From: a virus
Lineage: Duplodnaviria > Heunggongvirae > Uroviricota > Caudoviricetes
Length of the DNA: 26,721 nucleotides
Strand: one strand, 5' to 3'
IMG/VR virus record: IMGVR_UViG_2778260996_000006
The translations under genes were made by a program, and so were the position numbers. Positions within the stretch are counted from its first letter, which is position 1, and the number at the start of each line of letters is the position of its first letter. Positions 1 through 26,721 of this stretch are shown here, one piece after another. The notes below the pieces were generated by a model. It was given only the letters and a program-made list of their open reading frames with translations, had not been told where the DNA came from and ran no database searches.

Positions 1-24
1 AGCGTCCACCATATTTGGTGTCCA

Positions 25-219
25 CTATTCTCTCAGGAATTTCAGGATCTGCCAGACGGTGCTGAGACGACGCTTACGCACAACCGCCGTCACCGCGTCA
101 GGATCGAATGACTGAACGATGCCAGGCAAAGCGACGCGGATCTGGTTCTTTGTGGTTTCCCGCTCGGATTTGAATGTTTCGGCAAGGTCGCCGCTACGAG
201 TCTGGTCTGATATGGCCAT
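25..219 (-). CDS. small hypothetical protein (64 aa) at the left edge, probably the next gene of the late/tail operon
   Basis: ATG at 219 with AGGAG 8 nt upstream; ORF-track start at 252 rejected because it lies inside the terminator hairpin; no recognisable motif. Confidence 0.4.
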   Translation of the reverse strand: MAISDQTRSGDLAETFKSERETTKNQIRVALPGIVQSFDPDAVTAVVRKRRLSTVWQILKFLRE

Positions 220-230
220 TTGATAAACTC

Positions 231-260
231 CTGAAAACAAAAAACCCGCCAAGTGGCGGG
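231..260 (-). terminator. intrinsic terminator closing the cargo cassette
   Basis: Minus-strand CCCGCC-ACTT-GGCGGG hairpin (plus 245-260) followed by UUUUUGUUUU (rc of 231-244). Confidence 0.6.
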
Positions 261-281
261 TCTACAGGAACAACTCTAAGT

Positions 282-452
282 TTATTTTTTCTGTTTAAAA
301 TTGTCCAACTCAGGTTCTTTAACGCTTTCTGTCATGTAATCCAATCCACCAAAAGGTACTTCAAGCATTATACTGCTTTCATAATCAGCCATGGATTGCT
401 CTGCTTGCGTTGGCTTGCTTTGCTGTGAGTTGTCATTATTTGATGTTGTCAT
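282..452 (-). CDS. small acidic hypothetical protein (56 aa), third gene of AT-rich cargo cassette
   Basis: ATG at 452 three nt after the stop of the upstream membrane-protein gene; TAA at 284-282; same AT-rich composition; below the 60-aa ORF-track cutoff. Confidence 0.4.
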   Translation of the reverse strand: MTTSNNDNSQQSKPTQAEQSMADYESSIMLEVPFGGLDYMTESVKEPELDNFKQKK

Positions 453-455
453 CAA

Positions 456-1010
456 CTATGCCTTATTTATCAAAAGAAAAGTAACCGATAATATGAAAAA
501 ACCGAAAGATAACGCAATTCCTTCAAAAAGATAACGAGCGTAAACTGCCTTTTCTTTATGAAGACTTTCGATCAATTCAACAGCTTTACCATACTGAAAC
601 ATATGGTATCTAAGCGTTTTAATTTTATCACCGTAAAATAAAAAATCATGCTCTTCTTTTCGCTTATGAATAGGCATTTTTGGTATATCTTTCAGTCCCC
701 AAGTACGCCATAGGAAAAAAAAGCACATAACAATACAAACAAAGCACAGATATGCACAAAGTATAGATAATGTTAAAAACCAATTACTCTTTAGCCCACT
801 TTTGAAATCAACAGTCCCAAATACAGCCAGTAGAGCAGAGGTTTCTACAGCTAAAATAGCAAGAAGGTAGTTAACTTTGTCCTCAAGACGACGATATGTT
901 GATTTTGCTTCCTCATATCTATCTTTATAATATGACGAAATAAAATCAGCGCCTATAGTCTCAATTGCCTTTTGTTCTTCTGTTGTATCTATTGACGAAC
1001 GCTTGCTCAT
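456..1010 (-). CDS. hypothetical integral membrane protein (184 aa, about 3 predicted TM segments), AT-rich cargo gene
   Basis: ORF track; hydrophobic stretches LLAILAVETSALLAVFG, WFLTLSILCAYLCFVCIVMCFFFLW and LFEGIALSFGFFILSVTFLLI; visibly lower G+C than flanking tail genes. Confidence 0.6.
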   Translation of the reverse strand: MSKRSSIDTTEEQKAIETIGADFISSYYKDRYEEAKSTYRRLEDKVNYLLAILAVETSALLAVFGTVDFKSGLKSNWFLTLSILCAYLCFVCIVMCFFFLWRTWGLKDIPKMPIHKRKEEHDFLFYGDKIKTLRYHMFQYGKAVELIESLHKEKAVYARYLFEGIALSFGFFILSVTFLLINKA

Positions 1011-1017
1011 TTCTCAA

Positions 1018-1365
1018 TCAACCAACAACTTTCTTACACGGGAAAGAGCCAATAATTTTCGGAGCATCCATGCTGTTCTGCAACAACTGGACGTTCAGGA
1101 AACGCGTTTTAGTGCCAGGTCGATGGATATACTCGAACCCATAATTGTTGCCATCTTTGGCAGGCATCAGGTCCATTTTGATCTGCATGCCTGTACCGTC
1201 TTTACCCAACATTTTTACTTTTTGGGACGTTACTGTTTCGCCATTGATTTTAAATAATGAATCAGGGATCGCATCCATACGAAAGTTGCCGCATTGCATC
1301 GTTATGGTGTTTGCACTTACACCAACAGACACTAATGCCAGCAATGAAAATATCCATCGTTTCAT
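1018..1365 (-). CDS. small secreted/periplasmic protein (116 aa) with cleavable signal peptide
   Basis: Start trimmed to ATG at 1365 (GAGG upstream); N-terminus MKRWIFSLLALVSVGVSA/NT looks like a Sec signal peptide with AxA-like site; no lipobox; two Cys in mature part. Confidence 0.55.
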   Translation of the reverse strand: MKRWIFSLLALVSVGVSANTITMQCGNFRMDAIPDSLFKINGETVTSQKVKMLGKDGTGMQIKMDLMPAKDGNNYGFEYIHRPGTKTRFLNVQLLQNSMDAPKIIGSFPCKKVVG

Positions 1366-1367
1366 TT

Positions 1368-2871
1368 CTATAATCCTCTCTGAAAAGCAGTGCTGGATGG
1401 CATATCCTGCGCACCGCGCGCTTCGCACATCATATCCATGTACCACGCCTGGCCCCTTGTATCGCCAGTGTACATAATCCCGCGCACAATATAAACGCCA
1501 TCCGTTGCGATGCTGGCAGGCTGCGATGTGGTGCCGCTTAGCGTAATATTTCCGTCCGTGTTCTGGTCGGTGATCTGCCCACCAGCCATAGCGATATCGT
1601 TGTTCGACAACGCGGTGCGATATACGGAAGCCTGATCCAGTTGAATGAGCCCATTAACCCGGATGTTCGGATTAATAAGCGCGCGAACGTTTACGCCGTT
1701 GCCGATGGTCTGCTGCGGCATGCCAATAAGCCCGGTAGCGCTGTTGAGCACAATCGCTTCGTGAACATATTCATTATTCGCCACCATCTGGCGCTGACCG
1801 TCTACGAATTGCCATGTTGCGCCACATTGCCCGGCTACGTTATCCATTAGATGCCGCGTCATGCCAAAGAGCACCCGCCCCCGGGGGAATACAGTAGCAG
1901 GCATTTCAGGCGTCAGGCCTTCGGTCGCACCTTTGGCTTCGAAGTCTTTCATCAGCGCACGGTTCACATCAGCGACCGTGTAACCGGCAGCCAGCGTCTG
2001 TGAGGTTATACTGGTGGCAAAAGCCAGATCAGTATCTGCTGCCTGAATCAGGACGTAGGAATCAACCGGACTGTCTTTTCCTGTAACCGAGTAGCGAATT
2101 TCACCGCTGAAAATCAGTCCGTAGTTGCGGCCATCACTCTGGCCCACGTCCGCCGCATCAACCTCCCGCACGATCCCGACGTCGCTTGCCGACACCTCCG
2201 GCGCGATACCGTCGTAACCCGCAATCAGACGCACTTTCGAAAACTCCCGCCCGGTGATTCGGTTCACAGTATCTGCCGAGAGGTTATAAATTTTGATAGT
2301 CCCTACCCGGGACGCGCTGCTGATGTTGAACCAGTCGATCGTAAAGGTCACTTTAAAATCACTTAGCTCAATTCCCTGACCGTTCCCGTCCACAAGCTGC
2401 ATTCACATCAGCGACCGTGTAACCGGCAGCCAGCGTCTGTGAGGTTATACTGGTGGCAAAAGCCAGATCAGTATCTGCTGCCTGAATCAGGACGTAGGAA
2501 TCAACCGGACTGTCTTTTCCTGTAACCGAGTAGCGAATTTCACCGCTGAAAATCAGTCCGTAGTTGCGGCCATCACTCTGGCCCACGTCCGCCGCATCAA
2601 CCTCCCGCACGATCCCGACGTCGCTTGCCGACACCTCCGGCGCGATACCGTCGTAACCCGCAATCAGACGCACTTTCGAAAACTCCCGCCCGGTGATTCG
2701 GTTCACAGTATCTGCCGAGAGGTTATAAATTTTGATAGTCCCTACCCGGGACGCGCTGCTGATGTTGAACCAGTCGATCGTAAAGGTCACTTTAAAATCA
2801 CTTAGCTCAATTCCCTGACCGTTCCCGTCCACAAGCTGCAGCTCGAAATGTCTCATCCAGTTCTGTGACAT
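1368..2871 (-). pseudogene. distal tail/baseplate-hub-like protein, reading frame broken by an internal 439-bp tandem duplication
   Basis: ORFs 2368..2871 and 1368..2402 carry the same 146-aa segment; removing one repeat copy restores a single ORF of about 354 aa. Confidence 0.6.
1963..2840. repeat. perfect tandem direct duplication, 2 x 439 bp (1963-2401 and 2402-2840)
   Basis: Base-by-base comparison shows identity over both copies; flanks differ (1962 g vs 2401 a; 2402 t vs 2841 g). Confidence 0.9.
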
Positions 2872-2873
2872 GC

Positions 2874-3176
2874 TTACTCCGTTGATACCAGTAAATGGCT
2901 GCGACCGCCCAGGTCAGTTTTTGTGGGGTAATCCTGTGTGTTGTCATCACAGACCACCACCAGCTTAAAACCAAGCCCCATACAGGCGTACTGCGCCAGC
3001 AGGTCAGCACCAGTGACGAGAGGAATACCGGAGATTACCGGCTCCCCTCTGTCGTTCTGCAGGTCCATAATCCAGTACAGATCGCGCCATATGATGCTAA
3101 TCCGCCAGGTAACACCACCCAGGACGATGCTGAACTGCTGGTTGTCCGCTGTCAGCGGAATTTCCTGAATTGCCAT
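2874..3176 (-). CDS. hypothetical tail protein (100 aa)
   Basis: ORF track; position downstream of tape measure in tightly packed operon. Confidence 0.45.
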   Translation of the reverse strand: MAIQEIPLTADNQQFSIVLGGVTWRISIIWRDLYWIMDLQNDRGEPVISGIPLVTGADLLAQYACMGLGFKLVVVCDDNTQDYPTKTDLGGRSHLLVSTE

Positions 3177-3763
3177 TAGCCGCCCCCCAGTAATGACGCC
3201 ACGTTACCCGTGATGCTTTTCAGCAGTGAAGTATCTGGAGGCTTGGTGGTTTTGTTGCCGCTGTTCTGTACCGCCGACGTGCTGGCCCCTTCCTTCATGT
3301 TGGTTTTATCCGCGACGGAAATCTGCTGTGTCCGGGAGATAAGGACCTCCCTCAGGGTGAGGACGGCGGACAGGACGTTTTCGGTTGTCTTGTCCGTCGT
3401 CACTTCCAGCGCCCGGATCAACATGTTGCTGTACAGTCGTTTACCGGTTACCACATCGAAGGGGATACGGCTTTCCTGCAGATCCAGTAGCTCCTGATAC
3501 GTCTGCTGAGGACTCAGGCCGAGCAGGCTGGTAGCCGTCAGGTTACTGGCAAAATCCAGCAATGCGCCACCACCGGCGAAACCAACCTCCATCACCACTT
3601 CTGACGGTTTTTTATAGGCATGATCAGCGACAGCGGCCCCGACCTCTACCGGATGCTCTGTTATTTCAAGCATATCTGTATGCTTCTCTGAAATAACAAC
3701 ACAGGGAACAATCATTCCTATTTTTCTGCTCTGCTGATGAAAAAGTGTAGAGAGAATATCCAC
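3176..3763 (-). CDS. hypothetical tail protein (195 aa), start overlaps tape-measure stop (TGATG)
   Basis: ORF track; translational coupling to the upstream gene. Confidence 0.5.
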   Translation of the reverse strand: MDILSTLFHQQSRKIGMIVPCVVISEKHTDMLEITEHPVEVGAAVADHAYKKPSEVVMEVGFAGGGALLDFASNLTATSLLGLSPQQTYQELLDLQESRIPFDVVTGKRLYSNMLIRALEVTTDKTTENVLSAVLTLREVLISRTQQISVADKTNMKEGASTSAVQNSGNKTTKPPDTSLLKSITGNVASLLGGG

Positions 3764-5751
3764 TAACCCACCCTCACCTGATTACTTCGCATGACCTGAG
3801 CATTTGCAGACTGTTGCCGACGTGCAACCTCATTACCGACAGCGTGCGGATCTCCACCACCGTAAATGTGGTAGGTATTTTGCTGGTTAACCTCTGTCAC
3901 TTTGCCACTAATTCCCGCCACGGCAGCCTTATTAATCAGCTCCCGAGAATAGATATTTCTTCCATTCTCATGCTGGATAATGCTGCTCATCAATGCTGAC
4001 ATGGTTTGCGGATCGCTCATATTCAGGGCAGCCCGGGGATCCACTCCCAGTCGTTGCGATACAGCCCTGATATACGCAGTTGTGTTGTTATTATCAGACG
4101 CAGGTGCCCAGGTAGAGATAATTTTCTCCACACTGTTTATTCCCCGTCCGGCGTACAGCATTAACTGACGAGCAAGAGCCCGTAATCCATCAAAAGCAGT
4201 TTCAAATCTGGCAAATCGCCCGCCCGGGCGTTCAAGAGAAGCCCCTGCCTGACCAGCAAAATTAAGGTTTCCCGGATTGTTATTCCGTTCTCCTCGTTTC
4301 GTAGCCTGTGCATGTTGTTCCGGCTCATCATCACCAAACCAGCCGCGTACCGTCCGGCCCACACTGCGGGGATCGAATCCCCAGTGCTCTTTAATCCAGT
4401 CGGCAGTACTGTTAGCGCTGTCTGTAACCATCGGCATCGCTGACGGATTTTCGCTGCCCTGATTAAGTATCTGTTTGCCGATGCTGACGGCATCAGCCCA
4501 GCGGCCATCTTTGATAGCGTTGAGCAGGTCGGCGATCATGTTCAGCATTTTGCTGAATTCGCCCATCTGGTCGATGAAGTTGCTGAAATCCCACTTCAGG
4601 GACCATGATTTGGGGTCAATATTGAGCAGTTTCGCCAGCGCTTTCACCAGGTCGTTAACGGTCGTTTTAAGGTCACGAACCATCTTCAGCGCGGCATCGA
4701 CCTCCGGTTTCCACTTGCCCCAGTCAATCAGGCTGTCGCCGCCTTCCTTCCAGGTCTGATAGTCCTCCCACAGGAGGGCAATACCCGCCGCCAGCGCGGT
4801 AATGAGGCCAATCGGCGACATCCAGAACGTACTGTTCAGAATGCGCAGCGCAATCGTCAGTGCGCCAAACAGCGAGATCAACTCCCGCGTTTGCTTATCC
4901 AGCGATTGCCACCAGGTGATAAGGCCTGATGTCCCCTCAATCAGTCTGAAGAACAGCCGCCCGATAATATCCCCGAGCGCCAGAATGCCTTTTATGGCTT
5001 TCGTCAGGGTCTGCTCGATACGAGGGAAGTTGTCCAGGATATGGCGGCGCAGGGTGTCCAGCGAACCCGCAAGCCCCCCCGCAAGATTAGAGCCGATTTT
5101 GTCACGGGCCATGCCTGCCATCGCGCCAAACTCACGCAGGGAGGTCATAAATTTGTTGGAGCTTCTGGCCGCCTCGTCAGCATTGAAGCCGATAGCTTTC
5201 GCCATTGCGCTGTACTGCCCGGAGAAGCCACCCACACCCCGGCGCATCGCCATAAGGGTATTTTCGTCAATGCCCAGCATCTGCGCATACTGGTTAGCCC
5301 GGTAATACGGCATGCTGCTGAGTTTCTGTCCAACGCCCGTAAAAATAGCGGCCATGTCACGCATGTTACCGCTGGCATCACGGGTCTGTACGCCCAGGCG
5401 ATTCAGAAAGCCTTCTGCACCGGGATTGTTACGAATAAACCGGGATAGGCTTTCCAGAGAAGATCGCGCAGCGTCCACGCTGCCGCCAACCTGCGAAACC
5501 GCATAGCCAATAGACTGAATTCCCTGGACTGTCGCGCCGGTGCGCTGTGACGCCCAGTAAAGATTATCCAGGCCGGAGGCGATCTTAGCCGTGAAGGCCA
5601 CCACGGACAACGCAGCTCCTTCAACAGCCAGCCCCATTTTGATGACATTTGCAGTTGTACCGGCGAGGACAGAACCGAACTTTTTCGCTCCTGCATCATC
5701 CACACTGAAGCCAAGCGAGACGAGGAAATCTTTAATAGTTTCAGCGTTCAT
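3763..5751 (-). CDS. tail tape measure protein
   Basis: Long protein with a central hydrophobic block, directly downstream of the frameshifted chaperone; start trimmed to MNAETIKDF (ATG at 5751, GAGAGAGGA RBS). Confidence 0.8.
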   Translation of the reverse strand: MNAETIKDFLVSLGFSVDDAGAKKFGSVLAGTTANVIKMGLAVEGAALSVVAFTAKIASGLDNLYWASQRTGATVQGIQSIGYAVSQVGGSVDAARSSLESLSRFIRNNPGAEGFLNRLGVQTRDASGNMRDMAAIFTGVGQKLSSMPYYRANQYAQMLGIDENTLMAMRRGVGGFSGQYSAMAKAIGFNADEAARSSNKFMTSLREFGAMAGMARDKIGSNLAGGLAGSLDTLRRHILDNFPRIEQTLTKAIKGILALGDIIGRLFFRLIEGTSGLITWWQSLDKQTRELISLFGALTIALRILNSTFWMSPIGLITALAAGIALLWEDYQTWKEGGDSLIDWGKWKPEVDAALKMVRDLKTTVNDLVKALAKLLNIDPKSWSLKWDFSNFIDQMGEFSKMLNMIADLLNAIKDGRWADAVSIGKQILNQGSENPSAMPMVTDSANSTADWIKEHWGFDPRSVGRTVRGWFGDDEPEQHAQATKRGERNNNPGNLNFAGQAGASLERPGGRFARFETAFDGLRALARQLMLYAGRGINSVEKIISTWAPASDNNNTTAYIRAVSQRLGVDPRAALNMSDPQTMSALMSSIIQHENGRNIYSRELINKAAVAGISGKVTEVNQQNTYHIYGGGDPHAVGNEVARRQQSANAQVMRSNQVRVG

Positions 5752-6381
5752 TATCCTCTCTCCATTTCTCAATGCGTCGCTGGTTATCCGCTTTTACCGC
5801 CAGATGGTCATTCAAGAGAGCAATGTCATACAAATCGACAGAGCCATCTTTAAGTGCTGTATAAGGAATTAACCCGGCGTCAACCGGATTGAGAAGGTAG
5901 GACAGCCCGTCCGGCAGGCTGTTAAACGTCAGCCCTGTTGCAGGCTCTGCGTCGTGCTGGTAAGGGGTGTAGGCAAAAAATTTCCCAGCGAATCGGCGAC
6001 CACCCGCGCCACCAGCTGCAGCATGACCAGCAAGTCAATATCATCAAACATCAGTTCGCCCTGGGTAAATACCGGCACCCATCCGTCCATATGACGCCGC
6101 GATACCACCGCAAGACAGGGATGAATAATCGCATCGGTGTCATCTTCGGTCAGGGAAGACAGTTCCTCAGCGATACGCGGGAGCATGGTTTCAAACACCG
6201 GTTTTAACTGTTCGAATTTCACGGTGTCGATTTTGCCGTCAGCAGGCAAACGGGAGCGAATACTCCCGAAATCTGACATCATTCCTGCCAGCACCGGCAG
6301 AAGTTTGCGGGTCACTTTCAGCTGGTCAAAAACGCTGAGTTTTGCCGTGCGATATTTCACGCCTTTAATTTCGAATTCCAT
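5741..6381 (-). CDS. tail assembly chaperone -1 frameshift fusion product (GT-like, about 210 aa)
   Basis: In-frame A_AAT_TTT (plus 5983-5977) followed by an open -1 frame of about 78 codons filling the 156-bp gap and ending at TGA 5743-5741, just past the tape-measure ATG. Confidence 0.55.
5929..6381 (-). CDS. tail assembly chaperone (G-like, zero-frame product)
   Basis: 150-aa ORF between tube-like gene and tape measure; carries slippery heptamer near its 3' end. Confidence 0.7.
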   Translation of the reverse strand: MEFEIKGVKYRTAKLSVFDQLKVTRKLLPVLAGMMSDFGSIRSRLPADGKIDTVKFEQLKPVFETMLPRIAEELSSLTEDDTDAIIHPCLAVVSRRHMDGWVPVFTQGELMFDDIDLLVMLQLVARVVADSLGNFLPTPLTSTTQSLQQG

Positions 6382-6384
6382 GCA

Positions 6385-6825
6385 TTAAAACTCCCCGAGA
6401 ACCTGGTCAATCTTGCCGCAGTCAAACACCCACGGCATCGTATTACCGGTTTTAGCGTTGGCGTTATCCGGTTGTTTCTGGAACGCAACACTGCGTGCCG
6501 TGATGATGTCGCCGCTGACCTTGTTGCGGATCACGATAACGTTATTCCCCCATGTGGCAGAAGACTGGCTCTGTGCGTTATACGCCAGCGACAATTTTTT
6601 ATTTGTCGGTGATGTCTTCAGAAGGTTAACGGTAATCGTCCCGCTTTTATCTGCATGGAGACTGTGCATCACTTCGCCATCAGCACCGATGGTCATGGTG
6701 TTTTTAGGACCGCCCATCGCAACCACAATCCCCTCTTCAGAACTTGCCGAACCGTACCCGAGGTCAATCGAACCTGTCGGCCCGGTCAGCGTCGCAGTGA
6801 CATCCATAAAAGAATAGGTAGACAT
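6385..6825 (-). CDS. tail tube-like protein (146 aa)
   Basis: Size and position immediately upstream of chaperone/tape-measure genes; family assignment by recollection only. Confidence 0.6.
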   Translation of the reverse strand: MSTYSFMDVTATLTGPTGSIDLGYGSASSEEGIVVAMGGPKNTMTIGADGEVMHSLHADKSGTITVNLLKTSPTNKKLSLAYNAQSQSSATWGNNVIVIRNKVSGDIITARSVAFQKQPDNANAKTGNTMPWVFDCGKIDQVLGEF

Positions 6826-6835
6826 TCACTTCCCC

Positions 6836-7981
6836 TTAGCGAACAACGTTAATCTGTACGTCAGCGTAATGAACCGCGCCTGCAAGTTTTATTGCAGCCT
6901 GAATCACCGGAGCCTTACGGGCTTCACGTTCTGATTGAGCCTGTTCATCCAGCGGCTGAGCGTATACGTAATAACCTTTGGGCAGTGTGTCACCTGATGA
7001 CAACTGACCAAGGTCGCCCCCGTTCCATACGCCCGGAGCAATCAGTCCATTCTGAACGGCCTGATCCAGTGATTTTTCAACATTTGATAACAGTCGGGTA
7101 ATACCGGCTTCAGTCTGGGGAACTTTCGTGGTGCTGGTATAAAGCAGGTTATAGAGGTTGGTCTGCACATAATTCTGTAACCAGTCCAGGCCGTGGCGTT
7201 CATCAAAGAAATCGCCGTTAGCCATCACTCCCTGCTGGAGGATAGCCGTATCATTCTGGTAGTACACGAATACATTGCAGTTTTTTGCATCAAGTGCCGA
7301 TGCCTGGCTGACTGTCAGTGTTTCATACCCGATACCCGGCTCCTGCTTAAACTTGAGCGTAATCGCGGTATTACTGCCATTGAAATTAACCGTGAATGCC
7401 CGGCCAAATGCAGATAACGCAGCGTATTTATTACCCGATGAATACTGAATAAAACTGCGTGAATATCCGGCGGTTTTCAGTTTTGATGCCAAATCATCGC
7501 TGGATGCAGTCTGCAGGCATTTCTCATCGCTTGTCGTAATCGCCAGAATACGGCTTACAGAAGAGGATTCGATCGCCGCAGCCACTTTCAGCCAGTCTGC
7601 ATCCTGAATATCTTCATCGTCTGCAATCCCCAGCCCATACCATGAAGTATAATCAAGCATGGCATTCACAGCCTGCTCCAGCGTCTCAGGCGTGGCCTGT
7701 TCGCTGTCTCCCTTCGTTTTCACCCAACGACCAACAAAAACCTCCTGAGGTTTCGGTGATTGAGAGAAAAACACCTGCGCAGCCTTATATTCTGGTGATT
7801 CCACGCCAAAATCTTTTCCAATATCTTCCGCGGCAGAATAACGGCGAATGCGCTCACTTACCGGAATGATTGTGGACGGGCCGAGAATGAGTAATGCACC
7901 AAAATTTCGCCCTGATGCTGCACGCGGCGACATGATCACATCAACATTAACAACGTTTGATACAGGCAAGCCCTGTGCCAT
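6836..7981 (-). CDS. major tail structural protein, sheath-like (381 aa)
   Basis: Position upstream of tube-like gene; sheath identity is inference from synteny. Confidence 0.5.
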
Positions 7982-7984
7982 AGC

Positions 7985-8551
7985 TTAATCTCCGAAAAAG
8001 ATGACTGGTGCATCCACCAGCGATTTAATACCGTACTCGCGCACAACCTTCCGGCGCAGGCGCACCGTCATATCGTAGCGGCGGACCCATTGCTGATTAA
8101 TAAGTTCAGGGAAGGGAGTCAGACCTGTGTAATCGCCAAGAGACAGCCCCAGCGCATTCAGTGCTGCATTGTTCTGCGGCACAGATATACCGTCACGAAA
8201 CCGGGACGCATACACCATCCCCGCCGGTCCATAAAACGAAGCCATACACTCAATCGTTTCATGCCGCCAGAGCTGAGAGCCATCATCGGTCTGTCTGGTG
8301 AATGCCGGACTGTCATCACCTGACCATCCGATAACCCCAAACGCACACCAGTTCGTTTCAACCGGTAGCAGTGGCGGCTGCTCTTTCTGCCAGCGCGGGC
8401 GAACCATCCCGGCAGACAGACCGGAAACGTTACGTATCCACTGGCTTAACAGCCTGTCGAGCGCTTCGTCATAATCCGGATCGCCACTGGTTGGTATTAA
8501 CCATCCGCGCTCTGTACTGGTGTTATTGCTCAACCGGAGTTCCCCCATCAA
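7985..8551 (-). CDS. head-tail joining / tail completion protein (188 aa)
   Basis: ORF track; synteny between capsid and tail genes. Confidence 0.4.
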   Translation of the reverse strand: MMGELRLSNNTSTERGWLIPTSGDPDYDEALDRLLSQWIRNVSGLSAGMVRPRWQKEQPPLLPVETNWCAFGVIGWSGDDSPAFTRQTDDGSQLWRHETIECMASFYGPAGMVYASRFRDGISVPQNNAALNALGLSLGDYTGLTPFPELINQQWVRRYDMTVRLRRKVVREYGIKSLVDAPVIFFGD

Positions 8552-8912
8552 ACGGCATCAACTCACAATGCGCCTGAACGAATCCGGCCCCATAAGCTGT
8601 ATACGGGTCGACGAAGGTCACACGGTAATCACGGCCCTGATACGTCACGATATCGGCATCACGGCCAGTCTGTCCCTGCGTCAGTCGCTCAGTCGTCACA
8701 ATCAGAATTGCACCACTGATTACCTGCCCGGCCTGCATACGACGGTTTTCCAGAGAGCGATCAACAGTAACGACTCCGGCAAACTGCTTTTTAACTTCGC
8801 TGTCGCTGCCGATTCCGTCCTCATCCACCGTTTGCACACGGCGTGTTACCCACAAATTGAAGTCGCAAAAATCGGGGTCAAAAAGCACATCTGTTACATC
8901 AAGAGTCGGCAT
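8523..8912 (-). CDS. head-tail connector protein (129 aa)
   Basis: ORF track; synteny. Confidence 0.4.
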   Translation of the reverse strand: MPTLDVTDVLFDPDFCDFNLWVTRRVQTVDEDGIGSDSEVKKQFAGVVTVDRSLENRRMQAGQVISGAILIVTTERLTQGQTGRDADIVTYQGRDYRVTFVDPYTAYGAGFVQAHCELMPFDGGTPVEQ

Positions 8913-9453
8913 CTTTATCCCTCACTACATGGGTAATAGCTCTGCGATATTGCCCGGTGTCAATTAATGGTTTCGCCAGATCGGTTCCGGGAGATTCGCC
9001 AGCAACACGCCGGGCAAGTTCCAGTGTTGCCCCCTTGCACCCCCGACGAGCCCGGGCTTCAACAGTACTGTCAGCAAGCGGCGTAAAGCCGGTAATGGTC
9101 ATGTAACGCCTGACGCCATTAACGGCCAGCGTTCCGGCACGGTTGAGTGCACTTTCTGCTCCCGCAGCATTACCATCAAGTGCAGCCTGCGCCGCGGCTT
9201 TAAGCTGCGGCACCGTCTGCTCTTCTGCCGATTTAACGCCGGGGACCAGGTGAGGTCGTGGCGGGATGTTCTGCTCTGGTGAGCCGTATTCGTTGAGGTA
9301 ACCGATGCCCGCATTACCAAACGGAACATCATCCCGTTCGCTGTCTTCCGAAGGGATGCCGACCAGCACATCTTTTTTGGTTAACGACCTGAGCGCATCC
9401 AGAATGGCCTTAGCGTTATCCACCCTCGTTGTTACACCGCTTTTGAAACTCAT
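8899..9453 (-). CDS. head completion / connector protein (184 aa)
   Basis: ORF track; synteny. Confidence 0.4.
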
Positions 9454-9857
9454 AGCTGGCGACCGCCTGCACCGAACATCGTGATCAACTGATAAAATTC
9501 AGCGCCATATCGGGTGTTATTCCAGAAACCTGCATCAGGATTCAGCGTCGCGCTGGTGTCATAGCTGACGCTTACCTTATCCACGGACTTTGAGGACTGA
9601 ACACCATTGGTTGAACCGCCCGGACCACCAGCCAGCATCGCTCTGCTGTCAGCCGCCCAGAGCGTCATGTAGTGAGCAACGAACAACCCGGCAAAGTACG
9701 GAAACAACTTTTTGCCGGTGACATTTTCGCTCAGCAGTTCATCGGCCAGATTCAGACGGAACCCGATTTGGGCGTCGGGATATTTTGCCGGGTCAGCAAA
9801 CTGCGGGAAGTCGCGGCGAAAATCACTTACCGCTGGCAGACTTTGATTCTTTGACAT
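9450..9857 (-). CDS. hypothetical head-tail protein, start uncertain (ATG 9857 or 9869)
   Basis: ORF track trimmed; the long N-terminal extension in the track overlaps the upstream gene. Confidence 0.35.
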
Positions 9858-10191
9858 CTTTAGCCCCATTACCGCCAGTCCGGGCGGCAGTAATCTGCGC
9901 CTGCAGGCTGTCGTTCTGCTCCTGCAGTTTGAGCAATGCATCTTTAAGATCGGCAATCAGCTTATCTTTGTCGGCAATCTGCGCTTGCAGGCCGTCGATA
10001 ATGGGTTGCAGATCATCGGTGTCGCTAATCACGCTTTCGGAAAGCTCAGAGTGCGCCTGGGTGAACCAGTGCGACGCGACCTCTTCCGGTACGTTATGCC
10101 GTCCCCGGCCAAACTCCTGTTTTGACTGATCGCCGAGCGTCAGCGTAAACGGGGTGTGAACATGGATGGTAACCAGCTTTTCTTTCGCCAT
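9823..10191 (-). CDS. hypothetical virion protein with C-terminal coiled coil (122 aa)
   Basis: Start trimmed to MAKEKL (ATG 10191, AGGA RBS); heptad-like C-terminus. Confidence 0.45.
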
Positions 10192-10205
10192 TTCAGTTTC
10201 CTTCA

Positions 10206-10221
10206 GGCCCCTTTCGGGGCC
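10206..10221 (-). other. stable stem-loop downstream of major capsid gene (GGCCCC-GAAA-GGGGCC, GNRA loop)
   Basis: Perfect 6-bp GC stem read directly; no U-tract follows, so probably an mRNA stability/processing element rather than a terminator. Confidence 0.4.
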
Positions 10222-10231
10222 ATTCTGGTTA

Positions 10232-11173
10232 TCAGATACCGTCCACATAGGACAGAGTTTCTTTATACACTGGCTCGACTGCACCCAGCTTGCCGTAGTA
10301 AGTGACGATCTGATACAGGCCGCGATACTGCACCGGCACGCTCTGAAGCGGAACCAGCGGGTAGCGGACGTATTTTTTATCGTTGGTGTACGCAACCATG
10401 CGATCCTTATTCCCCACACCACGGCCTTTCAGCCATTTAACCGCGCGGATATTCAGCGGAACACCGTTCTGGTGATAGCTGATGGTGTTGGTCTGAAGGT
10501 ACGTCAACAGGGACTGGTTACCCGCAGATGAAACGATGATGCTGGACAACAGAGCAAACTGTTCAGGCGGGATCAGCAAATCACGCGGGACCACAGAGTA
10601 ACCAGAAGCGGCCCACGCATCAGACAGCACCTGGTTAATGCTTGCGCGGATTTCGTCCGGTGTTGAGGTTGCCCACGTTTTGGCAGCGTTGTTGACAGGC
10701 ACGCCGTCCAGGGTAACAAGGCCTTTCAGGTTTAATGCGGAATCGCCAACATATACCTGTTCATCGTTATCCATCTGCCATTTCAGTTGCATCCCGTCAT
10801 ACTTCTGCGTATCAATCGGGCGGCCGACCTGCTGAGCAGCCTGCAATTCTATGACCGTCCAGCCAAGTTCCATCCCCCACAGGTTCAGCGGGTTACCGGA
10901 TTTGCCGGTATCCACGTTCACGCCAGCAATAGCGGTTGAGTCTTTGCCTACCCAGTTTTTGCCATTCGGATTTGCACCAGTACCCGCAGCGGCGAAGCTG
11001 GTATTCGTCCAGCTGGAAATGTCATCTGCGATAGAGACATCTTCACGCAACTGAATATCGCGGGTCCAGGTGTACCCCACCAGTGGCAGGTTCAGCGTCT
11101 GGTCGAGTCGCTCCAGCTCCCCGATGAGAAAGGCACCAGAGCTGTCAACGGTTGCCTGATCAAAAGTAATCAT
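10232..11173 (-). CDS. major capsid protein (313 aa)
   Basis: Position after protease/scaffold and a small structural gene; followed by a stabilising hairpin. Confidence 0.7.
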   Translation of the reverse strand: MITFDQATVDSSGAFLIGELERLDQTLNLPLVGYTWTRDIQLREDVSIADDISSWTNTSFAAAGTGANPNGKNWVGKDSTAIAGVNVDTGKSGNPLNLWGMELGWTVIELQAAQQVGRPIDTQKYDGMQLKWQMDNDEQVYVGDSALNLKGLVTLDGVPVNNAAKTWATSTPDEIRASINQVLSDAWAASGYSVVPRDLLIPPEQFALLSSIIVSSAGNQSLLTYLQTNTISYHQNGVPLNIRAVKWLKGRGVGNKDRMVAYTNDKKYVRYPLVPLQSVPVQYRGLYQIVTYYGKLGAVEPVYKETLSYVDGI

Positions 11174-11184
11174 TCGTCTGTTCC

Positions 11185-11691
11185 TTAAATCTTCCAGGAA
11201 ATTTCTGCATTGCCGTTAGCATCACCGGCACCTGTGAATTCAGCGTTGGTCAGCACCACATTTTTGCCACTGACTGACGTGGACATGAATCCACCCAGCG
11301 GCACTTTGATGGATTCATCAGTGGAGACGACAACGTATACCGGGTCGCCTTTTTTGATAGTGCTGGCATCAAAATCAGAACCGAGATTAACGGTCACGTA
11401 GCCACGCTTCATGGCGTCGCCCGGGAAGTTCTTGCCTGTTCCCACCTGGCGAACCATGTCCGGCTGCGACGTGGTCGGATAAGGGCGCACGTAGATCCCC
11501 TTCACCTTGTCTGCGGTATCACCATCTGCCAGCGGCACGAAAAAACCGTCATCATCGTATTTACCAGCCAGCCCATAGGCAGCGAAGGCGTTATCGGATT
11601 TAAGGACCACCGGTTCGACGGTTAAGTCCTGCGGGCGAGAGACAGCCCCGGCAATACCAACAGGCATCCGGTACAGAAATACATTATTCAT
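11185..11691 (-). CDS. head structural/decoration-like protein (168 aa)
   Basis: ORF track; position between scaffold/protease and capsid genes. Confidence 0.45.
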   Translation of the reverse strand: MNNVFLYRMPVGIAGAVSRPQDLTVEPVVLKSDNAFAAYGLAGKYDDDGFFVPLADGDTADKVKGIYVRPYPTTSQPDMVRQVGTGKNFPGDAMKRGYVTVNLGSDFDASTIKKGDPVYVVVSTDESIKVPLGGFMSTSVSGKNVVLTNAEFTGAGDANGNAEISWKI

Positions 11692-11694
11692 TTT

Positions 11695-12915
11695 TTACCC
11701 TTTACGGTTTGCCCAGAATTCAGCGTTTTGTTTGTTCAGGGAAGCGATACTGGTCATGCCCATGTTTAGGCGCTGTGCATCGCCGGTGGTGGCGCGGGTG
11801 TTTCGCCCTTTGGCAATCTCAGACACGGCATTAAACGCCATGTCGACCGATTGTTTCGGCAATTTGCGGATATCCGCATCACCGACTATCTGGCGAACCA
11901 GCGTTTTGTCAGCGGAAGCCAGAACCTCGCGTTTGAACGCGGTCGGTTTCATCTTACGGCTCAGATCGATACCCGGAACAATAACTTCGGCACGCCAGGC
12001 TGAGTCACCAGTAATCGTGGTTTCCTCTTCATCGTCCTCGCCGTCACCGGTCGGATTATCGTCAGGCTTATTATCGTTATCGCCCGTGGCATTTCCTTCC
12101 AGCTTAGCCAGCAGGGCTTTCAGTAATGTTTTGAGGTCATCATCACTGTCGCCGGTTGGGCCTCCCCCCATCTCTGGTGCTTTGTCCGGTAGTGGTTGCT
12201 GCGGGGACAGGTTGATATTGAGATTAACGCCCTGCGGCAAATCCCCCTCATCTCCTGTAACCGATGCGGGAGCCGACTCCACCAGTTCGTTCATGGTGTC
12301 GGCATCTCCTGTCTTGATGGCCGCACGCATGCGGTTCCACCAGTTTTTCTTTTGATTTGCCATTGTGTCTCTGTCTCCAATTGCACAACGATTTCCGGCT
12401 CTGCCTTTAGGGACAAGAGCCACATGGTTTCCGGTAATATCGACCTGCTCAGCTTTACCTGGCTCGGTCTGCTCGTACTCCGCGTCATAGCCGCACGACA
12501 CTTCGCGCAGGCCATCTTCGATAAGCTGAATGGCGTTTTCGTCTTTGACGATAAGGTCAGCCAGCATCAAATCAGACTGCTCACCCGTCCCGCGCCGGAC
12601 ATTCTGGAGGTGCCCGACAGCAAGCTCTTTCCAGTTCTCGGGATTTACCAGCCGCACATTCCCGTTTTCATCTTCAGGATGCAGAATCGTGATGCTCATC
12701 CCTTCGAATGAGGCAAGCGTGGCCGGATGGAATACCTGCTCAGGAGAACGCGTGACGACTATTTCACCGAACTTATCGGGTTTCAGTTTTGGCAGGTCAT
12801 CAGCACCATAGAGCTGCTTACCTGTTCGTCCTATCGGCACGTCTCTGCACAGCAACGAGCCGTCAGCCAGCTGATAGCGGGTTTCCCCCAGCCGGGTATT
12901 GAAAAAATATTTCAT
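11695..12915 (-). CDS. prohead protease/scaffold-like protein (406 aa; XkdF-like N-domain plus acidic low-complexity region)
   Basis: Position between head-morphogenesis and capsid genes; acidic D/E/G-rich central linker typical of scaffolds; family by recollection. Confidence 0.55.
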   Translation of the reverse strand: MKYFFNTRLGETRYQLADGSLLCRDVPIGRTGKQLYGADDLPKLKPDKFGEIVVTRSPEQVFHPATLASFEGMSITILHPEDENGNVRLVNPENWKELAVGHLQNVRRGTGEQSDLMLADLIVKDENAIQLIEDGLREVSCGYDAEYEQTEPGKAEQVDITGNHVALVPKGRAGNRCAIGDRDTMANQKKNWWNRMRAAIKTGDADTMNELVESAPASVTGDEGDLPQGVNLNINLSPQQPLPDKAPEMGGGPTGDSDDDLKTLLKALLAKLEGNATGDNDNKPDDNPTGDGEDDEEETTITGDSAWRAEVIVPGIDLSRKMKPTAFKREVLASADKTLVRQIVGDADIRKLPKQSVDMAFNAVSEIAKGRNTRATTGDAQRLNMGMTSIASLNKQNAEFWANRKG

Positions 12916-12929
12916 GTGTTACCTGCGAT

Positions 12930-13703
12930 TCAGGCGGGATAAGATTGGGAGGTGGGAAAAACGATTTCTTTATAACAGCGACAATTCGGGAGCTCGCCAG
13001 CGTGACCTGTCATGCCGTCAAGCGTTGGAGGTTTGCCCCATTCGACAAATTTACCTTCCATTTCCCGATGAGAATGCCTGACGTCACCATCTTCGGCTGT
13101 ACGCCAGATATAACTATTCGAACCAATTGACAGCGCACGCGCCTGATCCAGCGCGCCGGTTGCACGTCCAAGTTCAGTACGGGCAATCAGGTCAGCTCTG
13201 GACTTTGCTATATCACCCGATGCGGCTATTTCTTTAGCAAAATATTCTGCTCTCCCACCGGTCACAACAGCTTCTGTCGCCCGATTCTGGATGTCGTACA
13301 CCCTGTCAGCCGCCTCGAGGGGGAGCGATTTGATGTACTTGACCTGTTCGGCGATGATGGATTGCATCACCTGGCCCACAGGAGCGCTTTCCACAAGATT
13401 GCGGAGCTCGCGACTGATGTTCTTGCTGTGTTGCCGCCAAACTTTCTCGTTCTGCCGGGTTAGGTCCGCAGTAAAGTTTTCCGCGACCTTTGTCGCCCAG
13501 GGGGTGATGATTTCACTGTAGCGTTCCAGCGCCTCAATAATTTCCGTGATACTGTCATTTGAACCATCGTAGCGACCATTTACGATGTCTCCGACCGCCC
13601 GCGCTATCCTGCGTAGGCTGGTTCGATAGCGGATTTCCGCCTGACGGTTCCTGCGGTTCGTCATCAGATTCGCCGATGCCGGGCGGCGCTTCATCTTCGG
13701 CAT
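12930..13703 (-). CDS. head morphogenesis protein, Mu F / SPP1 gp7 family
   Basis: Recognisable MuF-like C-terminal motifs (RTAEDGDVRHSH, NCRCY); true start uncertain because the ORF overlaps the portal 3' end by 148 nt. Confidence 0.7.
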   Translation of the reverse strand: MPKMKRRPASANLMTNRRNRQAEIRYRTSLRRIARAVGDIVNGRYDGSNDSITEIIEALERYSEIITPWATKVAENFTADLTRQNEKVWRQHSKNISRELRNLVESAPVGQVMQSIIAEQVKYIKSLPLEAADRVYDIQNRATEAVVTGGRAEYFAKEIAASGDIAKSRADLIARTELGRATGALDQARALSIGSNSYIWRTAEDGDVRHSHREMEGKFVEWGKPPTLDGMTGHAGELPNCRCYKEIVFPTSQSYPA

Positions 13704-15021
13704 TCTCGATGTCCTCGTCGGTAATGGATGCCCCGATGCCGGTTACGTCAGAATTTTCGCGCAAATCAGTCATAGCGGCTTTCAGTGTCATCAGACCATC
13801 ACCCAGCGCCGTACTGATTGCGTTGGTAGTGTTTAACGCCACCGTTGAGCGATCGACATCAGACATTTGCCAGAGCGGGTTAAACTCAAACGTGAAATCG
13901 TCCGGCAGCGGCTTGCCAAGCTCCGAACGATGCATGATGTCCAGTATCCGCCGCACCGGAAGACGTAAACGCCTCTCCTGTAACGAGCTTACCCGGTCGT
14001 AATAGTTGGCAAGGTCTGCATCGCCGGTAGAAAATCCTTTCGGGGACTGTCCGAACAACCGCACCAGTGGGATACCAACAGCGCCACTAATCTGTTCTGC
14101 AAACTGCGAAAGGATGTCATCCAGACCACTGAAGCTGTACTGATGCGTTTCAAACTTATCCCGCGAGTCCATGAGTGTCATACCTTCATTGCTCTGGAAC
14201 TGTCGAATCAGGTCGATATTCTTCAGCAACGCTTCATACGCAGGACCACCAAGTGCGATAAGCTCGCGTAGCTTCTCCACGCTGTAGGTGCGCAGATGCG
14301 CCTTGTAGACCAGCTGCGCCGCGCCGACAGTAGCGCTGTCGAACGCGGTAAGACGATCCCAGATACGCTCTACAACCGACATTCCCCATTCGTTCTCGGT
14401 CATCTTCTGCTGAAATGGCAGCGTGACGCCATCAAAGCGAATCAGGCGACTGTGATGAATGCGCCAGGCAGGAATTCCCGTTGCTGTGGTCACCACATCG
14501 TAAAACTCAGGTTTACCCAGGTCCGGCCCCATATCTTTAATGCGGCGGGTCAGTACCGGGTCGATCATCCAGCGGTCGAGCGGGAGAATCCCCTTAAACT
14601 TGCCCTTACCGATGGTTTCGGGTCGCAGCGGGGTCATTGGTGCCTGCCCCTCAATCATGATGAAACCCACCGCGCCGCCGTAGAGGCGCGACCATTTCAG
14701 CACGTCATTCAGCGCATCCCAGATTTGCAACTCATCCAGTTGTGATTCGAGAATGCCACGATCTTTTGCATCAATTTCCGACGTGATGCGAATGCCTTTG
14801 CGGGTCATATCATCCGGGATAGCATCGACTGCTTCGCCGATGATCCAGGATGAACGATAGGACCATTCCACCAGCATGCGGTTACGACTGGTGAAATTAG
14901 CCCGGTAGGTGGATGCTGAGTGCTGGTTAGGTGTCTGCATCCCTACGCGGGCAATAAAATTCTCATAACCATCAGCTGTGGCCTGCGCAGTTCGCCGCAG
15001 GGCTTGTTTGTTTCGTGCCAT
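13555..15021 (-). CDS. portal protein (488 aa)
   Basis: Size, acidic C-terminal tail, position directly after large terminase. Confidence 0.75.
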   Translation of the reverse strand: MARNKQALRRTAQATADGYENFIARVGMQTPNQHSASTYRANFTSRNRMLVEWSYRSSWIIGEAVDAIPDDMTRKGIRITSEIDAKDRGILESQLDELQIWDALNDVLKWSRLYGGAVGFIMIEGQAPMTPLRPETIGKGKFKGILPLDRWMIDPVLTRRIKDMGPDLGKPEFYDVVTTATGIPAWRIHHSRLIRFDGVTLPFQQKMTENEWGMSVVERIWDRLTAFDSATVGAAQLVYKAHLRTYSVEKLRELIALGGPAYEALLKNIDLIRQFQSNEGMTLMDSRDKFETHQYSFSGLDDILSQFAEQISGAVGIPLVRLFGQSPKGFSTGDADLANYYDRVSSLQERRLRLPVRRILDIMHRSELGKPLPDDFTFEFNPLWQMSDVDRSTVALNTTNAISTALGDGLMTLKAAMTDLRENSDVTGIGASITDEDIENAEDEAPPGIGESDDEPQEPSGGNPLSNQPTQDSAGGRRHRKWSLRWFK

Positions 15022-16643
15022 CAGGCCTGTCTCCCTAGCAGCTCCCAGATGTTCAGGGCTGAATTCATTGGGGCATAGTTGATCATCACCGAGTCGGCAA
15101 GGTTTGGCGATCGGGTTCCATCAGGCTGTTTATCAATAACGATTTTTCCCACACCATTAATGGAATAGGTCGGCTGCGAAAGCTCGATGATGAGTTTATC
15201 TTTGAGTGCCATGCTACTGCTGATTGAGATGATTTCGTCCGGGTTGTAAGCCATACCTTCAACCACGGCGCGCCAGGTATTCTGAAAAAGTTTACGTAAC
15301 CGCCACCAGCTCTGGGCTTTGGCGTTAGCGAAGAAGTCCTTGTTCAGACGTGCGGCTTGCCCGTTGTCCCCGCGAACAGCTTCATCATCCGGATCAAATA
15401 CCGCGCCACTACCTCGAAACGGTGTGGCAAGTATTGACGGTCGACGCGCAGCGTTACGCAGTTCGTTGATAGCGCGTGCATCGCCGCGAACGCCAGCGCC
15501 CAGCCCGTCCTCGTCAAAGCGAAACTCTTCGAGGTTGTCCTGTTCGCAAAAGCCGAAAACCTTCTCGACGGACTGATAAATGTCGCTGCCCACACCGGAC
15601 CATTCCCGCACATTTTCCAGGAGGAAGCCATGACGGGTGGAAAAGGCATTTTTGTCCCTGCCTTCGTCGGCGACATCCATCGCGCCAAGTCGTTTGCCTG
15701 TTGGCTGGATACCCAGTTTGATATGCGCATCAACGGCAGCCTGTACCCATTCGGATGGAATCAGAACGCCTTCCGCTGATGCGCTGTAGTTCAGATCAAG
15801 TTCCTGTGCCACCACCACCGGATTATCGATTTTCTCGCATTCCCTGCGATACCACTCTTCATCCTTGCGAGGATCATCCCGCCAGTGGAATGTGAATACC
15901 GGTATCTTCCCGCCATGACGCTTCTGAGCGAACGGGTTAGCCATGCCGTTAACTGAACTCAGGTCGATACGGCAACGCGTCGTTTGTGACAACGCCGCAT
16001 CAATCAGCAGAGGACGCTGAAGGAATGCAGCCTCATCAACCAGATAAAGCGTGGTACGGTCACCACGACCAATATTATCGCCAGCCTCGCCTTTGATAAC
16101 GGCACCAGTTTCAGGAAACTCAACACGCATATATGGCGCGTGCTTCTTCTCGCTCCACGAACCGCGAAACTCTACAGGTAGCGTTTCCACGAACTTGCGT
16201 GCCTTCCAGAACAATGCTTTCGGGTCACCGGTGCTGTCGACGTATTCCTCTTTACGGGAGCCGAAACCGATAACCATTTCTTTGTTGAAGAGACAAAGCG
16301 AGCAGGCCAGTCCGATCGCGGTCCAACTGAGCCCCATTTCACGGGATTTTTCGGTAATACCATTCTCCCGATTGCCCCAGCGTTCCATAATCCAGTGGAT
16401 CCACTCCTCCTGCTTAGGGAAGAGTAAAAACGGAATGGTCACCGGCAGGCCATAATCAATATTACGCGGGTCCGTTGTCATGCCCCAGTCGATGATGAAC
16501 TGAGCCGGATTGGTTCGGTAAAACTGCTTCAATACGGGCAATATTTCAGGATTCTGGCGAATGCGCTGTAGGCGTTCCATCCGCCATTCAAAAACCATCT
16601 GGTAATCAGGATGTTTAAAATCGAAGGGGAATGGTAACGGCAT
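15021..16643 (-). CDS. terminase large subunit (540 aa)
   Basis: N-terminal ATPase with Walker-B-like [10 protein letters not shown]-terminal nuclease-like region; position after small terminase. Confidence 0.85.
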
Positions 16644-16645
16644 AC

Positions 16646-17218
16646 TTAGCCCATCATTTTTCTATACGCCTCTGCAGCCTGCTCCGGCGTTAAGTTGGTA
16701 ATTTCTGTTCTGACGGGTCCTCCATCAGCGCCAGTCACTTCATTTTTGACGTTGTCTTTAAACGCCTGAACAGAAACATGACGCCCAAGCAACTCAAGGT
16801 TTTTAACCTTATCAGGCCACTTAATCTTTTTAAGGATCCCGACCATTTCTCTGTCATCTCCTCGCCCCTCAAACATTTCAGCGAGGTTAAATCCACTCAG
16901 GTACCGACGCCACGATTCCGGCCACGCAGACAGAGGCTTAATACTTAAATCGTCCTCCAGGATGTCAGCCACATCGAGCCTGTCGATCTCAACCAGTCGC
17001 ATCAGCACATAATTAGCATCAATGCCCAGTTGATCAATACGCTCCTGCTTTAGCTCGTTAATACGGGCGCGTATCTCAGGTTTACCGTATAGTTCAGCCC
17101 CCGTAACATGTGCTCGCCTGGAGACGTAGCCTGCGCGAATAGCTGCTTGTGTAGCATTCAGATCGACAAGAAACTCGCGACAAAACACCTCGTGTTTTGC
17201 TTTCAGCTTCTTAGTCAT
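16646..17218 (-). CDS. terminase small subunit (190 aa)
   Basis: Small-terminase-like N-terminal sequence [31 protein letters not shown]; immediately upstream of TerL. Confidence 0.75.
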
Positions 17219-17279
17219 TTTATTTTCCAGTTATCAGGTCATTATCGAAGCCCCTCCTGGAAGAGCTTCTGTAATGCTA

Positions 17280-17804
17280 TTACCGGGACTGTTCTATTTG
17301 TCGGACACCAGCCAACTGGTTATTCGCCTTCTCGATGGCTGCCAACAGTGGGTTAATCCACAGAACAGCCTGGCAATATGTCAACGTTCTGGTGGTAGTG
17401 GCACGATCACCGGCTGAGTCAATGTCCCCGGAATCGGCGTGCAATGCGCTGGCGCGTAAACGGTTCGCGTAGTTGAGCAACCCGACAGCAATATCAACAG
17501 GAACAGGGAAATCACAGTTCTTTTCACGGAGCAGAACCTCACGGTATTTGATGACTGTCTTCTCGTGACCGATGTCGACCAGAGAATTTAATCGGCTTGC
17601 GTTTTCTGCTATCTGGTTAAAACGATTGAAGTTTAATGCCTGATTAGCTATCACTTTCCCTTGATATTCAGCTTCACCTTCCGCTTTATCAGCCCGCAAC
17701 TTTTCTGCCTGATACTTGCTGTGGTAATGGTTTGCAGACCAGACGAGCGCCCCAAAGGCAGAGAAGAAAAATGCCGCGATGACAATCTTATAAGTCAGCT
17801 TCAT
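17280..17804 (-). CDS. Rz: i-spanin (Rz-like)
   Basis: N-terminal TM anchor, periplasmic body, position after endolysin, embedded lipoprotein ORF. Confidence 0.7.
   Translation of the reverse strand: MKLTYKIVIAAFFFSAFGALVWSANHYHSKYQAEKLRADKAEGEAEYQGKVIANQALNFNRFNQIAENASRLNSLVDIGHEKTVIKYREVLLREKNCDFPVPVDIAVGLLNYANRLRASALHADSGDIDSAGDRATTTRTLTYCQAVLWINPLLAAIEKANNQLAGVRQIEQSR
17381..17527 (-). CDS. Rz1: o-spanin (Rz1-like outer-membrane lipoprotein, 48 aa) embedded in the +1 frame of Rz
   Basis: GTG start with GAGG 9 nt upstream; MKRTVISLFLLILLSGC lipobox followed by Pro-rich mature peptide; missing from the ORF track. Confidence 0.6.
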   Translation of the reverse strand: MKRTVISLFLLILLSGCSTTRTVYAPAHCTPIPGTLTQPVIVPLPPER

Positions 17805-18264
17805 TTACCACCCCACCAGCATCTTTAAACCTGGAAATCAGGTCACCGATTTTATGTTCATACTGACCGTAACCTGCACCAGGTAACGACGCCCAGATAT
17901 TGCTGCAACGGTCGATTGCCTGACGAATATCGCCACGGTCAATCATCGGTAAAGCGCCACGCTCTTTAATCTGCTGCAGCGCCACAGCGTCCTGACTTTC
18001 TGGCGAAAAATCTTTCAGGCCAAGCTGCTTGCGGTAGGCATCCCACCAGCGTGAAAGAAGCTGATACCGGCCTGCGGCTGTTGATTTAAGCTTCGGGTTT
18101 AGCGTGACAAGTTTGCGAGGGTGATCGGAGTAATCAGTGAACAACTCACCTCCGACGATAACGTCATAACCGTGATTACGTGTCGGTTGTCGCCCGTTAT
18201 CCGTTCCTTCTGACCATGCCACCATATCCAGGAAAGCTTTGCGTTGGGAATTTAGTGTCTGCAT
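17788..18264 (-). CDS. R: endolysin, lambda R-type lytic transglycosylase (158 aa)
   Basis: Near-identical to lambda R over most of its length as recalled (NSQRKAFLDMVAWSEGTDNGRQ..., DAVALQQIKERGALPMIDRGDIRQAIDRCSNIWASLPGAGYGQ). Confidence 0.95.
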   Translation of the reverse strand: MQTLNSQRKAFLDMVAWSEGTDNGRQPTRNHGYDVIVGGELFTDYSDHPRKLVTLNPKLKSTAAGRYQLLSRWWDAYRKQLGLKDFSPESQDAVALQQIKERGALPMIDRGDIRQAIDRCSNIWASLPGAGYGQYEHKIGDLISRFKDAGGVVNEADL

Positions 18265-18267
18265 GAA

Positions 18268-18609
18268 TTACTCCTTAGAGCCACCAAACTTGTTACCGAT
18301 TACTCGCATTGCAGCCCCACGAATAGCATCGACACCGATCAGCCCAACACCACCACCAATGGCAACAGAAAGAGATTTAGGCCATCCAACATACTCAAGA
18401 GCGGATGCAAAGGTCAGCGTCAGAGCACCACAGAGCAAAATCTCAAGCGTTTTTCGTTTCCAGCCGCCGCCACCGCCAAAATAGGCAATGCGCAAGCCAG
18501 CCATAACAATTGACATAACCACTGCGCCCAACGGCGTATCTCCACGCCACCAACTTTGTAAGAGTTCCAGTAAGTCAGGCCAGGAATGAGGAGCATTGTG
18601 CATTTTCAT
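18268..18609 (-). CDS. S: class I holin with dual-start (MKM) motif
   Basis: Start trimmed to ATG 18609 (GGAGG upstream); MKM start as in lambda S; lambda-S-like hydrophobic core. Confidence 0.8.
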   Translation of the reverse strand: MKMHNAPHSWPDLLELLQSWWRGDTPLGAVVMSIVMAGLRIAYFGGGGGWKRKTLEILLCGALTLTFASALEYVGWPKSLSVAIGGGVGLIGVDAIRGAAMRVIGNKFGGSKE

Positions 18610-18710
18610 ACTTCCCACCTCCGCCATTACGGGGTGTTGTTGAAAGGCGGGCCCTGCGTATACGCCCGTAGGATTGGGTTATGAGCCGTCCTTCGGTGGG
18701 CCCTGAATAC

Positions 18711-18733
18711 AAAAAAAGTTCGCCATAGCGAAC
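18711..18733 (-). terminator. intrinsic terminator in the late leader (tR'-like)
   Basis: Minus-strand GUUCGC-UAUG-GCGAAC hairpin (plus 18718-18733) followed by 7 U (rc of 18711-18717), about 85 nt upstream of the holin start. Confidence 0.5.
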
Positions 18734-19218
18734 CTTGTTAAATTTGTTAAAAAAGGAAGTTATTTAACATAATGTACGTTATAGGAACCACACGATCCCC
18801 GCTCGCAATAGATTTGCGATGAAAGGCCTATTTAATCAACTTAAGTGGTCCAGAATGACGAAATTCGAGTGAATAAAAGGTGCATAAAAAAGGGCAAAAA
18901 CTGCATAGCGTTTTTTCGCAGCGAAAGCCCTGTTTTATTAGCTTTTCCCCAGAATGGGGCAATAAAAAAGGCCCCCTTGCGGAAGCCTCTTCGTGATGAA
19001 CTGTTTTCAACAGATATCAGGCTAATCGGCTTTTTGGAATTCCACAACTATTTTTTATCTTACCTTGATGCCTGATGCCGTCAGATGTTTACGACAGTCC
19101 TGAATACCTTCGTTATAACCCGCATCGTAGAAGCTATCCGGCTTTGCCTTCAGCGCAGGAAGCGTAACGCTGGTAGCTCTTCGTTCGGCCAGAACACCTG
19201 CCTGAAAGAGTGTCCACA

Positions 19219-19395
19219 TCAACTGAACTGCTGAATCACAGTAAGTAACATCTTCACTGTACAATTCTCGTTCAATCCGATGCCAAGTTGAGCCTTCATT
19301 GATGCGCCAATATTACCTTTGACCTGCAACGACAGGTCTGGGTACCTCTGTTCCATGAAGCTTTCAAATCTGTTGCGAACGCTGATCAGAGCCAT
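19219..19395 (-). CDS. small hypothetical ORF (58 aa) downstream of Q; coding status uncertain
   Basis: ATG 19395 with AAGGGA RBS 31 nt after Q stop; overlaps a second open frame (19055..19264) with no ATG start. Confidence 0.3.
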   Translation of the reverse strand: MALISVRNRFESFMEQRYPDLSLQVKGNIGASMKAQLGIGLNENCTVKMLLTVIQQFS

Positions 19396-19426
19396 CTGGT
19401 TCCCTTACGTGATTGATTGCTGGATA

Positions 19427-19849
19427 TTATGCCGCCGAGCAGCTCCTACGCAAAGTCCTGATAGCCTGAGGCTTTGACTGAACCGACTGATCCATTTCGA
19501 GCACCACATCCAGCATGGCTAAGCAACCGTCAATAAATCCCTCTGCCGCCTGAAGCCTCTTCAGAACGTGGGTGTGAGATACGCCGAGCTTCTCACCCAT
19601 CGCCCGCACGGGCATGGCCTGGACGTAATGCCACTCAAGGAGCGTGCACAGATACGGATCTTTTTTCTTCAGGCAGCTCATAGCGGAGTTGATGATAAGA
19701 CCGTCATTGTCACTGCATTTCAGCCTTCCAGACTGCGTCGCGGGTAGCAGATTCTTAAACCCGGCTGCAACAGGAGGAAAGTAGACGCTACCACCTTCAC
19801 TCGCTGCCCAGCCACCCCAGCGCTCTAAAACCTGTTGAATATTACGCAT
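19427..19849 (-). CDS. Q: late-gene antiterminator Q (140 aa)
   Basis: Close resemblance to enterobacterial prophage Q/QuuD proteins as recalled (QQVLERWGGWAA..., VAAGFKNLL, LKRLQAAEGFIDG); positioned upstream of lysis genes. Confidence 0.85.
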   Translation of the reverse strand: MRNIQQVLERWGGWAASEGGSVYFPPVAAGFKNLLPATQSGRLKCSDNDGLIINSAMSCLKKKDPYLCTLLEWHYVQAMPVRAMGEKLGVSHTHVLKRLQAAEGFIDGCLAMLDVVLEMDQSVQSKPQAIRTLRRSCSAA

Positions 19850-19978
19850 AGCTCTGACCTCTACGTTTTGCTACGAAAAAATTTTCTGAGAACCACGTCT
19901 GTTTATCCGTGGGTGTGGATAACGCAGTTCCGATTCGCTTATTACACGCTGTTATGTGCAAAAAATTCCTTGTTCGGC

Positions 19979-20150
19979 CTGTACCAATCTGTACCCACCT
20001 GTACCAGCTCTTTTCAAACCTTTTCCCCAAGCGACTTATATATATATATGGGGTTCTTAGTAATTAGGTTGGTACAGATGGTACAGTTGGTACTGACCTT
20101 TAAATTCAATTAGTTAAAATGTACCAACCTCTATTTTGAGGCTGGTACAG
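19979..20150. promoter_or_regulatory. putative replication origin: CTGTACC/GGTACAG iterons flanking a (TA)n tract
   Basis: Three CTGTACC at 10-bp phase (19979, 19989, 19999), TATATATATATAT at 20037-20049, three GGTAC(A/T)G at 9-bp phase (20071, 20080, 20089), further copies at 20120 and 20144. Confidence 0.45.
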
Positions 20151-22323
20151 GTTGGGACACCGCCTCAAAAATTCGAGTCATTTTCCCCCCAATTCGCCTT
20201 TGGGCACGCTTATACCCGCAATTTTGCAAAACATTACTAATTCGCATTTCTTCGCGTTTTCCGATGCGGTCAGGATTTAGCCCAATCGCATCACGCAAAA
20301 CATCACTTGCGCGTAAAAATTCGCAATTTCGCGGAAGTTCATTAGTCATCAGGTCTGGCGTGTCGAGCCATTTCTCTACCGTTTCAAGCCAAGCATCCTT
20401 GATGGTGTACTGTTCATGGACACTCGCTGCCAGTTGTTCAGCCTCACGGAACTGGATACCCCCCAGACGCTGAAACACCTCACGAGCCTCAGCCCAAAGT
20501 AAAAGGAGATCTCTTTTTATCGCTTTCACGTCGACTTTCGACACTTCCACGGGGAGCCAGCGACGGTTACCAGTCTTGTCCGCAAGGAATTCGTCCTCAT
20601 TGGTGGTACCAACGAACACCAGGCGACGAGGAAACTGGGTGGCGAACTCCCGGTATTTCGGGATCCAGTTTTCGTGAGTACGCGTCACAAACGCTTTGAT
20701 TGACTCCAGCTCTTTGGTATTAAGTCCGCGCAGTTCACCAATCTCTGCCACCAGCCGACCACGCATTTTTCGAGCGAGATCATCGTCTTTTTCGGCAAAA
20801 GAGATTTCAGTAAAAAACGCAGGATCAGGGCTCAGTGCCTCCACTCCGGAAGACTTACCGCAGCCCTGCGGACCAACGAGGATCGGCACCATATCCGCTT
20901 TGATGCCTGGCTCCAGTACTCGCCCCGCCAACGCGGTCCACATGTACATAGACACCGCACGGGTATAAGGCGTGTCGGCTGTACCGAAGTGCGTATGGTA
21001 GAAACATTCGATGCGCGGCACGCCATCCCACTCCAGCCCGTTCAGCCAGGTAATCGCTGAATCGAATGGTTGTTCATCGGCTGCAAGTAACACCACATCG
21101 CGAATAAGTTCACGACCAACAGGTTTAAATCCCCGCTTTTCCATCGTGATGCGCAGGCGCGCATAATCCGCATCGGTGAATGCTCGCCATTGTCCGGATC
21201 CTGCAGAGGCAAACATGATTTCGTCGCGGAACTGGTCAAAGCGAATATCGATGTCCACAAAATCAGGGCGTACTACTGCTTTGGCTGCGTTGCTGATGGT
21301 TGCCTCGATACGCCCCCATTTATCACGCTCGAAAGCAGGCAGCGGTAAAGGTTCCGCCACTTCGGTGCTGGTCAGATCTTCGAAATCGTCGTTGCGGATC
21401 CCGATGGCATTAAGGAAATCTCCGTCATCACGATGCGCACAACTGGCATGCAGGCATTTAAAATGCCCCTGCTCAAAGCCCGCGGTTCCCGCAGGAAAAT
21501 AAGCTGTGCTTGTTGGATCGCCCCCGCTACTGTGGCCGTCTTCAAACGGACAGCGGATATATCGTTCACCATTTGCGCCATCCAGCAGCGTCCAGCCATT
21601 GGCATCAAGATATTCAGCTGTATCATCCGTCGCGCCGGGCGTGAATGCTGATCGGTCGCGCATCTTCGTGTTGCCCGCTTCGGTGGTTACCGACACAGGG
21701 AGTTGTTCAGCCAGGCGCTGCCACAGCGTTTCAAGCTGCTCACCAGTAATAGCCGGAGGTTCATCCGGCAAACCACCGTCCCATTCAATACGCGCGCCGC
21801 TGCTGTGCGTACCACAGGCAACGAACTGCTGCCCGTTCGCCAGCAACTCGATAATGCCCATATCCCCCGCCAGGCGATGGATACGCTTACAGAAATCACC
21901 ATCAACGGCCAGCAGATACAGACACTTATTACTGTTTGCTCGCCAGCGTCGCGGCGGCAACTCCCCCAGAAGTTGCACAAGCGTTTTGCGAATATCTGCC
22001 TGAATGTCTTCATCTTCGCTATCGCAGTCCAGCGCCAGCCAGCCATGGCCTGTACGCACGCAGATGCCATAATCCGGTTCATTCGACCAGCGGGCAAAAT
22101 CATGCTCAGTAACAACATACCCGGTCCATTGAGCAATACCGGTGACCTGGCGGTCCCGGTTATAGCGACTTGGCGTCTTACCCAGCGCTTTCAGTTTACT
22201 ATCAGGGGATATGGTCGCACCGGGGTTACATACAACTGGGAGAAGATGATCAGTTCTCCCCAATACCAGGTCGAAATGAAACCACTCATCAGGCGTAGCT
22301 CCCCATGGTTTGCTATCGGACAT
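20131..22323 (-). CDS. replication primase/helicase, P4-alpha-like (730 aa)
   Basis: N-terminal primase-like region and C-terminal P-loop (GPQGCGKSS) with D5/P4-type NTPase features; adjacent to the iteron array. Confidence 0.75.
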   Translation of the reverse strand: MSDSKPWGATPDEWFHFDLVLGRTDHLLPVVCNPGATISPDSKLKALGKTPSRYNRDRQVTGIAQWTGYVVTEHDFARWSNEPDYGICVRTGHGWLALDCDSEDEDIQADIRKTLVQLLGELPPRRWRANSNKCLYLLAVDGDFCKRIHRLAGDMGIIELLANGQQFVACGTHSSGARIEWDGGLPDEPPAITGEQLETLWQRLAEQLPVSVTTEAGNTKMRDRSAFTPGATDDTAEYLDANGWTLLDGANGERYIRCPFEDGHSSGGDPTSTAYFPAGTAGFEQGHFKCLHASCAHRDDGDFLNAIGIRNDDFEDLTSTEVAEPLPLPAFERDKWGRIEATISNAAKAVVRPDFVDIDIRFDQFRDEIMFASAGSGQWRAFTDADYARLRITMEKRGFKPVGRELIRDVVLLAADEQPFDSAITWLNGLEWDGVPRIECFYHTHFGTADTPYTRAVSMYMWTALAGRVLEPGIKADMVPILVGPQGCGKSSGVEALSPDPAFFTEISFAEKDDDLARKMRGRLVAEIGELRGLNTKELESIKAFVTRTHENWIPKYREFATQFPRRLVFVGTTNEDEFLADKTGNRRWLPVEVSKVDVKAIKRDLLLLWAEAREVFQRLGGIQFREAEQLAASVHEQYTIKDAWLETVEKWLDTPDLMTNELPRNCEFLRASDVLRDAIGLNPDRIGKREEMRISNVLQNCGYKRAQRRIGGKMTRIFEAVSQPVPASK

Positions 22324-22326
22324 GGG

Positions 22327-22539
22327 TTAAGCCTTTTTATCGTTTTGTGAGCCATACAACAGCCAATTAGGGTCGCAATCCAATGCTATAGACATTTCAA
22401 GAAGATAACGTGGCCGAGCAATAACACCACTTTCAATTCTGTTTATTGCCTGCTGGCTCACTCCTGTGAGCTCAGCCAACGTAACTTGCGTCATTTTGAG
22501 TTCTTTACGTCGTTCTTTTACTCGGGTCGCTAAGGTCAT
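22327..22539 (-). CDS. cro: Cro-like HTH repressor (70 aa)
   Basis: Start trimmed to ATG 22539 (GAGGTGA 7 nt upstream); XRE-type HTH; divergent from CI; about 60% identical to the CI N-terminal domain. Confidence 0.8.
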   Translation of the reverse strand: MTLATRVKERRKELKMTQVTLAELTGVSQQAINRIESGVIARPRYLLEMSIALDCDPNWLLYGSQNDKKA

Positions 22540-22659
22540 TGCTTTCACCTCATACAATTTTAGTGGTATTTAGCAACAACAAATGAGGTTTGTCAAATAC
22601 AACAAAAATTGTTTTTAATGTGGGTATACACATTAATACAACCCAGAAGGACTAATCCC
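22540..22659. promoter_or_regulatory. cro/cI divergent promoter-operator region (OR-like)
   Basis: Palindrome TTAATGTG-N6-CACATTAA at 22615-22636; repeated ATACAA-N6-T(T/G)GT(A/T)T sites at 22552-22569 and 22597-22614. Confidence 0.5.
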
Positions 22660-23283
22660 ATGTCTCTCGCAGCCCGTTTTAAAGCACGTCGTTTGGAATT
22701 AGGAATGACTCAAGTGGAAGTAGCGAATTCTGCAGGGGTTAGCCAACAATCCATAGAATCCATCGAAAGTGGACGAACCAGAAAGCCACGCAATCTTCTG
22801 GATCTGGCTAAGGCCTTGAAATGTAGCCCAGACTGGCTACTGAACGGTAAAAATATTATGCCTCTCGCGGAGATAAGTACCAGACGCATACCTATATTAA
22901 GTTACGTTCAGGCAGGAGAGCTTACAGAAGCAAGAGACATAACAGATCTGACAGGGGAATTTGAATATATTTTGGCAGACTCTGACATTCCAGAAACATG
23001 CTTCGCATTACGTATTGATGGCGACAGCATGCAACCAGAGTTTAAAGAAGGAGACATTGTTATCATCGATCCTGATCTATGTCCTGCACCAGGGGAGTTT
23101 GTTGTCGCCAAAAACGACGGTCACGAAGCTACATTTAAAAAATACCGTCCATTAGGAATCGGCATCGACGACTTTGAATTAATCCCCCTAAATCCTGATT
23201 ACCCTATTTTTCGTAGTGCAGATATGAACTTACAGATCATAGGTGTAATGATCGAACACCGTATTTACCGCCGTAAACGTTAG
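22660..23283 (+). CDS. cI: CI-type prophage repressor (HTH + S24 LexA-like peptidase)
   Basis: Start trimmed to ATG 22660 (AAGGA RBS); N-terminal HTH; Ala-Gly site (VQAGEL); Ser (GDSM) and Lys (ATFKKY) catalytic dyad. Confidence 0.9.
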   Translation: MSLAARFKARRLELGMTQVEVANSAGVSQQSIESIESGRTRKPRNLLDLAKALKCSPDWLLNGKNIMPLAEISTRRIPILSYVQAGELTEARDITDLTGEFEYILADSDIPETCFALRIDGDSMQPEFKEGDIVIIDPDLCPAPGEFVVAKNDGHEATFKKYRPLGIGIDDFELIPLNPDYPIFRSADMNLQIIGVMIEHRIYRRKR

Positions 23284-23302
23284 TATTCCCACCGTAAATA
23301 TC

Positions 23303-23348
23303 GGGAGGCGTAACAGCCTCCCTTACCCCATTTGTAAAGTCTTACAAA
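23303..23348 (+). promoter_or_regulatory. stem-loop after cI (GGGAGGC-GTAACA-GCCTCCC) plus 18-bp palindrome TTTGTAA-agtc-TTACAAA (OL-like)
   Basis: Read directly; third ATACAA-N6-TTGTAT site at 23418-23435 lies just downstream. Confidence 0.35.
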
Positions 23349-23605
23349 TTAAATTCACTTAAATATCAATAAAGTAGTATTCACACCCCACAAAATACCA
23401 CGTTTGCGGTTTACACAATACAACTCAAATTGTATCTTTAGCCACAAGTCGAACGGCGCGACTCTAAACCATGCGTCGGGACCGTGGCGGGACAGGATGT
23501 CGGCAATACGGGTCAGTAAGTTCCCTTTGGGGTGCGGCGAAGCACTGCCTACTGATACAAGTCGAAGCCGCCGAACCACCAAAGTGAACTGAATGAGGAA
23601 ACGGC

Positions 23606-23800
23606 GTGAAAACATATAAACCGCTCAAAGGTGAATGCCCTGCTTGCCAAACACAGCTTCAGACACCAAAGCCAAAACGATACCAAATCAACGAATGTTA
23701 TGAGCACTGCCCTGGATGTGGTGCTTTCCTGCATACCATTGCAACGCACTGGCGTGTCCGCTTCAACCTTGTGGTACCACGTACGCACAATACCAACTGA
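23606..23800 (+). CDS. small zinc-ribbon protein (64 aa), candidate early regulator
   Basis: GTG start with GAGGAAA RBS; CPAC ... C-x3-C-x2-C cysteine arrangement; first gene downstream of cI in N-like position. Confidence 0.5.
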   Translation: MKTYKPLKGECPACQTQLQTPKPKRYQINECYEHCPGCGAFLHTIATHWRVRFNLVVPRTHNTN

Positions 23801-23831
23801 ATCATCCATGTAATTGCTGTGTGTAGTCTTT

Positions 23832-23857
23832 GCCCGCCGCAAGTGACGGGCTTTTTT
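23832..23857 (+). terminator. intrinsic terminator after the zinc-ribbon gene
   Basis: GCCCG-N10-CGGGC hairpin followed by TTTTTT. Confidence 0.5.
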
Positions 23858-23916
23858 ATGTCTGAAAGCGCACTCGCAACAGCGCGCTCCCCGATATGAA
23901 AAAAGGAATACAACCG

Positions 23917-24066
23917 ATGAAACCTGAACACCTCTATCGACTGACGGGGCGCGATGTTCTCCGTTATCGCCGTAAAAACTTCGATTTGATGACCGGTCTG
24001 GCCGTTGCCACTGCGCTCGGTCTGATCATCACTTTCATTCTCCTTGTTGCGAGGACCACAGTATGA
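23917..24066 (+). CDS. small membrane peptide (49 aa, C-terminal TM helix), translationally coupled to next gene
   Basis: ATG 23917; C-terminal LAVATALGLIITFILLV; stop overlaps next start in ATGA; below ORF-track cutoff. Confidence 0.45.
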   Translation: MKPEHLYRLTGRDVLRYRRKNFDLMTGLAVATALGLIITFILLVARTTV

Positions 24067-24965
24067 GTTTAGAAACCAGTCTCGAACTTAATAATCAACT
24101 TCTGGCACAACATAATGCGCTGCTTGAACGTCTTATCCGCACAATGGCATCAGGTATTGTTATGCATCCTGACACGATTTCACGAGTGCAGGAATGTCGG
24201 GATACAGCAACTGAAACTGAAAATATGTCAGCGGCAATGACACTGGATGATCTGGAGTTCAGCGACGTTATCGCACTGGCTGGTTTCTACCCGGTAGCCA
24301 CCCCTATCACAGAAGACATGCTGCAACGTGCTGTTGCCTACCGTGATGCTGAAGGCGATAAACGAGTAGTTCAGATTGATCCTCTCGACAGCGCATTGCA
24401 GGGCGTCAAACGAGCCAGGGCACTGCATAAACCCGCTCTTCTGGACCTGTCCCGTAACATTCTTAAGTTCTGGGACGACCTGCCAACCATCGGCGAGCGA
24501 CGTGCTTTTGCCGAGCAACTACTTGATGCACCTGCAGATGGGCGTGATGAAGTTAAGCCGAAAAAGGCCAGTAACAAAGATGGAGAACGCACGGGGCCGT
24601 TTTACGTCAAAAATGTATCCGGCACAGCAGCCAGTGAACTCCACACCTTACGCAAGTTGAACGAGATGCTTAAAAAAGGCCATATCGAGATCAACCGTGT
24701 TGAGTACCTTCAGCTGCAGGAAGAATTTGCACGCAGAGACGCAGCAAATTCCAGCCAGAATAATGACGCCAAAGATGACCATACAATTGATTTCGCGGCA
24801 CTACGCAAACAAGCTGAAGGGTTGATCCTCCAGTTAGCAAAAGGGGGTTACCGGGCAGAAGCTATTGCAATTCTGGAAAAACAGGGAGCCAGGAAACTTG
24901 GTGAAGTAACGGATGAAAATCTCGCTGAAGTAATCACCCTGGCTGAAAAAGCACTGGAGGGTTAA
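24063..24965 (+). CDS. hypothetical early protein (300 aa), function unknown
   Basis: ORF track; uniform coding-like composition; no motif recognised. Confidence 0.65.
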
Positions 24966-24967
24966 TC

Positions 24968-26269
24968 ATGCCAGACGTTCATGCACAACTTTCTCCATCA
25001 TCAGCGCATCGATGGATGCGCTGCCCAGGAAGTCTGGCGCTGGAGGCCACACAACCGGATAAAGAAACAACTTTTGCAATCGAGGGCACTGCAGCGCACG
25101 CGCTTGCTGAAAAAGTTCTACGAAACAGGCAAAGCCACCCGGAACACTACGCCGGATGCAATGTTTCTATGTTTCTCGGCTCATACCCCCTTCGCGAAAA
25201 TCCTGATGATACATCTGGCCCACAGGTGGATGATGAAATGGTCGAAGCCGTTGGCCGGTATGTTGATACGGTCTGGACTCTTGCACAGAATAATGAACTA
25301 TTGGTTGAACAACGTGTTGATTTCTCACATATAACGGGGGTGGAAGAATCTTTCGGAACTGCCGACGGCATAATCATCGCTGGTAACGAATTACAAATCC
25401 ACGACCTGAAATATGGCAAAGGCGTCCGCATTGATGCAGAACAAAATGAGCAACTACAACTGTATGCTCTGGGTGCGCTCGAACAATTCAGCATGCTGTA
25501 TGACTTTGAGACTGTAAGATTATTTATTCACCAGCCAAGGCTCAACCACGTTTCAGAATGGTCGTTAACCGTACAGGAACTTCAGTCTTTCGGTGAACGG
25601 GCACAGGAGGCCGCAACCAGTGCGATCCTTGTTCTCAATATTGCTGAATGCGAAGGCATTGAGACACTACCGCTGGAAAACTTCATACCTGGAGAAAAAC
25701 AGTGCCGCTTCTGTAAAGCAAAAGCTATTTGCACTGCCCAGAAAATGCAGCATTTACAAACAGCGGCCAGCGATTTTGAAGATCTGACAAAGCCTGTCAG
25801 CGAAATAATCACCAATGCCAGCGCACGTGTACCTCTGTTAACCATTGAGCAGCTTGCGGAGATCTATAGCCAGGCCGACTTTATTGAATCCTGGCTAAAG
25901 GCAGTACGGGACCGGGTTCACAATGAACTCAATGCCGGACATCCGGTACCGGGGTTTAAACTGGTAACAGGAAAACAAGGTAACCGGGCCTGGAGTGATG
26001 AAGAGGCAGCTCGCGCACTTCTGAAGGACCAGTTCAGGTACAAAACTGAAGAAGTATTCGACTTTAAACTTATTAGTCCCACAAAAGCCGAAAAACTTAT
26101 CAAAAAGGCCAGTCCACGCCGTTGGTCAAAAGTCGAGGCACTGATAACACGAGCTGATGGTAAACCAACCGTCATTCCCGAGTCAGACCCACGCCCCGCA
26201 CTCAATATCAACCCTGTAAATGATTTCGACGACGTATCCGACGATACGCTAACCGCAGACCTCATCTGA
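24968..26269 (+). CDS. PD-(D/E)XK nuclease, Cas4/RecB-like with Fe-S Cys cluster (DUF2800-like)
   Basis: N-terminal [14 protein letters not shown]; catalytic-like GTADG ... [10 protein letters not shown]-terminal C-x2-C-x5-C cluster. Confidence 0.75.
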
Positions 26270-26284
26270 TTTAAGGAAATACCC

Positions 26285-26662
26285 ATGAAACTGAAGCTGA
26301 ACAATGTTCGTCTGGCCTTCCCGTCTCTGTTTGAAGCTAAAACTGTAAACGGCGAAGGCGATCCGCGTTTCTCCGCAGTATTTTTAATGTCTCCCAAACA
26401 CCCACAACTGGAAGAAATCCGTAAAGCTATGAAGCAGGTAGCGAAGGAAAAATGGGGAGAGAAGTGGGAGCCCATTTATAACCAGCTGGAGAAAAAACTC
26501 AATCTGTGCCTGCATGATGGTGATGAAAAAGCAGAGTATGAAGGCTTCCCCGGTAATTTCTTCCTGAATGCTGCTAACAAAGCGCGCCCAGCTGTTCTTG
26601 ATCGCGATCGTTCGCCACTTATTCAGGCTGACGGACGTCCCTATGGTAAGCGTACAGCCTGA
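26285..26662 (+). CDS. DUF2815-like putative ssDNA-binding protein (125 aa, possibly C-terminally truncated)
   Basis: N-terminal VRLAFPSLFEAK resembles DUF2815 proteins as recalled; pairing with the upstream nuclease. Confidence 0.55.
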   Translation: MKLKLNNVRLAFPSLFEAKTVNGEGDPRFSAVFLMSPKHPQLEEIRKAMKQVAKEKWGEKWEPIYNQLEKKLNLCLHDGDEKAEYEGFPGNFFLNAANKARPAVLDRDRSPLIQADGRPYGKRTA

Positions 26663-26721
26663 ACCGTCTGGTCAGAATCTGACGAATTAGACAAAGTGGT
26701 GTCCACCAAATAAGTAGTGGG

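Follow-up and report, generated by a model that had tools for sequence, protein, structure and literature searches.

A prophage segment cut at both ends

The stretch of DNA analysed here (the window) is 26,721 bp long and corresponds to an entire draft contig, NJVV01000064.1 of assembly GCA_002461905.1, as established by an exact look-up of the spike–IS fusion protein encoded at its left end. Between two short terminal stubs, positions 78–26645 carry an internal segment of a SEN34-like myovirus prophage, cut at both ends, whose genes comprise those for tail, head, terminase, lysis, Q, VapE primase, immunity and DUF2800 proteins. In blastn comparisons this segment is 99.96–99.99% identical to, and collinear with, positions 18399–44525 of the prophage sequence from E. 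coli FDAARGOS_1059, the sole exception to collinearity being one 439-bp tandem duplication. When the first and last 1.5 kb of the window were compared by megablast with 5,426 complete E. coli genomes, 100%-identical prophage matches were obtained, and the top matches all begin at 78 or end at 26645. Neither junction with the stubs was present in these 5,426 genomes by the same megablast search, the top matches stopping at 78 and 26645. Seeming full-length matches to short end queries (H31 and H43) proved to be other insertion sites, at which 6–7 flanking bases coincide.

In FDAARGOS_1059 the prophage continues on both sides. To the left there is a complete tail-spike gene of 753 nt, after which come baseplate and tail-fibre genes; to the right, a complete DUF2815 gene of 549 nt precedes genes for DNA polymerase, helicase and a tyrosine integrase, the last of them adjacent to yfhL. 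The integrase of this intact relative lies outside the region that the window covers. The nearest sequenced phages, vB_EcoM-689R2 and its relatives (97.6%) and Salmonella phage SEN34 (83%), have genomes of 36–43 kb, which likewise extend past both window ends. Since homology stops at 78 and 26645 while the relatives continue on both sides, the window is the middle of a prophage with its outermost genes cut.

Three further features of the prophage were observed. The tandem duplication is exact (1963–2401 is repeated as 2402–2840, the whole region being 1963–2840) and splits a baseplate/tail gene into two ORFs (1368–2402 and 2368–2871); with one copy removed, a 354-aa ORF results. None of the complete E. 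coli matches listed has its junction: they aligned in two parts, across just one 439-bp copy. The duplication may be peculiar to this strain, or else it is an artefact of assembly. Between the divergent HTH gene (22327–22557, minus strand) and LexA/S24-type repressor gene (22609–23283, plus strand) there is, at 22554–22612, an inverted repeat of 23 nt (83% complementary, 13-nt spacer); the operator/promoter of the immunity switch is probably located here. Finally, the tail fibre assembly gene of the otherwise intact FDAARGOS_1059 prophage is truncated by an ISCro1-family IS66 element (48210–48436 of the L009 sequence); this prophage lineage has been struck repeatedly by IS66-family elements.

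The two truncated genes

The gene at the left end of the window encodes a tail spike (membrane-puncturing spike), which is 250 aa long when intact (L001 3390–4142). In the window it is truncated: the ORF at 25–219 on the minus strand consists of 47 native codons (219–78), followed by 17 IS-derived codons and a stop within the stub, where the intact protein reads on as ...TAVV|QPAIRSV. By exact-protein look-up, the spike–IS fusion protein occurs in one contig only, NJVV01000064.1 itself. From the position of the break in the intact gene, we predict that the 8 bp at 78–85, GCACAACC, are one copy of a target-site duplication, and that past the left IS the rest of the spike gene would resume as GCACAACC followed by AGCCTGCTATTCGTTCGGTT. 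Upstream of the spike gene, between it and a 56-aa ORF, there is an intrinsic-terminator-like hairpin at 242–263 (minus strand; AGACCCGCCACTTGGCGGGTTT and then a T-run), inside the tail operon.

At the right end, the interrupted gene encodes a DUF2815 (Pfam PF10991), or Enc34-type ssDNA-binding, protein. The truncated ORF (26285–26662, plus strand) has 120 native codons, up to 26645, then 5 IS-derived codons and a stop, as compared with 549 nt for the intact gene (L002 5086–5634). Here the exact-protein look-up returned the DUF2815–IS fusion protein from seven contigs, of which the 59-kb contig ADUO01000178.1 (L005) spans the junction. Its IS block, at 10362–13898, has TCCCTATG on both sides and contains IS66 tnpA, tnpB and transposase genes. 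Beyond the IS, the rest of DUF2815 resumes, and a 209-aa gene, DNA polymerase and a TIR gene come after it in the order of the intact prophage. The L005 junction is identical to that of the window, in which the 8 bp at 26638–26645, TCCCTATG, would be the left copy of the target-site duplication of the right IS. Past the right IS of the source strain, the rest of DUF2815 would be expected as TCCCTATG followed by CAGGGTGCTATGTAAACGCC. Because TCCCTATG is duplicated and the prophage resumes in L005, the right-hand event is a simple insertion, common to several strains; the left-hand event is private to NJVV01000064.1.

The element that occupies the DUF2815 site in L005 is a hybrid, made up of ISEc8 nt 1–838 (IRL, tnpA and tnpB) and, directly joined to it, a complete ISCro1-like IS66 element, the tip of which (GTAACCGG...) is at L005 11200 and the IRR of which abuts the TCCCTATG duplication. 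The hybrid lacks the ISEc8 transposase gene and the ISEc8 IRR. It might represent a unit mobilised by way of the ISEc8 IRL and the ISCro1-like IRR, or else have arisen by deletion or mis-assembly. Among the complete-genome matches listed, none contained the hybrid junction contiguously, the best of them consisting of two pieces over 436 bp. The right-hand element in the strain from which NJVV01000064.1 derives could be either plain ISEc8 or a hybrid of the L005 type.

The stubs are ends of IS66-family elements

The first point to note about the stubs is that each of them is identical to the end of a known insertion sequence. The left stub (1–77, minus strand) is the tnpA-proximal end (IRL) of an element of the ISEc22 family, within the IS66 family, and is identical at 77 of 77 positions to a 2,453-bp reference copy (L004 1125–3577) that has an 8-bp target duplication, GAACAACT. 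The right stub (26646–26721, plus strand) is the tnpA-proximal end (IRL) of ISEc8, another member of the IS66 family, with identity at 76 of 76 positions to a 2,442-bp reference copy (L003 3507–5948) with the 8-bp target duplication CTCCTATG. Matches to the left stub were found at 3,799 places in 1,780 complete E. coli genomes, with at most 14 per genome, and matches to the right stub at 9,763 places in 3,422 genomes, with at most 22 per genome. These copies are located on both chromosomes and plasmids, in multiple dispersed positions as expected for insertion sequences.

IS66 elements have inverted repeats of 20–30 bp that start with GTAAGCG and generate 8-bp direct repeats (PMC11946415), and they carry three ORFs, for TnpA, TnpB and a DDE transposase (PMC12888890). 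Both stubs begin with the GTAAGCG tip, which starts at base 77 on the minus strand on the left and at base 26646 on the plus strand on the right. Both have GTAAGCGT at the tip and a conserved ACCGTCTGG at nt 18–26. The terminal inverted-repeat core of the left IS is found at 52–77 (GTAAGCGT...ACCGTCTGG on the minus strand) and pairs with that of the right IS at 26646–26671 (GTAAGCGTACAGCCTGAACCGTCTGG). Of the right stub, no more than about the first 13–25 nt recur in the IRR of its own element. As the tips at 77 and 26646 face the interior, both IS elements lie outside the window, their bodies running to the left beyond base 1 and to the right beyond base 26721.

The IS66 gene set, tnpA (HTH), tnpB (PF05717) and the DDE transposase (PF03050), directly follows the same end sequences in L003, L004 and L005. 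In the ISEc8 copy of L003, the IRL is followed by tnpA, tnpB and an ISEc8-family DDE transposase on the same strand. In the ISEc22-family copy of L004, tnpA, tnpB and the transposase come directly after the end that matches the left stub, and would run leftwards in the orientation of the window. Projected from the reference copies, the tnpA start codons (ATG) would be situated outside the window, at a distance of 5 nt from base 1 and of 17 nt from base 26721. It had been remarked in the original prediction that no transposase is visible; this is true of the window, but only because the contig ends 5 and 17 nt before the tnpA starts.

The 8-bp targets of the insertions resemble those of the reference copies: TCCCTATG can be compared with CTCCTATG for ISEc8, and GCACAACC with GAACAACT for the ISEc22 type (window positions 77/78 and 26645/26646; L003 3499–3506; L004 3578–3585). 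The copies used for the comparison were top-ranked matches among thousands, so the likeness probably stems from how they were selected and does not point to a target preference.

Inverted similarity between the window ends

The similarity between the two ends, in inverted orientation, had been proposed from the sequence of the window, and it is real. In a global alignment, the reverse complement of 1–77 and positions 26646–26721 are identical in 53 of 82 columns, and the blocks originally picked out (GTAAGCGT, ACCGTCTGG, CAGA..CTGA, AATT and CACCAAATA) appear in their expected succession. When the reverse complement of 1–110 was aligned locally, with gaps, to the last 110 bases, the score was 34, about 9 SD above shuffled sequences. 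This was never reached in 2000 shuffles (mean 14.2, SD 2.2, maximum 28), nor among 954 further 110-nt pieces taken from both strands of the window (maximum 29), and chance similarity was rejected on these two controls. The similarity needs gaps to show, since an ungapped repeat finder reports just the terminal 26 nt (52–77 and 26646–26671, 73% identical), which taken alone are unremarkable. The limits first proposed, 1–70 and 26650–26721, are slightly too narrow; the true ones are 1–77 and 26646–26721, exactly where homology to intact prophages ends. GTCCACC is indeed present at both ends. It is situated between the tip of the IS and the start of tnpA and is quasi-palindromic (GGTG-NN-CACC), and therefore reads alike on both strands.

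The apparent divergence of the repeat is the difference between two IS66 species, the stubs being homologous left ends (IRL) in opposite orientations. The ISEc8 and ISEc22-type copies share 85% identity between nt 360 and their far end, with much greater divergence in the IRL and tnpA. Over the IRL–tnpA portion blastn gave no alignment between the two copies, and a global alignment of the first ∼480 nt has 321 identical columns out of 514. The weak end-to-end similarity of the stubs thus matches the divergence of ISEc8 and ISEc22 over the IRL and tnpA. The outer (IRR) ends of ISEc8 and ISEc22, by comparison, are identical at 68 of 77 positions.

We also considered that the two stubs might be the IRL and IRR of one IS, inserted once in a circular molecule. 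The IRL and IRR of a single element have only their first 8–25 nt in common (8–13 nt plus ACCGT), whereas the IRLs of ISEc8 and of the ISEc22 type align over the whole stub, so that the 77-nt similarity is not that between the IRL and IRR of a single insertion. This possibility was further rejected on the grounds that the two stubs match the IRLs of two different IS species and that two different genes are truncated, which in the intact prophage are 26 kb apart.

Comparison of the left ends of ISEc8, ISEc22-type and ISCro1-type elements (window 1–60 and 26662–26721; L009 48383–48465) brought out some shared blocks. All three have AACCGTCTGG at nt 17–26, as well as GTCCAYC / GGACAC blocks that surround an AT-rich spacer immediately before the tnpA ATG. 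At the right ends, CCGTATTGACGGGGATG is found instead. The shared left-end blocks may be putative end-specific binding sites or promoter/operator sites.

DISCUSSION

We regard it as almost certain that the ends of the window are explained by two IS66-family insertions in a resident SEN34-like E. coli prophage, combined with a break in the assembly at the repeats. An ISEc22-type element would have entered the tail-spike gene and an ISEc8-type element the DUF2815 ssDNA-binding gene, in opposite orientations, each with its tnpA-proximal end (IRL) towards the enclosed 26.5-kb stretch. Each element would have transposed by the usual IS66 route, generating an 8-bp duplication, and the left insertion would also be simple, with GCACAACC as its predicted duplication. 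With both the spike and the ssDNA-binding protein disrupted, the prophage is presumably defective. From identical or related copies elsewhere, we infer the full structure of the IS elements, the left duplication, and the continuity of the prophage past the IS elements in the source strain.

The position of the breaks can be accommodated in the same way. In de Bruijn-graph short-read assembly with k = 77, contig ends are expected ∼76–77 nt inside collapsed repeats, and the length of the stubs (76–77 nt) fits such an assembly. The assembler would have collapsed the multi-copy IS elements, and the contig would end after an overlap of k or k−1, that is, 77 and 76 nt into the repeats. It is because the elements are multi-copy, and short reads cannot pass through them, that the contig ends inside the IS copies. 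The end similarity is, in sum, already known biology plus an assembly boundary.

Several other explanations of the ends were weighed against the two-insertion explanation. The original prediction had suggested that, were the molecule circular, the two ends would form an imperfect palindrome (∼120 bp as first put, ∼150 bp as weighed here) between convergent operons, acting as a bidirectional terminator or a packaging/recombination site. The end similarity itself is all that speaks for this, and we give it next to no credence. The contig stops inside the repeats, and its ends are 100% identical to multi-copy IS termini; both adjoining genes are truncated relative to intact homologues; and the related 36–43 kb phage genomes run on past both ends. 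As for a terminator, there is no terminator-like site in 1–77, the only one nearby being the hairpin at 242–263, which is outside the repeat. The further suggestion that the ends are terminal repeats of a mobile element came closer, in that they are indeed transposon termini. However, they belong to two external IS66 elements and do not bound a 26.7-kb unit: the tips point inward, the repeats run outward, and the adjoining prophage genes are truncated.

A different possibility is that the IS66 copies have recombined or brought about a rearrangement, with inversion of the 26.5-kb stretch or loss of neighbouring prophage DNA, such that the window has become separated from the remainder of the prophage. 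Homologous recombination can act on inverted copies that are 85% identical, the left junction occurs in NJVV01000064.1 alone with its far side outside the window, and relatives of the prophage show other IS66-linked truncations, for example that of the tail fibre assembly gene by an ISCro1-family element. On the other hand, the right junction in L005 is clean, with an 8-bp duplication after which the prophage resumes, and inside the window perfect collinearity with the intact prophage is kept. Nothing requires an inversion at the left junction. We think such a rearrangement rather unlikely, and it would in any case add to the two-insertion explanation and not replace it. Less probable still is a 31-kb composite transposon, in which both IS copies would move as one with the piece of prophage between them. 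The layout formally resembles that of Tn5 and Tn10, with related IS copies in inverted orientation, and at their outer ends (IRR) ISEc8 and ISEc22 agree at 68 of 77 positions. Yet the prophage exists at the same chromosomal site, next to yfhL, without these IS copies; the right IS is found in other assemblies too while the left is private, which argues for two independent insertions; and the fragment was found in no other context when the window ends were searched by megablast against complete E. coli genomes. More generally, that the two IS66 elements and the 26.5-kb fragment act as a unit, either as an invertible IS–IS segment or as a composite transposon that moves phage structural genes by means of the near-identical IRR ends, seems very improbable to us.

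The contig NJVV01000064.1 is then, in terms of the two-insertion explanation, part of the interior of a prophage that two IS66-family insertions have inactivated, and not a complete element with terminal repeats of its own, and the ends of the window are not to be taken as phage or element boundaries. The importance of this is small and mostly a matter of bookkeeping. For genome scans, inverted similarity that is short and diverged, and that links the two ends of a draft contig, is a mark of an assembly broken at IS copies. Such breaks may be recognised by the tip motif of the family, here GTAAGCG, facing inward beside truncated genes.

It is instructive to compare the window with known systems. 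As in the composite transposons Tn5 and Tn10, two related, inverted IS copies flank a segment of DNA; in contrast to these, the arms here are two different IS species, and what they enclose belongs to a resident prophage that occupies its normal site, with no sign of movement. With ISEc8, the right end shares the first 76 nt of the 2,442-bp copy, which has the GTAAGCG tip and an 8-bp duplication, but these first 76 nt alone are in the window, and the one junction-spanning assembly has the hybrid of ISEc8 nt 1–838 with an ISCro1-like element. The left end similarly corresponds to the tnpA-proximal end of the 2,453-bp ISEc22-type copy that is flanked by the duplication GAACAACT, but only 77 nt are present, and the insertion in the spike gene is private to NJVV01000064.1. 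There is also a parallel with contig breaks at collapsed repeats where, with the k-mer size presumed in this case, both window ends are placed as such breaks are, 76–77 nt inside multi-copy elements.

Follow-up and report, generated by a model that had tools for sequence, protein, structure and literature searches.

A coupled membrane protein and small acidic partner as cargo of a variable slot between the baseplate hub and spike genes of an E. coli prophage

The late operon and its broken flanking genes

The window, by which we mean the whole stretch of 26,721 nucleotides that was analysed, is a defective E. coli prophage with its late operon on the minus strand. The region was assigned by megablast to the SEN34-like (Brunovirus-like) myoviruses and prophages. 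The terminase small subunit belongs to the minus-strand late operon, a CI-like repressor is encoded on the plus strand, and a Q antiterminator gene lies at 19427-19849. Immediately downstream of a lambda-S-type holin gene (Phage_holin_3_1, 18268-18627; Pfam E = 1e-27), two unassigned ORFs (17280-18264) take the usual endolysin/spanin position. An Rfam scan of the window found no RNA family.

The first 77 bases of the window are the terminal part of an IS66-family (ISEc22-like) insertion sequence that interrupts the spike gene. The end of the element reads GTAAGCG (reverse complement of 72-78), and phage homology starts from base 78. Bases 1-77 occur at 100% identity in more than 1,400 E. coli genomes, the IS end is present in about 1,800 of 5,426, and in NZ_AP018808 the matching segment adjoins IS66 tnpA/tnpB/ISEc22 transposase genes. 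What is left of the spike gene is a 5' fragment of about 47 codons (142 nt; 78-219, minus strand), with an ATG start at 219-217 and an AGGAG ribosome-binding site at 232-228. Its translation, MAISDQTRSGDLAETFKSERETTKNQIRVALPGIVQSFDPDAVTAVV, is the N-terminus of the 250-aa membrane-puncturing baseplate spikes of 606R2, YP3, SEN34 and E. coli 12009, and it has a weak Pfam match to a spike N-terminal domain. This fragment, cut at 78 by the insertion sequence, had been described in the original prediction as the last small late gene.

On the other side, the gene previously called a distal tail gene is a baseplate hub gene (1368-2871, minus strand; Pfam E217_GP41 baseplate hub, E = 6e-5). Intact hub homologues have 354 aa and 1065 nt, and here a perfect 439-bp tandem duplication (1963-2401 = 2402-2840) shifts the frame. 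Both flanking structural genes are broken, and the prophage is thus defective on either side of the genes considered below, which are themselves intact.

Three small genes, one of which belongs to the backbone

Between hub and spike, three minus-strand ORFs were confirmed at 1018-1365 (115 aa), 456-1010 (184 aa) and 282-452 (56 aa). They are as tightly linked as had been proposed, with 2 nt from the hub stop to the start of the first ORF and gaps of 7 nt and 3 nt between the ORFs. The original prediction regarded all three, together with the terminator that follows them, as one AT-rich moron-like cassette. This grouping does not survive comparison with related phages.

The first ORF, here called sigP, bounds the cargo slot on the left. 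Its product carries the predicted signal peptide (an MKR n-region, a hydrophobic core and a cleavage-type site between VSA and N), two conserved cysteines and a small beta-barrel. It is a secreted protein, not a virion part. The family comprises 386 protein clusters (phrog_3443), is named by PGAP 'STY1065/STY2022 family phage-derived protein' and adjoins the hub gene in nearly all relatives. With a GC content of 0.425, sigP is only moderately AT-rich. Judged by its distribution among sequence relatives, it is conserved in SEN34-like prophages and does not belong to the variable cargo. A search of its sequence profile against PDB chains gave no meaningful match. The product was also considered as a periplasmic lysozyme inhibitor of the PliC/MliC type, but neither family membership nor a family-specific fold match was found and the assignment was dropped.

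The true cargo is the segment 282-1010, which encodes a 184-aa protein with three transmembrane (TM) helices and a translationally coupled acidic protein of 56 aa. These two genes are indeed AT-rich, with GC contents of 0.337 and 0.368 against 0.53-0.55 in the flanking structural genes, and the third-position GC of the TM gene is 0.25 compared with about 0.6 in those genes. Measured in 555-nt segments, the cargo region is the lowest-GC stretch of the 26.7-kb window, about 4 sd below the mean. The moron layout holds for the two AT-rich genes, where relatives carry unrelated genes, but not for sigP.

A conserved terminator closes a hypervariable slot

An intrinsic terminator follows the small gene on the minus strand at 233-263, with a stem at 263-242 and then TTTTTTGTTTT. 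The hairpin (242-263) has 9 bp, 6 of them GC pairs, followed by a T-run, and folds at -20.2 kcal/mol (z = -2.8). The terminator thus exists as predicted, though its position is about 233-263 instead of 231-260, and it does abut the AGGAG of the next gene. It is not, however, the cassette's own. We surveyed 76 IMG/VR loci carrying both sigP and spike, and a GC-rich hairpin with a T-run precedes the spike ribosome-binding site in every one of them (76/76), whatever the cargo. The element AACCCGCC-loop-GGCGGGTTTTTT, followed by the spike ribosome-binding site, recurs in relatives with unrelated cargo. By a strict pattern, the stem CCCGC/GCGGG is present in 66 of the 76 slots, and the other ten have different stems that still pair. 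Because the hairpin is there regardless of cargo, the terminator is a feature of the backbone.

Across the same 76 loci, the slot from sigP to the terminator and spike ranges from 321 to 2355 bp with a GC content of 0.34-0.49, and it holds 21 gene architectures. Comparison with related prophages lacking the insert, which had been suggested as a check, came out as expected for cargo: hub and spike are conserved and the genes between them differ, so that relatives with a 93-99% identical hub and a 96-97% identical spike have unrelated genes at the cargo position. One architecture contains a homologue of PD-lambda-1/SNIPE (PADLOC E = 4e-84). PD-lambda-1, now called SNIPE, is a validated defence protein, a nuclease in the membrane that cleaves phage DNA as it is being injected (PMC13190303). 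Another architecture is a pair with a YafO toxin (Pfam E = 4e-17), and others hold DUF2335, antirepressor-like proteins and proteins with candidate Rx4-6H HEPN-type motifs, the last recognized by eye. The TM/small pair is present in 15 of the 76 slots. Conservation of the genes in related phages had been named as evidence against a cargo cassette, and it applies in part to sigP but not to the pair. The slot is a hypervariable cargo hotspot between a conserved sigP and a conserved terminator before the spike gene.

The pair is inherited together and exchanged independently of its backbone

The pair was recovered in loci of E. coli, Klebsiella and Serratia and in metagenomes. In every locus examined, with TM protein identities of 39-100%, a homologue of the small ORF directly follows the TM gene. 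The gap between them is mostly 1-3 nt and both genes always co-occur. Other E. coli strains have copies of the cargo at 100% identity, the cassette being present in 21 of 5,426 complete genomes. Lysogens with an intact locus include E. coli O103:H2 12009, where the locus tags are ECO103_RS32195 and ECO103_RS32200, and ETEC H10407. In some genomes the TM gene is present as truncated alleles (P0006, with 15 sequences, and P0012).

Identity of the pair does not follow that of its neighbours. In locus L021, hub and spike are each 96% identical to those of the window and the TM protein 52%, whereas in L019 the hub is 88%, the spike 68% and the TM protein 98% identical. Read from these identities, the pair is exchanged horizontally, independently of the backbone. 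In L014 the pair sits in a Mu-like tail module, flanked by a 3' fragment of the hub gene, a sigP-like gene and a 5' fragment of the spike gene. These flanking fragments suggest transfer via recombination in the flanks.

Upstream of the module on the minus strand, neither the window nor two homologous loci showed a sigma-70-like consensus promoter. L021 has one weak promoter site, which is within chance expectation. A tblastn search with the TM protein against 50,697 GenBank phage records gave no match, and we found no paper naming this family or its accessions (WP_000044737, WP_000213605, WP_000832849, STY1065, STY2022).

The membrane protein distantly resembles phage-defence effectors

The larger cargo gene (456-1010, minus strand; phrog_18554) encodes an inner-membrane protein with hydrophobic segments at residues of about 48-66, 77-101 and 161-181 by hydropathy, in agreement with the three or so TM helices predicted. 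From the N-terminus, the order is a conserved pre-TM1 helix (YxERYEEAKxxYRRLEDKVN), TM1, TM2, a basic cytoplasmic loop and TM3. The AlphaFold2 model is all-helical, with a pLDDT of 79.6 and helices at 10-66, 77-105, 118-126 and 129-183. Searched with this monomer against PDB and BFVD, Foldseek returned nothing below E = 0.1, the hits being generic long-helix proteins. The family's sequence profile had no meaningful match among PDB chains either, with SpoIISA (3o6q) at E = 0.13.

The close family is small: at 90% identity it forms 12 clusters among 5.8 billion proteins. For the window protein itself, neither Pfam nor NCBIfam gave a significant match. Against PADLOC (2023 library, which has no curated threshold), it matches PycTM (PDLC02365) at a marginal E = 2.6e-4 and a CBASS 2TM effector at E = 7e-3. 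A profile search of 1.84 billion representatives recovered 77 full-length relatives of 157-279 aa, and the 72 that were aligned were scanned with PADLOC, NCBIfam and Pfam. The three PycTM models are matched by 20, 13 and 10 of these relatives, with a best E of 2.7e-6, and 3 of the 72 match a CBASS 2TM effector model. When the same 72 sequences were reversed, none matched the PycTM or 2TM models, which argues that the PycTM similarity is not a composition effect. NCBIfam SLATT_1 is matched by 6 of the 72 relatives, at best with E = 1.2e-6, and by two of the reversed sequences, at best with E = 4e-3. The PADLOC RTasSLATT match was discarded as noise, since reversed sequences match that model more often. 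The Pfam family 8xMP was likewise rejected: only 2 of the 72 relatives match it, and there is no consistent Pfam family.

Of the four genomic contexts of remote relatives that were retrieved, three lie inside phage late operons, beside MuF/ADP-ribosyltransferase and capsid genes, and the fourth was uninformative. None of the four has a cyclase neighbour. Nor did Pfam and the neighbouring genes reveal a cyclase, a cNMP-binding domain or any other sensor domain in the TM protein or at its locus. On profile similarity, the TM protein is a candidate membrane effector that distantly resembles the PycTM/SLATT-like proteins.

The small partner and its charge

The downstream gene (282-452, minus strand; phrog_18231) is coupled to the TM gene and encodes the small partner, which is acidic as described earlier (pI 4.3, net charge -5). 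Across loci its length ranges from 52 to 64 aa. Its N-terminus is polar and of low complexity, its core, YExxIMxxVPFG[GD]LxxxTES, is conserved, and it has no Pfam, PADLOC or NCBIfam match.

In the window's family, the cytoplasmic loop of the TM protein, residues 102-160, has a charge of +3 to +6 and the partner one of -5 to -8. The charges are reversed in a divergent subfamily (L055, L099, L060), with -1 or 0 in the loop and +3 in the partner. This subfamily retains RRLEDK in the membrane protein and a VPG..VVTESY core in the partner. Loop and partner charges correlate at r = -0.83 over 13 non-independent pairs that represent few independent lineages. We read this co-variation as support for direct binding, and the complementarity is suggestive of contact between the TM protein and its partner.

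Comparison with known systems

Two small, co-directional and translationally coupled genes that are conserved together recall type II-like toxin-antitoxin pairs. The closest layout is that of SpoIISA/SpoIISB of Bacillus, in which a three-TM toxin is encoded ahead of its antitoxin, a protein of about 56 aa that binds to the cytoplasmic part of the toxin. The TM/small pair agrees with it in gene order and sizes. However, the TM protein lacks the large cytoplasmic domain of SpoIISA, and the sequence similarity is not significant. Low-GC cargo within a tail or baseplate operon, with a terminator downstream, is also the arrangement of morons of the HK97 gp15 type, gp15 being an inner-membrane protein encoded by a moron within the tail operon.

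With Pycsar PycTM, the cargo protein shares the form of a small helical membrane protein, and the matches, seen in the forward direction only, extend over the pre-TM helix, TM1, TM2 and the loop. PycTM is described as disrupting membrane integrity in abortive infection (PMC11224242). However, these E-values are marginal, and no PycC adjoins the gene at the window or at any homologous locus, where the neighbours are hub, sigP, partner and spike. The TM gene is instead paired with a peptide of 52-64 aa, inside a prophage baseplate operon. Because there is no cyclase, the module is not a Pycsar system.

The SMODS/SLOG-associated 2TM effectors of the SLATT type, which serve DRT10/UG17 and some CBASS systems, share a cytoplasmic helix, two close TM helices and C-terminal helices with our protein. 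SLATT proteins are predicted to be pore-forming toxins or effectors that depend on a partner's signal (10.64898/2026.04.29.721553). The window protein differs in having an extra C-terminal TM helix, it matches no SLATT model, and there is no reverse transcriptase, SMODS or SLOG partner here. By the curated models, then, it is not assignable to SLATT. Taken together, these comparisons would make the module most similar to PycTM/SLATT effectors in the way it works, and to SpoIISA/SpoIISB and morons in the way it is organized.

A proposed mechanism and its alternatives

The pair is probably a phage-exclusion or cell-suicide module. The reading we prefer, at a probability of roughly 45%, is that the prophage cargo consists of a self-contained membrane effector and its small cognate regulator, and that it acts against superinfecting phages by permeabilizing or depolarizing the inner membrane. 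In the mechanism that we infer, the lysogen would express both genes, and the peptide would bind the charged cytoplasmic loop of the TM protein, holding it closed or tuning it. Infection by another phage would lift this control in one of two ways: the peptide would be lost or titrated, or there would be a direct trigger. The TM protein might then oligomerize into a pore and permeabilize or depolarize the inner membrane, so that the infection is aborted and the defence phenotype results. In a milder variant, genome entry would be blocked. The slot terminator would, in the lysogen, insulate the downstream baseplate genes from transcription of the cargo. Q-type antiterminators allow transcription to read through terminators, as established for lambda. 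Because the phage encodes a Q antiterminator, late transcription would be expected to cross the slot terminator during the prophage's own lytic growth. The earlier suggestion of a host-protective module is plausible on this account, and it is now better grounded, through the resemblance to PycTM/SLATT proteins and the presence of a SNIPE homologue and a YafO toxin in the same slot of other phages.

Some of the same evidence bears on a non-lethal form of superinfection exclusion, in which the TM protein and its partner block entry of the incoming genome in the manner of HK97 gp15 or T4 Imm. An inner-membrane moron in a tail or baseplate operon is the HK97 gp15 layout, the same slot elsewhere holds a homologue of SNIPE, which is active at genome injection, and the neighbouring conserved sigP encodes a periplasmic protein. 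We nevertheless hold this to be unlikely, as no sequence similarity was detected apart from that to membrane-disrupting effectors of abortive infection, a coupled soluble partner of complementary charge is more like a toxin regulator, and PHROG, Pfam and PADLOC scans brought up none of the gp15, Imm or Sie families. Another alternative is a selfish addiction pair, made up of a membrane toxin and a labile small antitoxin with no anti-phage role. Gene order, sizes and translational coupling fit such a pair, as do the co-varying charges, the weak profile match to SpoIISA and the YafO toxin pair in the same slot of other phages. The SpoIISA match is not significant, though, and a hotspot with a validated defence gene at the same position favours conflict functions, which leaves addiction alone decidedly improbable. 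Many toxin-antitoxin pairs act in abortive infection, and to that extent this explanation overlaps with the membrane effector that we favour.

The remaining explanations give the pair a role in the phage's own cycle. If it were an accessory lysis or late pair (a holin, an antiholin or a modulator of lysis timing), expressed from the Q-dependent late transcript only, the failure to detect an independent promoter and the location of the genes in the late operon would be accounted for, as would the small multi-TM protein and the late-operon context of its remote relatives. But a canonical lambda-S holin is already encoded in the window, and the TM protein has no holin-family match in PHROG or Pfam. 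Relatives with a 93-99% identical hub lack the pair and have unrelated cargo instead, and the pair is thus dispensable for the phage life cycle. A lysis function is accordingly less probable still than addiction. A part in the structure or assembly of the baseplate might be suspected from the position between hub and spike and from the conservation of sigP across the phage group, yet we find this scarcely credible: membrane and secreted proteins are unsuited to cytoplasmic virion assembly, most related slots do without the pair, and its third-position GC departs from that of structural genes. The original prediction had also pointed to homology with baseplate or fibre families as a sign of such a role, and the PHROG and Pfam scans found none.

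A more far-reaching version of the membrane-effector reading is possible but doubtful. It would make the pair a minimal abortive-infection or exclusion system, in which a PycTM/SLATT-type pore, whose nucleotide-signalling partner was lost or never existed, is gated directly by a co-translated peptide of about 56 aa that also serves as the infection sensor. On this reading, too, the slot from sigP to the terminator would be an undescribed general defence hotspot, and its roughly 20 other cargo types mostly new systems. How SLATT proteins are activated is called a central open question in the DRT10 preprint (10.64898/2026.04.29.721553). The small TM effectors of Pycsar, CBASS and DRT systems raise the question of how they are kept shut and later opened, and a natural two-protein version that has neither cyclase nor reverse transcriptase would, if true, offer a simpler model of such gating.

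The slot as a possible source of defence genes

Prophage hotspots of antiviral systems are a concept introduced with P2 and P4 (PMC9122126). The present slot is like them in its conserved flanks, its interchangeable low-GC cargo, its downstream terminator and its known defence genes. It differs in belonging to another phage group, the SEN34-like myoviruses, and in its position between hub/sigP and spike. With one validated defence gene (SNIPE) and one toxin family among some 21 architectures, it is a practical target in the search for new defence genes of Enterobacterales prophages. Its borders, sigP on one side and the terminator with the spike ribosome-binding site on the other, make it easy to search for computationally.

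Cargo diversity and terminator at the slot

The region between the sigP gene and the spike gene of SEN34-like prophages, hereafter the slot, holds 21 cargo architectures across 76 loci among the slots retrieved from IMG/VR relatives (L034-L113). These include a PD-lambda-1/SNIPE homologue in L104, a YafO-toxin pair in eight loci, DUF2335, proteins in which an Rx4-6H motif was read by eye, and several unannotated two- and three-gene sets. In every one of these slots, a GC hairpin and T-run lie directly 5′ of the spike RBS, within the 75 nt that precede the start codon of the spike gene. The stem sequence differs in ten loci yet still pairs, and pairing kept by different stems suggests that the hairpin structure is under selection.

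The slot seems to have moved jointly with its flanks in L014. There, at 4300-5950, a sigP-like gene and the TM/small pair, bordered by 3′ hub and 5′ spike fragments, are enclosed by an unrelated phage's portal-like and Mu-like tail genes.

Relatives of the TM/small pair

The pair in the window consists of minus-strand genes for a 184-aa 3-TM protein (456-1010) and its 56-aa partner (282-452). Three loci, L055, L099 and L060, represent a divergent subfamily in which the charges are reversed, the loop of the membrane protein being acidic or neutral and the 61-aa partner basic; the TM gene of L060 is apparently truncated, at 94 aa. Remote relatives of the TM protein were found in gut and Methanobrevibacter (pro)phages (L029, L030 and L031), within operons of head genes. 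All three adjoin MuF-like proteins with ADP-ribosyltransferase toxin domains, and an ORF of 125-134 aa lies upstream of each.

Flanking genes and the remainder of the window

SigP (1018-1365), a conserved, secreted small beta-barrel protein, belongs to the STY1065/STY2022 family (alignment A4), which comprises 386 clusters. Nearly all SEN34-like prophages have the sigP gene directly after that for the hub. In fold, the protein is no closer to PliC/MliC-type periplasmic inhibitors than to unrelated barrels.

The baseplate hub gene carries a perfect 439-bp tandem duplication (1963-2401 = 2402-2840). Its length, not divisible by 3, breaks the gene into ORFs of 167 and 344 aa. The duplication may be a genuine mutation or may have arisen in assembly. 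The hub of Escherichia phage vB_EcoM-606R2 (L001, 4047-5111) is annotated as two CDS, of 140 and 213 aa. Such two-CDS annotation is common to four related GenBank phage records and suggests a frameshift or sequencing error there.

Elsewhere, a VapE-like primase/helicase gene lies on the minus strand (20131-22323), and the plus-strand early region (24063-26662) encodes a 300-aa ORF, a DUF2800/PD-(D/E)XK nuclease and an Enc34-type ssDNA-binding protein. Positions 1-77 are the end of an ISEc22-like element of the IS66 family, which interrupts the spike gene after about codon 47; of 5,426 E. coli genomes, about 1,800 contain these 77 bases.

Follow-up and report, generated by a model that had tools for sequence, protein, structure and literature searches.

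Is the perfect tandem duplication in a tail gene of this Escherichia coli prophage a mutation, a switch or an error of assembly? The window, i.e. the whole stretch of 26,721 nucleotides analyzed here, contains two identical, adjacent copies of a 439-bp segment within a gene on the minus strand. A preliminary description of this DNA offered three readings: a very recent duplication that inactivates the tail of a defective prophage, a reversible on/off switch operated by RecA-mediated collapse of the repeat, or an assembly artefact.

Structure of the duplication

The two copies are arranged as follows:

2402..2840, minus strand: 439-bp unit, the copy closer to the start of the gene (hub nt 32-470, codons 11-157 in part), identical to 1963-2401
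1963..2401, minus strand: second copy of the unit, identical to 2402-2840, which runs on into the remaining hub gene

Direct string comparison showed that positions 1963-2401 equal positions 2402-2840 base for base, and Tandem Repeats Finder reported a period of 439, 2.0 copies, 100% matches and a score of 1756. Both methods thus bear out the two identical tandem copies described previously. A perfect repeat of 439 bases cannot have arisen by chance. Within the window, each terminal 30-mer of the unit is present in the two unit copies only. The culture may carry more than two copies, or may be mixed with respect to the duplication.

The period-439 match in the string comparison spans exactly 439 positions. 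The unit starts with TTCAC… and ends with …AGCTGCA, and the flanking sequences (…GCGCACGG before, GCTCG… after) are unlike these ends. The breakpoints therefore lack microhomology. The junction between the copies reads ...GATGTGAA|TGCAGCTT... The right breakpoint, CTGCA|G, falls within the palindrome AGCTGCAGCT, a PstI site; this site was considered as a cause of the breakpoint and was taken as a coincidence, as none is present at the left breakpoint. As also described previously, the unit length is not a multiple of three (439 = 3 x 146 + 1), and the reading frame of the gene is therefore shifted.

Identity of the duplicated gene

Removal of one copy restores an open reading frame of 354 amino acids, and the restored sequence has exact matches on at least 1000 public contigs. 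This collapsed protein matches the PHROG family phrog_196 'baseplate hub' with E=7.8e-89 over residues 1-351 and the hub protein gp19 of cyanophage Pam3 (PDB 7yfz chain t) with E=2.4e-12 over residues 99-295, and it also matches gp137 of phi92. The Pfam family PF22759 (E217_GP41) gave 22.6 bits for this hub allele, which is under the gathering cut-off of 27 bits. Family membership was therefore based on synteny and on the matches to PHROG and PDB; many close homologues of the hub have a precomputed PF22759 match. On the minus strand, which carries all genes in this part of the window, the gene follows genes for a tape measure protein (662 aa), a Dit-like protein (195 aa) and a Pam3_gp18 protein (100 aa):

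3763..5751, minus strand: tape measure protein gene, 662 aa (phrog_2276, E=9e-284)
3176..3763, minus strand: Dit-like baseplate protein gene (Pfam PF21821, E=6e-33)
2874..3176, minus strand: baseplate plug gene of the Pam3_gp18 family, directly upstream of the hub gene (Pfam PF22479, E=6e-25)

Downstream of the hub gene, intact relatives harbor a few small ORFs, followed by the genes for the spike, the sheath initiator and a Baseplate_J protein. In the nearest named phages, Salmonella phage SEN34 and Yersinia phage YP3, the homologous gene is annotated as baseplate hub. The PHROG 196 assignment, the Pam3 gp19 match and synteny thus agree with the earlier placement of the affected gene where a baseplate hub is expected. 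Judged by its sequence, the duplicated gene is that of a 354-aa baseplate hub (PHROG 196, homologue of Pam3 gp19) in a SEN34-like myovirus prophage of E. coli. Pam3 gp19 differs from it in lacking about 98 N-terminal residues that are present in the collapsed hub, and the case described here differs from E217/Pam3-type hubs in that the gene is split by the duplication. An AlphaFold2 model of a homologue with 97% identity, built from an alignment of 31 sequences, was too poor to use (mean pLDDT 57, pTM 0.41).

Comparison with homologous genes, which had been proposed as a check, revealed neither a repeated segment nor a longer or in-frame duplicated form, and hence no two in-frame repeats, among the best 120 of 670 homologue clusters. 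In these clusters (E<=1e-10), full-length hub homologues are single ORFs of 339-359 aa. A naturally two-part hub gene or a programmed frameshift was rejected on this basis.

The prophage carries further lesions. Both ends of the window are termini of IS66-family elements with GTAAGCG… facing outward, and each interrupts a gene:

1..77, strand not assigned: end of an IS66-family element (GTAAGCG... outward) that interrupts the spike gene, at the contig end; the same end adjoins an IS66 tnpA gene in 1,780 of 5,426 genomes
25..219, minus strand: truncated spike ORF fused to IS66, 64 aa (intact spike 250 aa)
26285..26662, plus strand: ssDNA-binding gene (Enc34_ssDNA-bd / DUF2815), cut to 125 aa by a second IS66
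26646..26721, strand not assigned: second IS66-family end (GTAAGCGTACAGCC...), at the contig end; this insertion is assembled through in GCA_000188775.2

After the insertion, the ssDNA-binding gene keeps 125 of its 182 codons.

Effect on the reading frame

The frameshift at the junction divides the hub gene into two overlapping ORFs:

2368..2871, minus strand: ORF1, 167 aa, comprising hub residues 1-156 followed by 11 residues out of frame (AACGRERSGN tail); RefSeq WP_096946288.1
1368..2402, minus strand: ORF2, 344 aa, a Met followed by hub residues 12-354; RefSeq WP_096946287.1
2400..2402, minus strand: ATG formed at the junction from the final base of the upstream copy (A) and the initial bases of the downstream copy (TG), in place of CTG (Leu11)

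ORF2 begins with MQLVDG… and corresponds to the native hub without residues 1-10 and with the substitution L11M, so that 343 of the 354 native residues are retained. The two ORFs have native residues 12-156 in common. The split into two ORFs is thus as described before, and the shared segment of 146 aa given there is off by one residue: 145 are identical, and residue 11 differs (Leu in ORF1, Met in ORF2). The origin of the ORF2 start codon (2402-2400) at the junction had been overlooked.

The native ATG of ORF1 is preceded by a GGAG Shine-Dalgarno motif 7 nt upstream. Its pairing with the anti-Shine-Dalgarno sequence amounts to -6.1 kcal/mol, and most neighboring tail genes reach about -6 to -9. 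The junction ATG has no Shine-Dalgarno motif; its value of -2.4 kcal/mol lies at the bottom of the range among the genes of the window. The stop codon of ORF1 is located 32 nt downstream of the ORF2 ATG, giving an overlap of 35 nt, so a low level of ORF2 translation by termination and reinitiation after ORF1 could occur. Six residues of the hub N-terminus (M1, N4, W5, R7, E10 and L11) do not vary among 31 homologues with identities down to 62%. From the sequence we infer that a full-length hub cannot be produced from the native start, and a functional hub is probably lost or nearly lost.

Distribution among genomes

A 56-mer megablast search for the junction yielded no match in 5,426 complete E. 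coli genomes. The hub gene region itself occurs in 306 of these and is single-copy in every match listed. The junction was not found in 50,697 phage records either, and the exact junction 34-mer had no match in GTDB species representatives, IMG/VR and JGI metagenomes. These negative results speak for rarity; they cannot separate a real duplication from an artefact. As the junction is missing from these collections and the best 120 homologue clusters have no repeat, the event is limited to one clone. The closest complete genome, that of E. coli FDAARGOS_1059, differs from window positions 78-26645 by one SNP and two single-base indels; its spike gene is intact, and the unit is present once.

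Evidence that the duplication is real

Exact protein look-ups identified the window as the entire contig NJVV01000064.1 of assembly GCA_002461905.1. By exact look-up, the split ORFs WP_096946288.1 and WP_096946287.1 occur on two contigs only, compared to at least 1000 contigs for the intact allele. One is that of the window; the other, CDWKEG010000074.1 of GCA_977880285.1, shows the same junction and duplication. It carries four bases more than the window at the spike/IS66 junction and reaches differently far into both IS66 ends, which indicates that GCA_977880285.1 originates from different data or from a different pipeline.

Further evidence comes from contigs that break at the unit. Logan contigs are de Bruijn contigs with k=31, in which every 31-mer occurs once (PMC12424806). 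Two of them, ERR294532_216 and ERR13952777_304, both end at hub nt 61, which is exactly 30 nt into the unit, and two others, SRR040462_65 and ERR13952474_392, start with exactly its last 30 nt. Given the uniqueness of 31-mers in Logan, contig ends located k-1 nt inside the unit indicate branches of the graph at the unit borders. One ENA contig starts with the last 29 nt of the unit, and the ENA metagenome scaffold ETEC16-1_SAMN05544994-S010_METAG-scaffold_137 starts exactly 126 nt before the unit end, as the analogue for k=127. The partial protein expected from a contig that starts at the last 30-mer of the unit was found on five contigs; a look-up of the one expected from a graph break at k=77 gave no match. 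Counting both k values (31 and about 127), at least four additional read sets thus have branches exactly at the unit ends. These signatures are branches at the unit ends and not the junction itself, which was seen only in the two NCBI assemblies. ERR124664, from the same lineage, reads through an intact 354-aa hub gene. Contig ends exactly k-1 bases inside a repeat can therefore be used as read-level evidence where raw reads cannot be mapped.

An assembly artefact would mean that a single genomic copy had been doubled by a spurious assembler loop or by chimeric reads. The perfect identity of the copies and the draft short-read nature of the contig are compatible with this, as are the single-copy state of FDAARGOS_1059, which is nearly identical elsewhere, and the absence of the junction from all 5,426 complete E. 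coli genomes. However, in the absence of microhomology an assembler of the de Bruijn or overlap type joins the end of a unit to its start only where reads contain the junction. In addition, two assemblies from different data or pipelines share this junction, and the graphs of at least four further read sets branch exactly at both unit ends. The chance that the duplication is artefactual is therefore negligible, and this option of the preliminary description is effectively refuted. A second related prophage that shares only the unit was also considered as the source of the contig breaks. It cannot yield the end-to-start junction of the two assemblies, it would require SNPs exactly at both unit borders, and it is at odds with Logan contigs that are unbroken through the tape measure, Dit-like and plug genes. 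We conclude that the duplication is genuine and that several samples, sequenced independently of each other, contain it.

Lineage history

A non-synonymous SNP (R139C in a 184-aa protein, window position 9039) served as lineage marker and was found on 16 contigs, among them ERR294532_216 and ERR13952777_304. Within the lineage so defined, the hub gene is duplicated in some members and intact in others. ERR13952474, GCA_977880285.1 and the window share an insertion of IS66 into the spike gene, the window with a further loss of 4 bp. SRR040462 and the ETEC16-1 scaffold show the break signature together with an intact spike gene, so the duplication is older than the spike insertion. At least two further mutations have thus followed it in the course of its inheritance. 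The duplication had been called very recent, which needs to be qualified: several isolates or read sets have inherited it, and it is older than the insertion into the spike gene.

In GCA_001285105.1, a near relative, both the hub gene and the spike gene are intact, and 18.4 kb of its sequence show two SNPs relative to the window. One of the two lies at window position 412, where both break-signature runs checked (SRR040462 and ERR13952474) carry the allele of the window and not that of GCA_001285105.1. Such a pattern fits the view that GCA_001285105.1 is ancestral in state and not a revertant.

GCA_000188775.2 and SRR040461 also have the insertion of IS66 into the ssDNA-binding gene. The order of events given above applies to the spike insertion only. 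The split ORFs are absent from the proteins encoded by GCA_000188775.2, from which an unsplit hub can be inferred for this assembly. Judging from adjacent accession numbers, GCA_000188775.2 may have been assembled from the SRR04046x runs. If so, the repeat was collapsed by the assembler or the culture was mixed.

Functional interpretation

The data are very probably explained by a genuine, vertically inherited head-to-tail duplication of 439 bp in the hub gene, which is one of several decay lesions in a SEN34-like contractile-tail prophage of E. coli. It would have originated once, by illegitimate recombination or by template switching between sister strands, presumably without the use of microhomology. 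Ribosomes starting from the native Shine-Dalgarno motif and ATG would synthesize residues 1-156, change frame on crossing the junction and terminate after 11 further codons. The rest of the hub could be made from the junction ATG only, which has no ribosome-binding site, and the product would be without ten strongly conserved N-terminal residues; a functional hub would thus be lost or nearly lost. The lesion would be one of several neutral decay events, with IS66 entering the spike gene later and another IS66 the ssDNA-binding gene. The copies would still be identical because the event is young on a mutational time scale. Collapse by homologous recombination would be possible, yet it would not revive the phage in the genome of the window. 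The earlier description of a frameshifted tail gene in a defective prophage therefore holds, with the hub frame broken and IS66 in the spike and ssDNA-binding genes; its dating as very recent is the part that does not stand as worded.

Two other readings assign a residual or regulated function to the hub gene. The lesion could be leaky rather than null if ORF2, translated from the junction ATG, supplied enough trimmed hub for tail assembly. ORF2 keeps 343 of 354 residues, the stop of ORF1 lies within ORF2 in an overlap that permits reinitiation, and a virion requires few hub copies, which would ease assembly from a small supply. An in-frame ATG at the junction is moreover expected for 1.4-1.7% of all possible duplications in the hub gene (4.2-4.5% for any start codon). 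This is, however, a mild coincidence of about 1 in 60 that was recognized after the fact, and it constitutes weak evidence. The missing Shine-Dalgarno motif and a pairing energy of -2.4 kcal/mol, in the lowest range of the window's genes, argue against sufficient synthesis. The product would also lack the invariant residues M1, N4, W5, R7 and E10 and would begin within the first beta strand of the low-confidence AlphaFold2 model (residues 9-14). A leaky hub is therefore improbable. Still less credence is due to a reversible on/off switch, in which the duplication turns the hub off and RecA-mediated collapse turns it on, as in pneumococcal capsule genes. Perfect direct repeats of 439 bp are substrates for homologous deletion, which would restore the exact wild-type hub gene, and the R139C lineage includes duplicated as well as intact hubs. 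On the other hand, all collections searched contain a single junction, and no independent duplications with other end points were found among the at least 1000 contigs of the allele or the best 120 of 670 homologue clusters. The intact relative GCA_001285105.1 differs by SNPs and looks ancestral. The spike and ssDNA-binding genes are disrupted by IS66, so that toggling of the hub would change nothing in the genome of the window, and no host phenotype is known for the hub gene. Irreversible lesions of this gene occur in other strains, namely an amber codon at Q213 (vB_EcoM-606R2), a frameshift in a run of C (FDAARGOS_1059) and a hub fusion (P0048), which fit plain decay.

Reversible intragenic duplications in pneumococci provide the precedent for such a switch. 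They recur independently with varied end points, and this is taken as a hallmark of the mechanism. According to a summary of the original work, spontaneous and reversible tandem duplications within cap3A, cap8E and tts lead to phase variation (Waite et al. 2001, 2003, cited in PMC4243769). The E. coli prophage shares with these genes a perfect tandem duplication inside an ORF, which disrupts the ORF, abolishes the full-length product and is in principle precisely removable. It differs in that a single event has been fixed in one clone and in that the affected gene belongs to a prophage with other, irreversible lesions. The switch proposed in the preliminary description is thus physically possible as far as collapse is concerned, but a selected switch is not supported by one junction without recurrence and with two other lesions at hand. 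If it existed, phage tail genes would join the genes that vary in phase by duplication; none of the findings points there. A combination of both readings, in which a trickle of trimmed hub from the junction ATG is reversibly raised to full expression by collapse, would make the gene a tunable locus for tail or particle production in the clone. It is less likely again than the simple switch; if true, ancestors with an intact spike gene could have modulated their output of prophage or tailocin-like particles.

Compared to these readings, the likeness to ordinary prophage decay in E. coli is close. This copy of the prophage carries two IS66 insertions, and the hub lesions of other strains are independent of the one described here. 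The difference lies in the type of lesion, which is a less common one: a 439-bp duplication without microhomology that created a new start codon by chance. The duplication is an ordinary gene-breaking decay mutation and involves no new mechanism.

As far as the searchable literature extends, neither an earlier description of this hub duplication nor a paper with the assembly or run accessions was found, and the event is ordinary in kind. Its biological significance is small, as it adds one more route to a broken prophage gene in a bacterial clone. For annotation, the result means that the RefSeq 'hypothetical proteins' WP_096946288.1 and WP_096946287.1 are the halves of one duplicated hub gene. 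The junction sequence also provides a clean clonal marker of this E. coli lineage. The read sets of the clone range from about 2010 to 2025, as estimated from accession numbers, and include the metagenome scaffold named 'ETEC16-1'.

Sequence context of the duplication and other lesions of the hub gene

The left breakpoint of the 439-bp duplication in the baseplate-hub gene is flanked by an 8-bp direct repeat, CATCAGCG (window 1950-1957 and 1967-1974), and the right breakpoint (window 2831-2840) cuts CTGCA/G, a PstI site, within the 10-bp palindrome AGCTGCAGCT. No tie between the direct repeat or the palindrome (window 1950-1974 and 2831-2840) and the origin of the duplication was demonstrable. 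A signature of the duplication border, that is a contig end located exactly k-1 nt inside the 439-bp unit, was observed together with an intact spike gene in scaffold ETEC16-1_SAMN05544994-S010_METAG-scaffold_137 (ENA ERZ28591139; locus L029), with 'ETEC16-1' and 'METAG' as labels in its record name. Based on this border signature, the duplication-bearing clone, or its prophage, appears to have been present in the underlying sample.

Independent hub lesions, different from the 439-bp duplication, occur in other strains. Escherichia phage vB_EcoM-606R2 (ON470579.1; L005 1906-2970), deposited as a 'phage' genome, harbors an in-frame amber codon at hub residue Q213, and the hub gene of FDAARGOS_1059 (L001 5291-6354) lacks one base in the C5 run corresponding to window 1874-1878. 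Among the homologous hub proteins P0048 and P0078, the hub is joined to the product of the downstream 115-aa gene in one case, and another frameshift is also present. The hub proteins of 344 aa and 354 aa share a 90%-identity cluster with many DUF2213 proteins of 406 aa, the length of the cluster representative. As DUF2213 is encoded by a separate gene of the same prophage and is unrelated to the hub, this mixed cluster looks like a clustering oddity of the database.

Variable genes and the tape measure protein

The gene content between hub and spike (window 456-1365; comparison loci L010, L011, L014, L016 and L018, about 8450-10300) depends on the strain, and the tail module outside this interval is conserved across strains.

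Gene sets of the hub-spike interval (lengths of the gene products)
115/184/56 aa
115/115/73/56 aa
113/79 aa (DUF4282)
241 aa
113/243/142 aa
153/256/131 aa

The interval looks like a variable cargo slot within the baseplate module. The N-terminus of the 115-aa protein encoded there in the window resembles a signal peptide. A putative cell-wall-degrading domain in the tape measure protein (window 3763-5751) is suggested by PHROG matches to its C-terminal third, at about residues 474-650; the PHROGs concerned carry the annotation endolysin or tail-injection transglycosylase.

IS66 insertions

IS66-family termini, reading outward as GTAAGCG..., are located at both window ends (1-77 and 26646-26721). 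The IS66 copies bracket the prophage segment, one being inserted in the spike gene and the other in the ssDNA-binding gene. The lengths of the terminal stretches, 77 and 76 nt, suggest that a k=77 assembly graph underlies the window contig. The spike/IS66 junction of the window (77/78) reads …GTTGTGC/GTAAGCG and is 4 bp shorter than that of GCA_977880285.1 (L002 8796-8800) and Logan ERR13952474 (L027 1915-1924), …GTTGTGCAGCC/GTAAGCG. This difference is a small deletion adjoining the IS end and private to the window's assembly.

In the relative GCA_000188775.2 (ADUO01000178.1; L006 10454-13868 and 16951-17712), the assembly continues across the IS66 insertion of the ssDNA-binding gene, which there looks like two IS66-type units, tandem or nested. 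Past this insertion, the prophage encodes DNA polymerase A, a TIR-domain protein (CAP12-PCTIR_TIR) and an SNF2 helicase, a possible defence cargo.

Follow-up and report, generated by a model that had tools for sequence, protein, structure and literature searches.

Two tail assembly chaperone systems with a -1 frameshift are the closest described counterparts of the locus analyzed here. In phage lambda, gpG and gpGT are produced by a -1 frameshift at G_GGA_AAG in a ratio of about 30:1 (Levin 1993 and Xu 2004, 2013 and 2014, as given in PMC5009743). In phage P2, the -1 frameshift at TTTTTTG that gives gpE+E' besides gpE has an experimental basis, according to the statement in PMC3091744 that cites Christie et al. 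2002. True homologues of both parts of the chaperone analyzed here are present in Klebsiella phage Mulock (CPT_Mulock_014/015) and Burkholderia phage Magia (CPT_Magia_015/016), for which GenBank already has a joined CDS labelled 'tape measure chaperone frameshift product', a label that is a prediction only. The frameshift is not mentioned in the Mulock genome paper, and no paper mentioning the DUF6889 or Phage_TAC_15 families was found.

We analyzed the corresponding region of a virus record in a window of 26,721 nts, which is the whole stretch of DNA examined. Based on Pfam and phrog profile matches, the gene order is sheath, tube, chaperone and tape measure. The tube/chaperone/tape-measure assignment proposed in a preliminary description of this DNA is supported by matches to KPP10_Orf10, Phage_TAC_15 and phrog_2276, respectively. 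The features are as follows.

6836..7981, minus strand: tail sheath protein, 381 aa (Pfam DUF3383, E 1e-100; phrog_205 tail sheath, E 1.4e-135)
6385..6825, minus strand: tail tube protein, 146 aa (Pfam KPP10_Orf10, E 8.8e-61; also labelled Phage_Tube_PhiTE)
5929..6381, minus strand: tail assembly chaperone, zero-frame product ('G'), 150 aa (Pfam Phage_TAC_15, E 4.9e-31; phrog_1688 tail assembly chaperone, E 3.6e-65)
5974..5986, minus strand: slippery tract G_GGA_AAT_TTT_TTG (direct reading, register, and conservation in 53 unique Enterobacterales sequences)
5977..5983, minus strand: A_AAT_TTT, in register, the heptamer of the preliminary description
5974..5980, minus strand: T_TTT_TTG, identical to the P2 E/E' slip site and the invariant element in the Enterobacterales set (conservation; PMC3091744)
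5741..5980, minus strand: -1 frame extension ('T' part), 79 codons plus TGA 5743-5741 (Pfam DUF6889, E 1.2e-20; phrog_4364, E 1.9e-23)
5741..6381, minus strand: predicted GT fusion, 213 aa, read in the zero frame from 6381 up to the slip site and onward to 5744 in the -1 frame
5741..5905, minus strand: RefSeq/PGAP 'DUF6889 family protein' CDS, 54 aa, CTG start (codon 5905-5903 is CTG)
3763..5751, minus strand: tape measure protein, 662 aa, ATG 5751 (phrog_2276, E 9e-284; RefSeq start; -11 overlap in most homologues)

Direct reading of the chaperone zero frame from ATG 6381 on the minus strand gives ...GAT TCG CTG GGA AAT TTT TTG CCT..., ending at TGA 5931-5929. A5983 is a third codon position, and A_AAT_TTT (5983-5977) is therefore in the X_XXY_YYZ register with the chaperone stop 17 codons downstream, exactly as had been described. 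It is, however, flanked by two overlapping heptamers that are also in register, G_GGA_AAT (5986-5980) and T_TTT_TTG (5980-5974), and the three lie 16-18 codons ahead of the zero-frame stop; the proposal that it is the slip heptamer holds for register, but in Enterobacterales it is less conserved than its downstream neighbor (see below). From 5980, the -1 frame runs through 79 codons without an internal stop (about 78 had been estimated) and ends at TGA 5743-5741, and the whole open stretch in this frame covers 6034-5741. As claimed, it overlaps the start of the tape-measure gene, by 11 nts when ATG 5751, the start used by RefSeq, is taken. The -1 frame does span the apparent gap between the two genes, but the reported gap size of 156 bp presumes a start at TTG 5772; the distance from the chaperone stop to ATG 5751 is 177 nts. 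Moreover, the -1 frame of this gap encodes the conserved DUF6889/phrog_4364 domain, which agrees with the suggestion that a frameshift accounts for the gap.

The 28 likely genes of the window comprise 7,584 codons, with 22 in-register heptamers in total. Outside the chaperone triple, the -1 frames at these sites are open for only 2-46 codons, and none of them passes the stop of its own gene, with one trivial exception in which the heptamer lies three codons ahead of the stop and the -1 frame enters the next gene. Thus, the combination of an in-register heptamer and a long -1 ORF exceeds chance. Since all three overlapping heptamers enter the same frame, the frameshift interpretation is independent of which of them is used.

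Both parts of the chaperone belong to defined protein families: the zero-frame product scored 108.3 bits against Phage_TAC_15 (PF21822; cut-off 22, model positions 1-122 of 127), and the -1 peptide scored 73.4 bits against DUF6889 (PF21829; cut-off 23.9, model positions 2-40 of 40). The fusion did not match any NCBIfam family. The features that mark a G/GT locus (Xu, Hendrix and Duda 2004) were also found here: two overlapping ORFs lie between the tube and tape-measure genes, in-register slippery heptamers are present near the end of the chaperone gene, the downstream ORF lacks a translation start of its own, and diverged relatives retain both the slip site and the -1 ORF, the latter under selection at the protein level. 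Judging from these sequence features, the chaperone gene of this temperate E. coli myovirus very probably undergoes programmed -1 ribosomal frameshifting as in lambda G/GT and P2 E/E+E'. The prophage would almost certainly produce a second, longer chaperone in this way, an ordinary instance of a long-known mechanism of tailed phages.

P2, which is likewise a myovirus with the order sheath, tube, chaperone and tape measure, has T_TTT_TTG in the same register, and its -1 extension also ends inside the tape-measure gene (8 nts in P2, 11 nts here). Nevertheless, the chaperone is not a member of the P2 gpE family: gpE shows no detectable similarity to it (BLASTP E 0.68), the two have different Pfam families, and no Pfam match to the P2 E family was obtained. 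The short and long products comprise 150 and 213 aa here compared to 91 and 142 aa in P2, the stop lies 16 codons from the slip site instead of six, and the two extra overlapping heptamers upstream of T_TTT_TTG are absent from P2. Lambda likewise has two products with a shared N-terminus, the long form resulting from an infrequent -1 shift close to the gene end, directly upstream of the tape-measure gene, and its G_GGA_AAG resembles the first heptamer here, G_GGA_AAT. The last base of this heptamer is T rather than G, which makes the A-site tRNA Asn instead of Lys; in addition, the lambda tail is non-contractile whereas the tail here is contractile, and no sequence relationship to lambda G/GT was detected, the only Pfam matches here being TAC_15 and DUF6889. 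Among the true homologues, Mulock shares both the GGGAAATTTTTTG tract and its register, whereas Magia has its slip site at the same codons in the form of C_CCT_TTT; in both phages the joined CDS ends inside the tape-measure start.

All 80 loci found in viral contigs were 94-100% identical and therefore uninformative, so diversity was taken from genome contigs, a scan of which provided a comparison set of 64 related loci from about 60 species with 49-91% chaperone identity. An in-register heptamer is present at the same codons in the 64 loci, and 62 of them retain the slippery tract together with a -1 ORF of 77-84 codons that overlaps the tape-measure start. Together with the DUF6889 match (E 1e-20) and the absence of a usable start, this corroborates the view that the locus matches the conserved G/GT frameshift. 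In all 61 loci for which a tape-measure ATG was assignable, the -1 ORF extends 4-22 nts into that gene, and the position of this ATG (5751 here) is the same in nearly all homologues. The zero-frame stop, 13-18 codons past the tract, is likewise conserved. Among the 53 unique Enterobacterales sequences, the T6 run with T_TTT_TTN is present in all 53, A_AAT_TTT in 45 and G_GGA_AAT in 44. In this set, Phe of the tract is always encoded by TTT and Leu by TTG, while adjacent codons vary freely at third positions; substitutions of the tract Asn by Ser, Gly or Asp leave the T at the third codon position unchanged (AGT, GGT, GAT). These codon patterns indicate that the slippery tract is under selection at the nucleotide level.

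The -1 peptide is conserved in the related loci from its very first residues (FFARTPRQRD). Codon-position entropy is 0.67/0.47/1.23 bits in the zero frame upstream of the tract, position 3 being the highest, and 0.80/0.72/1.35 bits in the -1 frame of the overlap and 0.75/0.57/1.39 bits past the zero-frame stop; the slippery tract is exactly the point where the wobble periodicity passes to the -1 frame. In the first nine codons past the tract, mean pairwise amino acid identity is 65% in the -1 frame versus 38% in the zero frame. As judged from these alignments, the -1 part is under clear purifying selection at the protein level, which starts exactly at the tract. The register of the heptamers, the open -1 frame and its lack of a start codon, the protein-level selection from the tract onward, and the retention of these features in many genera are all results of computation.

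Where the -1 conservation begins also bears on the way in which databases present this region, namely as a separate small gene with its own start at CTG 5905 (RefSeq) or TTG 5833, a reading that we consider very unlikely. RefSeq/PGAP annotates the 54-aa CDS here, the databases contain 26 clusters of such small ORFs for the DUF6889 region, and codon 29-30 of the extension is ATG in some homologues. However, CTG is a very rare start, no good Shine-Dalgarno motif lies directly upstream of it, and the called ORFs are inconsistent, with lengths of 43-78 aa and names such as 'NTP pyrophosphohydrolase'. The -1 frame contains no canonical start ahead of its last 30 codons, the sole canonical-start ORF being 30 aa long; the first ATG, GTG or TTG of the extension is codon 49 here and codon 55-61 in many homologues. 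Conservation and the -1 wobble periodicity, in contrast, start at the tract, 25 codons upstream of the RefSeq CTG, and in several loci a stop just upstream of the tract closes the -1 frame, which therefore opens at the heptamers. An independent small gene was rejected on the lack of an early start and the onset of conservation at the tract, and the RefSeq CDS was judged to be an annotation artefact, i.e., a spurious gene. The frameshift is unannotated in the RefSeq records of the E. coli prophage.

The invariance of the T6 run in the Enterobacterales set would also be compatible with transcriptional slippage, in which RNA polymerase inserts one U on this run and yields an in-frame mRNA; a T7 DNA variant gives exactly the fused 213-aa ORF. 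We regard this as highly improbable. Efficient transcriptional slippage usually requires homopolymers at least about 8-9 residues long, and the run of six T is short. In phages of Burkholderia, Acinetobacter, Ralstonia, Providencia and Bordetella (35-42% identity in the T part), a heptamer occurs at the same LG(N/P)F position, but the sequences differ, and distant relatives keep it in register without a homopolymer run: C_CCT_TTT in Burkholderia phages, AAT TTT ATT in Acinetobacter, and GGA AAT ACT in Bordetella, where G_GGA_AAT alone is retained. Acinetobacter phage AbTJ has A_AAT_TTT without the T6 run, and only T6 is found in Erwinia, Kalamiella, Limnobaculum and Arsenophonus loci and in Providencia phage PSTCR3. 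Heptamers without a homopolymer fit tRNA re-pairing and not polymerase stuttering. Furthermore, the identical TTTTTTG of P2 has been described as a translational frameshift (PMC3091744; annotation of the P2 record). The chance that the locus is a decayed gene or a sequencing error, in which loss of one nt from the T run would have split an ancestral single ORF and left its downstream part unexpressed, is practically negligible: some assemblies, including E. coli ISC7, do have T7 variants with an intact 213-aa ORF that is 99% identical to the predicted fusion, but 368 complete E. coli genomes have an identical two-frame arrangement, which is also kept in those 62 loci across many genera and shared by isolated phages (99.7% identical), and both the purifying selection on the -1 part and the conserved zero-frame stop speak against decay.

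For the preferred reading, a programmed ribosomal frameshift, a downstream stimulatory RNA structure was sought and rejected: a single-sequence fold of 5990-5880 revealed no significant structure (z -0.56), and RNAalifold on 17 diverse homologues gave 0 consensus pairs. Such a structure thus appears to be uninvolved, as in P2, for whose E/E' frameshift its absence is reported (PMC3091744); because P2 likewise lacks it, its absence is weak counter-evidence. With regard to the slip site, conservation points to T_TTT_TTG in Enterobacterales, reporter data from E. coli to the A_AAU_UUU class, and distant relatives to either neighbor. A_AAT_TTT falls in the H_HH.U_UU.Y class, which is listed among the most efficient in E. 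coli, while U_UUG performs poorly as an A-site tetramer in reporter assays in E. coli, which counts against a frameshift (PMC4066793). We lean towards T_TTT_TTG and/or A_AAT_TTT.

We infer that ribosomes shift at this locus, and likewise the rate of shifting, the heptamer used and the binding partner of the T part. Most ribosomes would translate 6381-5929 to give the 150-aa chaperone, whereas a minority would slip back one base on G_GGA_AAT_TTT_TTG (5986-5974), read about 78 codons in the -1 frame and halt at TGA 5743-5741. The predicted product is a 213-aa fusion with DUF6889 as its C-terminal part, and its junction peptide would be ADSLGNFFAYTPYQHDAE if the slip occurs on G_GGA_AAT or A_AAT_TTT and ADSLGNFLAYTPYQHDAE if it occurs on T_TTT_TTG. 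The functional model, in which G binds the tape measure and T binds the tube, is borrowed from lambda: by this analogy, the common N-terminal part may coat the tape-measure protein, the frameshift-only part may recruit the tube protein, and tail assembly may depend on a constant, small proportion of the long form relative to the short one. It is possible, if on balance rather doubtful, that the three heptamers form a slip-site cassette, of which lineages retain different subsets and which could tune G:GT to the host tRNA pool, and, separately, that DUF6889 is the hitherto unrecognized tube-binding 'T' domain of E217/PhiTE-type contractile tails.

The finding does not change any concept, and its main value lies in annotation: a 177-nt "intergenic gap" in a prophage of 368 complete E. 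coli genomes is coding sequence, and the RefSeq label "DUF6889 family protein" and the "NTP pyrophosphohydrolase" labels of other entries denote fragments of a frameshift product, so that DUF6889 can be interpreted as the T part of the Phage_TAC_15 chaperone. It also provides a well-documented comparative G/GT case, covering about 60 species, for E217/PhiTE-like tails, a tail type for which none has been described in print, with heptamers that differ in sequence but not in their position in the protein. A regulatory role of the gap was rejected: a scan for regulatory signals found no promoter-like site and one terminator-like hairpin versus 0.4 +/- 0.6 expected, which is at chance level. A PDB sequence search yielded nothing relevant to the chaperone, and Foldseek of the AlphaFold2 model of the fusion, which is poor (30-row alignment, mean pLDDT 59), gave no match with E below 3 in the PDB, only noise; the proposed role of the T part thus gains no support from structure. 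In this model, the linker from residue 134 on and most of the T part are below 50 pLDDT; the G part is modelled with moderate confidence, and the linker beginning at the slip site is probably disordered.

The window is an Escherichia coli prophage: region 5600-6500 matches ETEC H10407, O103:H2 12009 and many further strains with 100% identity, is matched in 368 of 5,426 complete E. coli genomes, and is 99.7% identical to phages vB_EcoM-606R2, -689R2, -611R5 and -683R1. It carries a contractile-tail module on the minus strand, in which profile matches to tube, chaperone and tape measure support the assignment of these three genes in the preliminary description:

Upstream of the tail module: neck terminator, major capsid and portal genes
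7981-6836, minus strand: sheath (DUF3383, E 1e-100; phrog tail sheath)
6825-6385, minus strand: tube (KPP10_Orf10, E 9e-61)
6381-5929, minus strand: tail assembly chaperone, 150 aa (Phage_TAC_15, 108 bits, cut-off 22; phrog_1688)
ATG 5751 to 3763, minus strand: tape-measure protein (phrog_2276, E 9e-284)
Downstream of the tape measure, minus strand: Dit-like, plug and hub proteins
20131-22323, minus strand, far end of the window: VapE-like domain protein, 730 aa
24968-26269, plus strand, far end of the window: DUF2800/PD-(D/E)XK nuclease protein

Judging from their domains, the last two proteins probably belong to a prophage replication/recombination module unrelated to frameshifting.

The zero frame of the chaperone reads ...GAT TCG CTG GGA AAT TTT TTG CCT... 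and ends at TGA 5931-5929. Direct reading of these codons places A_AAT_TTT (5983-5977), previously proposed as the slip site, in X_XXY_YYZ register, flanked by two further in-register heptamers, G_GGA_AAT (5986-5980) and T_TTT_TTG (5980-5974). All three feed the same -1 frame, which, as the preliminary description had claimed, is open past the chaperone: translation shows it open from 6034 to TGA 5743-5741, with 79 codons from 5980. This stop sits 11 nt inside the tape-measure gene, and the reported overlap is real; the apparent gap before ATG 5751, which is the RefSeq start and is kept in homologues, measures 177 nt instead of 156 nt. The 28 likely genes of the window (7,584 codons) contain 22 in-register heptamers, whose -1 frames close within 2-46 codons except for the chaperone triple and one trivial G-run near a stop. 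G_GGG_GGC at 3182-3188 (minus strand) lies in register three codons ahead of the stop that ends the Dit-like gene (3763-3176), and a -1 shift there would enter the frame of the next gene, a Pam3 gp18-like plug (3176-2874). The match is most likely fortuitous, arising where the ends of two genes overlap, rather than a further site of recoding.

The 79-residue -1 peptide is recognised by Pfam DUF6889 (E 1.2e-20; 73 bits, cut-off 23.9) as well as by phrog_4364 (E 1.9e-23). It was compared across 64 loci, window included, consisting of 61 loci from one-genome-per-species bacterial assemblies (mostly Enterobacterales; chaperone identity 49-91%) and three phage records. Counted from the tract, the -1 ORF has 77-84 codons in 62 of these 64 loci, and in all 61 loci with a placeable tape-measure ATG its end falls 4-22 nt within the tape-measure gene. 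Premature -1 stops were found only in Enterobacter sp. R1(2018) (L118, 39 codons) and an Arsenophonus MAG (L135, 11 codons), both probably decaying prophages. The -1 peptides are alignable from their first residues (consensus FFaRtPrqrd...LPdGed...DL.diA.mND.Ld.kaDN..RI..Wr). Entropy peaks at the third codon position of the zero frame 5' of the tract (0.67/0.47/1.23 bits), and at that of the -1 frame both 3' of the tract, in the overlap with the chaperone tail (0.80/0.72/1.35), and beyond the chaperone stop (0.75/0.57/1.39). In a conserved -1-frame Arg codon (CGN), the fourfold-degenerate third base, which is zero-frame position 2, varies freely (C17/A20/T10/G6). Across the nine codons that follow the tract, mean pairwise identity is 65% in the -1 frame versus 38% in the zero frame. 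On this comparative sequence evidence, the -1 frame is coding, beginning at the slippery tract.

RefSeq/PGAP treats part of this region as a stand-alone gene: a 54-aa 'DUF6889 family protein' at 5905-5741 (minus strand; 2096-2260 in the gathered locus L001), which starts at CTG and corresponds to the last 54 codons of the -1 extension. The sole canonical-start ORF in the -1 frame begins at TTG 5833 and encodes 30 aa; no ATG, GTG or TTG precedes extension codon 49 in the window, and in many homologues the first such codon comes no earlier than codon 55-61. In several loci a -1-frame stop directly precedes the tract, which puts the opening of the frame at the heptamers. A separate DUF6889 gene is therefore unlikely, since the coding signal begins at the tract and there is no independent start. 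Database small ORFs for the region form only 26 clusters of inconsistent length (43-78 aa), compared with more than 679 matches for the chaperone; their small number and inconsistent lengths and names bear the mark of gene callers improvising starts, and the name 'NTP pyrophosphohydrolase' on extension fragments is evidently a propagated misnomer.

The best-supported reading of the sequence is a programmed -1 ribosomal frameshift with predicted chaperone forms of 150 and 213 aa: ribosomes would slip by -1 within the chaperone gene, making the longer form beside the shorter. By analogy with the lambda model of G and T roles (PMC5009743), the common part would bind the tape measure and the T part, here the -1 extension, would recruit the tube subunit. 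Transcriptional slippage at the T6 run is an improbable alternative: in distant relatives, ribosomal heptamers persist where there is no homopolymer run at all. Conservation, together with purifying selection on the -1 part, excludes a decayed gene.

In a count over 53 unique sequences from Enterobacterales, every one has the six T's, followed by G (48), T (3) or C (2), and A_AAT_TTT and G_GGA_AAT occur in 45 and 44 sequences, respectively. Replacements of the Asn codon (AGT, GGT or GAT) keep the third-position T every time; TTT is the sole Phe codon and TTG the sole Leu codon used there, with no CTN or TTA, whereas the adjacent Asp varies (GAT 27, GAC 24). Such fixed tract codons beside a variable neighbour show selection on nucleotides and point to T_TTT_TTG, the exact site reported for P2 E/E+E' (PMC3091744). 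In E. coli reporter data the H_HH.U_UU.Y class, including A_AAU_UUU, is among the most efficient motifs and the U_UUG tetramer is rated weak (PMC4066793). A_AAT_TTT thus remains plausible as the slip site, but is not the clade's invariant heptamer. Fusion residue 136 would be Phe after a shift on either upstream heptamer and Leu after one on T_TTT_TTG. Distant homologues have differing heptamers at the same LG(N/P)F codons:

Burkholderia phages Magia and BgManors32: C_CCT_TTT
Acinetobacter phage AbTJ: G_GGA_AAT and A_AAT_TTT, without a T6 run
A Ralstonia phage: G_GGT_TTT and T_TTT_TTC
Providencia phage PSTCR3: T_TTT_TTT
A Bordetella phage: G_GGA_AAT alone

A T7 replaces the T6 of the slippery run at 1001-1007 of Logan contig SRR23924998_45326 (L152). 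T7 variants give an in-frame 213-aa chaperone-DUF6889 ORF, as in protein P0001, whose cluster of 16 proteins has several of 212-213 aa and includes E. coli ISC7 CDL28562.1. Homopolymer sequencing errors may explain these variants, or they may be true GT-only forms.

Within 111 nt from the tract onward, predicted folding was no better than that of shuffled sequence (z -0.56), and no downstream base pairs were common to 17 diverse homologues; a downstream stimulatory structure is likewise reported to be absent in P2 and relatives (PMC3091744). Scanning the apparent gap for promoters and terminators yielded nothing above chance. The structure model of the fusion has a mean pLDDT of 59 (about 70-80 in the chaperone part, below 50 in the linker from the slip site onward); a fold search with this poor model and a PDB sequence search with the fusion returned no matches.

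Frameshifting by -1 in tail assembly chaperones is a textbook phenomenon. The P2 record reads GGT TTT TTG, with the shift annotated after the G, and P2 E' overlaps gene T by 8 nt, compared with 11 nt between extension and tape measure here; the window chaperone appears to work like P2 E/E+E', yet is no sequence member of the P2 family. Within its own family, a joined 'frameshift product' is already annotated for Mulock and Magia in GenBank; RefSeq annotation of E. coli is without the frameshift, and our literature search on Phage_TAC_15/DUF6889 chaperones found no paper describing it. The modest additions here are a three-heptamer cassette with lineage-specific retention, and the interpretation that DUF6889 represents the T part in chaperones of the Phage_TAC_15 family.

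Some records assigned to Bacteroidota hosts carry an enterobacterial-type tail module at ~70% identity with an identical slippery tract: a 799-kb contig labelled Chryseobacterium sp. 18061 (L096; chaperone with 71% amino-acid identity) and Elizabethkingia phage EKP1 OM284015 (H36, H58; ~70% nucleotide identity). Either these records are mislabelled or contaminated, it would seem, or the host range is unexpectedly wide. In addition, P0076, a 212-aa protein from a Logan contig, is a chimera whose N-terminal part resembles DUF977 (PF06163) and whose remainder covers the last two thirds of a homologous chaperone; this ORF probably comes from a rearranged or misassembled prophage.

Follow-up and report, generated by a model that had tools for sequence, protein, structure and literature searches.

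The ORF embedded in the Rz-like gene of the 26,721-nt stretch of Caudoviricetes DNA analysed here (IMG/VR record IMGVR_UViG_2778260996_000006; referred to as the window) is best explained as a functional o-spanin gene, Rz1, of a split pair that would be derived from a LysC-type spanin and would have arisen by a frameshift. A probability of about 80% is assigned to this explanation as a whole. As judged by sequence comparison, Rz1 corresponds to no more than the N-terminal half of a LysC-type o-spanin domain, whose C-terminal half is found in the Rz frame.

Lysis cassette and the Rz protein

The lysis genes, and all features described below, are on the minus strand of the window in the order holin, endolysin, and Rz with the embedded Rz1. 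The lambda-family holin gene (18268..18627) was recognised by TIGR01594 (135.5 bits) and PF05106; its start in RefSeq is placed at 18609, giving an MKM dual-start motif. The 158-aa endolysin (17788..18264) is of the lambda R type (PDB 1am7, lambda lysozyme, E 2.3e-95; phrog_90), and the following gene (17280..17804) encodes a 174-aa Rz-like i-spanin (phrog_214 'Rz-like spanin', E 1.6e-58). The terS gene is downstream, and only 61 nt separate it from the Rz stop codon; therefore, a separate o-spanin gene would not fit between them. A lipobox scan of the whole window revealed no second credible lipoprotein ORF, and Rfam and tRNA scans of the window gave no matches. Hence no credible candidate for a separate o-spanin gene, named beforehand as evidence against an embedded one, was found in the window. 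Rz1 lies within the i-spanin gene directly after the holin and endolysin genes, and so completes the holin-endolysin-spanin cassette as the first-pass annotation had proposed. This context and the lack of another o-spanin candidate support its interpretation of the ORF as an o-spanin embedded in the +1 frame of an i-spanin gene.

An AlphaFold2 model of the Rz monomer (41 homologues) has a mean pLDDT of 55 and serves as a secondary-structure sketch only. In this low-confidence model, the N-terminal transmembrane segment KIVIAAFFFSAFGALVWS (17736..17789) is helical, a linker at aa 122-140, HADSGDIDSAGDRATTTRT (17385..17441), is predicted to be coil with pLDDT below 50, and a further helix is predicted at residues 143-173. 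The linker is the poorly conserved Rz-frame reading of the DNA that encodes the proline-rich part of Rz1, and SfV-type i-spanins end near its start. The remaining tail, aa 141-174, LTYCQAVLWINPLLAAIEKANNQLAGVRQIEQSR (17283..17384), matches LysC-type o-spanins over their C-terminal half. Among solved structures, none related to Rz was found.

The embedded Rz1 gene and its conservation

The Rz1 gene (17381..17527) consists of 48 sense codons followed by TGA at 17383-17381 and is in the +1 frame relative to the Rz ORF, at an offset of 277 nt. Its GTG start codon (17527-17525) is preceded by a Shine-Dalgarno-like GAGG site at 17540-17537 with a 9-nt spacer, TTCTGCTCC. The length, GTG start and GAGG site of the ORF, as reported in the first-pass annotation, are thus all present. 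The initiation site is not a strong one. In relatives from E. coli phages, GGGAGA occupies the position equivalent to GAGG before a conserved GTG, and in Serratia and Hafnia relatives the start is a different codon, TTG, located farther upstream. An alternative 53-aa Rz1, which is the version annotated in GenBank, starts from an upstream GTG at 17542 that lacks a ribosome-binding site.

Translation of 17381..17527 gives a precursor that reads M/V-KRTVISLFLLILLSG followed by mature CSTTRTVYAPAHCTPIPGTLTQPVIVPLPPER. The predicted signal peptide, (M)KRTVISLFLLILLSG, comprises 16 aa (17480..17527), and the lipobox L-S-G-C ends at Cys17 (17477-17479). The mature protein of 32 aa (17384..17479) contains seven Pro residues, in agreement with the proline-rich peptide originally described, Ser at position +2, and a second Cys at 17441-17443 (Cys29 of the precursor). 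Lack of Asp at position +2 is the established Lol-avoidance rule for sorting of E. coli lipoproteins to the outer membrane, and Rz1 with its Ser conforms to it.

The lipoprotein signal was therefore recovered on re-translation, its absence having been named in advance as an argument against the gene. The segment MKRTVISLFLLILLSG followed by C satisfies a PROSITE PS00013-type lipobox rule, which was passed by 6 of 1065 start/ORF combinations in the window. Two of the six are Rz1 with its two possible starts, and the remaining four come from off-frame ORFs that lack a hydrophobic core. As such passes occur by chance elsewhere in the window, the lipobox match of Rz1 taken alone is not beyond chance. 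The score of Rz1 with Pfam LPAM_1 is borderline (18.5 bits against a cutoff of 20). Rz1 further matches phrog_456 'Rz-like spanin' with E 7.5e-07.

A lipoprotein ORF in the +1 frame with its stop at the same codon was found at all 14 related phage loci examined. A further 202 loci were gathered from IMG/VR and species-representative genomes by a junction motif of which the lipobox was not a part; the lipobox and the same-place stop were kept in 198 of these, with a mature length of 32 aa in 194 and 30 aa in four. The motif-selected loci include 137 distinct mature o-spanins and 147 distinct tails. In the overlap, identity to the window is 59-75% in the Rz1 frame versus 16-53% in the Rz frame. 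Members of the family include the viable phages HK225, mEp237, ZF40, LLS and vB_EcoM-606R2. Conservation of Rz1 across 198 of 202 loci and 14 phages therefore goes beyond chance, and the predicted ORF at 17381..17527 is a real gene. A fortuitous lipobox in an alternative-frame ORF of Rz, for which the four other passes in the window could be taken as precedent, has next to no probability given the significant homology of Rz1 to o-spanin families and the retention of the ORF, lipobox and stop position across the 137 distinct sequences.

It is also extremely unlikely that the 48-codon ORF is a truncated pseudogene of a decaying prophage, the split being due to a frameshift that recently inactivated it or to a sequencing error. 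Indel variants of the window locus are known, each from a single genome (P0002 with 78 aa and P0054 with 140 aa), and spanins are dispensable under some laboratory conditions. However, at least 110 complete E. coli genomes carry an identical spanin locus, and the same frame arrangement recurs in the 14 divergent phages and in 198 of the 202 further Enterobacterales loci. Moreover, conservation within Rz is highest in the tail (57-93%), which argues against a dispensable, neutrally evolving segment.

Relationship to lambda and HK225 spanins

The first-pass annotation regarded the pair as a canonical embedded Rz/Rz1. The embedded architecture stands, but assignment to the lambda family does not, as no match to lambda Rz or Rz1 was found. 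That the pair is a plain member of the lambda Rz/Rz1 family, homologous to the canonical embedded pair, is highly unlikely, despite the same embedded +1 architecture and the same location behind genes for a holin of the lambda family and an endolysin of the lambda R type. The cysteine count also agrees, Rz having two (C97 and C144) and Rz1 one (C29), as compared with two in Rz and one in Rz1 of lambda (PMC6139136). Both systems include a short proline-rich mature lipoprotein (40 aa in lambda and 32 aa in the window). However, neither window protein matches the Pfam family of lambda Rz or Rz1 at E<=1, the only spanin family matched being LysC. HMMs of related o-spanins and of the Rz tail match neither lambda Rz nor Rz1, and the i-spanin body matches SfV/P2 LysB-type profiles. 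Thus, there is no detectable sequence homology between the two pairs; they differ further in the number of Rz residues after the Rz1 stop, ~19 in lambda and 34 in the window. Kongari et al. (2018) also set HK225/ZF40/mEp237 apart from lambda (PMC6139136). An origin of the embedded pair of lambda by the route proposed below is not claimed; the o-spanin and tail HMMs gave no lambda matches.

HK225/ZF40/mEp237 are listed in SpaninDB as an embedded spanin family, families being defined by at least 40% identity over at least 40% of the length, and this family is treated as unrelated to any overlapped one (Kongari et al. 2018, PMC6139136). Both subunits of the window pair fall within these limits, with Rz 64% identical to that of HK225 over 80% of its length. 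Comparison with known embedded spanin pairs, which had been suggested as a check, hence shows by sequence identity that the window pair belongs to the HK225/ZF40/mEp237 family. The mature o-spanins are 72-75% identical to that of the window and the architecture is the same. Rz of HK225 and mEp237 shares 60-64% identity with the window protein over aligned aa 29/36-174, as compared with 37% for ZF40. HK225 and mEp237 share the position of the Rz1 stop with the window, Rz1 of ZF40 being one codon longer, and the tail motif LTYCQAV is shared with HK225 and mEp237, while ZF40 has LTYAQAV. Unlike in the HK225 family, the first 39 Rz codons of the window and its S and R genes are SfV-like (88.7% nucleotide identity); the i-spanin is therefore a natural chimera. 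A total of 1603 Rz homologues of 165-190 aa were found.

A LysC domain divided between two frames

LysC homology passes from the Rz1 frame to the Rz frame at position 17384, which is both the third base of the last Rz1 codon, CGT, and the first base of the Leu141 codon of Rz, TTG. Against Pfam PF23793 (LysC; gathering threshold 27 bits), Rz1 alone scored 16.9 bits over profile positions 1-33 only, and Rz aa 136-173 scored 13.5 bits over positions 31-68. Both halves of LysC are thus present at the locus and adjacent on the DNA. When the two frames were joined, the match covered positions 1-68 with 41.9 bits (E 9e-11); the actual 48-aa Rz1 falls below the whole-protein threshold, and the artificial join alone exceeds it. 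Joined frames of the relatives HK225 and OS31 scored 38.7 and 43.7 bits, respectively, as compared with 64.9 for P2 LysC and 64.3 for SfV Rz1. In NCBIfam, nothing useful was found for Rz or the endolysin, and Rz1 and the joined sequence gave only weak generic lipoprotein-signal matches.

An HMM built solely from nine long SfV-type (group B) o-spanins matched the Rz1 frame over positions 1-31 (E 9e-5) and the Rz frame, in the tail, over positions 32-66 (E 3e-7); among 475 window segments, the next best had E 0.78. Reciprocally, an HMM of Rz tails matched long o-spanins (lowest E 1e-6) and none of the SfV-type (group B) i-spanins; P2 LysB was reached at E 7.1 only. By these profile comparisons, the Rz tail 141-174 is homologous to the C-terminal half of o-spanins and not to any i-spanin.

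The joined sequence of the window could be aligned without gaps to SfV-type o-spanins across the junction, with 41% identity to the SfV o-spanin over the whole length. In tblastn, it was found in two pieces in relatives with the split arrangement and in one piece in SfV, SfII, SfIV, Mulock, Yersinia, Vibrio, Aeromonas and APSE phages. An indel variant from a single genome that re-fuses both frames (P0002) is named 'Rz1-like lysis system protein LysC' by NCBI. The i-spanin body, including that of the window, is homologous to its SfV counterpart: hhalign of HK225-type Rz with SfV-type Rz and P2 LysB gave a probability of 98% (E 1.5e-13), the SfV-type protein stopping at the start of the linker.

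SfV-type pairs share with the window the same +1 register and the TRTVY and YANxLR motifs. They differ in architecture, since the 'Mu' o-spanin family (Mu, D108, SfV, SfIV, APSE) and the Rz-Rz1 pairs of SfV, SfII and SfIV are overlapped. Their Rz is ~130 aa long, and their o-spanin of 80-93 aa extends 130-160 nt beyond the Rz stop, whereas the o-spanin of the window ends after 32 mature residues and the former C-terminal helix lies within Rz. The conserved Cys of the QCN motif in the long form is replaced in the window (KAN), and new Cys residues are present at Rz1 29 and Rz 144. P2 LysB/LysC is likewise overlapped rather than embedded, and has the same domain order of lipobox, proline-rich segment and helical segment with Cys. 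At the level of sequence homology, these data link the HK225/ZF40/mEp237 embedded family to overlapped LysB/LysC-type spanins (P2, SfV, Mu-like, APSE), of which it is probably a derivative.

A full-length match of the joined frames would also be expected if programmed -1 ribosomal frameshifting where the 48-codon ORF ends gave rise to the true o-spanin, an 83-aa LysC-like protein, and the short product were minor or absent. The frames joined at nt 17384 do give a full-length LysC match above the threshold, and C invariably comes after the Rz1 stop codon (TGA-C or TAA-C), stop codon plus C being a weak termination context in E. coli. However, no X-XXY-YYZ slippery heptamer was found at the junction in the 14 loci inspected, and the three bases preceding the stop vary between almost all lineages (CGT, CGC, CCC, CAA, CGA, GAT, AAT and AAC). 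The C after the stop is forced by a conserved Thr codon of Rz, and the tail is fully explained as a part of Rz, the ORF of which is intact in the 165-190-aa homologues. Programmed frameshifting is therefore considered very unlikely, as opposed to a LysC domain divided between two separate proteins.

Proposed origin and function of the split pair

It is fairly probable that the HK225-type embedded spanins, including the window pair, are overlapped LysB/LysC spanins whose o-spanin C-terminal helix was handed to the i-spanin by a single-base frameshift. In the overlapped ancestor, a 1-nt deletion at the junction between PLPPxx and LTY would have joined the helical C-terminal half of the o-spanin to the i-spanin reading frame. 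It would also have introduced a stop codon into the o-spanin frame and so generated the embedded arrangement. The periplasmic parts would be the same as in the ancestor, with the covalent break between the subunits moved by ~35 residues.

Homology of the joined halves to LysC is demonstrated by the alignments above, and from it we infer the deletion event and its direction. Parsimony points from overlapped to embedded. The contiguous LysC form extends to much more divergent phages (P2, Marinobacter AS1 and an Aeromonas podovirus), and the split form was found only in Enterobacterales and by identity falls within the diversity of the contiguous form. A large protein search revealed no close contiguous intermediate with a group A type tail, its matches being limited to indel variants and incomplete proteins. 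A DNA pattern lengthened by one base was matched in four viral contigs and in none of the species-representative genomes; three of the four were ordinary split loci that fitted the pattern coincidentally, and one was a chance match. Rz of the SfV type stops ~10 codons before the junction; therefore, either the ancestor had a later Rz stop, as in AS1, or a second change occurred.

No description of a link between the HK225-type embedded pair and overlapped LysC was found in the literature searched. The 2018 survey reported that no family links embedded with other architectures and that the two evolved by unrelated pathways (PMC6139136). The frameshift origin would run against this conclusion.

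In the proposed functioning of the pair, Rz1 synthesis would start at its internal GTG on the Rz mRNA. The precursor would then be exported, acquire its lipid at Cys17 and lose its signal peptide to signal peptidase II. As residue +2 is Ser, the lipoprotein would be sorted to the outer membrane, where it may serve as a 32-residue proline-rich tether. Rz would be the i-spanin, anchored in the inner membrane by its N-terminal transmembrane helix and with a helical body in the periplasm. If the pair works like lambda Rz/Rz1 and P2 LysB/LysC, the two proteins should span the periplasm. Once the peptidoglycan has been removed by the lambda-type holin and endolysin, they should complete lysis by disrupting or fusing the outer membrane. 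The cysteine pattern, with C97 and C144 in Rz and C29 in Rz1, suggests disulfide stabilisation of the subunits, and the newly acquired C29 and C144 may form a disulfide that replaces the lost peptide bond. All of the 202 loci have the tail Cys because the search pattern required it. ZF40 keeps the Rz1 Cys, and its tail Cys is located four residues upstream.

Annotation and significance

Rz1 is not new as a gene, and its family is already catalogued as an embedded spanin pair. The earlier description of the ORF as unannotated holds for RefSeq/PGAP and phage vB_EcoM-606R2 records but not for GenBank, where the identical ORF is labelled 'lipoprotein Rz1 precursor' (BAI31869.1 and KRR57707.1). Relatives of Rz1 are also annotated in phages LLS, OS31 and BZS1. 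RefSeq/PGAP omits Rz1, and Rz is a 'hypothetical protein' in the RefSeq records inspected and in most of the named Rz homologues of other Enterobacterales. The pair is missed because the LysC model scores only half of itself on either protein. A frame-aware rule, combining an Rz-like ORF of 165-190 aa that ends with LTYCQAV... and, in the +1 frame, a lipobox ORF whose stop lies at the LTY codons, would recover both genes.

If the frameshift origin is correct, the pair shows how an embedded arrangement can arise from an overlapped one and would document a direct route between the two architectures. It would provide a concrete, testable example of a one-base change in overlapping genes that repartitions protein domains. 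The spanin complex would then tolerate a helical domain moved from the outer-membrane to the inner-membrane subunit, which would constrain models of where the subunits must touch and which parts need only sit somewhere in the periplasmic bridge. The family would thus represent a natural experiment on a two-subunit membrane-bridging complex, whose covalent break has been shifted by ~35 residues without loss of function.

The lysis region and its annotation

The 174-aa ORF at window positions 17280..17804(-) encodes an Rz-like i-spanin (phrog_214, E 1.6e-58) with a transmembrane segment at the N-terminus. Upstream on the minus strand lies an endolysin gene, 17788..18264(-), whose 158-aa product nearly matches lambda lysozyme in length and sequence (PDB 1am7, E 2.3e-95), and further upstream, on the same strand, a lambda-family holin gene (TIGR01594, 135 bits) with an MKM dual-start motif. 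Rz and Rz1 adjoin these two genes, and the proposal of a holin-endolysin-spanin cassette made in the first-pass annotation is therefore supported. The terS and then terL genes are located downstream of Rz on the minus strand, with a gap of 61 nt. The endolysin is named glycoside hydrolase family 24 in RefSeq, and it gave no matches in Pfam-A or NCBIfam at E<=1 despite the 1am7 match at E 2e-95. A terminator-like hairpin at 18715..18736(-), a 9-bp stem followed by a T-run that was recognised by consensus match only, is found ~90-110 nt upstream of the holin start, the site expected for a lambdoid late-operon tR'-type terminator read through by Q. An antiterminator Q gene is present at 19427..19849(-).

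Prophages of E. coli ETEC H10407, O103:H2 12009 and many others match the 1.5-kb lysis region at 100% identity, and four vB_EcoM phages match it at 99.5%; most of the region is carried by 125 of 5426 complete genomes. RefSeq names Rz 'hypothetical protein' and includes no Rz1 feature; the vB_EcoM records name it 'endopeptidase Rz', and Rz1 is likewise absent. Thus, the description of Rz1 as unannotated holds for RefSeq and these phage records but not throughout, as a 53-aa version of exactly this ORF is annotated 'lipoprotein Rz1 precursor' (BAI31869.1 from O103:H2 12009, and KRR57707.1). The Rz1 counterpart is annotated as an o-spanin in the LLS, OS31 and BZS1 records. In the RefSeq/PGAP annotation of the H10407 locus, 'hypothetical protein' is the label of both Rz (2397..2921; window 17280..17804) and the large terminase subunit (3558..4501; window 15021..16643), and most source-named Rz homologues in a large protein search bear the same name. 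The 90% cluster of the 53-aa precursor (P0001) includes an unrelated 766-aa bird Arf-GAP protein (P0144), presumably a clustering artefact.

Window segment 17688..18582(-), covering the holin and endolysin genes and the first 39 Rz codons, is 88.7% identical in nucleotide sequence to phage SfV. As the SfV homology ends after these 39 codons and the HK225 type continues, the window i-spanin is, by sequence comparison, a natural chimera of an SfV-type membrane anchor and an HK225-type periplasmic domain.

The embedded Rz1 gene

The Rz1 o-spanin ORF occupies 17381..17527 on the minus strand, in the +1 frame relative to Rz, and consists of 48 sense codons followed by TGA at 17383-17381. Its GTG start (17527-17525, minus strand) is preceded by GAGG (17540-17537, minus strand) with a 9-nt spacing. 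The product comprises the signal peptide (M)KRTVISLFLLILLSG and the mature part CSTTRTVYAPAHCTPIPGTLTQPVIVPLPPER. The signal peptide has 16 residues, with K-R at the N-terminus, a hydrophobic core and an L-S-G-C lipobox at the end, which was recovered on re-translation; the mature part has 32 residues, of which 7 are Pro, with Ser at +2 and a second Cys. Hence, the embedded ORF, GTG start, GAGG, lipoprotein signal and Pro-rich mature peptide originally described are all present. The lipobox was assessed with a PROSITE PS00013-type rule, in place of LipoP or SignalP. Of the 1065 ORF/start combinations in the window, 6 satisfied this rule, including two for the Rz1 ORF, and so the lipobox alone is not beyond chance and the case for Rz1 rests on context and conservation.

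A +1-frame lipoprotein ORF was found in 14/14 phage loci with Rz homologues (37–98% identity), from E. coli phages HK225, mEp237, LLS, Flotzy, PHB10 and 606R2, Serratia phages OS31 and BZS1, Hafnia yong2, Pectobacterium ZF40, Providencia PSTCR3, Stenotrophomonas BUCT708 and Elizabethkingia EKP1, among others. The mature o-spanin is 32 aa long (33 in ZF40), stops on the same codon and has the consensus C-S-x-TRTVYVPAQC-TPIP-x-x-LTQP-x-x-x-PLPP-x-x. Within the overlap, identity to the window is 59–75% for the Rz1 reading versus 16–53% for the Rz reading. A survey with a DNA motif for the junction, the frame-switch point at nt 17384, gave matches in at least 120 IMG/VR contigs and at 83 loci in species-representative genomes; the named genera are all Enterobacterales, from Escherichia relatives to Erwinia, Serratia, Providencia, Morganella and Brenneria. 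The lipobox was not part of the motif, and the resulting 202-locus statistic is conditional on a motif containing PP-x-x and [LIM]TYCQAV. The stop was at the expected place in 201/202 matches and the lipobox was kept in 198/202, the mature part being 32 aa in 194 loci and 30 aa in 4, with 137 distinct mature sequences. A chance ORF is excluded by homology and by this conservation. A recent pseudogene or sequencing error is excluded by the same conservation and by the identity of the locus in many E. coli genomes. Rz1 is thus, as judged from sequence, a real gene.

BUCT708 and EKP1 carry an Enterobacterales-type spanin pair (mature o-spanin identity to the window 69% and 59%, respectively), and their non-enterobacterial deposited hosts look odd. 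In OS31, BZS1, yong2 and BUCT708, the o-spanin apparently begins at a TTG lying 24 codons ahead of the lipobox Cys and served by a good GGAG-type ribosome site, which gives a signal peptide of 23 residues. In the window this position is TCA, and the downstream GTG must be used.

Family placement

HK225, ZF40 and mEp237 represent one embedded i-spanin family and one embedded o-spanin family in the survey of Kongari et al. 2018 (PMC6139136), and their loci carry the same +1-frame lipoprotein ORF. As the ORF and the family were already known, Rz1 adds one more member, unannotated in RefSeq, to a catalogued embedded family. The reference to a canonical Rz/Rz1 pair is correct for the embedded architecture but not for the lambda family, membership of which was rejected: neither protein gave a lambda Rz or Rz1 Pfam match at E<=1, and HMMs of related spanins did not match lambda Rz or Rz1. 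The only spanin-related Pfam family matched was PF23793, 'Rz1-like lysis system protein LysC'.

A LysC domain divided between two reading frames

The 48-aa ORF alone matches PF23793 profile positions 1-33 (16.9 bits; cutoff 27), and positions 31-68 are covered in the other frame by Rz residues 136-173 (13.5 bits). The two half-matches abut on the DNA at the Rz1 stop codon. When Rz1 residues 1-48 were joined at nt 17384 to Rz from Leu141, the artificial two-frame sequence matched LysC end to end (41.9 bits, E 9e-11). The same join gave 38.7 bits for HK225 and 43.7 for OS31, as compared with 64.9 for P2 LysC, 64.3 for SfV Rz1, 59.3 for a Yersinia phage o-spanin and 38.1 for Marinobacter AS1. In tblastn, the joined sequence gave two separate matches in relatives of the window and a single continuous match in SfV, SfII, SfIV, Klebsiella Mulock and RAH1, Yersinia vB_YenM, Vibrio Pm34, Aeromonas, APSE and Mu-like phages. 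Aligned with SfV-type o-spanins, the joined sequences run across the junction with no gap (SfV, CGSTRTVYVPIPAVPLPASLTTETPQPVIPEP-LTYGASLDLNVSLLSALGQCNIDKAGIRSIE; window, CSTTRTVYAPAHCTPIPGTLTQPVIVPLPPER-LTYCQAVLWINPLLAAIEKANNQLAGVRQIE).

An HMM built from nine long (SfV-type) o-spanins only was searched against 475 window segments. Its positions 1-31 matched the Rz1-frame segment (E 9e-5) and positions 32-66 matched Rz aa 140-174 (E 3e-7), the next best segment having E 0.78; the 12 other relatives tested all gave this pattern. In the reverse comparison, an HMM of the tails of Rz (aa 141-174 in the window) aligned with residues 45-66 of long o-spanins, with E values as low as 1e-6; no SfV-type i-spanin was matched, and P2 LysB reached only E 7.1. 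The i-spanin bodies of the HK225 and SfV/P2 LysB types are homologous by profile comparison (hhalign of an HK225-type Rz profile without the window sequence against SfV-type Rz and P2 LysB: probability 98%, E 1.5e-13). The whole SfV-type i-spanin C-terminus aligns to positions 51-131, and thus the Rz tail has no i-spanin counterpart. In the overlapped relatives, Rz is only 111–149 aa, as compared with 174 aa in the window, and the o-spanin is 80–93 aa and extends 130–160 nt beyond the Rz stop, whereas that of the window is embedded.

Programmed -1 frameshifting, which would give an 83-aa product, is unlikely, since no slippery heptamer is present at the junction and the bases preceding the stop vary from lineage to lineage. 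The base next after the Rz1 stop is C (TGA-C or TAA-C) in 14/14 HK225-type loci (window 17380..17383), a consequence of the conserved Thr (ACN) that follows in the Rz frame. In E. coli, TGA-C provides a weak context for termination.

Origin of the split

Nucleotide 17384 is shared by two codons, ending the last sense codon of Rz1 (CGT) and beginning the Leu141 codon of Rz (TTG), and the joined reading therefore re-uses one base. Given the gap-free protein alignment, the simplest account is that an overlapped ancestor lost 1 nt between codons 32 and 33 of its mature o-spanin. This single deletion would bring the o-spanin C-terminal helix into the Rz frame and a stop codon into the o-spanin frame, and would need an ancestral Rz frame open as far as the junction. 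AS1 Rz extends that far; SfV-type Rz ends ~10 codons before it, and hence a second change may have been needed.

The direction from overlapped to embedded is inferred by parsimony. Very divergent phages (P2, Marinobacter, Aeromonas) share the contiguous organisation, and all finds of the split form were in Enterobacterales. At 36–46% identity, the split form is as close to SfV as other contiguous members are to one another. A search for an unshifted close intermediate, a contiguous o-spanin near the window type, found none. Rare indel variants, either real mutations or assembly errors, join the Rz1 frame to the Rz frame or the reverse (P0002, 78 aa; P0054, 140 aa; P0123, 121 aa); the first, WP_431834235.1, is from a single genome, re-fuses Rz1 to the Rz frame and is named 'Rz1-like lysis system protein LysC' by NCBI.

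Implications for spanin function and evolution

By analogy with lambda Rz/Rz1 and P2 LysB/LysC, Rz1 would be exported and, after lipidation at Cys17 and cleavage, sorted to the outer membrane on account of Ser at +2, and Rz would reside in the inner membrane. A low-confidence AlphaFold2 model (pLDDT 55) predicts for Rz a transmembrane helix and a helical periplasmic body with the conserved C97-D-x-P-V-P ... LLNYANRLR region at its end; a Ser/Thr/Ala/Asp linker without structure (aa 122-140) and, at aa 143-173, a C-terminal helix follow. The complex would disrupt the outer membrane once holin and endolysin have acted. The periplasmic pieces would be the same as in the overlapped relatives, but with the helix tethered to the inner-membrane subunit.

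In the split form, Cys was gained in Rz1 (131 of 137 distinct sequences) and at tail position 4, and the QCN Cys of the long form was lost, giving two plus one Cys, as counted in lambda (PMC6139136). Lambda-like homotypic disulfides or, alternatively, a heterotypic disulfide between Rz1 and the tail would be compatible with this pattern.

All conclusions on the window pair are computational. A link between the HK225-type embedded family and the overlapped SfV/Mu/P2-type families was not found in the literature searched, and Kongari et al. 2018 (PMC6139136) state that no family links embedded with other spanin architectures and conclude that these evolved along unrelated pathways. The split LysC domain, as read from these comparisons, is a counter-example to that statement.

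Follow-up and report, generated by a model that had tools for sequence, protein, structure and literature searches.

The window analysed here, 26,721 nucleotides of an E. coli prophage (IMG/VR record IMGVR_UViG_2778260996_000006), carries a long interval between the antiterminator gene Q and the holin gene, with every gene from 18268 to 19849 on the minus strand. Read in the direction of transcription, Q is followed by a small gene broken by a frameshift, a putative late promoter (pR′) with a palindromic box, three terminator-like hairpins (T1–T3), a structured holin 5′ UTR, and the holin itself, the first late gene (Table 1). Profile searches identified both borders. Q matched PF06530 over its full length (E = 5e-42, positions 1–118 of 118) and also phrog_79; phmmer returned zero matches to it among PDB sequences. 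The holin matched TIGR01594 (E = 7e-40), with the alignment beginning at residue 8 of the long ORF. A dual start, ATG AAA ATG (Met-Lys-Met, 18609–18601, with initiation codons at 18609 and 18603), sits behind the Shine–Dalgarno sequence GGAGGTG, and PGAP calls a 113-aa holin; the real start is likely 18609. The Q–holin separation of about 800 bp given in an earlier note on this DNA holds, at 799 nt to the start of the longest holin ORF (18627) and 817 nt to 18609. The leader contains no tRNA genes. Rfam gave no matches across the window at the gathering threshold, and at E ≤ 1 the leader returned only sub-threshold terminator-like matches, on the T1 hairpin.

Table 1. Features between Q and the holin gene, in window coordinates.
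Feature	Position	Strand	Basis
Lambda-family holin, first late gene	18268..18609	-	TIGR01594, PGAP, sequence
Holin 5′ UTR structured element, closed by GGGCCC...GGGCCC	18649..18703	-	fold
Terminator T3: AAGGTTCGC tatg GCGAACTT, T-run	18709..18736	-	scan match, fold
21-mer ATAACGTACATTATGTTAAAT	18762..18782	-	identical in window, L147 and L247; flanks variable
TTGCGA-N19-TATAAC (TTGCGA 18808-18803, TATAAC 18783-18778)	18778..18808	-	judged not to be the late promoter
Terminator-like hairpin T2: AGGGC...GCCCT, T6	18886..18931	-	fold, comparison
Terminator T1 (tR′ position): stem GGCTTCC/GGGGGCC, loop GCAA, T6	18964..18992	-	fold, comparison
pR′ -10 hexamer TAGCCT, 17 nt after -35 (predicted)	19019..19024	-	fixed spacing from box
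Palindromic box TTGTGGAATTCCAAAA, 16 bp, candidate Q-binding element	19032..19047	-	conservation, covariation
Frameshifted copy of 113-aa gene (PF26207 / phrog_343 / PGAP 'phiTE_015 family protein')	19055..19395	-	relatives, alignment
ORF2: ATG 19219-19217 = M60 of intact protein, 54 aa	19055..19219	-	PGAP WP_000269847.1
ORF1: 39 native codons + 19 out-of-frame codons, stop TGA 19221-19219	19219..19395	-	PGAP WP_157912310.1
1-nt deletion site: A missing (CATC/GGATT vs CATCAGGATT)	19278..19279	-	alignment
Q-to-small-gene spacer, 31 nt, RBS AAGGGA at 19406-19401	19396..19426	-	sequence
Antiterminator Q gene, 140 aa, Q21/Q933W family, upstream edge of region	19427..19849	-	upstream edge of region

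The earlier note had described two overlapping small frames, 19219..19395 and 19055..19264, that a single-base frameshift could join into a protein of about 110 aa. Both frames are in the ORF list, and comparison with relatives bears the proposal out: where relatives read CATCAGGATT the window reads CATCGGATT, and restoring the one base joins both ORFs into a 113-aa product, encoded by 342 nt in relatives. The indel falls after codon 39, at 19279/19278, within the 19260–19310 interval in which it had been predicted. The second frame stays open as far as a stop at 19315–19313, close to the 19310 first estimated. It had been thought to lack an ATG, but an in-frame ATG is present at M60; this start overlaps the ORF1 stop as TGATG, with a 1-nt overlap in the PGAP annotation, and the 54 residues that follow hold the conserved C-terminal motif. 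The window copy, with its reading frame interrupted, is a pseudogene or split gene.

A 61-nt probe found the gene in 63 of 5426 complete E. coli genomes, and the allele is intact in about 61 of these carriers; among the carriers listed, the extra base is absent only from FDAARGOS_1059, the source strain of the window, and strain 48. FDAARGOS_1059 (NZ_CP066032) and the window agree base for base across this region of 1.6 kb. Strains with the gene intact include ETEC H10407 and O103:H2 12009. At least five further assemblies show this deletion as well, so that it is, by sequence comparison, a real allele. Programmed frameshifting was rejected: the sequence offers no slippery site, and almost every allele is in frame.

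The repaired protein matched phrog_343 (E = 2.8e-18, residues 5–112), so the homology search of the fused frame proposed earlier gave both a family and intact homologues in relatives. In PGAP annotation the intact E. coli protein is called 'phiTE_015 family protein', and a precomputed PF26207 ('Phage_phiTE_015') match exists for all 14 close homologues. On the three homologues with locus tables this match is marked 'weak', and the subgroup therefore appears peripheral to the family model. Searches of two very large protein sets gave 14 close and 16 distant clusters of homologues. NCBIfam and a local Pfam set that does not contain the PF26207 model returned nothing even at E ≤ 10, no structural or family hint of function was found, and we found no paper on phiTE_015 or PF26207. 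A match to phrog_15831 ('head closure') was discarded as a mis-transferred label; it covers the C-terminal motif only, and head modules never contain the gene.

The gene keeps a conserved position. At loci that combine the small gene with a Q 64–100% identical to that of the window, the gene begins 0–34 nt after Q, though replication and lysis genes differ. PF26207 genes adjoin Q genes of at least two unrelated families, PF06530 and lambda-Q-like, and a third, untyped Q-like gene. The small gene is a member of a narrow, position-conserved family that adjoins several unrelated kinds of Q, not random cargo. A Q–small-protein fusion (P0019) proved to be a decayed prophage remnant with a 5′-truncated Q and internal deletions, and offers no functional link.

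In the window the gene shares the orientation of Q, starts 31 nt beyond it and precedes pR′, and it therefore probably belongs to the Q transcription unit and would be co-transcribed with Q, not with the late leader; the 31-nt spacer is too short for a promoter plus a terminator. The suggestion that this slot carries a decayed cargo gene is thus right in part: an accessory gene is present and frameshifted, but it sits upstream of pR′, outside the late leader, and is not random cargo. The gene also looks dispensable. The window copy is frameshifted, and ON470582 and three relatives have lost the gene except for the ribosome-binding site, the ATG and the last ~57 nt; the leader of these four is 98.8% identical to that of the window, and the ON470582 Q is 89% identical. 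We did not take these 689R2-type records as proof that gene-less phages are viable. They are probably predicted prophages, because the only paper found that names the record series (as vB_EcoS-473R12) describes phages located in clinical-isolate genomes.

Two other accounts of the small gene have to be weighed. It is hardly credible that an error of sequencing or assembly produced the frameshift and that the real phage gene is intact. Single-base indels are the most frequent assembly error, and this one is seen in only about 2 of the 63 complete genomes, but the missing A lies outside any homopolymer run (CATCAGG), and at least six assemblies have the identical deletion, FDAARGOS_1059, strain 48, L148, L149 and L157 among them; L157 and strain 48 share an additional linked SNP. 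Somewhat less remote, yet still quite improbable, is that the gene is an independently expressed moron with its own promoter in the lysogen, its decay marking the loss of a host-benefit function. The variable presence of the gene among otherwise near-identical phages would suit a moron, as would the terminators that flank it in other phages and a promoter-like string, TTGCGT-18-TAATAT, that overlaps the Q stop codon and whose -10, TAATAT, is kept in a 689R2-type prophage. This string is weak and is the sole own-promoter candidate; it lies inside the 3′ end of Q, however, so that nothing can be read from its conservation, and it is absent from the consensus-scan list. Relatives with gaps of 0–20 nt and different Q C-termini leave no room for a shared promoter, and the element directly after the small gene in the window is the pR′ cassette, not a dedicated terminator. 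In five loci (L159, L153, L155, L156 and L160) a pR′–tR′ cassette stands between Q and the gene, which suggests phage-programmed and not lysogenic expression. Our best guess remains that the small gene encodes a non-essential accessory protein made at the early-to-late transition.

Using about 60 related loci, the annotated phage 21 genome and published Sp5 RNA ends, we placed a putative Q-dependent late promoter directly after the broken gene. Its -35 hexamer, TTGTGG (19047–19042), is overlapped by the box TTGTGGAATTCCAAAA. The -35 and the -10 each match consensus at 3 of 6 positions, and pR′ is absent from the list returned by a consensus scan. All 9 distinct loci with a Q 64–100% identical to that of the window carry the exact box, whether or not they have the small gene; the chance expectation for the box in the window is 0.15 when 2 mismatches are allowed. 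Wherever the small gene is present in these loci, TTGTGGAATTCCAAA lies 2–7 nt past its stop; TAnnnT comes next at a set spacing, with a GC hairpin and T-run beyond it, and almost every locus in the alignment keeps TAnnnT at one distance from the box. Relatives place the cassette anywhere from -3 to 2248 nt past the Q stop. In L177, from the same Q clade but without the small gene, Q overlaps the promoter: its 3′ end includes an identical box, and its stop codon falls within the -10. An exact 15-mer scan of viral contigs gave mostly chance matches and was replaced by protein-anchored locus collection, and the annotated features of phages 434 and mEp390 held no usable pR′.

The start was placed with the help of the Sp5 transcript. 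The PR′–tR′ RNA of this phage is 258 nt long with an RNase E site at +173 (PMC7547250), and counting back from +173 or from +258 gives a start 7 nt past the equivalent -10 (TATCAT); for the window we infer a start near 19012 (±3). The initially transcribed sequence reads TATCTGTTGAAAAC... in the window versus TAAGAGTGGTYAC in most relatives. Relatives carry an invariant TGnTAAGAGT, a -10-like element, at the start site, and the window has TGATATCTGT at the same place. The candidate pause-element sequence is TGATATCTG.

Among 52 non-redundant loci, the class of the box matches the helix-turn-helix class of Q without exception, at least 8 box classes pairing with 8 helix-turn-helix classes, and the 7 nt between box and -10 vary freely. 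Because the box co-varies with the Q helix-turn-helix, it is a candidate Q-binding site, and we regard it as the probable Q-binding element. Its half-sites are GGAATTCC; other variants are GTAATTAC and GTCATGAC.

Downstream of the predicted start, T1 occupies the tR′ position, and on sequence grounds it would end a leader RNA of about 48 nt. It folds at -19.1 kcal/mol (z -3.5), with compensatory stem changes in L147, L247 and L213; T2 folds at -18.3 kcal/mol (z -3.5) and appears in these same three loci in a shifted register (CAGGG/CCCTG). Both hairpins (18992–18964 and 18931–18886) and the box with its -10 (19047–19019) were absent from the earlier note, which had recognised only a minus-strand terminator at 18711–18733. 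That terminator is T3, a conserved hairpin and T-run at 18736–18709 (-10.4 kcal/mol, z -3.7) that L247 keeps with an altered stem, GGCTCGC/GCGGGCC; since pR′ lies upstream, it is the third stop after the promoter, not the first. The structured element of the holin 5′ UTR reaches -25 kcal/mol with a z of only -1.9, and one compensatory pair is seen in L247 (GGGCTC/GAGCCC). In Sp5 the 3′ end maps to +258 and not to a convincing hairpin at about +27 to +52, so that T1, by analogy, may be inefficient in vivo.

The promoter favoured earlier, and a different owner for the box, are the competing readings of this control region. The earlier note had put forward TTGCGA-N19-TATAAC as a weak candidate late promoter; on that account its tR′ would be the 18736–18709 hairpin, and the broken gene would be cargo of the late leader. 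Both strings are present, a good terminator hairpin lies ~60 nt downstream, and L147 and L247 preserve every base of the 21-mer ATAACGTACATTATGTTAAAT just past the proposed -10. Sigma-70 promoters have spacers of 16–18 nt, however, and the 19-nt spacer falls beyond this range; the scan lists no such site, the -35 position reads CGACGA and GTGGCG in L147 and L247, and TATAAC becomes GATAAC in both. The cassette homologous to the mapped 933W/Sp5 pR′ stands instead at 19047–19019, about 240 bp upstream, which leaves the downstream strings a very poor candidate for the late promoter. More serious, though still unlikely, is that pR′ is correctly placed but that the box serves another dimeric regulator of phage or host as its operator, or marks a recombination junction, with Q binding at another site, such as the stretch between -35 and -10. 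Dimeric repressors typically have palindromic sites, the box stands at a mosaic boundary, and the Q-binding element (QBE) of phage 21 is a direct repeat downstream of the -35. Against this, box class follows Q helix-turn-helix class in 52 of 52 non-redundant loci while the adjacent 7 nt vary, and the box stays with Q where the small gene is missing (L177) and is absent behind lambda-type Q (L153, L155 and L156).

The closest characterised relatives of the region are the Stx phages 933W and Sp5, in which Q933W, PR′, the StxS RNA and tR′ form the late control unit. Window and Stx-phage Q proteins both belong to PF06530 and are 42–44% identical. The promoters share a palindromic box over the -35, a TAnnnT -10 at equal spacing, and TGn with a second -10-like hexamer at the start site; in both systems terminators precede the late genes, and a short leader RNA should be made constitutively. 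The box itself differs (TTGTGGAATTCCAAAA in the window versus GTTTACGATCGTAAAA in 933W/Sp5), as does the leader, which is unrelated to the Sp5 StxS leader, does not align with it beyond the promoter, and is predicted at ~48 nt against the 258 nt mapped in Sp5; searched for a StxS-like RNA, it gave only sub-threshold Rfam hits. The window also lacks tRNA and toxin genes and instead has a small gene between Q and the promoter.

Phage 21 is more distant, with a Q that is 26% identical over 72 aligned residues, although Q21 and Q933W have been placed in one family, PF06530 (Yin, Kaelber and Ebright 2019). Its record (OL657228) annotates a -35, QBE, -10, start site, sigma-dependent pause element (SDPE) and terminator, giving an RNA of ~46 nt. 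The order of Q, promoter, Q-binding element within the promoter (a candidate in the window), a terminator at about 46 nt and lysis genes is shared, and the SDPE at the start of the phage 21 transcript, TAAGCTG, may have a counterpart in TGATATCTGT of the window. The two elements differ in geometry: the phage 21 QBE, ATTGAGCA AATGAGCA, is repeated directly and lies between -35 and -10, and the conserved element of the window is an inverted repeat over the -35. With the pR′–6S RNA–tR′ unit of lambda the window shares a Q–holin gap of ~0.7–0.8 kb and a short terminated leader RNA, and lambdoid Q–holin slots, like this one, accept extra genes. The Q of lambda belongs to an unrelated family, the extra gene of the window lies upstream of the promoter and not downstream of tR′, and lambda has one well-characterised tR′ where the window has three terminator-like hairpins.

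By sequence, the window thus combines a PF06530 Q, a promoter homologous to a mapped pR′, and intrinsic terminators, as a Q-dependent late cassette should. We put at roughly 0.8 the probability that the arrangement of Q, broken gene, pR′ with its box, T1–T3 and holin is best explained as follows. Sequence and comparison establish the frameshift, the hairpins, and the conserved cassette with its position, while the start, Q binding, the strength of each terminator and the transcription and role of the small gene are inferred. The small gene, 31 nt past Q, would most likely be the last cistron of the Q-containing early transcript. Loss of the A after codon 39 would yield a 58-aa N-terminal product and possibly a 54-aa C-terminal product, the latter through re-initiation at the overlapping UGAUG. 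Seven nucleotides past the small-gene stop, the box with its -35 and, 17 nt on, the -10 TAGCCT would direct initiation near the predicted start. In the absence of Q, RNA polymerase would stop after ~48 nt at T1, with T2 and T3 as backstops. Loading of Q at the promoter would let it run past T1–T3 and through the structured 5′ UTR into the dual-start holin, the remaining lysis genes and the genes for morphogenesis. A bolder proposal is tentative and rather doubtful as a whole: that Q proteins of the 933W branch read a 16-bp inverted repeat over the -35, with half-sites co-evolving with the recognition helix, and that the PF26207 protein is in addition a dedicated factor at the early-to-late or lysis transition. 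If true, inverted-repeat recognition would imply that Q loads as a symmetric dimer, a geometry that would differ from the direct-repeat element of Q21 and from the lambda and 82 elements.

Taken together, the interval is a late-control region of the usual kind for an E. coli prophage, in which an accessory gene has become a pseudogene. Annotators should merge its two 'hypothetical proteins' into a single pseudogene. The comparison also draws attention to a family of very small, uncharacterised proteins whose genes keep their place between Q and the lysis genes, and it allows the late promoter to be placed with reasonable confidence for a widespread group of E. coli prophages (63 of 5426 complete genomes). 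It further pairs promoter boxes with Q variants across the Q933W family, giving a map that can be put to experimental test. This family controls Shiga-toxin expression, and the map could help predict which Q acts on which late promoter in strains that carry several prophages.

Judged from related loci, the Q-to-holin region is very probably an ordinary late control region of the 933W/21 type, antiterminated by Q and holding three predicted terminators. The small gene next to Q is an accessory gene inactivated by a frameshift; it lies upstream of the predicted late promoter pR' and probably rides on the Q transcript. The relevant genes are all on the minus strand. The window's 1.6-kb Q-to-holin segment matches a prophage of E. 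coli FDAARGOS_1059 at 100% identity and recurs at 99.4–99.9% identity in 62 further complete E. coli genomes.

Features of the Q-to-lysis region, in window coordinates
Feature	Position	Strand	Details
VapE-type primase/helicase	upstream of Q	-	730 aa
Hairpin with T-rich tail	20149-20120		just upstream of Q
~14-nt repeat, 3 copies	19980-20003 and 20120-20133		between VapE gene and Q
11-nt repeat, 3 copies	20068-20096		9-nt spacing; between VapE gene and Q
Q	19427-19849	-	140 aa; Pfam PF06530 Phage_antitermQ, E 5e-42
ORF1 of small gene	19395-19219	-	39 native + 19 out-of-frame codons
Palindromic box	19047-19032	-	window copy of clade motif
-10 TAGCCT	19024-19019	-	window copy of TAnnnT
T1	18992-18964	-	stem GGCTTCC/GGGGGCC, T6; -19.1 kcal/mol, z -3.5
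T2	18931-18886	-	-18.3 kcal/mol, z -3.5
T3	18736-18709	-	-10.4 kcal/mol, z -3.7
Lambda-family holin	downstream of Q	-	TIGR01594, E 7e-40
GH24 endolysin, Rz, terminase	downstream of holin, in that order	-	

In nearly all relatives, the small gene is one intact 342-nt gene that begins 31 nt past Q and encodes a 113-aa product (WP_001174014.1), annotated as "hypothetical protein" or, by more recent PGAP runs, as "phiTE_015 family protein". Alignment with these relatives revealed that the window lacks one A (CATCGGATT vs CATCAGGATT) between 19279 and 19278, outside any homopolymer run, and this loss accounts for the codon make-up of ORF1. The earlier note's proposal that two small ORFs are one frameshifted gene is thereby borne out, and PGAP annotates exactly this ORF1/ORF2 pair. 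The ORF1 stop (TGA, 19221-19219) overlaps an ATG (19219-19217) as TGATG, the ATG being Met60 of the intact protein. Termination and re-initiation there could still produce the last 54 aa, a conserved part that bears the most conserved motif.

A 61-nt probe located the small gene in 63 complete E. coli genomes; among the matches listed, the extra base is present except in FDAARGOS_1059 and strain 48. The same 1-nt deletion occurs in L148, L149 and L157, three isolate-derived contigs from IMG/VR, and strain 48 and L157 have a linked extra T>C change in common. This recurrence across assemblies, together with the linked change, rules out an assembly artefact and argues that the allele is real and has persisted. 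Nearly all of the gene is missing from four GenBank "phage" records (ON470582 and relatives), where its RBS and ATG run out of frame into the final ~57 nt; elsewhere the leader shows 98.8% identity, and Q shows 89% in ON470582. The one paper found to name this record series is about phages situated in the genomes of clinical isolates, so the records are probably predicted prophages and hence silent on viability.

The small gene is followed by the predicted late promoter. Throughout the window's Q clade, TTGTGGAATTCCAAA lies 2–7 nt after the small-gene stop, with a TAnnnT hexamer exactly 17 nt past TTGTGG and a GC-rich hairpin, usually with a T-run, 50–70 nt beyond TAnnnT. We compared 52 non-redundant sequence combinations from roughly 90 PF06530 Q loci, and these share one architecture: box, about 7 variable nt, TAnnnT, 2 nt, TGnTAAGAGTGGTYAC, terminator. 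The Stx phages Min27 (L168) and Sakai Sp5 (L249) have the same arrangement (GTTTACGATCGTAAAA, TATCAT, GA, TAAGAGTGGTTAC), and in 933W/Sp5 the box (TTTACGATCGTAAA) includes the Q stop codon. The published map for Sp5 (Sy et al., PMC7547250) shows a 258-nt RNA running from PR' to tR', with RNase E cleavage at GU|AUU (+173); only distances were taken from that paper, whose absolute coordinates are ~140 nt off the RefSeq version. The only fitting GTATT in the Sakai sequence (L249 817-821) and the tR' T-run (L249 898-903) both give L249 646 as the start, which is base 5 of TAAGAG and lies 7 nt past TATCAT; this fixes the register with TAnnnT as the -10. By alignment, the window's pR' would start near 19012 (±3). 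Phage 21 (OL657228, annotated) follows the same logic in its own form, with a -35, Q-binding element, -10, start, the pause element TAAGCTG and a terminator ~46 nt downstream of the start.

The box, a 16-bp near-palindrome over the -35 of pR', travels with Q and not with the small gene: in L177, which has a Q of the window's clade and lacks the small gene, the 3' end of Q contains an identical box, and the -10 (TAATCT) includes the Q stop codon. Loci with the small gene behind a lambda-type Q lack the box. Across the PF06530 Q loci (L168/L249, L177-L246 and the window) there are at least eight box classes (TTGTGGAATTCCAAAA; TTG[TC]GTAATTACAAAA; TTGTGTCATGACAAAA; TTGTGTTATAACAAAA; nCGCGGTCCGCA; AGTGCGCTACGCAAAA; TTTTCGTTACGAATTT; GTTTACGATCGTAAAA), each paired with one Q helix-turn-helix class, with 0 exceptions in the 52 non-redundant loci. 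The 7 nt past the box vary freely, whereas the -10 and TGnTAAGAGTGGTYAC are constant. The box is therefore a candidate Q-binding element, although the pairing is suggestive and not proof because the loci share phylogeny. Its geometry is unlike that of the Q21 element, which is a direct repeat.

Downstream of pR', the entire 386-nt leader is unusually structured (z -4.9). T1 would give an RNA of ~48 nt, and its stem carries compensatory changes in L147, L247 and L213. In the latter two loci, Q is only ~43% identical, the promoter lies inside the Q 3' end, and T1 and the rest of the leader directly follow Q. T1 efficiency is uncertain, since a similar early hairpin in Sp5 is not the mapped 3' end (+258). 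That textbook-looking hairpin with T7 (L249 668-695), ~27–52 nt past the PR' start, either terminates poorly or makes very short RNAs that were missed. T2 and T3 are conserved as structures. A 21-mer, ATAACGTACATTATGTTAAAT (18782-18762), reads identically in the window, L147 and L247 between divergent flanks; the homology of L147 to the window stops ~20 nt past it, where a different gene starts. Just upstream of the holin ribosome-binding site, an element closed by GGGCCC...GGGCCC (18703-18649) has the compensatory pair GGGCTC/GAGCCC in L247, with a window folding z of only -1.9.

The earlier note had taken the broken gene as possible cargo in the late leader, with TTGCGA-N19-TATAAC as a weak candidate late promoter and a terminator at 18711-18733. 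The string exists at 18808-18778, but it is an unlikely promoter: its spacer is 19 nt, it is not among the promoter-scan listings, and its -35 and the first base of its -10 are not conserved in L147 and L247. The terminator corresponds to T3 and stands as a conserved hairpin, but as the third of three and not the first after the promoter. The small gene, for its part, lies next to Q and ahead of the leader, contrary to the cargo reading.

Several further features flank this region. The ATG that opens the longest holin ORF, at 18627, overlaps the Shine-Dalgarno GGAGGTG, and a lambda-like dual start (ATG AAA ATG, 18609 and 18603, within 18601-18627) is likely. A 53-aa ORF with a lipobox-like LLSGC (17381-17542) lies out of frame inside the Rz-like gene (17280-17804), the usual Rz/Rz1 spanin arrangement. 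Between the primase/helicase gene and Q (19850-20135), two clusters of short direct repeats based on TGGTAC/GTACC resemble iterons, perhaps marking an origin of replication, or else a regulatory site with a terminator.

The repaired small protein matches phrog_343, of unknown function (E 2.8e-18), and a precomputed PF26207 "Phage_phiTE_015" match is present in every close homologue; searching local Pfam and NCBIfam copies gave no match. The family is very small: a word-indexed search of 5.8 billion proteins gave 14 clusters, a set of 1.84 billion gave 16 representatives at E<=0.001, and of 50,697 deposited phage genomes only that of one Vibrio phage has a homologue. AVQLMW and P-[DE]-x-[FY]-YDAGYNEG are among the conserved columns. 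The AlphaFold model is small and helical (mean pLDDT 72), and fold, PDB, BFVD and defence-system searches returned no significant match. A 143-aa ORF in L250 (P0019; 2990-3440) merges a Q truncated at its 5' end, a small gene with an internal deletion and a TTGTGGAATTCCAAAAA box; it adjoins an integrase in a decayed prophage remnant and was rejected as a genuine Q-small-protein fusion.

In L155 (2810-3420), the small gene is preceded by a lambda-like Q and that Q's own pR'-tR', and followed by a second copy of the 933W-type transcribed leader (TAAGAGT...GTCACACAGCTTA...terminator) without the palindromic box, which appears to be a recombination scar. Shortly beyond the small gene, L008 has a tRNA-Gly gene (4425-4500), directly behind the first pR'-cassette terminator, and L156 has tRNA genes for Gln, Met and Gly (3423-3724), behind the terminator that comes after the small gene. 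Phage 21 and 933W have tRNAs in a similar place, and the window has none.

Position is the most informative property of the family. With Qs of the window's clade (64–100% identity; Rahnella L007, metagenomic L008, L009 and L150-L154, and E. coli), the small gene begins 0–34 nt after Q, while replication and lysis genes vary. In more distant members, a promoter-terminator cassette separates the two. The upstream gene is a PF06530 Q of 53% identity in L159, a different Q-like gene in L160, and lambda-Q-like, judged by eye from translation, in L153, L155 and L156, where TTGCAC-17-TAAATT (L153) or similar lambda-like promoter strings (L155, L156) and then a terminator follow; in L158 the upstream neighbours are a HicAB-like pair by appearance. 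Lysis genes lie downstream in all loci examined. This conserved placement across Q types excludes random cargo and points to the small gene as a position-conserved resident of the Q-to-lysis junction, untied to any single Q family.

Follow-up and report, generated by a model that had tools for sequence, protein, structure and literature searches.

Which protein reads a dense array of short repeats lying around an alternating TA tract at the end of a primase-helicase gene, and what is the array for? This question is raised by a stretch of DNA of 26,721 nucleotides (the window, by which we mean the whole stretch that was analysed). An E. coli prophage makes up the window; its sequence is matched at 100% identity in strain FDAARGOS_1059, where the prophage is integrated beside yfhL, and among 5426 complete E. 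coli genomes 104 contain the region. The minus strand of the window carries the rightward early operon, and holin, endolysin, terminase and structural genes come after the antiterminator gene Q. The genes around the array are the following:

22609-23283, opposite direction to the early operon: CI-like repressor
22327-22557, minus strand: Cro-like HTH gene
20131-22323, minus strand: putative initiator gene, 730 aa with fused primase, SF3 helicase and winged helix (from the open reading frame, Pfam and a structural model)
19427-19849, minus strand: antiterminator Q, separated from the primase-helicase gene by a 281-bp gap

The leftward arm codes for DUF2800 and DUF2815 proteins, a family-A DNA polymerase, a VRR-NUC nuclease, a DEAD-box helicase and an integrase. 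It also contains a TIR-domain gene, located outside the window at 29841-30602 of the identical 40-kb prophage locus L001, amid the leftward replication genes and adjoining the DNA polymerase, which may be defence or counter-defence cargo. Two structural genes (1960-3023 and 11847-13066 of L001, about 1809-2872 and 11696-12915 of the window) are marked as frameshifted in RefSeq, so that this prophage copy may be defective in particle production.

The original prediction described eight copies of CTGTACC or its reverse complement GGTACAG within 19979-20150, a direct triplet at 10-bp spacing, an inverted triplet at 9-bp spacing and an alternating TA run of about 13 bp, all of which is borne out by the coordinates. 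Six exact copies lie in this interval. Those on the plus strand start at 19979, 19989 and 19999 and are thus spaced by exactly 10 bp, and those on the minus strand occupy 20071-20077, 20080-20086 (9-bp spacing) and 20144-20150. Allowing one mismatch, the 8-mer CTGTACCA adds copies at 20088-20095 (CAGTACCA), which makes up the minus-strand triplet, and at 20119-20126 (ATGTACCA); the third inverted copy is therefore one with a mismatch. A ninth, degenerate copy, TTGGGACA, is found at 20152-20159, so that the array of 19979-20160 comprises six exact copies, two with one mismatch and one degenerate copy. The TA run covers 20037-20049 (13 nt), and the GC content, roughly 0.45-0.6 in the flanks, falls to 0.32-0.37 over about 20000-20160.

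The clustering of the word is specific to this place. Exact copies of CTGTACC/GGTACAG number 11 in the window against 1.63 +/- 1.24 expected from shuffles, none of 100 shuffles of the window gave 11 copies, and the five copies outside the array are isolated, dispersed singles. A motif scan of the whole prophage, proposed at the outset as a check, gave the same picture, as TGTACC forms a single cluster in L001 (seven of 20 copies inside 200 bp) and no such cluster was seen at the second set of replication genes in the left arm.

Along the minus strand, the direction of transcription, the array is ordered as cluster A, spacer 1, cluster B, core and cluster C:

20119-20160, no strand assigned: cluster A, with TTGGGACA (20152-20159) and GGTACAG (20144-20150) in the gene, the stop codon at 20131-20133 and the opposing ATGTACCAACC at 20119-20129
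20096-20118, no strand assigned: AT-rich spacer 1, 23 nt, reading TTTTAACTAATTGAATTTAAAGGT on the minus strand, similar in most of the repeat types described below
20069-20095, minus strand: cluster B, three copies at 9-bp spacing, CAGTACCAA CTGTACCAT CTGTACCAA
20007-20068, no strand assigned: conserved core, 62 bp, holding the (TA)n tract 20037-20049, where melting is proposed to begin
19979-20006, plus strand: cluster C, three copies at 10-bp spacing, CTGTACCAAT CTGTACCCAC CTGTACCAGC, opposing cluster B across the core

Read on the minus strand, cluster A begins with two copies within the final codons, followed by the stop codon, a 6-nt loop and one reverse-facing copy. The array had been placed at the 3' end of the primase-helicase gene. 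It does adjoin this end, but it spans the stop codon, so that two copies fall inside the coding sequence, and reaches 152 bp past the stop, leaving about 130 bp between its end and Q.

We consider it very likely that the array is the lytic replication origin of the prophage and works with the primase-helicase gene that it overlaps. This reading is supported by a comparison of 81 loci, in which the layout is constant while the word shifts in step with the C-terminal wing of the protein, and by the structural homology of the primase-helicase to SaPI1 Rep, whose origin has a matching position and layout. The proposal of an iteron-type origin beside its initiator gene is thus strongly supported by comparison, and it is from these comparisons that we infer initiator binding, melting, loading and priming at the array. 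No significant single-strand DNA hairpin was found in the TA-tract core (z -0.87), so that a cruciform or hairpin origin is unsupported.

The primase-helicase contains a Prim-Pol domain at about aa 76-184 (Pfam PF09250, E=2e-9), which is the sole Pfam match in aa 1-350, and a VapE domain at aa 427-639 (Pfam VapE-like, E=2e-60). Its sole sequence match in the PDB is 7pds (E=7e-34). An AlphaFold (AF2) model of aa 380-730, built on an alignment of 100 homologues and without DNA, had a pLDDT of 91.6, whereas a model of aa 590-730 from a shallow 15-sequence alignment had a pLDDT of 49.6 and was left out of the fold comparison. The former predicts a C-terminal winged helix at about aa 644-721, with helices at 644-653, 672-680 and 689-701 and a beta-hairpin formed by 704-711 and 714-721. 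With the whole 351-aa model as query, the best Foldseek match was again 7pds, SaPI1 Rep with dsDNA (TMq 0.80, E 1.7e-22), followed by the helicase region of phage NrS-1, ASFV PrimPol and poxvirus D5/E5. A domain structure of P4 alpha was absent among the 50 matches listed.

SaPI Reps are self-loading initiator-helicases whose C-terminal winged helix reads short repeats directly downstream of rep; in the SaPI origin the repeats are divided equally between the two sides of an AT-rich centre, with at least two per side in opposite orientation, and binding and melting by Rep need no ATP (PMC9371898). Gram-negative PICIs share this origin layout, and the rep-ori segment of EcCICFT073 drives plasmid replication (PMC6092414). 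Compared with SaPI1 Rep, SaPI5 PriRep5, SaPIbov1 and EcCICFT073, the prophage locus has the same features. The protein combines an SF3 helicase with a C-terminal winged helix of the initiator type, as predicted from the sequence and Foldseek matches to 7pds and from the model; the putative origin is directly 3' of the rep gene, here spanning the stop codon 20131-20133; at least two opposed repeats flank the AT-rich region on each side, here three against three across the core; and the repeat word appears to be matched to the cognate Rep, here eight types against 29 protein tails. As in SaPI5 PriRep5, the helicase is fused to a primase. There are also differences. The repeats measure 9-10 bp here compared with 5-6 bp in the SaPI and PICI origins, two copies lie in coding sequence, a third cluster and a second AT-rich spacer are present, and the sequence identity between SaPI1 Rep and the window protein is only about 25%. 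Moreover, PICIs are satellites that have no virion genes and depend on a helper, whereas the present locus has terminase, portal, head, tail, baseplate, holin and endolysin genes, so that only the replicon type is shared with PICIs. We therefore describe the element as a probable SaPI/PICI-type Rep-ori replicon within a complete temperate phage, its replication activity being suggested by these likenesses.

The protein was initially likened to P4 alpha, which has a DnaG/Toprim-type primase and two separated repeat regions, ori and crr, with the word TGTTCACC; it is crr, not ori, that adjoins the alpha gene. The general plan of that comparison stands, in that both are single polypeptides with a primase, an SF3 helicase and a C-terminal repeat-reading domain, here a predicted winged helix. 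An SF3 helicase followed by a winged helix is also found in the SaPI Rep family and hence does not separate the P4 type from the SaPI type. What does not stand is the closer resemblance, as the N-terminal primase domain is of the Prim-Pol and not the Toprim/DnaG kind, and the 40-kb locus has a single TGTACC cluster in place of two sites (ori and crr). The comparison with P4, whose alpha protein and cognate site are mentioned alongside the PICIs (PMC6092414), is thus a loose one, and the P4 label is better replaced by that of the SaPI Rep family.

ORF904 of plasmid pRN1 likewise combines a Prim-Pol domain with an SF3 helicase and requires downstream sequence, the minimal replicon needing 166 bp downstream of orf904 (PMC4234260, PMC2777425). 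It differs in belonging to a crenarchaeal plasmid. To our knowledge, no covariation of repeats and wing has been described for pRN1. The lambda origin resembles the present array in its place in the rightward early operon after cro, in its phased repeats by an AT-rich stretch and in its tie to the initiator gene. It lies inside gene O, has four repeats of roughly 19 bp that are read by the N-terminal domain of O, and needs P and the host DnaB, whereas here the initiator itself would be both helicase and primase.

A scan of viral contigs yielded 80 further loci with 73-100% protein identity, so that 81 related loci were compared. All 81 have copies at the stop codon, the AT-rich spacer, the triplet with 9-bp spacing, the TA-tract core and three inverted copies, while their repeat words sort into eight types. 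The inverted pair at the stop codon is equivalent in all types, and so are the position and 9-bp spacing of cluster B, only its word differing by type. Around the TA tract, column identity among 11 representatives of the eight types amounts to 0.83-0.92.

In the prophage of the O103:H2 strain 12009 the flanks are almost base-for-base those of the window and the TA tract and core are retained, yet every copy reads CTGGAACC where the window has CTGTACC, at equal positions. The two primase-helicases are 98% identical, and their C-terminal halves differ only after residue 713, with GKMTRIFEAV in the window and GKKCKVWEPL in the O103:H2 protein. In the Yersinia phage YeP4 (72% DNA identity in the primase gene) the layout of the array matches with the word TAGACAACC, and a small HTH-like gene is found downstream of the array in place of Q. 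The early module is common to the prophage group and YeP4, and also occurs in APSE, BPP-1 and Bcep-type phages (PMC8579659). The arrangement persists even in a 59%-identical relative whose primase is a separate ORF, with TGCAACCAC and GTAACCAC directly after the stop codon, a 69-nt spacer and then inverted copies; its tail, VPAKVW, begins with V as in other GTAACC readers. The array was not seen in two more distant relatives, L084 (52% identity) and L085 (48% identity), so that the layout is not universal among VapE proteins. The VapE protein of L085 (1-2730) has no primase domain and lies behind an integrase and an AlpA-like gene, an order of genes reminiscent of small integrative islands or satellites; the DNA downstream of the VapE gene showed no repeat array.

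The repeat types correspond to the first residues of the protein tail that follows a conserved GK near the C-terminus:

CTGTACCAA: tail after GK begins MT
CTGTCCCAA: KM or KQ
CTGTAACCA: VQ or VS
CTGTATCCA: VL
CTGTTACCA: LM
CTGGAACCA: KC, KS or KR
CTAGACCAC: QI
CTAGACAAC: QQ

In detail, 29 distinct tails of eight residues map onto the eight repeat types with zero exceptions over the 81 loci, kinship between loci being ignored in this count, and the type is predictable from the first two tail residues. The fifth tail residue is F where position 7-8 of the repeat has A and W where it has C, in 81 of 81 loci. By contrast, the 24 residues before GK, which form a helix and the first wing strand, are common to up to five types. 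In the model the type-covarying residues coincide with the last strand of the wing:

20161-20184, minus strand: codons of MTRIFEAV (aa 714-721), last wing strand (E335-342 of the model), proposed specificity determinant

This suggests that the residues just after GK, MTRIFEAV in the window, mainly decide which repeat word is read. Since the usual recognition helix of the winged helix is nearly invariant here, reading via the wing would be unusual, and it is the covariation together with a model built without DNA that points to the wing strand.

As no more than about 1-25 bp separate the tail codons from the nearest copy of the repeat, some co-inheritance is to be expected, and the covariation could be due in part to their physical linkage in recombination cassettes. 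The case for a functional tie between tail and word beyond such linkage nevertheless appears strong, if not airtight, for three reasons. First, type-specific variation is discontinuous along the locus. The codons of the MTRIFEAV segment show an identity of 0.86 within and 0.44 between types, the largest gap (0.42), and the difference between within-type and between-type identity is 0.30-0.34 in clusters A, B and C (between types 0.57-0.58), 0.15 in the core between clusters B and C (between types 0.76), 0.11 in the helix codons upstream of GK and 0.07 in the DNA beyond cluster C. The AT-rich spacer 1 also has a difference of 0.30, so that not all spacers are type-neutral. Second, all six to nine copies of an origin carry one word, which calls for selection against a single reader. 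Third, the types do not follow the sequence background, as L073, with only 82% identity to the window in the C-terminal 300 residues, matches it in tail and word, while L018, at 98% identity in this stretch, has a different repeat type.

Three of the loci, L031, L035 and L048, have the tail VLKVW and hybrid origins, the segment concerned extending from about 70 nt ahead of the primase stop codon to 330 nt past it. Their copies at the stop codon are of the GTAACCA type, and those around the TA core are of the GTATCCA type or a mixture of both; in L048, with the tail VLKVWTTT, the two words occur in equal counts. This suggests a relaxed discrimination between two words or a recent recombination within the origin.

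The covariation also bears on the alternative, mentioned already in the original prediction, of a regulator array upstream of Q. In this reading the repeats would be operators for Cro, the CI-like repressor, Q or a host factor rather than sites for the primase-helicase, which we regard as very improbable. Cro and CI do differ between the window and the O103 prophage, as does the repeat type, and a perfect DnaA box is situated 57 bp from the array. However, one Cro variant, MTLATRLKERRKELKMTQVT, is found with seven repeat types, and one repeat type can go with several Cro types, so that this cross-tabulation led us to reject Cro or CI as the repeat binder; the cI-cro intergenic region of the window is also devoid of CTGTACC. 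The array follows the primase gene whether one of two unrelated Q families or the HTH-like gene of YeP4 comes next, one downstream Q module being found with at least three repeat types and another Q family with at least five. A single host factor does not explain eight words within enterobacteria, and the DnaA box is not conserved along with the array.

This box, TTATCCACA at 19914-19922 on the minus strand, is the sole perfect DnaA box of the window and has an inverted partner, TTATCCGTG, at 19903-19911. Situated upstream of Q, 57 bp past cluster C, the box is kept in the O103-type prophage and degenerate in L031 and L035. We rejected it as a part of the origin, since relatives that share the scaffold do not retain it; its distribution suggests that it is part of the module upstream of Q rather than of the origin cassette.

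The inverted pair at the stop codon raises another possibility, namely that the main role of the array is to control transcription at the junction of the replication gene and Q, the pair acting as an intrinsic terminator, or a repeat-bound protein blocking RNA polymerase, and thereby timing late expression. In the RNA of the minus strand the inner inverted pair folds into a hairpin of 12 bp (-23.5 kcal/mol, z -4.1) with UUUU after it, a terminator-like structure at 20149-20120 of the coding strand (TTTT in the DNA) that is located between the early genes and Q; YeP4 and several further types have the T run too. The T run is absent, though the inverted pair is retained, in three of the eight types (GAA, AGACA in L047, and AGACC), and a terminator leaves unexplained both the six further phased copies around the conserved TA core and the change of all copies in step with the protein tail; in addition, the array stays with the primase gene whichever gene is downstream. 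We judge this unlikely as the main function. Given the types without a U run, termination is taken as a possible side role alongside that of an origin, in which the stop-codon hairpin may dampen read-through into Q. Neither an Rfam scan of 19300-20700, with one sub-threshold chance match within Q, nor a sigma-70 scan of the array, with no promoter on the coding strand and a lone match at chance level on the plus strand, gave anything relevant.

Phased repeats around AT-rich DNA are also known from plasmid centromeres and some pac sites, which would make the array a partition, packaging or recombination site. Here, the partner that covaries with the repeats is a replication protein, and the prophage is integrated and has its tyrosine integrase at the opposite end. 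About 3 kb, including the lysis genes, separates the array from the terminase genes, and no partition ATPase or centromere-binding protein is among the annotated product names of the 40-kb locus L001. Such a role is extremely improbable.

Taking the array as a replication origin, the following course of events can be proposed. Induction would start rightward early transcription on the minus strand, yielding Cro and then the 730-aa primase-helicase, whose C-terminal winged helix would bind the 9-10-bp repeats (CTGTACCAA in the window phage). Two opposing triplets flank the 62-bp core with its (TA)6-7, and a third group straddles the stop codon beside the second AT-rich spacer. Two hexamers might form on the opposing triplets and melt the TA core without a separate loader, then, acting as SF3 helicases, thread onto the single strands. 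Their Prim-Pol domain would prime, and the family-A polymerase of the left arm would elongate thereafter.

More tentatively, and with somewhat less than even confidence, we propose a swappable code in which two or three residues on a single face of the last wing strand, at positions 1-2 and 5 after GK, determine both the central 3-4 bp of the repeat and its position 7-8, the recognition helix being constant, giving at least eight orthogonal origin-initiator pairs on one scaffold. If this holds, related prophages, or prophages and satellites, could replicate in one cell without cross-talk or hijacking, and a shared ancestry of the PICI replicons and the phage module would be suggested. A literature search found no description of a replication origin for this phage group. 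The present analysis locates a likely origin for a widespread, unstudied group of enterobacterial temperate phages, and what it adds are the eight specificity types and a candidate wing code. A layout thought peculiar to SaPI/PICI satellites is seen here in a full phage, which bears on the ancestry of satellite replicons. Moreover, eight word types on one scaffold together with near-isogenic cassette pairs constitute a ready system for dissecting how a wing reads DNA, and the natural series of types could be used for building orthogonal replicons.

Two Klebsiella pneumoniae proteins annotated as antitermination protein Q (P0011 and P0019, PF06323) align to 35-78% of a 141-aa query from the C-terminus of the primase-helicase, which implies either a fusion that deleted the origin or miscalled ORFs. 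Just outside cluster C, at about 19957-19976 of the window (columns 251-270 of alignment A3), the block GAACA(A/T)G(G/T)AATTT(T/A)TTGCA is kept in all repeat types with a column identity of 0.74-0.82, and it could be either a component of the origin or a signal of the downstream gene.

Follow-up and report, generated by a model that had tools for sequence, protein, structure and literature searches.

Does the divergent cro–cI region of this prophage hold an immunity switch of an unusual kind, and which sites should its two DNA-binding proteins read? The window, the whole 26,721-nucleotide stretch of viral DNA analysed here (IMG/VR record IMGVR_UViG_2778260996_000006), had been described in an earlier note as carrying a Cro protein paralogous to the DNA-binding domain of CI, with operator-like motifs shared on both sides of cI. 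The region copies the phage 434 switch point for point, though in diverged form, and is real but ordinary; every sequence-level feature that marks membership of the 434 class was found in it. It is very probably a phage-434-type bistable immunity switch in an Escherichia coli prophage of myovirus-like type.

The cro and cI genes and their exchangeable cassette

The window is an E. coli prophage, myovirus-like. The region around the switch is 100% identical to E. coli strain FDAARGOS_1059, in which the prophage adjoins yfhL, and a prophage with the same cassette is present in 44 of 5426 complete E. coli genomes. In the phage collection, the prophage is closest to vB_EcoM-606R2 with its kin and to Salmonella phage SEN34. 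The cro and cI genes are divergent, separated by a 120-bp spacer, and the gene order flanking them follows the logic of lambda. The leftward early operon is composed of cro, a VapE primase/helicase gene, the gene for a Q antiterminator, lysis genes and virion genes, and the rightward early operon of a zinc-ribbon open reading frame, DUF2800, DUF2815, DNA polymerase, helicase and an xis-like gene; the integrase gene, on the opposite strand, follows the rightward operon at the prophage end. The genome is not of the lambdoid type: cro is followed directly by VapE, replication is represented by DUF2800, DUF2815, the DNA polymerase and the helicase, and the only lambdoid-like features of the prophage are Q and a lambda-family holin. 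The tail genes are sheath- and tube-like (DUF3383, DUF3277). These contractile-tail genes, with the VapE/DNA polymerase/DUF2800 replication set, indicate that the host phage is not a lambdoid siphovirus.

The two genes and the cassette that contains them are placed as follows.

22327..22539, minus strand: cro, encoding a 70-residue HTH_3 protein, first gene of the leftward early operon (list of open reading frames; Pfam HTH_3, E 1.7e-14)
22660..23283, plus strand: cI, encoding a repressor of 207 residues whose N-domain is a 434-like HTH and whose C-domain is of the S24 (LexA-type) family (Pfam HTH_3 and Peptidase_S24)
22342..23443, no strand: exchangeable immunity cassette, comprising the end of cro, OR, cI, a hairpin and OL/PL (identity breaks against STEFF_1 and 07_3722)

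The ATG of cro is at 22539 on the minus strand, and PGAP annotates the identical 213-nt coding sequence; the ATG of cI is at 22660, not 22661. Phage 434 Cro is the best solved-structure match of the window Cro (E 1.9e-19), with 54% identity over 70 aligned residues, and residues 1–69 of the 434 repressor are that of CI (E 5.9e-16). P22 c2 is a weaker structural match of both window proteins (E about 1e-7). The C-terminal domain of CI matches Peptidase_S24 (Pfam, E 1.8e-21) and, in an alignment with 434 CI and the relatives, Ala85-Gly86, Ser123 and Lys160 are invariant; the domain is predicted to cleave itself at Ala85-Gly86 by way of a Ser123/Lys160 dyad.

Cro and CI, both of which match Pfam HTH_3, align with each other without gaps in BLASTP at 36 of 63 identical positions (57%, E 2e-22), and at 55% over 66 residues in a MAFFT alignment, in close agreement with the roughly 60% over about 65 residues from which their paralogy had been proposed. 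From these matches Cro is predicted to be a helical HTH_3 domain, homologous to the N-terminal domain of CI, and not to have the lambda Cro fold. The Gln-Gln pair that opens helix 3 is invariant across every CI and Cro sequence compared, and the base contacts of both glutamines are known from 434 co-crystal structures. The earlier note had presented the kinship of the two proteins as unlike lambda. The contrast with lambda is correct, but the arrangement is no oddity: it is the textbook one of 434, found in many phages in the database as a pairing of Cro with a CI N-domain, and the switch seemed unusual because lambda had been the only comparison. Within the phage collection, the closest CI proteins (vB_YenM_29.18, CobraSix and ST16-OXA48phi5.2) are 58–60% identical to that of the window, none exceeding 60%; the window holds an uncharacterised immunity specificity of the known 434 class.

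The boundaries of the cassette are defined by strains STEFF_1 and 07_3722, in which flanks identical to the window enclose an unrelated repressor pair, consisting of a 230-residue XRE-family protein and a 61-residue Cro. Identity with the window is lost at about 22342 and is back by 23441–23444, at or just before the first copy of ACAAGTCGAA. Two further cassettes are carried by Sx181 and 2011C-4315. Prophages that are otherwise identical thus exchange the whole immunity unit as one cassette.

Predicted operators and promoters on both sides of cI

Sites of the form ATACAA-N6-T(T/G)GT(A/T)T had been reported twice between cro and cI and once downstream of cI, and all three are present. The motif ATACAA-N6-TTGTAT occurs, with at most one mismatch, three times in 26.7 kb (22552-22569, 22597-22614 and 23418-23435) against 0.09 expected, and none of 100 shuffles reached three copies. 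The perfect core ACAA-N6-TTGT is found at only two places in the window, 22599-22612 and 23420-23433, both within these 18-mer sites. The proposal of OR-like and OL-like operator sets is supported and enlarged: there are six positions in total, of which the earlier note saw three and missed 22576-22589, 23397-23410 and 23365-23378.

The OR side consists of three predicted operators and two putative divergent promoters.

22554..22567, no strand: O1 (OR1 equivalent), ACAATTTTAGTGGT, overlapping -10/+1 of the PR-like promoter, which points leftward; both LH50c and B379 retain the site
22576..22589, no strand: O2 (OR2 equivalent), ACAACAAATGAGGT, with a degenerate right half-site; placed by position
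22599..22612, no strand: O3 (OR3 equivalent), ACAACAAAAATTGT, matching the core perfectly and lying within the PRM-like promoter spacer; identical in LH50c and B379
22567..22596, minus strand: PR-like promoter of cro, with TTGACA (22596-22591) as -35 and TAAATA (22572-22567) as -10, separated by 18 nt of which the last three are TGC; read from the sequence
22590..22619, plus strand: putative PRM-like promoter for cI, -35 TTGTCA (22590-22595), weak -10 TTTAAT (22614-22619)

For the comparison, OR and OL of 434 were read directly from its sequence, and the operators of GenBank OL657227 (labelled OL1-3, inside cI) were set aside. In both phages three 14-bp OR operators with spacers of 8 and 9 bp are arranged around TTGTCAAAT, which carries the perfect -35 hexamer (TTGACA) of the leftward PR promoter. 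Reading from the CAT of cro, 434 has 13 nt, ACAAACTTTCTTGT, 8 nt, ACAATGTATCTTGT, TTGTCAAAT and ACAGTTTTTCTTGT, and the window has, in register with it, 14 nt, ACAATTTTAGTGGT, 8 nt, ACAACAAATGAGGT, TTGTCAAAT and ACAACAAAAATTGT. O1 therefore lies 14 nt from the cro ATG, compared with 13 nt for its 434 equivalent, and O2, exactly 8 bp after O1, runs directly into the 9-bp TTGTCAAAT spacer before O3, as in 434. The PR-like promoter, which can alternatively be read with a 17-nt spacer and CTAAAT, is colinear with TTGACA-17-GAAAAT of 434. The PRM-like promoter is likewise colinear with its 434 counterpart, and the TT(T)AAT that follows O3 is kept in LH50c, B379 and Sodalis. The hexamers of both PR and PRM fall below a stricter consensus promoter scan, which did not call them.

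Downstream of cI, a hairpin and an AT-rich stretch precede the rightward operon, and a second predicted operator set is present.

23303..23322, plus strand: GC-rich hairpin GGGAGGC-gtaaca-GCCTCCC after cI, read from the sequence; probable cI terminator
23365..23378, no strand: OL3 equivalent, ATCAATAAAGTAGT, weak (18-mer with three mismatches)
23397..23410, no strand: OL2 equivalent, ACCACGTTTGCGGT, abutting the PL -35; 9 bp before OL1, as in 434
23420..23433, no strand: OL1 equivalent, ACAACTCAAATTGT, matching the core perfectly, within the PL spacer; identical in B379 and colinear with 434 OL1
23410..23438, plus strand: PL-like promoter TTTACA-17-TATCTT of the rightward early operon (promoter scan); colinear with 434 PL, TTTACA-17-TAATTT

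As in 434, the OL triplet lies over a TTTACA-17 PL promoter that points in the same direction as cI. The operators are spaced by 9 and 18 bp, compared with 9 and 17 bp in 434, the longer gap being that between OL3 and OL2. The hairpin has no clean T-run and was for that reason not called by a terminator scan; hairpins of different sequence occupy the same place in LH50c (GAGGGC..GCCCTC) and B379 (GGAGGGC..GCCCTCC).

The ACAA-N6-TTGT core is the pattern of the six 14-bp OR and OL sites of 434. Half-sites of the imperfect window operators read ACCA, ACCT, ACCG, ACTA or ATCA, with ACCA present in O1, OL2 and OL3. OL2 is symmetric in the relatives, where it reads ACCAyATTTGTGGT (ACCA-N6-TGGT); such sites extend the consensus to AC(A/C)A-N6-T(T/G)GT, AT-flanked. 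O2, OL2 and OL3 deviate from the consensus at two or three positions (two mismatches in O2) and were called by position and conservation, not by motif score. The relatives have ACAATAAATGATGT and ACAGCTAATCATGT at the O2 position and ATATCAATAAnnTGGTAT at that of OL3. With a matrix built from the relatives only, the six top-scoring positions of the window are the six predicted operators, at 13–24 bits, with O2 ranked fourth among all window positions and the next position at no more than 12.5 bits; this test is partly circular, because the sites of the relatives are homologous DNA. No further operator copy in the 41-kb prophage locus scored above 14.3 bits.

Conservation was assessed in LH50c and B379, two E. 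coli prophages with only 76–79% DNA identity to the window that share its recognition helices (QQSIES or QQSIET in CI, QQAINR in Cro). The block from O1 to the -10 of the cI promoter (22552-22619) shares 87% of its positions with LH50c and 93% with B379, whereas the adjacent cI leader is 41% identical in this alignment and the coding ends are 70–82% identical; all three OL positions are also conserved. The earlier note had staked its reading on the palindromes persisting in related phages, and the operators persist.

More distant loci preserve the layout. In Sodalis and Acerihabitans, where CI is 78% and 71% identical to that of the window, perfect ACAA-N6-TTGT sites are found at the positions of both O1 and O3. 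The same architecture with ACAG-N6-CTGT in place of the window core occurs in Yersinia phage vB_YenM_29.18 and in prophage loci of Pantoea, Tatumella, Erwinia and Enterobacter, the phage and the genome loci alike having the OR layout of the window, including TTGTCAA(A/T)T. The TTGTCAA motif is kept in ten of ten ACAG-type loci, as well as in 434, LH50c, B379, Sx181 and Sodalis; Acerihabitans has TTGTCTAAC. Operator position 4 thus differs between lineages, being G in the ACAG group and A in the window, and the CI helix of that group reads QQSW, compared with QQSIE here, which implies an immunity specificity different from that of the window. Enterobacter phage CobraSix and Klebsiella phage ST16-OXA48phi5.2 are relatives at the protein level only.

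Other palindromes, the PL leader and an RNA element

Two palindromes and the direct repeat ACAAGTCGAA had also been put forward as possible repressor sites.

22615..22636, no strand: palindrome TTAATGTG-N6-CACATTAA, in the 17 bp by which the spacer exceeds that of 434; function unsupported
23331..23348, no strand: palindrome TTTGTAA-agtc-TTACAAA, with half-sites facing the wrong way for the operator geometry
23444..23605, plus strand: conserved PL leader with both copies of ACAAGTCGAA (23444-23453 and 23557-23566), outside the immunity cassette

All three are present, but none is supported as an operator of CI or Cro. The first palindrome, a perfect 8+8 inverted repeat over the putative PRM -10/+1, finds no support as a conserved operator, since in LH50c and B379 it is 55% identical, compared with 87–93% for the operator block, and no other copy occurs in the window at up to three mismatches. 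As a CRP site it is rejected by its spacing: the CRP consensus is TGTGA-N6-TCACA, and the palindrome has TGTG-N6-CACA where TGTG-N8-CACA would be required. The second palindrome, besides its wrong-facing half-sites, is kept in only one of the two relatives (B379, as TTGTAAAATCTTACAA) and is absent from LH50c. These two elements might instead serve a third regulator, neither CI nor Cro, that uses one or both of them for additional control of cI. Shuffling the 120-bp spacer yields a perfect 8+8 repeat only 2.8% of the time, the first palindrome overlaps the putative PRM -10 within the 17 bp absent from 434, and the retention of TTTGTAA-N4-TTACAAA in B379 points the same way. Such a regulator is nevertheless improbable, as TTAATGTG-N6-CACATTAA is single in the window and unconserved in the two relatives despite their identical type of CI and Cro helices and their conserved operators, TTTGTAA-N4-TTACAAA is missing from LH50c, and no candidate regulator was identified.

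The 10-bp direct repeat ACAAGTCGAA is rejected as a CI/Cro site because it falls outside the cassette and is retained beside other immunity types: the PL leader that contains it is 98–100% identical in prophages with unrelated repressors. The leader was also considered as a known or strongly structured RNA of nut- or put-like type, and this was rejected, there being no Rfam match at E ≤1 and a folding energy no better than that of shuffles (z = -0.41).

A conserved RprA-like RNA element lies just downstream of the switch and is more curious than the switch itself. Against Rfam RF00034 it scores 48.2 bits (E 2.7e-5), below the gathering threshold of 70; its 3' part alone matches well, with 24 nt identical to K-12 rprA and the terminator. 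The putative RNA would be about 65 nt long, with its end at 23861. Searching the literature for RprA-like RNAs of prophages yielded none.

Age of the duplication and probable working of the switch

In 434, a duplicated cI DNA-binding domain gave rise to cro by displacement (PMC6649833). Whether the window pair descends from that event or from a younger one was addressed with a neighbour-joining tree of 12 Cro/CI pairs, computed from only 66 columns and rooted at the midpoint. In this tree the sequences cluster by gene and not by phage, the Cro proteins in one group and the CI N-domains, that of 434 excepted, in another; the CI of 434 falls on the Cro side under midpoint rooting. In addition, the window Cro scores 71.8 bits against 434 Cro and 46.5 bits against the 434 repressor, with the preference reversed for CI. 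Clustering by gene, together with the greater nearness of each protein to its own 434 counterpart, indicates that the duplication predates the family and is not recent here. A young, lineage-specific cro, recently copied or gene-converted from the neighbouring cI N-domain, would fit the within-phage identity of Cro and CI (55–57%), which is as high as that of Cro with 434 Cro (54%), and a 40-nt inverted DNA repeat, 70% complementary, that links the two HTH regions; it is rejected as highly improbable on the grouping by gene in the 66-column tree, on the bit-score preferences and on the published placement of the duplication in the 434 lineage (PMC6649833).

By homology with 434, CI and Cro should both read the predicted operators, and would do so in different rank order. 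The course of events set out here, comprising binding, the order of site occupancy, PRM activation and CI cleavage, is predicted from the comparison with 434. In a lysogen, CI dimers would occupy 14-bp AC(A/C)A-N6-T(T/G)GT operators. At O1 and O2 they would block the leftward promoter, and with it cro, vapE, Q and the late genes; at OL1 and OL2 they would block the rightward promoter of the genes for replication and recombination. CI bound at O2 probably aids the weak cI promoter, and O3 would provide negative autoregulation. Upon DNA damage, RecA would stimulate self-cleavage of CI at Ala85-Gly86 through the Ser123/Lys160 dyad, and Cro, which descends from an old duplication of the DNA-binding domain of CI and still has the Gln-Gln pair, would then bind the same operators and turn cI off. 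The occupancy order of 434 may not transfer to the window, since O3 is here the best match to the consensus, whereas 434 OR3 is a non-consensus site. No cII homologue follows cro, and the establishment of lysogeny is not accounted for by the 434-type reading.

The roles assigned to the two proteins might in principle be reversed, with the small HTH protein as maintenance repressor or accessory factor and the HTH-S24 protein as a LexA-like SOS sensor that does not silence the prophage, given that roles are here assigned from sequence and that small HTH_3 proteins are functionally diverse (Pfam matches include MqsA-like and other HTH families), but this is extremely improbable when the small gene heads the replication/Q/lysis operon in the position of cro, its product corresponds specifically to 434 Cro, the S24 protein corresponds to the 434 repressor and retains the cleavage residues, and both genes are exchanged with the operators as one cassette.

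The 434-type switch thus retained differs from its namesake in several respects. Identity to 434 is 38% for full-length CI, 48% for the CI N-domain and 54% for Cro, although the paralogous all-helical HTH Cro and CI N-domain, the S24 self-cleavage domain of CI and the Gln-Gln recognition helix are common to both. The residue equivalent to Gln33 of the 434 repressor is Ser in the window CI and Arg in the window Cro, compared with Leu in 434 Cro. The window uses ACCA half-sites in O1, OL2 and OL3; its O3 is perfect and its O2 the poorest OR site, unlike 434, in which OR3 is the non-consensus one. Its spacer is 17 bp longer ahead of cI, cI and OL adjoin with no gene separating them, cII and N are both missing, and the switch belongs to a phage with contractile-tail genes and a VapE/DNA polymerase/DUF2800 replication set. 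With lambda the switch shares divergent PRM and PR promoters, a tripartite OR, OL/PL downstream of cI, a CI of the SOS-cleavable type and Q-dependent late genes, but lambda Cro folds differently and shows no detectable similarity to the CI N-domain, and lambda operators are 17 bp long and of other sequence. The c2 and cro products of P22 include a helical HTH repressor N-domain of the same superfamily, with a much more distant homology; P22 operators are 18 bp long and differ in sequence.

The shared ACAA-N6-TTGT core, spacing and Gln-Gln readout suggest that the window CI might cross-react with operators of 434-family lambdoid phages, or the 434 repressor with those of the window. Phages whose virion and replication modules are unrelated would then show partial cross-immunity or cross-induction. 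The ACCA half-sites in O1, OL2 and OL3 could conceivably let CI and Cro distinguish between sites, in which case the order of occupancy would be unlike that of 434, O3 being the perfect site here. Taken together, the two proposals are speculative and rather unlikely to hold.

For biology at large the locus carries little weight, as it adds one more uncharacterised immunity specificity to the well-understood 434 class. Its annotation gains operators, promoters and a corrected cI start, and a 434-type cassette is seen to move as a 1.1-kb unit among non-lambdoid E. coli prophages. Across the related loci, the ACAA, ACCA and ACAG half-sites and their recognition helices form a natural series of variants for studies of co-change between repressor and operator.

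Immunity cassettes and their exchange

The immunity region (22342–23443), which spans the end of cro, the operator OR, cI, a hairpin and the OL/PL region, is swapped as a 1.1-kb cassette among prophages that are otherwise near-identical, as comparison with loci L040, L041, L042 and L043 showed. At least four cassette types were seen:

the window's own 434-type cI/cro pair
a 230-aa XRE-family protein paired with a Cro of 61 aa
another 434-type pair, whose operators are ACAG/ACAA
two HTH proteins, of 224 and 66 aa

In two more distant loci, from Sodalis sp. dw_96 (L009) and Acerihabitans sp. (L016), cI and a complete OR are retained (about 2780–3630), yet cro is absent after them, and the operator region instead adjoins a Q-like antiterminator ORF. 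Stop codons disrupt cI in the Acerihabitans locus, and both loci are probably decaying prophages.

In the GenBank record of phage 434 isolate 434B (OL657227, locus L002), features labelled OL1–OL3 lie at 1641–1722, within the cI coding sequence, and sequences with the 434 operator pattern are found at about 2575–2660, about 500 bp downstream of cI. Judged from these sequences, the operator annotation of the record looks misplaced.

The start of the rightward early operon

The cassette is followed by these features:

23444–23605, + strand: PL leader of the rightward early operon, GC-rich and roughly 160 nt long, its 5′ end being the predicted transcription start
23606–23800, + strand: 64-aa ORF with a zinc-ribbon pattern (CxxC...CxxC), which begins with GTG behind a good ribosome-binding site
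23752–23861, + strand: RprA-like RNA element, a sub-threshold Rfam RprA match where the zinc-ribbon ORF ends, with a conserved core at about 23795–23861
about 23838–23861: intrinsic terminator between the PL leader and the replication genes

The leader is 98–100% identical across prophages carrying different immunity cassettes, and a second, diverged type occurs in the prophages of B379 and 2011C-4315. A search of 23444–23605 against Rfam gave no match, and the folding z-score of the leader is −0.41. Because the intrinsic terminator separates this leader from the replication genes, the operon may need some read-through or antitermination device. The zinc-ribbon ORF is missing from the PGAP annotation of the identical genome. 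Its position is occupied by other sequence in some relatives, so the stretch from the leader to the RprA-like element is variable.

In the same prophage, the operon continues past the window's right end (locus L001), where it is broken up by two opposite-strand genes with no assigned function and carries a gene for a TIR-domain protein, which may be accessory or defence cargo (24587–25216, 27391–28152 and 28881–29678).

The RprA-like RNA element

At 48.2 bits (E = 2.7e-5), the match to the Rfam RprA model falls short of the threshold, which is 70. The element is identical to K-12 rprA over 24 nt, AATTGCTGTGTGTAGTCTTTGCCC, after which come a terminator hairpin and a U-run. Among seven prophages whose upstream sequences differ, the core is near-invariant apart from two substitutions, and the terminator loop is variable. 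No RNA annotation was present at any of 14 sampled matches, and a literature search found no paper describing the prophage element; three of those 14, plasmid or chromosomal, lie under an annotated ‘hypothetical protein’. Of 5426 E. coli genomes, 179 carry the element, and 27 of its places are on plasmids.

Follow-up and report, generated by a model that had tools for sequence, protein, structure and literature searches.

A probable early-left operon of a temperate Escherichia coli myovirus with an HK022-type put RNA, an RprA-like terminator module and the opening of a replication module

The window analyzed here is a 26,721-nucleotide stretch of DNA from a tailed virus (Caudoviricetes; IMG/VR record IMGVR_UViG_2778260996_000006). 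A cI/LexA-like repressor gene on the plus strand (22661–23283), with HTH_3 and Peptidase_S24 domain matches and annotated by PGAP as a "LexA family protein" in an identical prophage, lies directly upstream of the early-left region and on the same strand. A cro-like gene is encoded on the minus strand (22327–22557), and two CI operators of the pattern ATACAA-N6-TTGTAT, each with one mismatch, occupy the intergenic region of the cro-like and cI-like genes at 22552–22569 and 22597–22614. A perfect operator at 23418–23435 overlaps a candidate PL promoter, TTTACA-17-TATCTT, on the plus strand at 23410–23438. The three copies, compared with 0.09 expected by chance, are the only ones in the whole window, with two between cro and cI and one over this promoter, which agrees with the placement of an early-left operon 3' of cI in an earlier sequence-only reading. 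That reading also located the 64-, 49- and 300-amino-acid ORFs and the plus-strand terminator described below at the coordinates given here, but overlooked the promoter and operator, the put RNA, the identity of the terminator with RprA, and the downstream replication genes. The PL region is a 29-nt repeat of the promoter/operator region at 22584–22612 with 76% identity, and comparison with relatives placed a heteroimmune mosaic breakpoint of the immunity region near 23442. In relatives the prophage is integrated beside yfhL.

An RNA element resembling the HK022 putL antiterminator begins at the predicted transcription start and covers 23445–23516 on the plus strand, with about 80% identity to HK022 putL. 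Numbered by the residues named in PMC9378689, against which the numbering was checked, the conserved positions include the -10-like AACCAT with U28, G35/G36, and GGCGGG at 42–47. Stem II carries compensatory changes from GC to CG at pair 38–70 and from CG to UA at pair 41–66. The site just 3' of PL, the similarity over about 70 nt and two stems, and the maintenance of stem II are those of an HK022-type put element, and from this homology the RNA is predicted to suppress termination by way of the zinc-binding domain of the RNA polymerase beta' subunit. Lambda has N at the corresponding position; this phage has an HK022-type put RNA and not an N-type system. No second put element (putR) was found in the window. 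Other lambdoid prophages have put-like elements about 100 nt after cI. Among 75 related loci that bear the RprA-like module described below, an HK022-type put was found upstream of the module in only 25, so the remaining loci must cross the terminator in some other way.

A gene on the plus strand at 23606–23800, with a GTG start and GAGGA 7 nt upstream, encodes a 64-amino-acid Cys-rich protein of the form CPAC...C...CPGC, with Cys residues at positions 11, 14, 31, 35 and 38. The CPAC and CPGC knuckles are both present and invariant, and all five Cys are invariant in an Enterobacter homolog that is 76% identical, with the substitutions falling elsewhere. The protein could not be assigned by sequence or fold, no family match being obtained in the searches run: the best Pfam match, zf-IS66, scored 24.3, below the cut-off of 27.3, and the AF2 model was poor (pLDDT 63.8) and helical rather than ribbon-like. 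The gene is real but rare, an optional cargo at the nun/N position. It occurs in about 25 of 80 related loci, with the ORF intact wherever it is carried, and the protein is found in only three clusters among 5.8 billion. Its ribosome binding site and GTG are kept behind a different upstream context, as a cassette with two leaders. The three synonymous and three non-synonymous changes in the ORF represent too little divergence for a dN/dS estimate.

A 65-nt module that resembles the 3' domain of RprA, a small RNA of the host, spans 23797–23861 on the plus strand. It contains the single-stranded CUGAAUCAUCCAUGUAAUUGCUGUGUGUAGUCUUU, a hairpin at 23832–23851 with arms GCCCGCC/GACGGGC, and TTTTTT at 23852–23857. 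The order of a U-rich stretch, UAGUCUUU, a GC hairpin and six U residues is that of an Hfq-type sRNA 3' module and of an intrinsic terminator, and Hfq binding is predicted. A C.A mismatch in the stem hid the hairpin from a simple terminator scan; Rfam alignment and RNAfold recovered it. Its stem covaries over 60 distinct versions; the 66-nt fold of the mismatched version in the window is not more stable than shuffled sequences (z 0.34). A match to Rfam RprA (RF00034) at 23752–23861 scored 48.2 bits (E 2.7e-4), short of the gathering threshold of 70. All 24 of 24 nt of the single-stranded core are identical to K-12 RprA, and this match is unique in the window (0 expected by chance). The identity falls within RprAproc, the 47-nt RNase E-processed form of RprA that is active on its own (PMC9262595). 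The plus-strand intrinsic terminator proposed earlier thus exists, but it is not a generic one, since it copies the processed 3' domain of RprA and is conserved well beyond this phage.

Of 80 related prophage loci, 76 have the module with zero to two mismatches, and it is kept even where the 300-amino-acid protein is only about 70% identical. Further copies lie 3' of repressor genes in six or more unrelated groups of temperate phages, and others are carried by plasmids and by N4-like phages of Erwinia. No Rfam family reached its gathering score for the copies in other phages, and no published description of the module was found in the literature. Within the operon it would be the first terminator that transcription from PL meets. 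No sigma-70 promoter was found between the terminator and the 49-amino-acid gene, and one subgroup has no room for one; in one subgroup the ATG of the peptide gene lies 13 nt after the U-run of the module, so that the operon there can be transcribed only through the terminator.

A second conserved hairpin, AUGUCUGAAAGCGCAC...GCGCGCUCCCCGAUAU, lies on the plus strand at 23858–23897, immediately 5' to the ribosome site for the 49-amino-acid gene. Its stem covaries from AGCGC/GCGCU to AACGC/GCGUU around a variable apical insert. In other phages this hairpin motif precedes the RprA-like module by about 200 nt. The gene that follows (23917–24066, plus strand) encodes a 49-amino-acid tail-anchored membrane peptide with a basic N-terminus and one C-terminal transmembrane helix, whose hydrophobic stretch is LMTGLAVATALGLIITFILLVA. 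The start at 23917 is that used by PGAP and by PHROG 11981 (E 1.4e-36, full length, "unknown function"); an alternative 56-amino-acid reading from 23896 is also open. The TGA of the peptide gene overlaps the ATG of the 300-amino-acid gene as ATGA, and both this overlap and the C-terminal helix lie where they had been read earlier. The peptide gene abuts the 300-amino-acid gene in 78 of 80 related loci and is absent upstream of distant 300-amino-acid homologs; the peptide is restricted to the enterobacterial prophage subfamily.

The 300-amino-acid protein (24063–24965, plus strand) matches PHROG 6784 over its full length (E 1.1e-179, "unknown function"). It is acidic (pI 5.2), and its predicted domains are a long, coiled N-terminal helix, a helical region (61–175), a beta-beta-alpha-beta unit (177–233) and a C-terminal three-helix bundle (244–299). 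No match was obtained in Pfam, NCBIfam or PADLOC, and sequence and fold searches detected no homolog of known function or fold, in line with the sequence-only reading, which had found no recognizable motif. Fold matches in BFVD were to small uncharacterized phage proteins, including those of Enc34, YuA-like phages, AH2 and eiAU. A search for Rosetta-stone fusions linking the C-terminal domain with an exonuclease gave none: profile matches were confined to fragments of the family itself, and tblastn returned only Yersinia YeP4-6 and Hamiltonella APSE P53. Comparison with single-strand annealing proteins and mediators (RecT/Red-beta, ERF, Rad52/Sak, Sak4 and Gam) gave no match in sequence or fold. 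Homology of this kind, which would have made the region an ordinary recombination module, was therefore not found; the gene neighborhood nonetheless points to replication or recombination.

Downstream on the plus strand are a gene for a DUF2800 PD-(D/E)XK exonuclease (24968–26269; E 1.4e-109; PHROG 69, exonuclease) and a gene for a DUF2815, or Enc34-type (gp2.5-like), ssDNA-binding and annealing protein (26285–26645). The latter is cut by the end of ISEc8 at about 26642–26721 and is intact (549 nt) in relatives. The DUF2800 gene begins less than 200 nt after the end of the 300-amino-acid gene in 87 of 107 loci and lies nearby in most others. The order 300-amino-acid gene, DUF2800, DUF2815, PolA persists at 30–45% identity, and in relatives the replication module also includes VRR-NUC and an SNF2 helicase. 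Because the gene is fixed upstream of DUF2800-DUF2815-PolA, a replication or recombination role is favored over host takeover or exclusion, and its product is most likely a replication/recombination accessory, as judged from gene order, rather than a host-takeover protein.

We consider it rather probable that a temperate myovirus of E. coli has here its repressor-controlled early-left (PL) operon, in which an antiterminator RNA, optional cargo and an RprA-like terminator precede the opening of a replication module. Upon derepression, transcription would start near 23445 from the promoter under the CI operator, and the first 70 nt would form the HK022-type put RNA and render RNA polymerase resistant to terminators. 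The polymerase would next cross the optional 64-amino-acid, putatively zinc-finger, cargo gene at the nun/N position and then meet the 65-nt module that copies the processed 3' domain of host RprA. Termination at the module would yield an RNA with an RprAproc look-alike 3' end, probably bound by Hfq and trimmed by RNase E, comparable with the origin of StxS from the PR' transcript, and from this RNA we infer a small RNA that would act in trans. The put-modified polymerase would read into the genes for the 49-amino-acid peptide and the 300-amino-acid protein, which open the module of DUF2800 exonuclease, DUF2815 SSB/annealase and PolA. The 300-amino-acid protein would most likely act as an exonuclease or replisome accessory or adaptor through its C-terminal three-helix bundle, and the peptide may hold it at the membrane. 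Counted against this chain are the detection of put upstream of the module in only 25 of 75 loci, a pairing with the rpoS leader no better than that of shuffled sequences, the mismatched hairpin with its unexceptional stability, the lack of an exonuclease fusion, the weak AF2 model of the 64-amino-acid protein, and an insertion sequence in DUF2815 that already interrupts the replication module in the window. More tentatively, the portable RprAproc copies with varied 5' fusions, carried by many enterobacterial phages, some plasmids and lytic N4-like phages, could make up an extensive and so far undescribed class of chimeric RNAs that depend on Hfq and act by imitating RprAproc, competing with it or titrating its partner, a possibility we regard as well below even. 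RprA itself may be a domesticated member of this phage module family.

The proteins of the operon could be viewed differently. The 49- and 300-amino-acid proteins, and the 64-amino-acid protein with them, might be early accessory products for host takeover, anti-defense or superinfection exclusion that are unrelated to replication. The early-left position, where lambda has kil, cIII, sieB, ral and gam, is suggestive of this, as are the small size and membrane nature of the peptide, the lack of homology to replication proteins, the swappable behavior of the 64-amino-acid gene, and the acidity (pI 5.2) and coiled N-terminal helix of the 300-amino-acid protein, features seen in some nuclease inhibitors. 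Accessory genes are normally mosaic, however, whereas the 300-amino-acid family holds its place before DUF2800-DUF2815-PolA at 30–45% identity, the peptide is translationally coupled to it in nearly all close relatives, and there is no PADLOC match; we find this view unlikely. The sequence-only reading had leaned to this view, and a free-standing accessory gene fits poorly with the adjacency to DUF2800 in 87 of 107 loci. A separate doubt concerns the 64-amino-acid ORF, which might not be a gene at all if 23520–23800 were merely leader RNA. The missing PGAP call in the annotated relatives inspected, the mere three protein clusters and the weak AF2 model would fit with this, but retention of most residues, the five Cys among them, in the 76%-identical homolog, conservation of the ribosome binding site and GTG in a cassette behind two different leaders, and an ORF unbroken in every carrying locus make it improbable.

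For the module itself, two other roles were weighed against that of a trans-acting RNA. It may be only an efficient terminator that has been maintained and passed on as a linker for recombination where mosaic segments join, its RprA identity reflecting shared ancestry of a terminator cassette. The module does lie exactly at mosaic breakpoints, with the homology of heteroimmune relatives starting at 23797–23804, it follows unrelated ORFs on plasmids, and it has no predicted target. Against this, what stays invariant is a single strand of 21–24 nt, and the hairpin is free to change as long as its pairing is compensated, whereas a module kept purely for termination would require the reverse; that single strand also forms the conserved core of RprAproc, a regulator in its own right; and comparable phage RNAs whose 3' domain is conserved (AgvB/AsxR and StxS) are functional. 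We therefore think this role rather doubtful. Still less probable is a cis-acting attenuator, in which Hfq or a host RNA on the RprA-like strand would set hairpin formation and thereby gate the replication genes. Such a device would suit the position in an operon leader, where transcription must cross the module, the many relatives without an HK022-type put, and the mismatch that weakens the prevalent hairpin variant, but no alternative (antiterminator) pairing was found, and the copies on plasmids and in N4-like phages lie outside such leaders.

If the module does give rise to a functional RNA, a widespread class would join the few known phage regulators of host sRNA networks (StxS, AgvB/AsxR and DicF) and would offer a way into the activity of processed RprA, for which there is as yet no explanation; chimeric RNAs of the kind proposed would connect the induction of such phages with the host network that governs envelope stress and conjugation. 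The put element would carry RNA-only antitermination beyond HK022-like siphoviruses into a myovirus with a PolA-type replicon. The 300-amino-acid family is a conserved, structurally confident component of the replication module, and its function is a defined gap in the replication of these phages.

The replication genes correspond to the Enc34/YuA/Chi-type module of DUF2800, DUF2815 SSB and PolA, in which the 300-amino-acid gene is the conserved gene in front. This module is common to Enc34-type phages and appears to be common to those of the YuA, Chi and APSE types as well; the 49-amino-acid peptide is a feature added in the enterobacterial prophage subfamily. The put-like RNA resembles HK022 putL and putR in following a repressor-controlled PL directly, in its length of about 70 nt and roughly 80% identity, in AACCAT, G35/G36 and the 42–47 strand, and in a stem II held by compensatory changes. 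It differs in that upper stem II is shorter by one base pair in the subtype of the window, with pairs 38–70 and 41–66 swapped, and in that the phage here is not HK022-like but a myovirus whose replication module is of the PolA type.

With RprA and RprAproc the module has in common all 24 of 24 nt of the 3' core, the AAUU at the processing point and, in matching register after the core, a U-rich stretch, a GC hairpin and a U-tail. Over the 5' two-thirds there is divergence, and the module has kept neither the 5' stem-loop nor the central seed (nt ~31–69), which in RprA pairs with rpoS, csgD, hdeD and narP. RprA is located at ydiK-ydiL, whereas the module is found in the leader or the 3' UTR of a phage operon. 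Activation of rpoS by the RprA route was considered and rejected, as RNAduplex pairing with the K-12 rpoS leader (-30.6) was similar to that of shuffled sequences (-28.5 +/- 3.1) and the seed is not conserved. The prophage anti-sRNAs AgvB and AsxR combine variable 5' sequences with a conserved terminator domain of about 42 nt at the 3' end and have spread among prophages (Tree et al. 2014). The family design, a shared 3' domain with differing 5' partners, is the same, and CACAACA adjoins some module copies in non-related phages as it does in AgvB; the CACAACA-bearing class is absent from Stx phages. The AgvB/AsxR 3' domain, GUAUCUCAUGCWAUUGCCCGAACCCAYUCGGGC, differs from the module, and these RNAs are independent genes of 51–60 nt at the PR' moron site rather than in a PL leader. 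Identity of the module with AgvB/AsxR was ruled out, as the published sequences differ throughout and the location differs. In Stx phages, early termination of the PR' transcript yields StxS, an Hfq-binding RNA whose active form is a processed 3' fragment (PMC7547250). StxS acts at the PR' site with Q antitermination and pairs with the rpoS leader, whereas the RprA-like module lies at PL with a put RNA and is not predicted to pair with that leader. As StxS is described, the two are alike in placing a terminator proximal to a phage promoter and leaving the rest of the transcript to antitermination.

Downstream of cI lies an orderly PL operon: operator and promoter, put RNA, a putative cargo gene, an RprA-3'-like terminator module and a conserved hairpin, then a membrane peptide, a 300-aa accessory protein, and exonuclease, SSB and polymerase. 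The region matches E. coli prophages inserted beside yfhL, and the induced phages vB_EcoM-606R2, 689R2 and 611R5, at 99-100% identity. The cI/LexA-like repressor gene (22661-23283) lies upstream of the operon on the same strand, and the cro-like gene and VapE primase have the opposite orientation. The palindrome ATACAA-N6-TTGTAT, with at most one mismatch, was found three times in 26.7 kb against 0.09 expected, at 22552-22569, at 22597-22614 and, as a perfect copy, at 23418-23435. This perfect copy sits within a candidate promoter, TTTACA-17-TATCTT (23410-23438), and 23405-23433 repeats 29 nt of the cro/cI intergenic region. The operator inside the promoter and the homology to heteroimmune relatives, which ends exactly upstream of 23442, argue that 23410-23438 is a CI-repressed PL, with the repressor predicted to bind these sites. 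In the heteroimmune relative vB_EcoM-606R2 (locus L001, 8890-8960), the interval that separates the RprA-like module from a divergent 189-aa gene contains CTGTAGGGGT twice and has no recognisable sigma-70 promoter; these copies may be operators of another regulator acting on the same operon. A hairpin with a weak U-tract (GGGAGGC-GUAACA-GCCUCCC, 23303-23322), 20 nt past the cI stop, is possibly the cI terminator; in lysogens, PRM transcripts may read past it as far as the put and RprA-like region.

The sequence that runs from the predicted +1 (about 23445) to 23516 has approximately 80% identity to putL as read from the HK022 record. With numbering anchored on the residues named in PMC9378689 (U2, U28 (-10-like AACCAT), G35/G36, U68, C72 and U74), the critical positions are kept. 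Differences from HK022 putL are compensatory at pair 38-70 (GC to CG), at pair 41-66 (CG to UA) and in stem I (GACG/CGTC to GTCG/CGAC), and upper stem II is shorter by one base pair. Elements similar to put occur about 100 nt past cI in other lambdoid prophages. The sequence-only reading had compared this position to that of N in lambda. An early operon does follow cI, but the putL-like RNA at +1, with its critical positions conserved, suggests by homology that antitermination is mediated by RNA and not by an N protein.

A permissive Rfam scan gave one match, RprA at 23752-23861 (48.2 bits, E 2.7e-4, gathering score 70). Alignment to K-12 rprA showed 24 consecutive identical nucleotides (AAUUGCUGUGUGUAGUCUUUGCCC) followed by a hairpin of other sequence and a U-tail. 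The plus-strand terminator reported earlier after the 64-aa ORF was recovered by both RNAfold and the Rfam alignment as a hairpin at 23832-23851 with a U6 run; a simple terminator scan had passed over it because of a C.A mismatch in the stem. The 24-nt identity falls on RprAproc, the last 47 nt of RprA, which is freed by RNase E and acts on its own (PMC9262595; PMC6202311). The module is nevertheless not an RprA orthologue, since the RprA seed (nt ~31-69, pairing with rpoS, csgD, hdeD and narP) is not conserved and pairing with the rpoS leader was no better than for shuffled sequences. Identification with AgvB or AsxR was also rejected, as the sequences are not the same.

The 24-mer, with zero to two mismatches, precedes the peptide gene in 76 of 80 IMG/VR loci coding for the 300-aa protein, including loci where that protein is only 69-76% identical, and the sequence 5' of CUGAAUCAUCC falls into at least eight different contexts. 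Of the 75 related loci with the module, only 25 were found to have HK022-type put 5' of it. The module hairpin varies with compensation (GCCCGUC/GACGGGC, GCCCCUC/GAGGGGC, GCCUGUC/GACAGGC, GCCCAUC/GAUGGGC). One subgroup has only 13 nt between the U-run and the ATG of the peptide gene, so that transcription of the operon there has to pass through the terminator. A scan of IMG/VR for the exact 21-mer gave at least 120 contigs; among the 80 of these that were fetched, 50 lacked the 49- and 300-aa genes. Seven of eight such contigs inspected have a same-strand ORF 0.2-0.7 kb upstream of the module, coding in six cases for a Cro/CI-type HTH protein. Module copies also occur 3' of an 86-aa ORF on Klebsiella-type plasmids. 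On one such hybrid, NZ_CP068707.1 (L005 3744-4060), the copy directly follows the stop of the 86-aa hypothetical gene, has one mismatch and a shorter hairpin, and adjoins a RES/Xre toxin-antitoxin pair and umuDC; such copies were found at 28 places on E. coli plasmids. In the N4-like lytic Erwinia phages Ea9-2, Frozen, Rexella, Gutmeister and Tellus (matches H151-H157), 47 nt with about 85% identity to the module lie inside or beside a hypothetical gene. None of the phage or plasmid copies is the native rprA locus, and no Rfam family covers the copies of other phages at gathering score. In other temperate phages (L087-L166; for example L087, core at 3428, L094, L121, L134 and L165), a hairpin and CCACAACA/CACAAC precede the module. 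This motif agrees with the GcvB R1 target consensus CACAACA, the defining feature of the anti-sRNA AgvB, and from sequence these RNAs may serve as GcvB sponges that use another 3' domain. Rfam sRNA-Xcc1 was matched above the gathering score (L097 12230-12318, 68.3 bits) on a contig from an unrelated temperate phage that has the module as well.

A second hairpin (23858-23897), between the terminator and the RBS of the peptide gene, covaries from AGCGC/GCGCU to AACGC/GCGUU and has no Rfam match. Its base is GAAAGCGCAYUC...GWGUGCGCUYCC and its apical part varies in length between 8 and about 45 nt. In this phage family the hairpin is 3' of the terminator; other temperate phages (L087, L092, L094 and L116) have it directly behind the presumed early promoter, about 200 nt 5' of their RprA-like module. 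It could act in RNA processing, in stabilising the mRNA or as a further antiterminator.

The three ORFs of the sequence-only reading are all present as described. The 64-aa ORF (23606-23800, plus strand) has a GTG start, a good RBS and cysteines at 11, 14, 31, 35 and 38. Only three protein clusters among 5.8 billion matched; the most distant homolog (Enterobacter, 76% identity) keeps all five cysteines while 14 other residues are changed. The ORF keeps its RBS and GTG, and its cassette occurs behind two unrelated leaders; between about a quarter and a third of the related loci have it, and PGAP calls lack the gene in all annotated relatives inspected. From its conservation, it is taken as a genuine but optional cargo gene in the nun/N position. 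It is Cys-rich as reported, but the zinc-ribbon assignment is less secure, with Pfam matches below threshold and a poor AF2 model. The 49-aa ORF (23917-24066, plus strand; same start in PGAP and PHROG 11981) encodes a peptide with a basic N-terminus and, as had been noted, a single C-terminal TM helix. Identity across the enterobacterial subfamily is 63-100%. In 78 of 80 loci the peptide gene adjoins that of the 300-aa protein; it is missing 5' of distant 300-aa homologs. We guess that it tethers the 300-aa protein to the membrane; a Kil- or Sie-like role is possible.

The 300-aa ORF (24063-24965, plus strand) starts in the ATGA that overlaps the stop of the 49-aa ORF. The protein has 586 close relatives, but a set of 1.84 billion proteins gave only 67 representatives at 50% identity. 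In keeping with the motif-free protein described earlier, it has no match in Pfam, NCBIfam, PADLOC or PDB sequences. In the confident AF2 model (pLDDT 88.4), a long N-terminal helix and a disordered linker precede a helical domain (61-175, with W137 invariant); next come a small beta-beta-alpha-beta unit with RKGPFY...VEYLQL and the C-terminal three-helix bundle. Homologs have the small unit before or after the helical domain, or lack it. Foldseek found nothing in the PDB. BFVD matches were small uncharacterised proteins of Enc34, PspYZU01, AH2, eiAU and A18P4, phages that presumably share the replication module of this phage, and tblastn with the C-terminal domain reached Yersinia YeP4-6 and Hamiltonella APSE P53. 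The decisive evidence is gene linkage. The 300-aa gene is followed by a DUF2800 PD-(D/E)XK exonuclease and a DUF2815/Enc34 gp2.5-like SSB, and in relatives by PolA, VRR-NUC, SNF2 helicase and integrase. In 87 of 107 loci less than 200 nt separate the end of the 300-aa gene from the start of the DUF2800 gene, and in most others the distance is 0.2-1 kb; DUF2815 and PolA come after DUF2800 even for 300-aa homologs at 30-45% identity. This linkage assigns the protein to the replication/recombination module and favours a role there over the host-takeover, anti-defence or exclusion functions suggested earlier. The initial observation stands and its interpretation does so in part. Its specific role may, at somewhat less than an even chance, be that of an exonuclease or replisome adaptor. 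The relatives' module includes variable genes, coding for a TIR-domain protein downstream of PolA or, upstream of it, an Nmad5 'nucleotide modification' protein (L001 14887-15648; L002 18391-19152; L003 15586-16227). The window's DUF2815 gene, intact in relatives (549 nt), is cut at ~26642, about codon 120 of 182, by an ISEc8-type IS end (26642-26721), which leaves this prophage copy with a broken replication module.

Literature text searches, whose coverage is incomplete and which do not prove novelty, returned no description of such an RprA-like element; neither the module nor the 300-aa family seems to have been described before, and the put element and operon logic are of known kinds. The early-left arm of HK022 (L207 ~2523, minus strand) carries, past nun and IS903, a related terminator, UCUUCUUUGCCCUCCGAUGUGAGGGCCUUUUUAU, which shares the UCUUUGCCC-hairpin-U-tail with the module but lacks the UUGCUGUGUGUAG part. 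The closest mechanistic precedent is StxS, where termination at tR' makes an Hfq-binding RNA from part of the PR' transcript, the processed 3' fragment is active, and antitermination carries the rest onward (PMC7547250). By analogy, PL transcripts would be split at the module: those ending there would yield an RprAproc-like RNA, and put-modified polymerases would continue past it.
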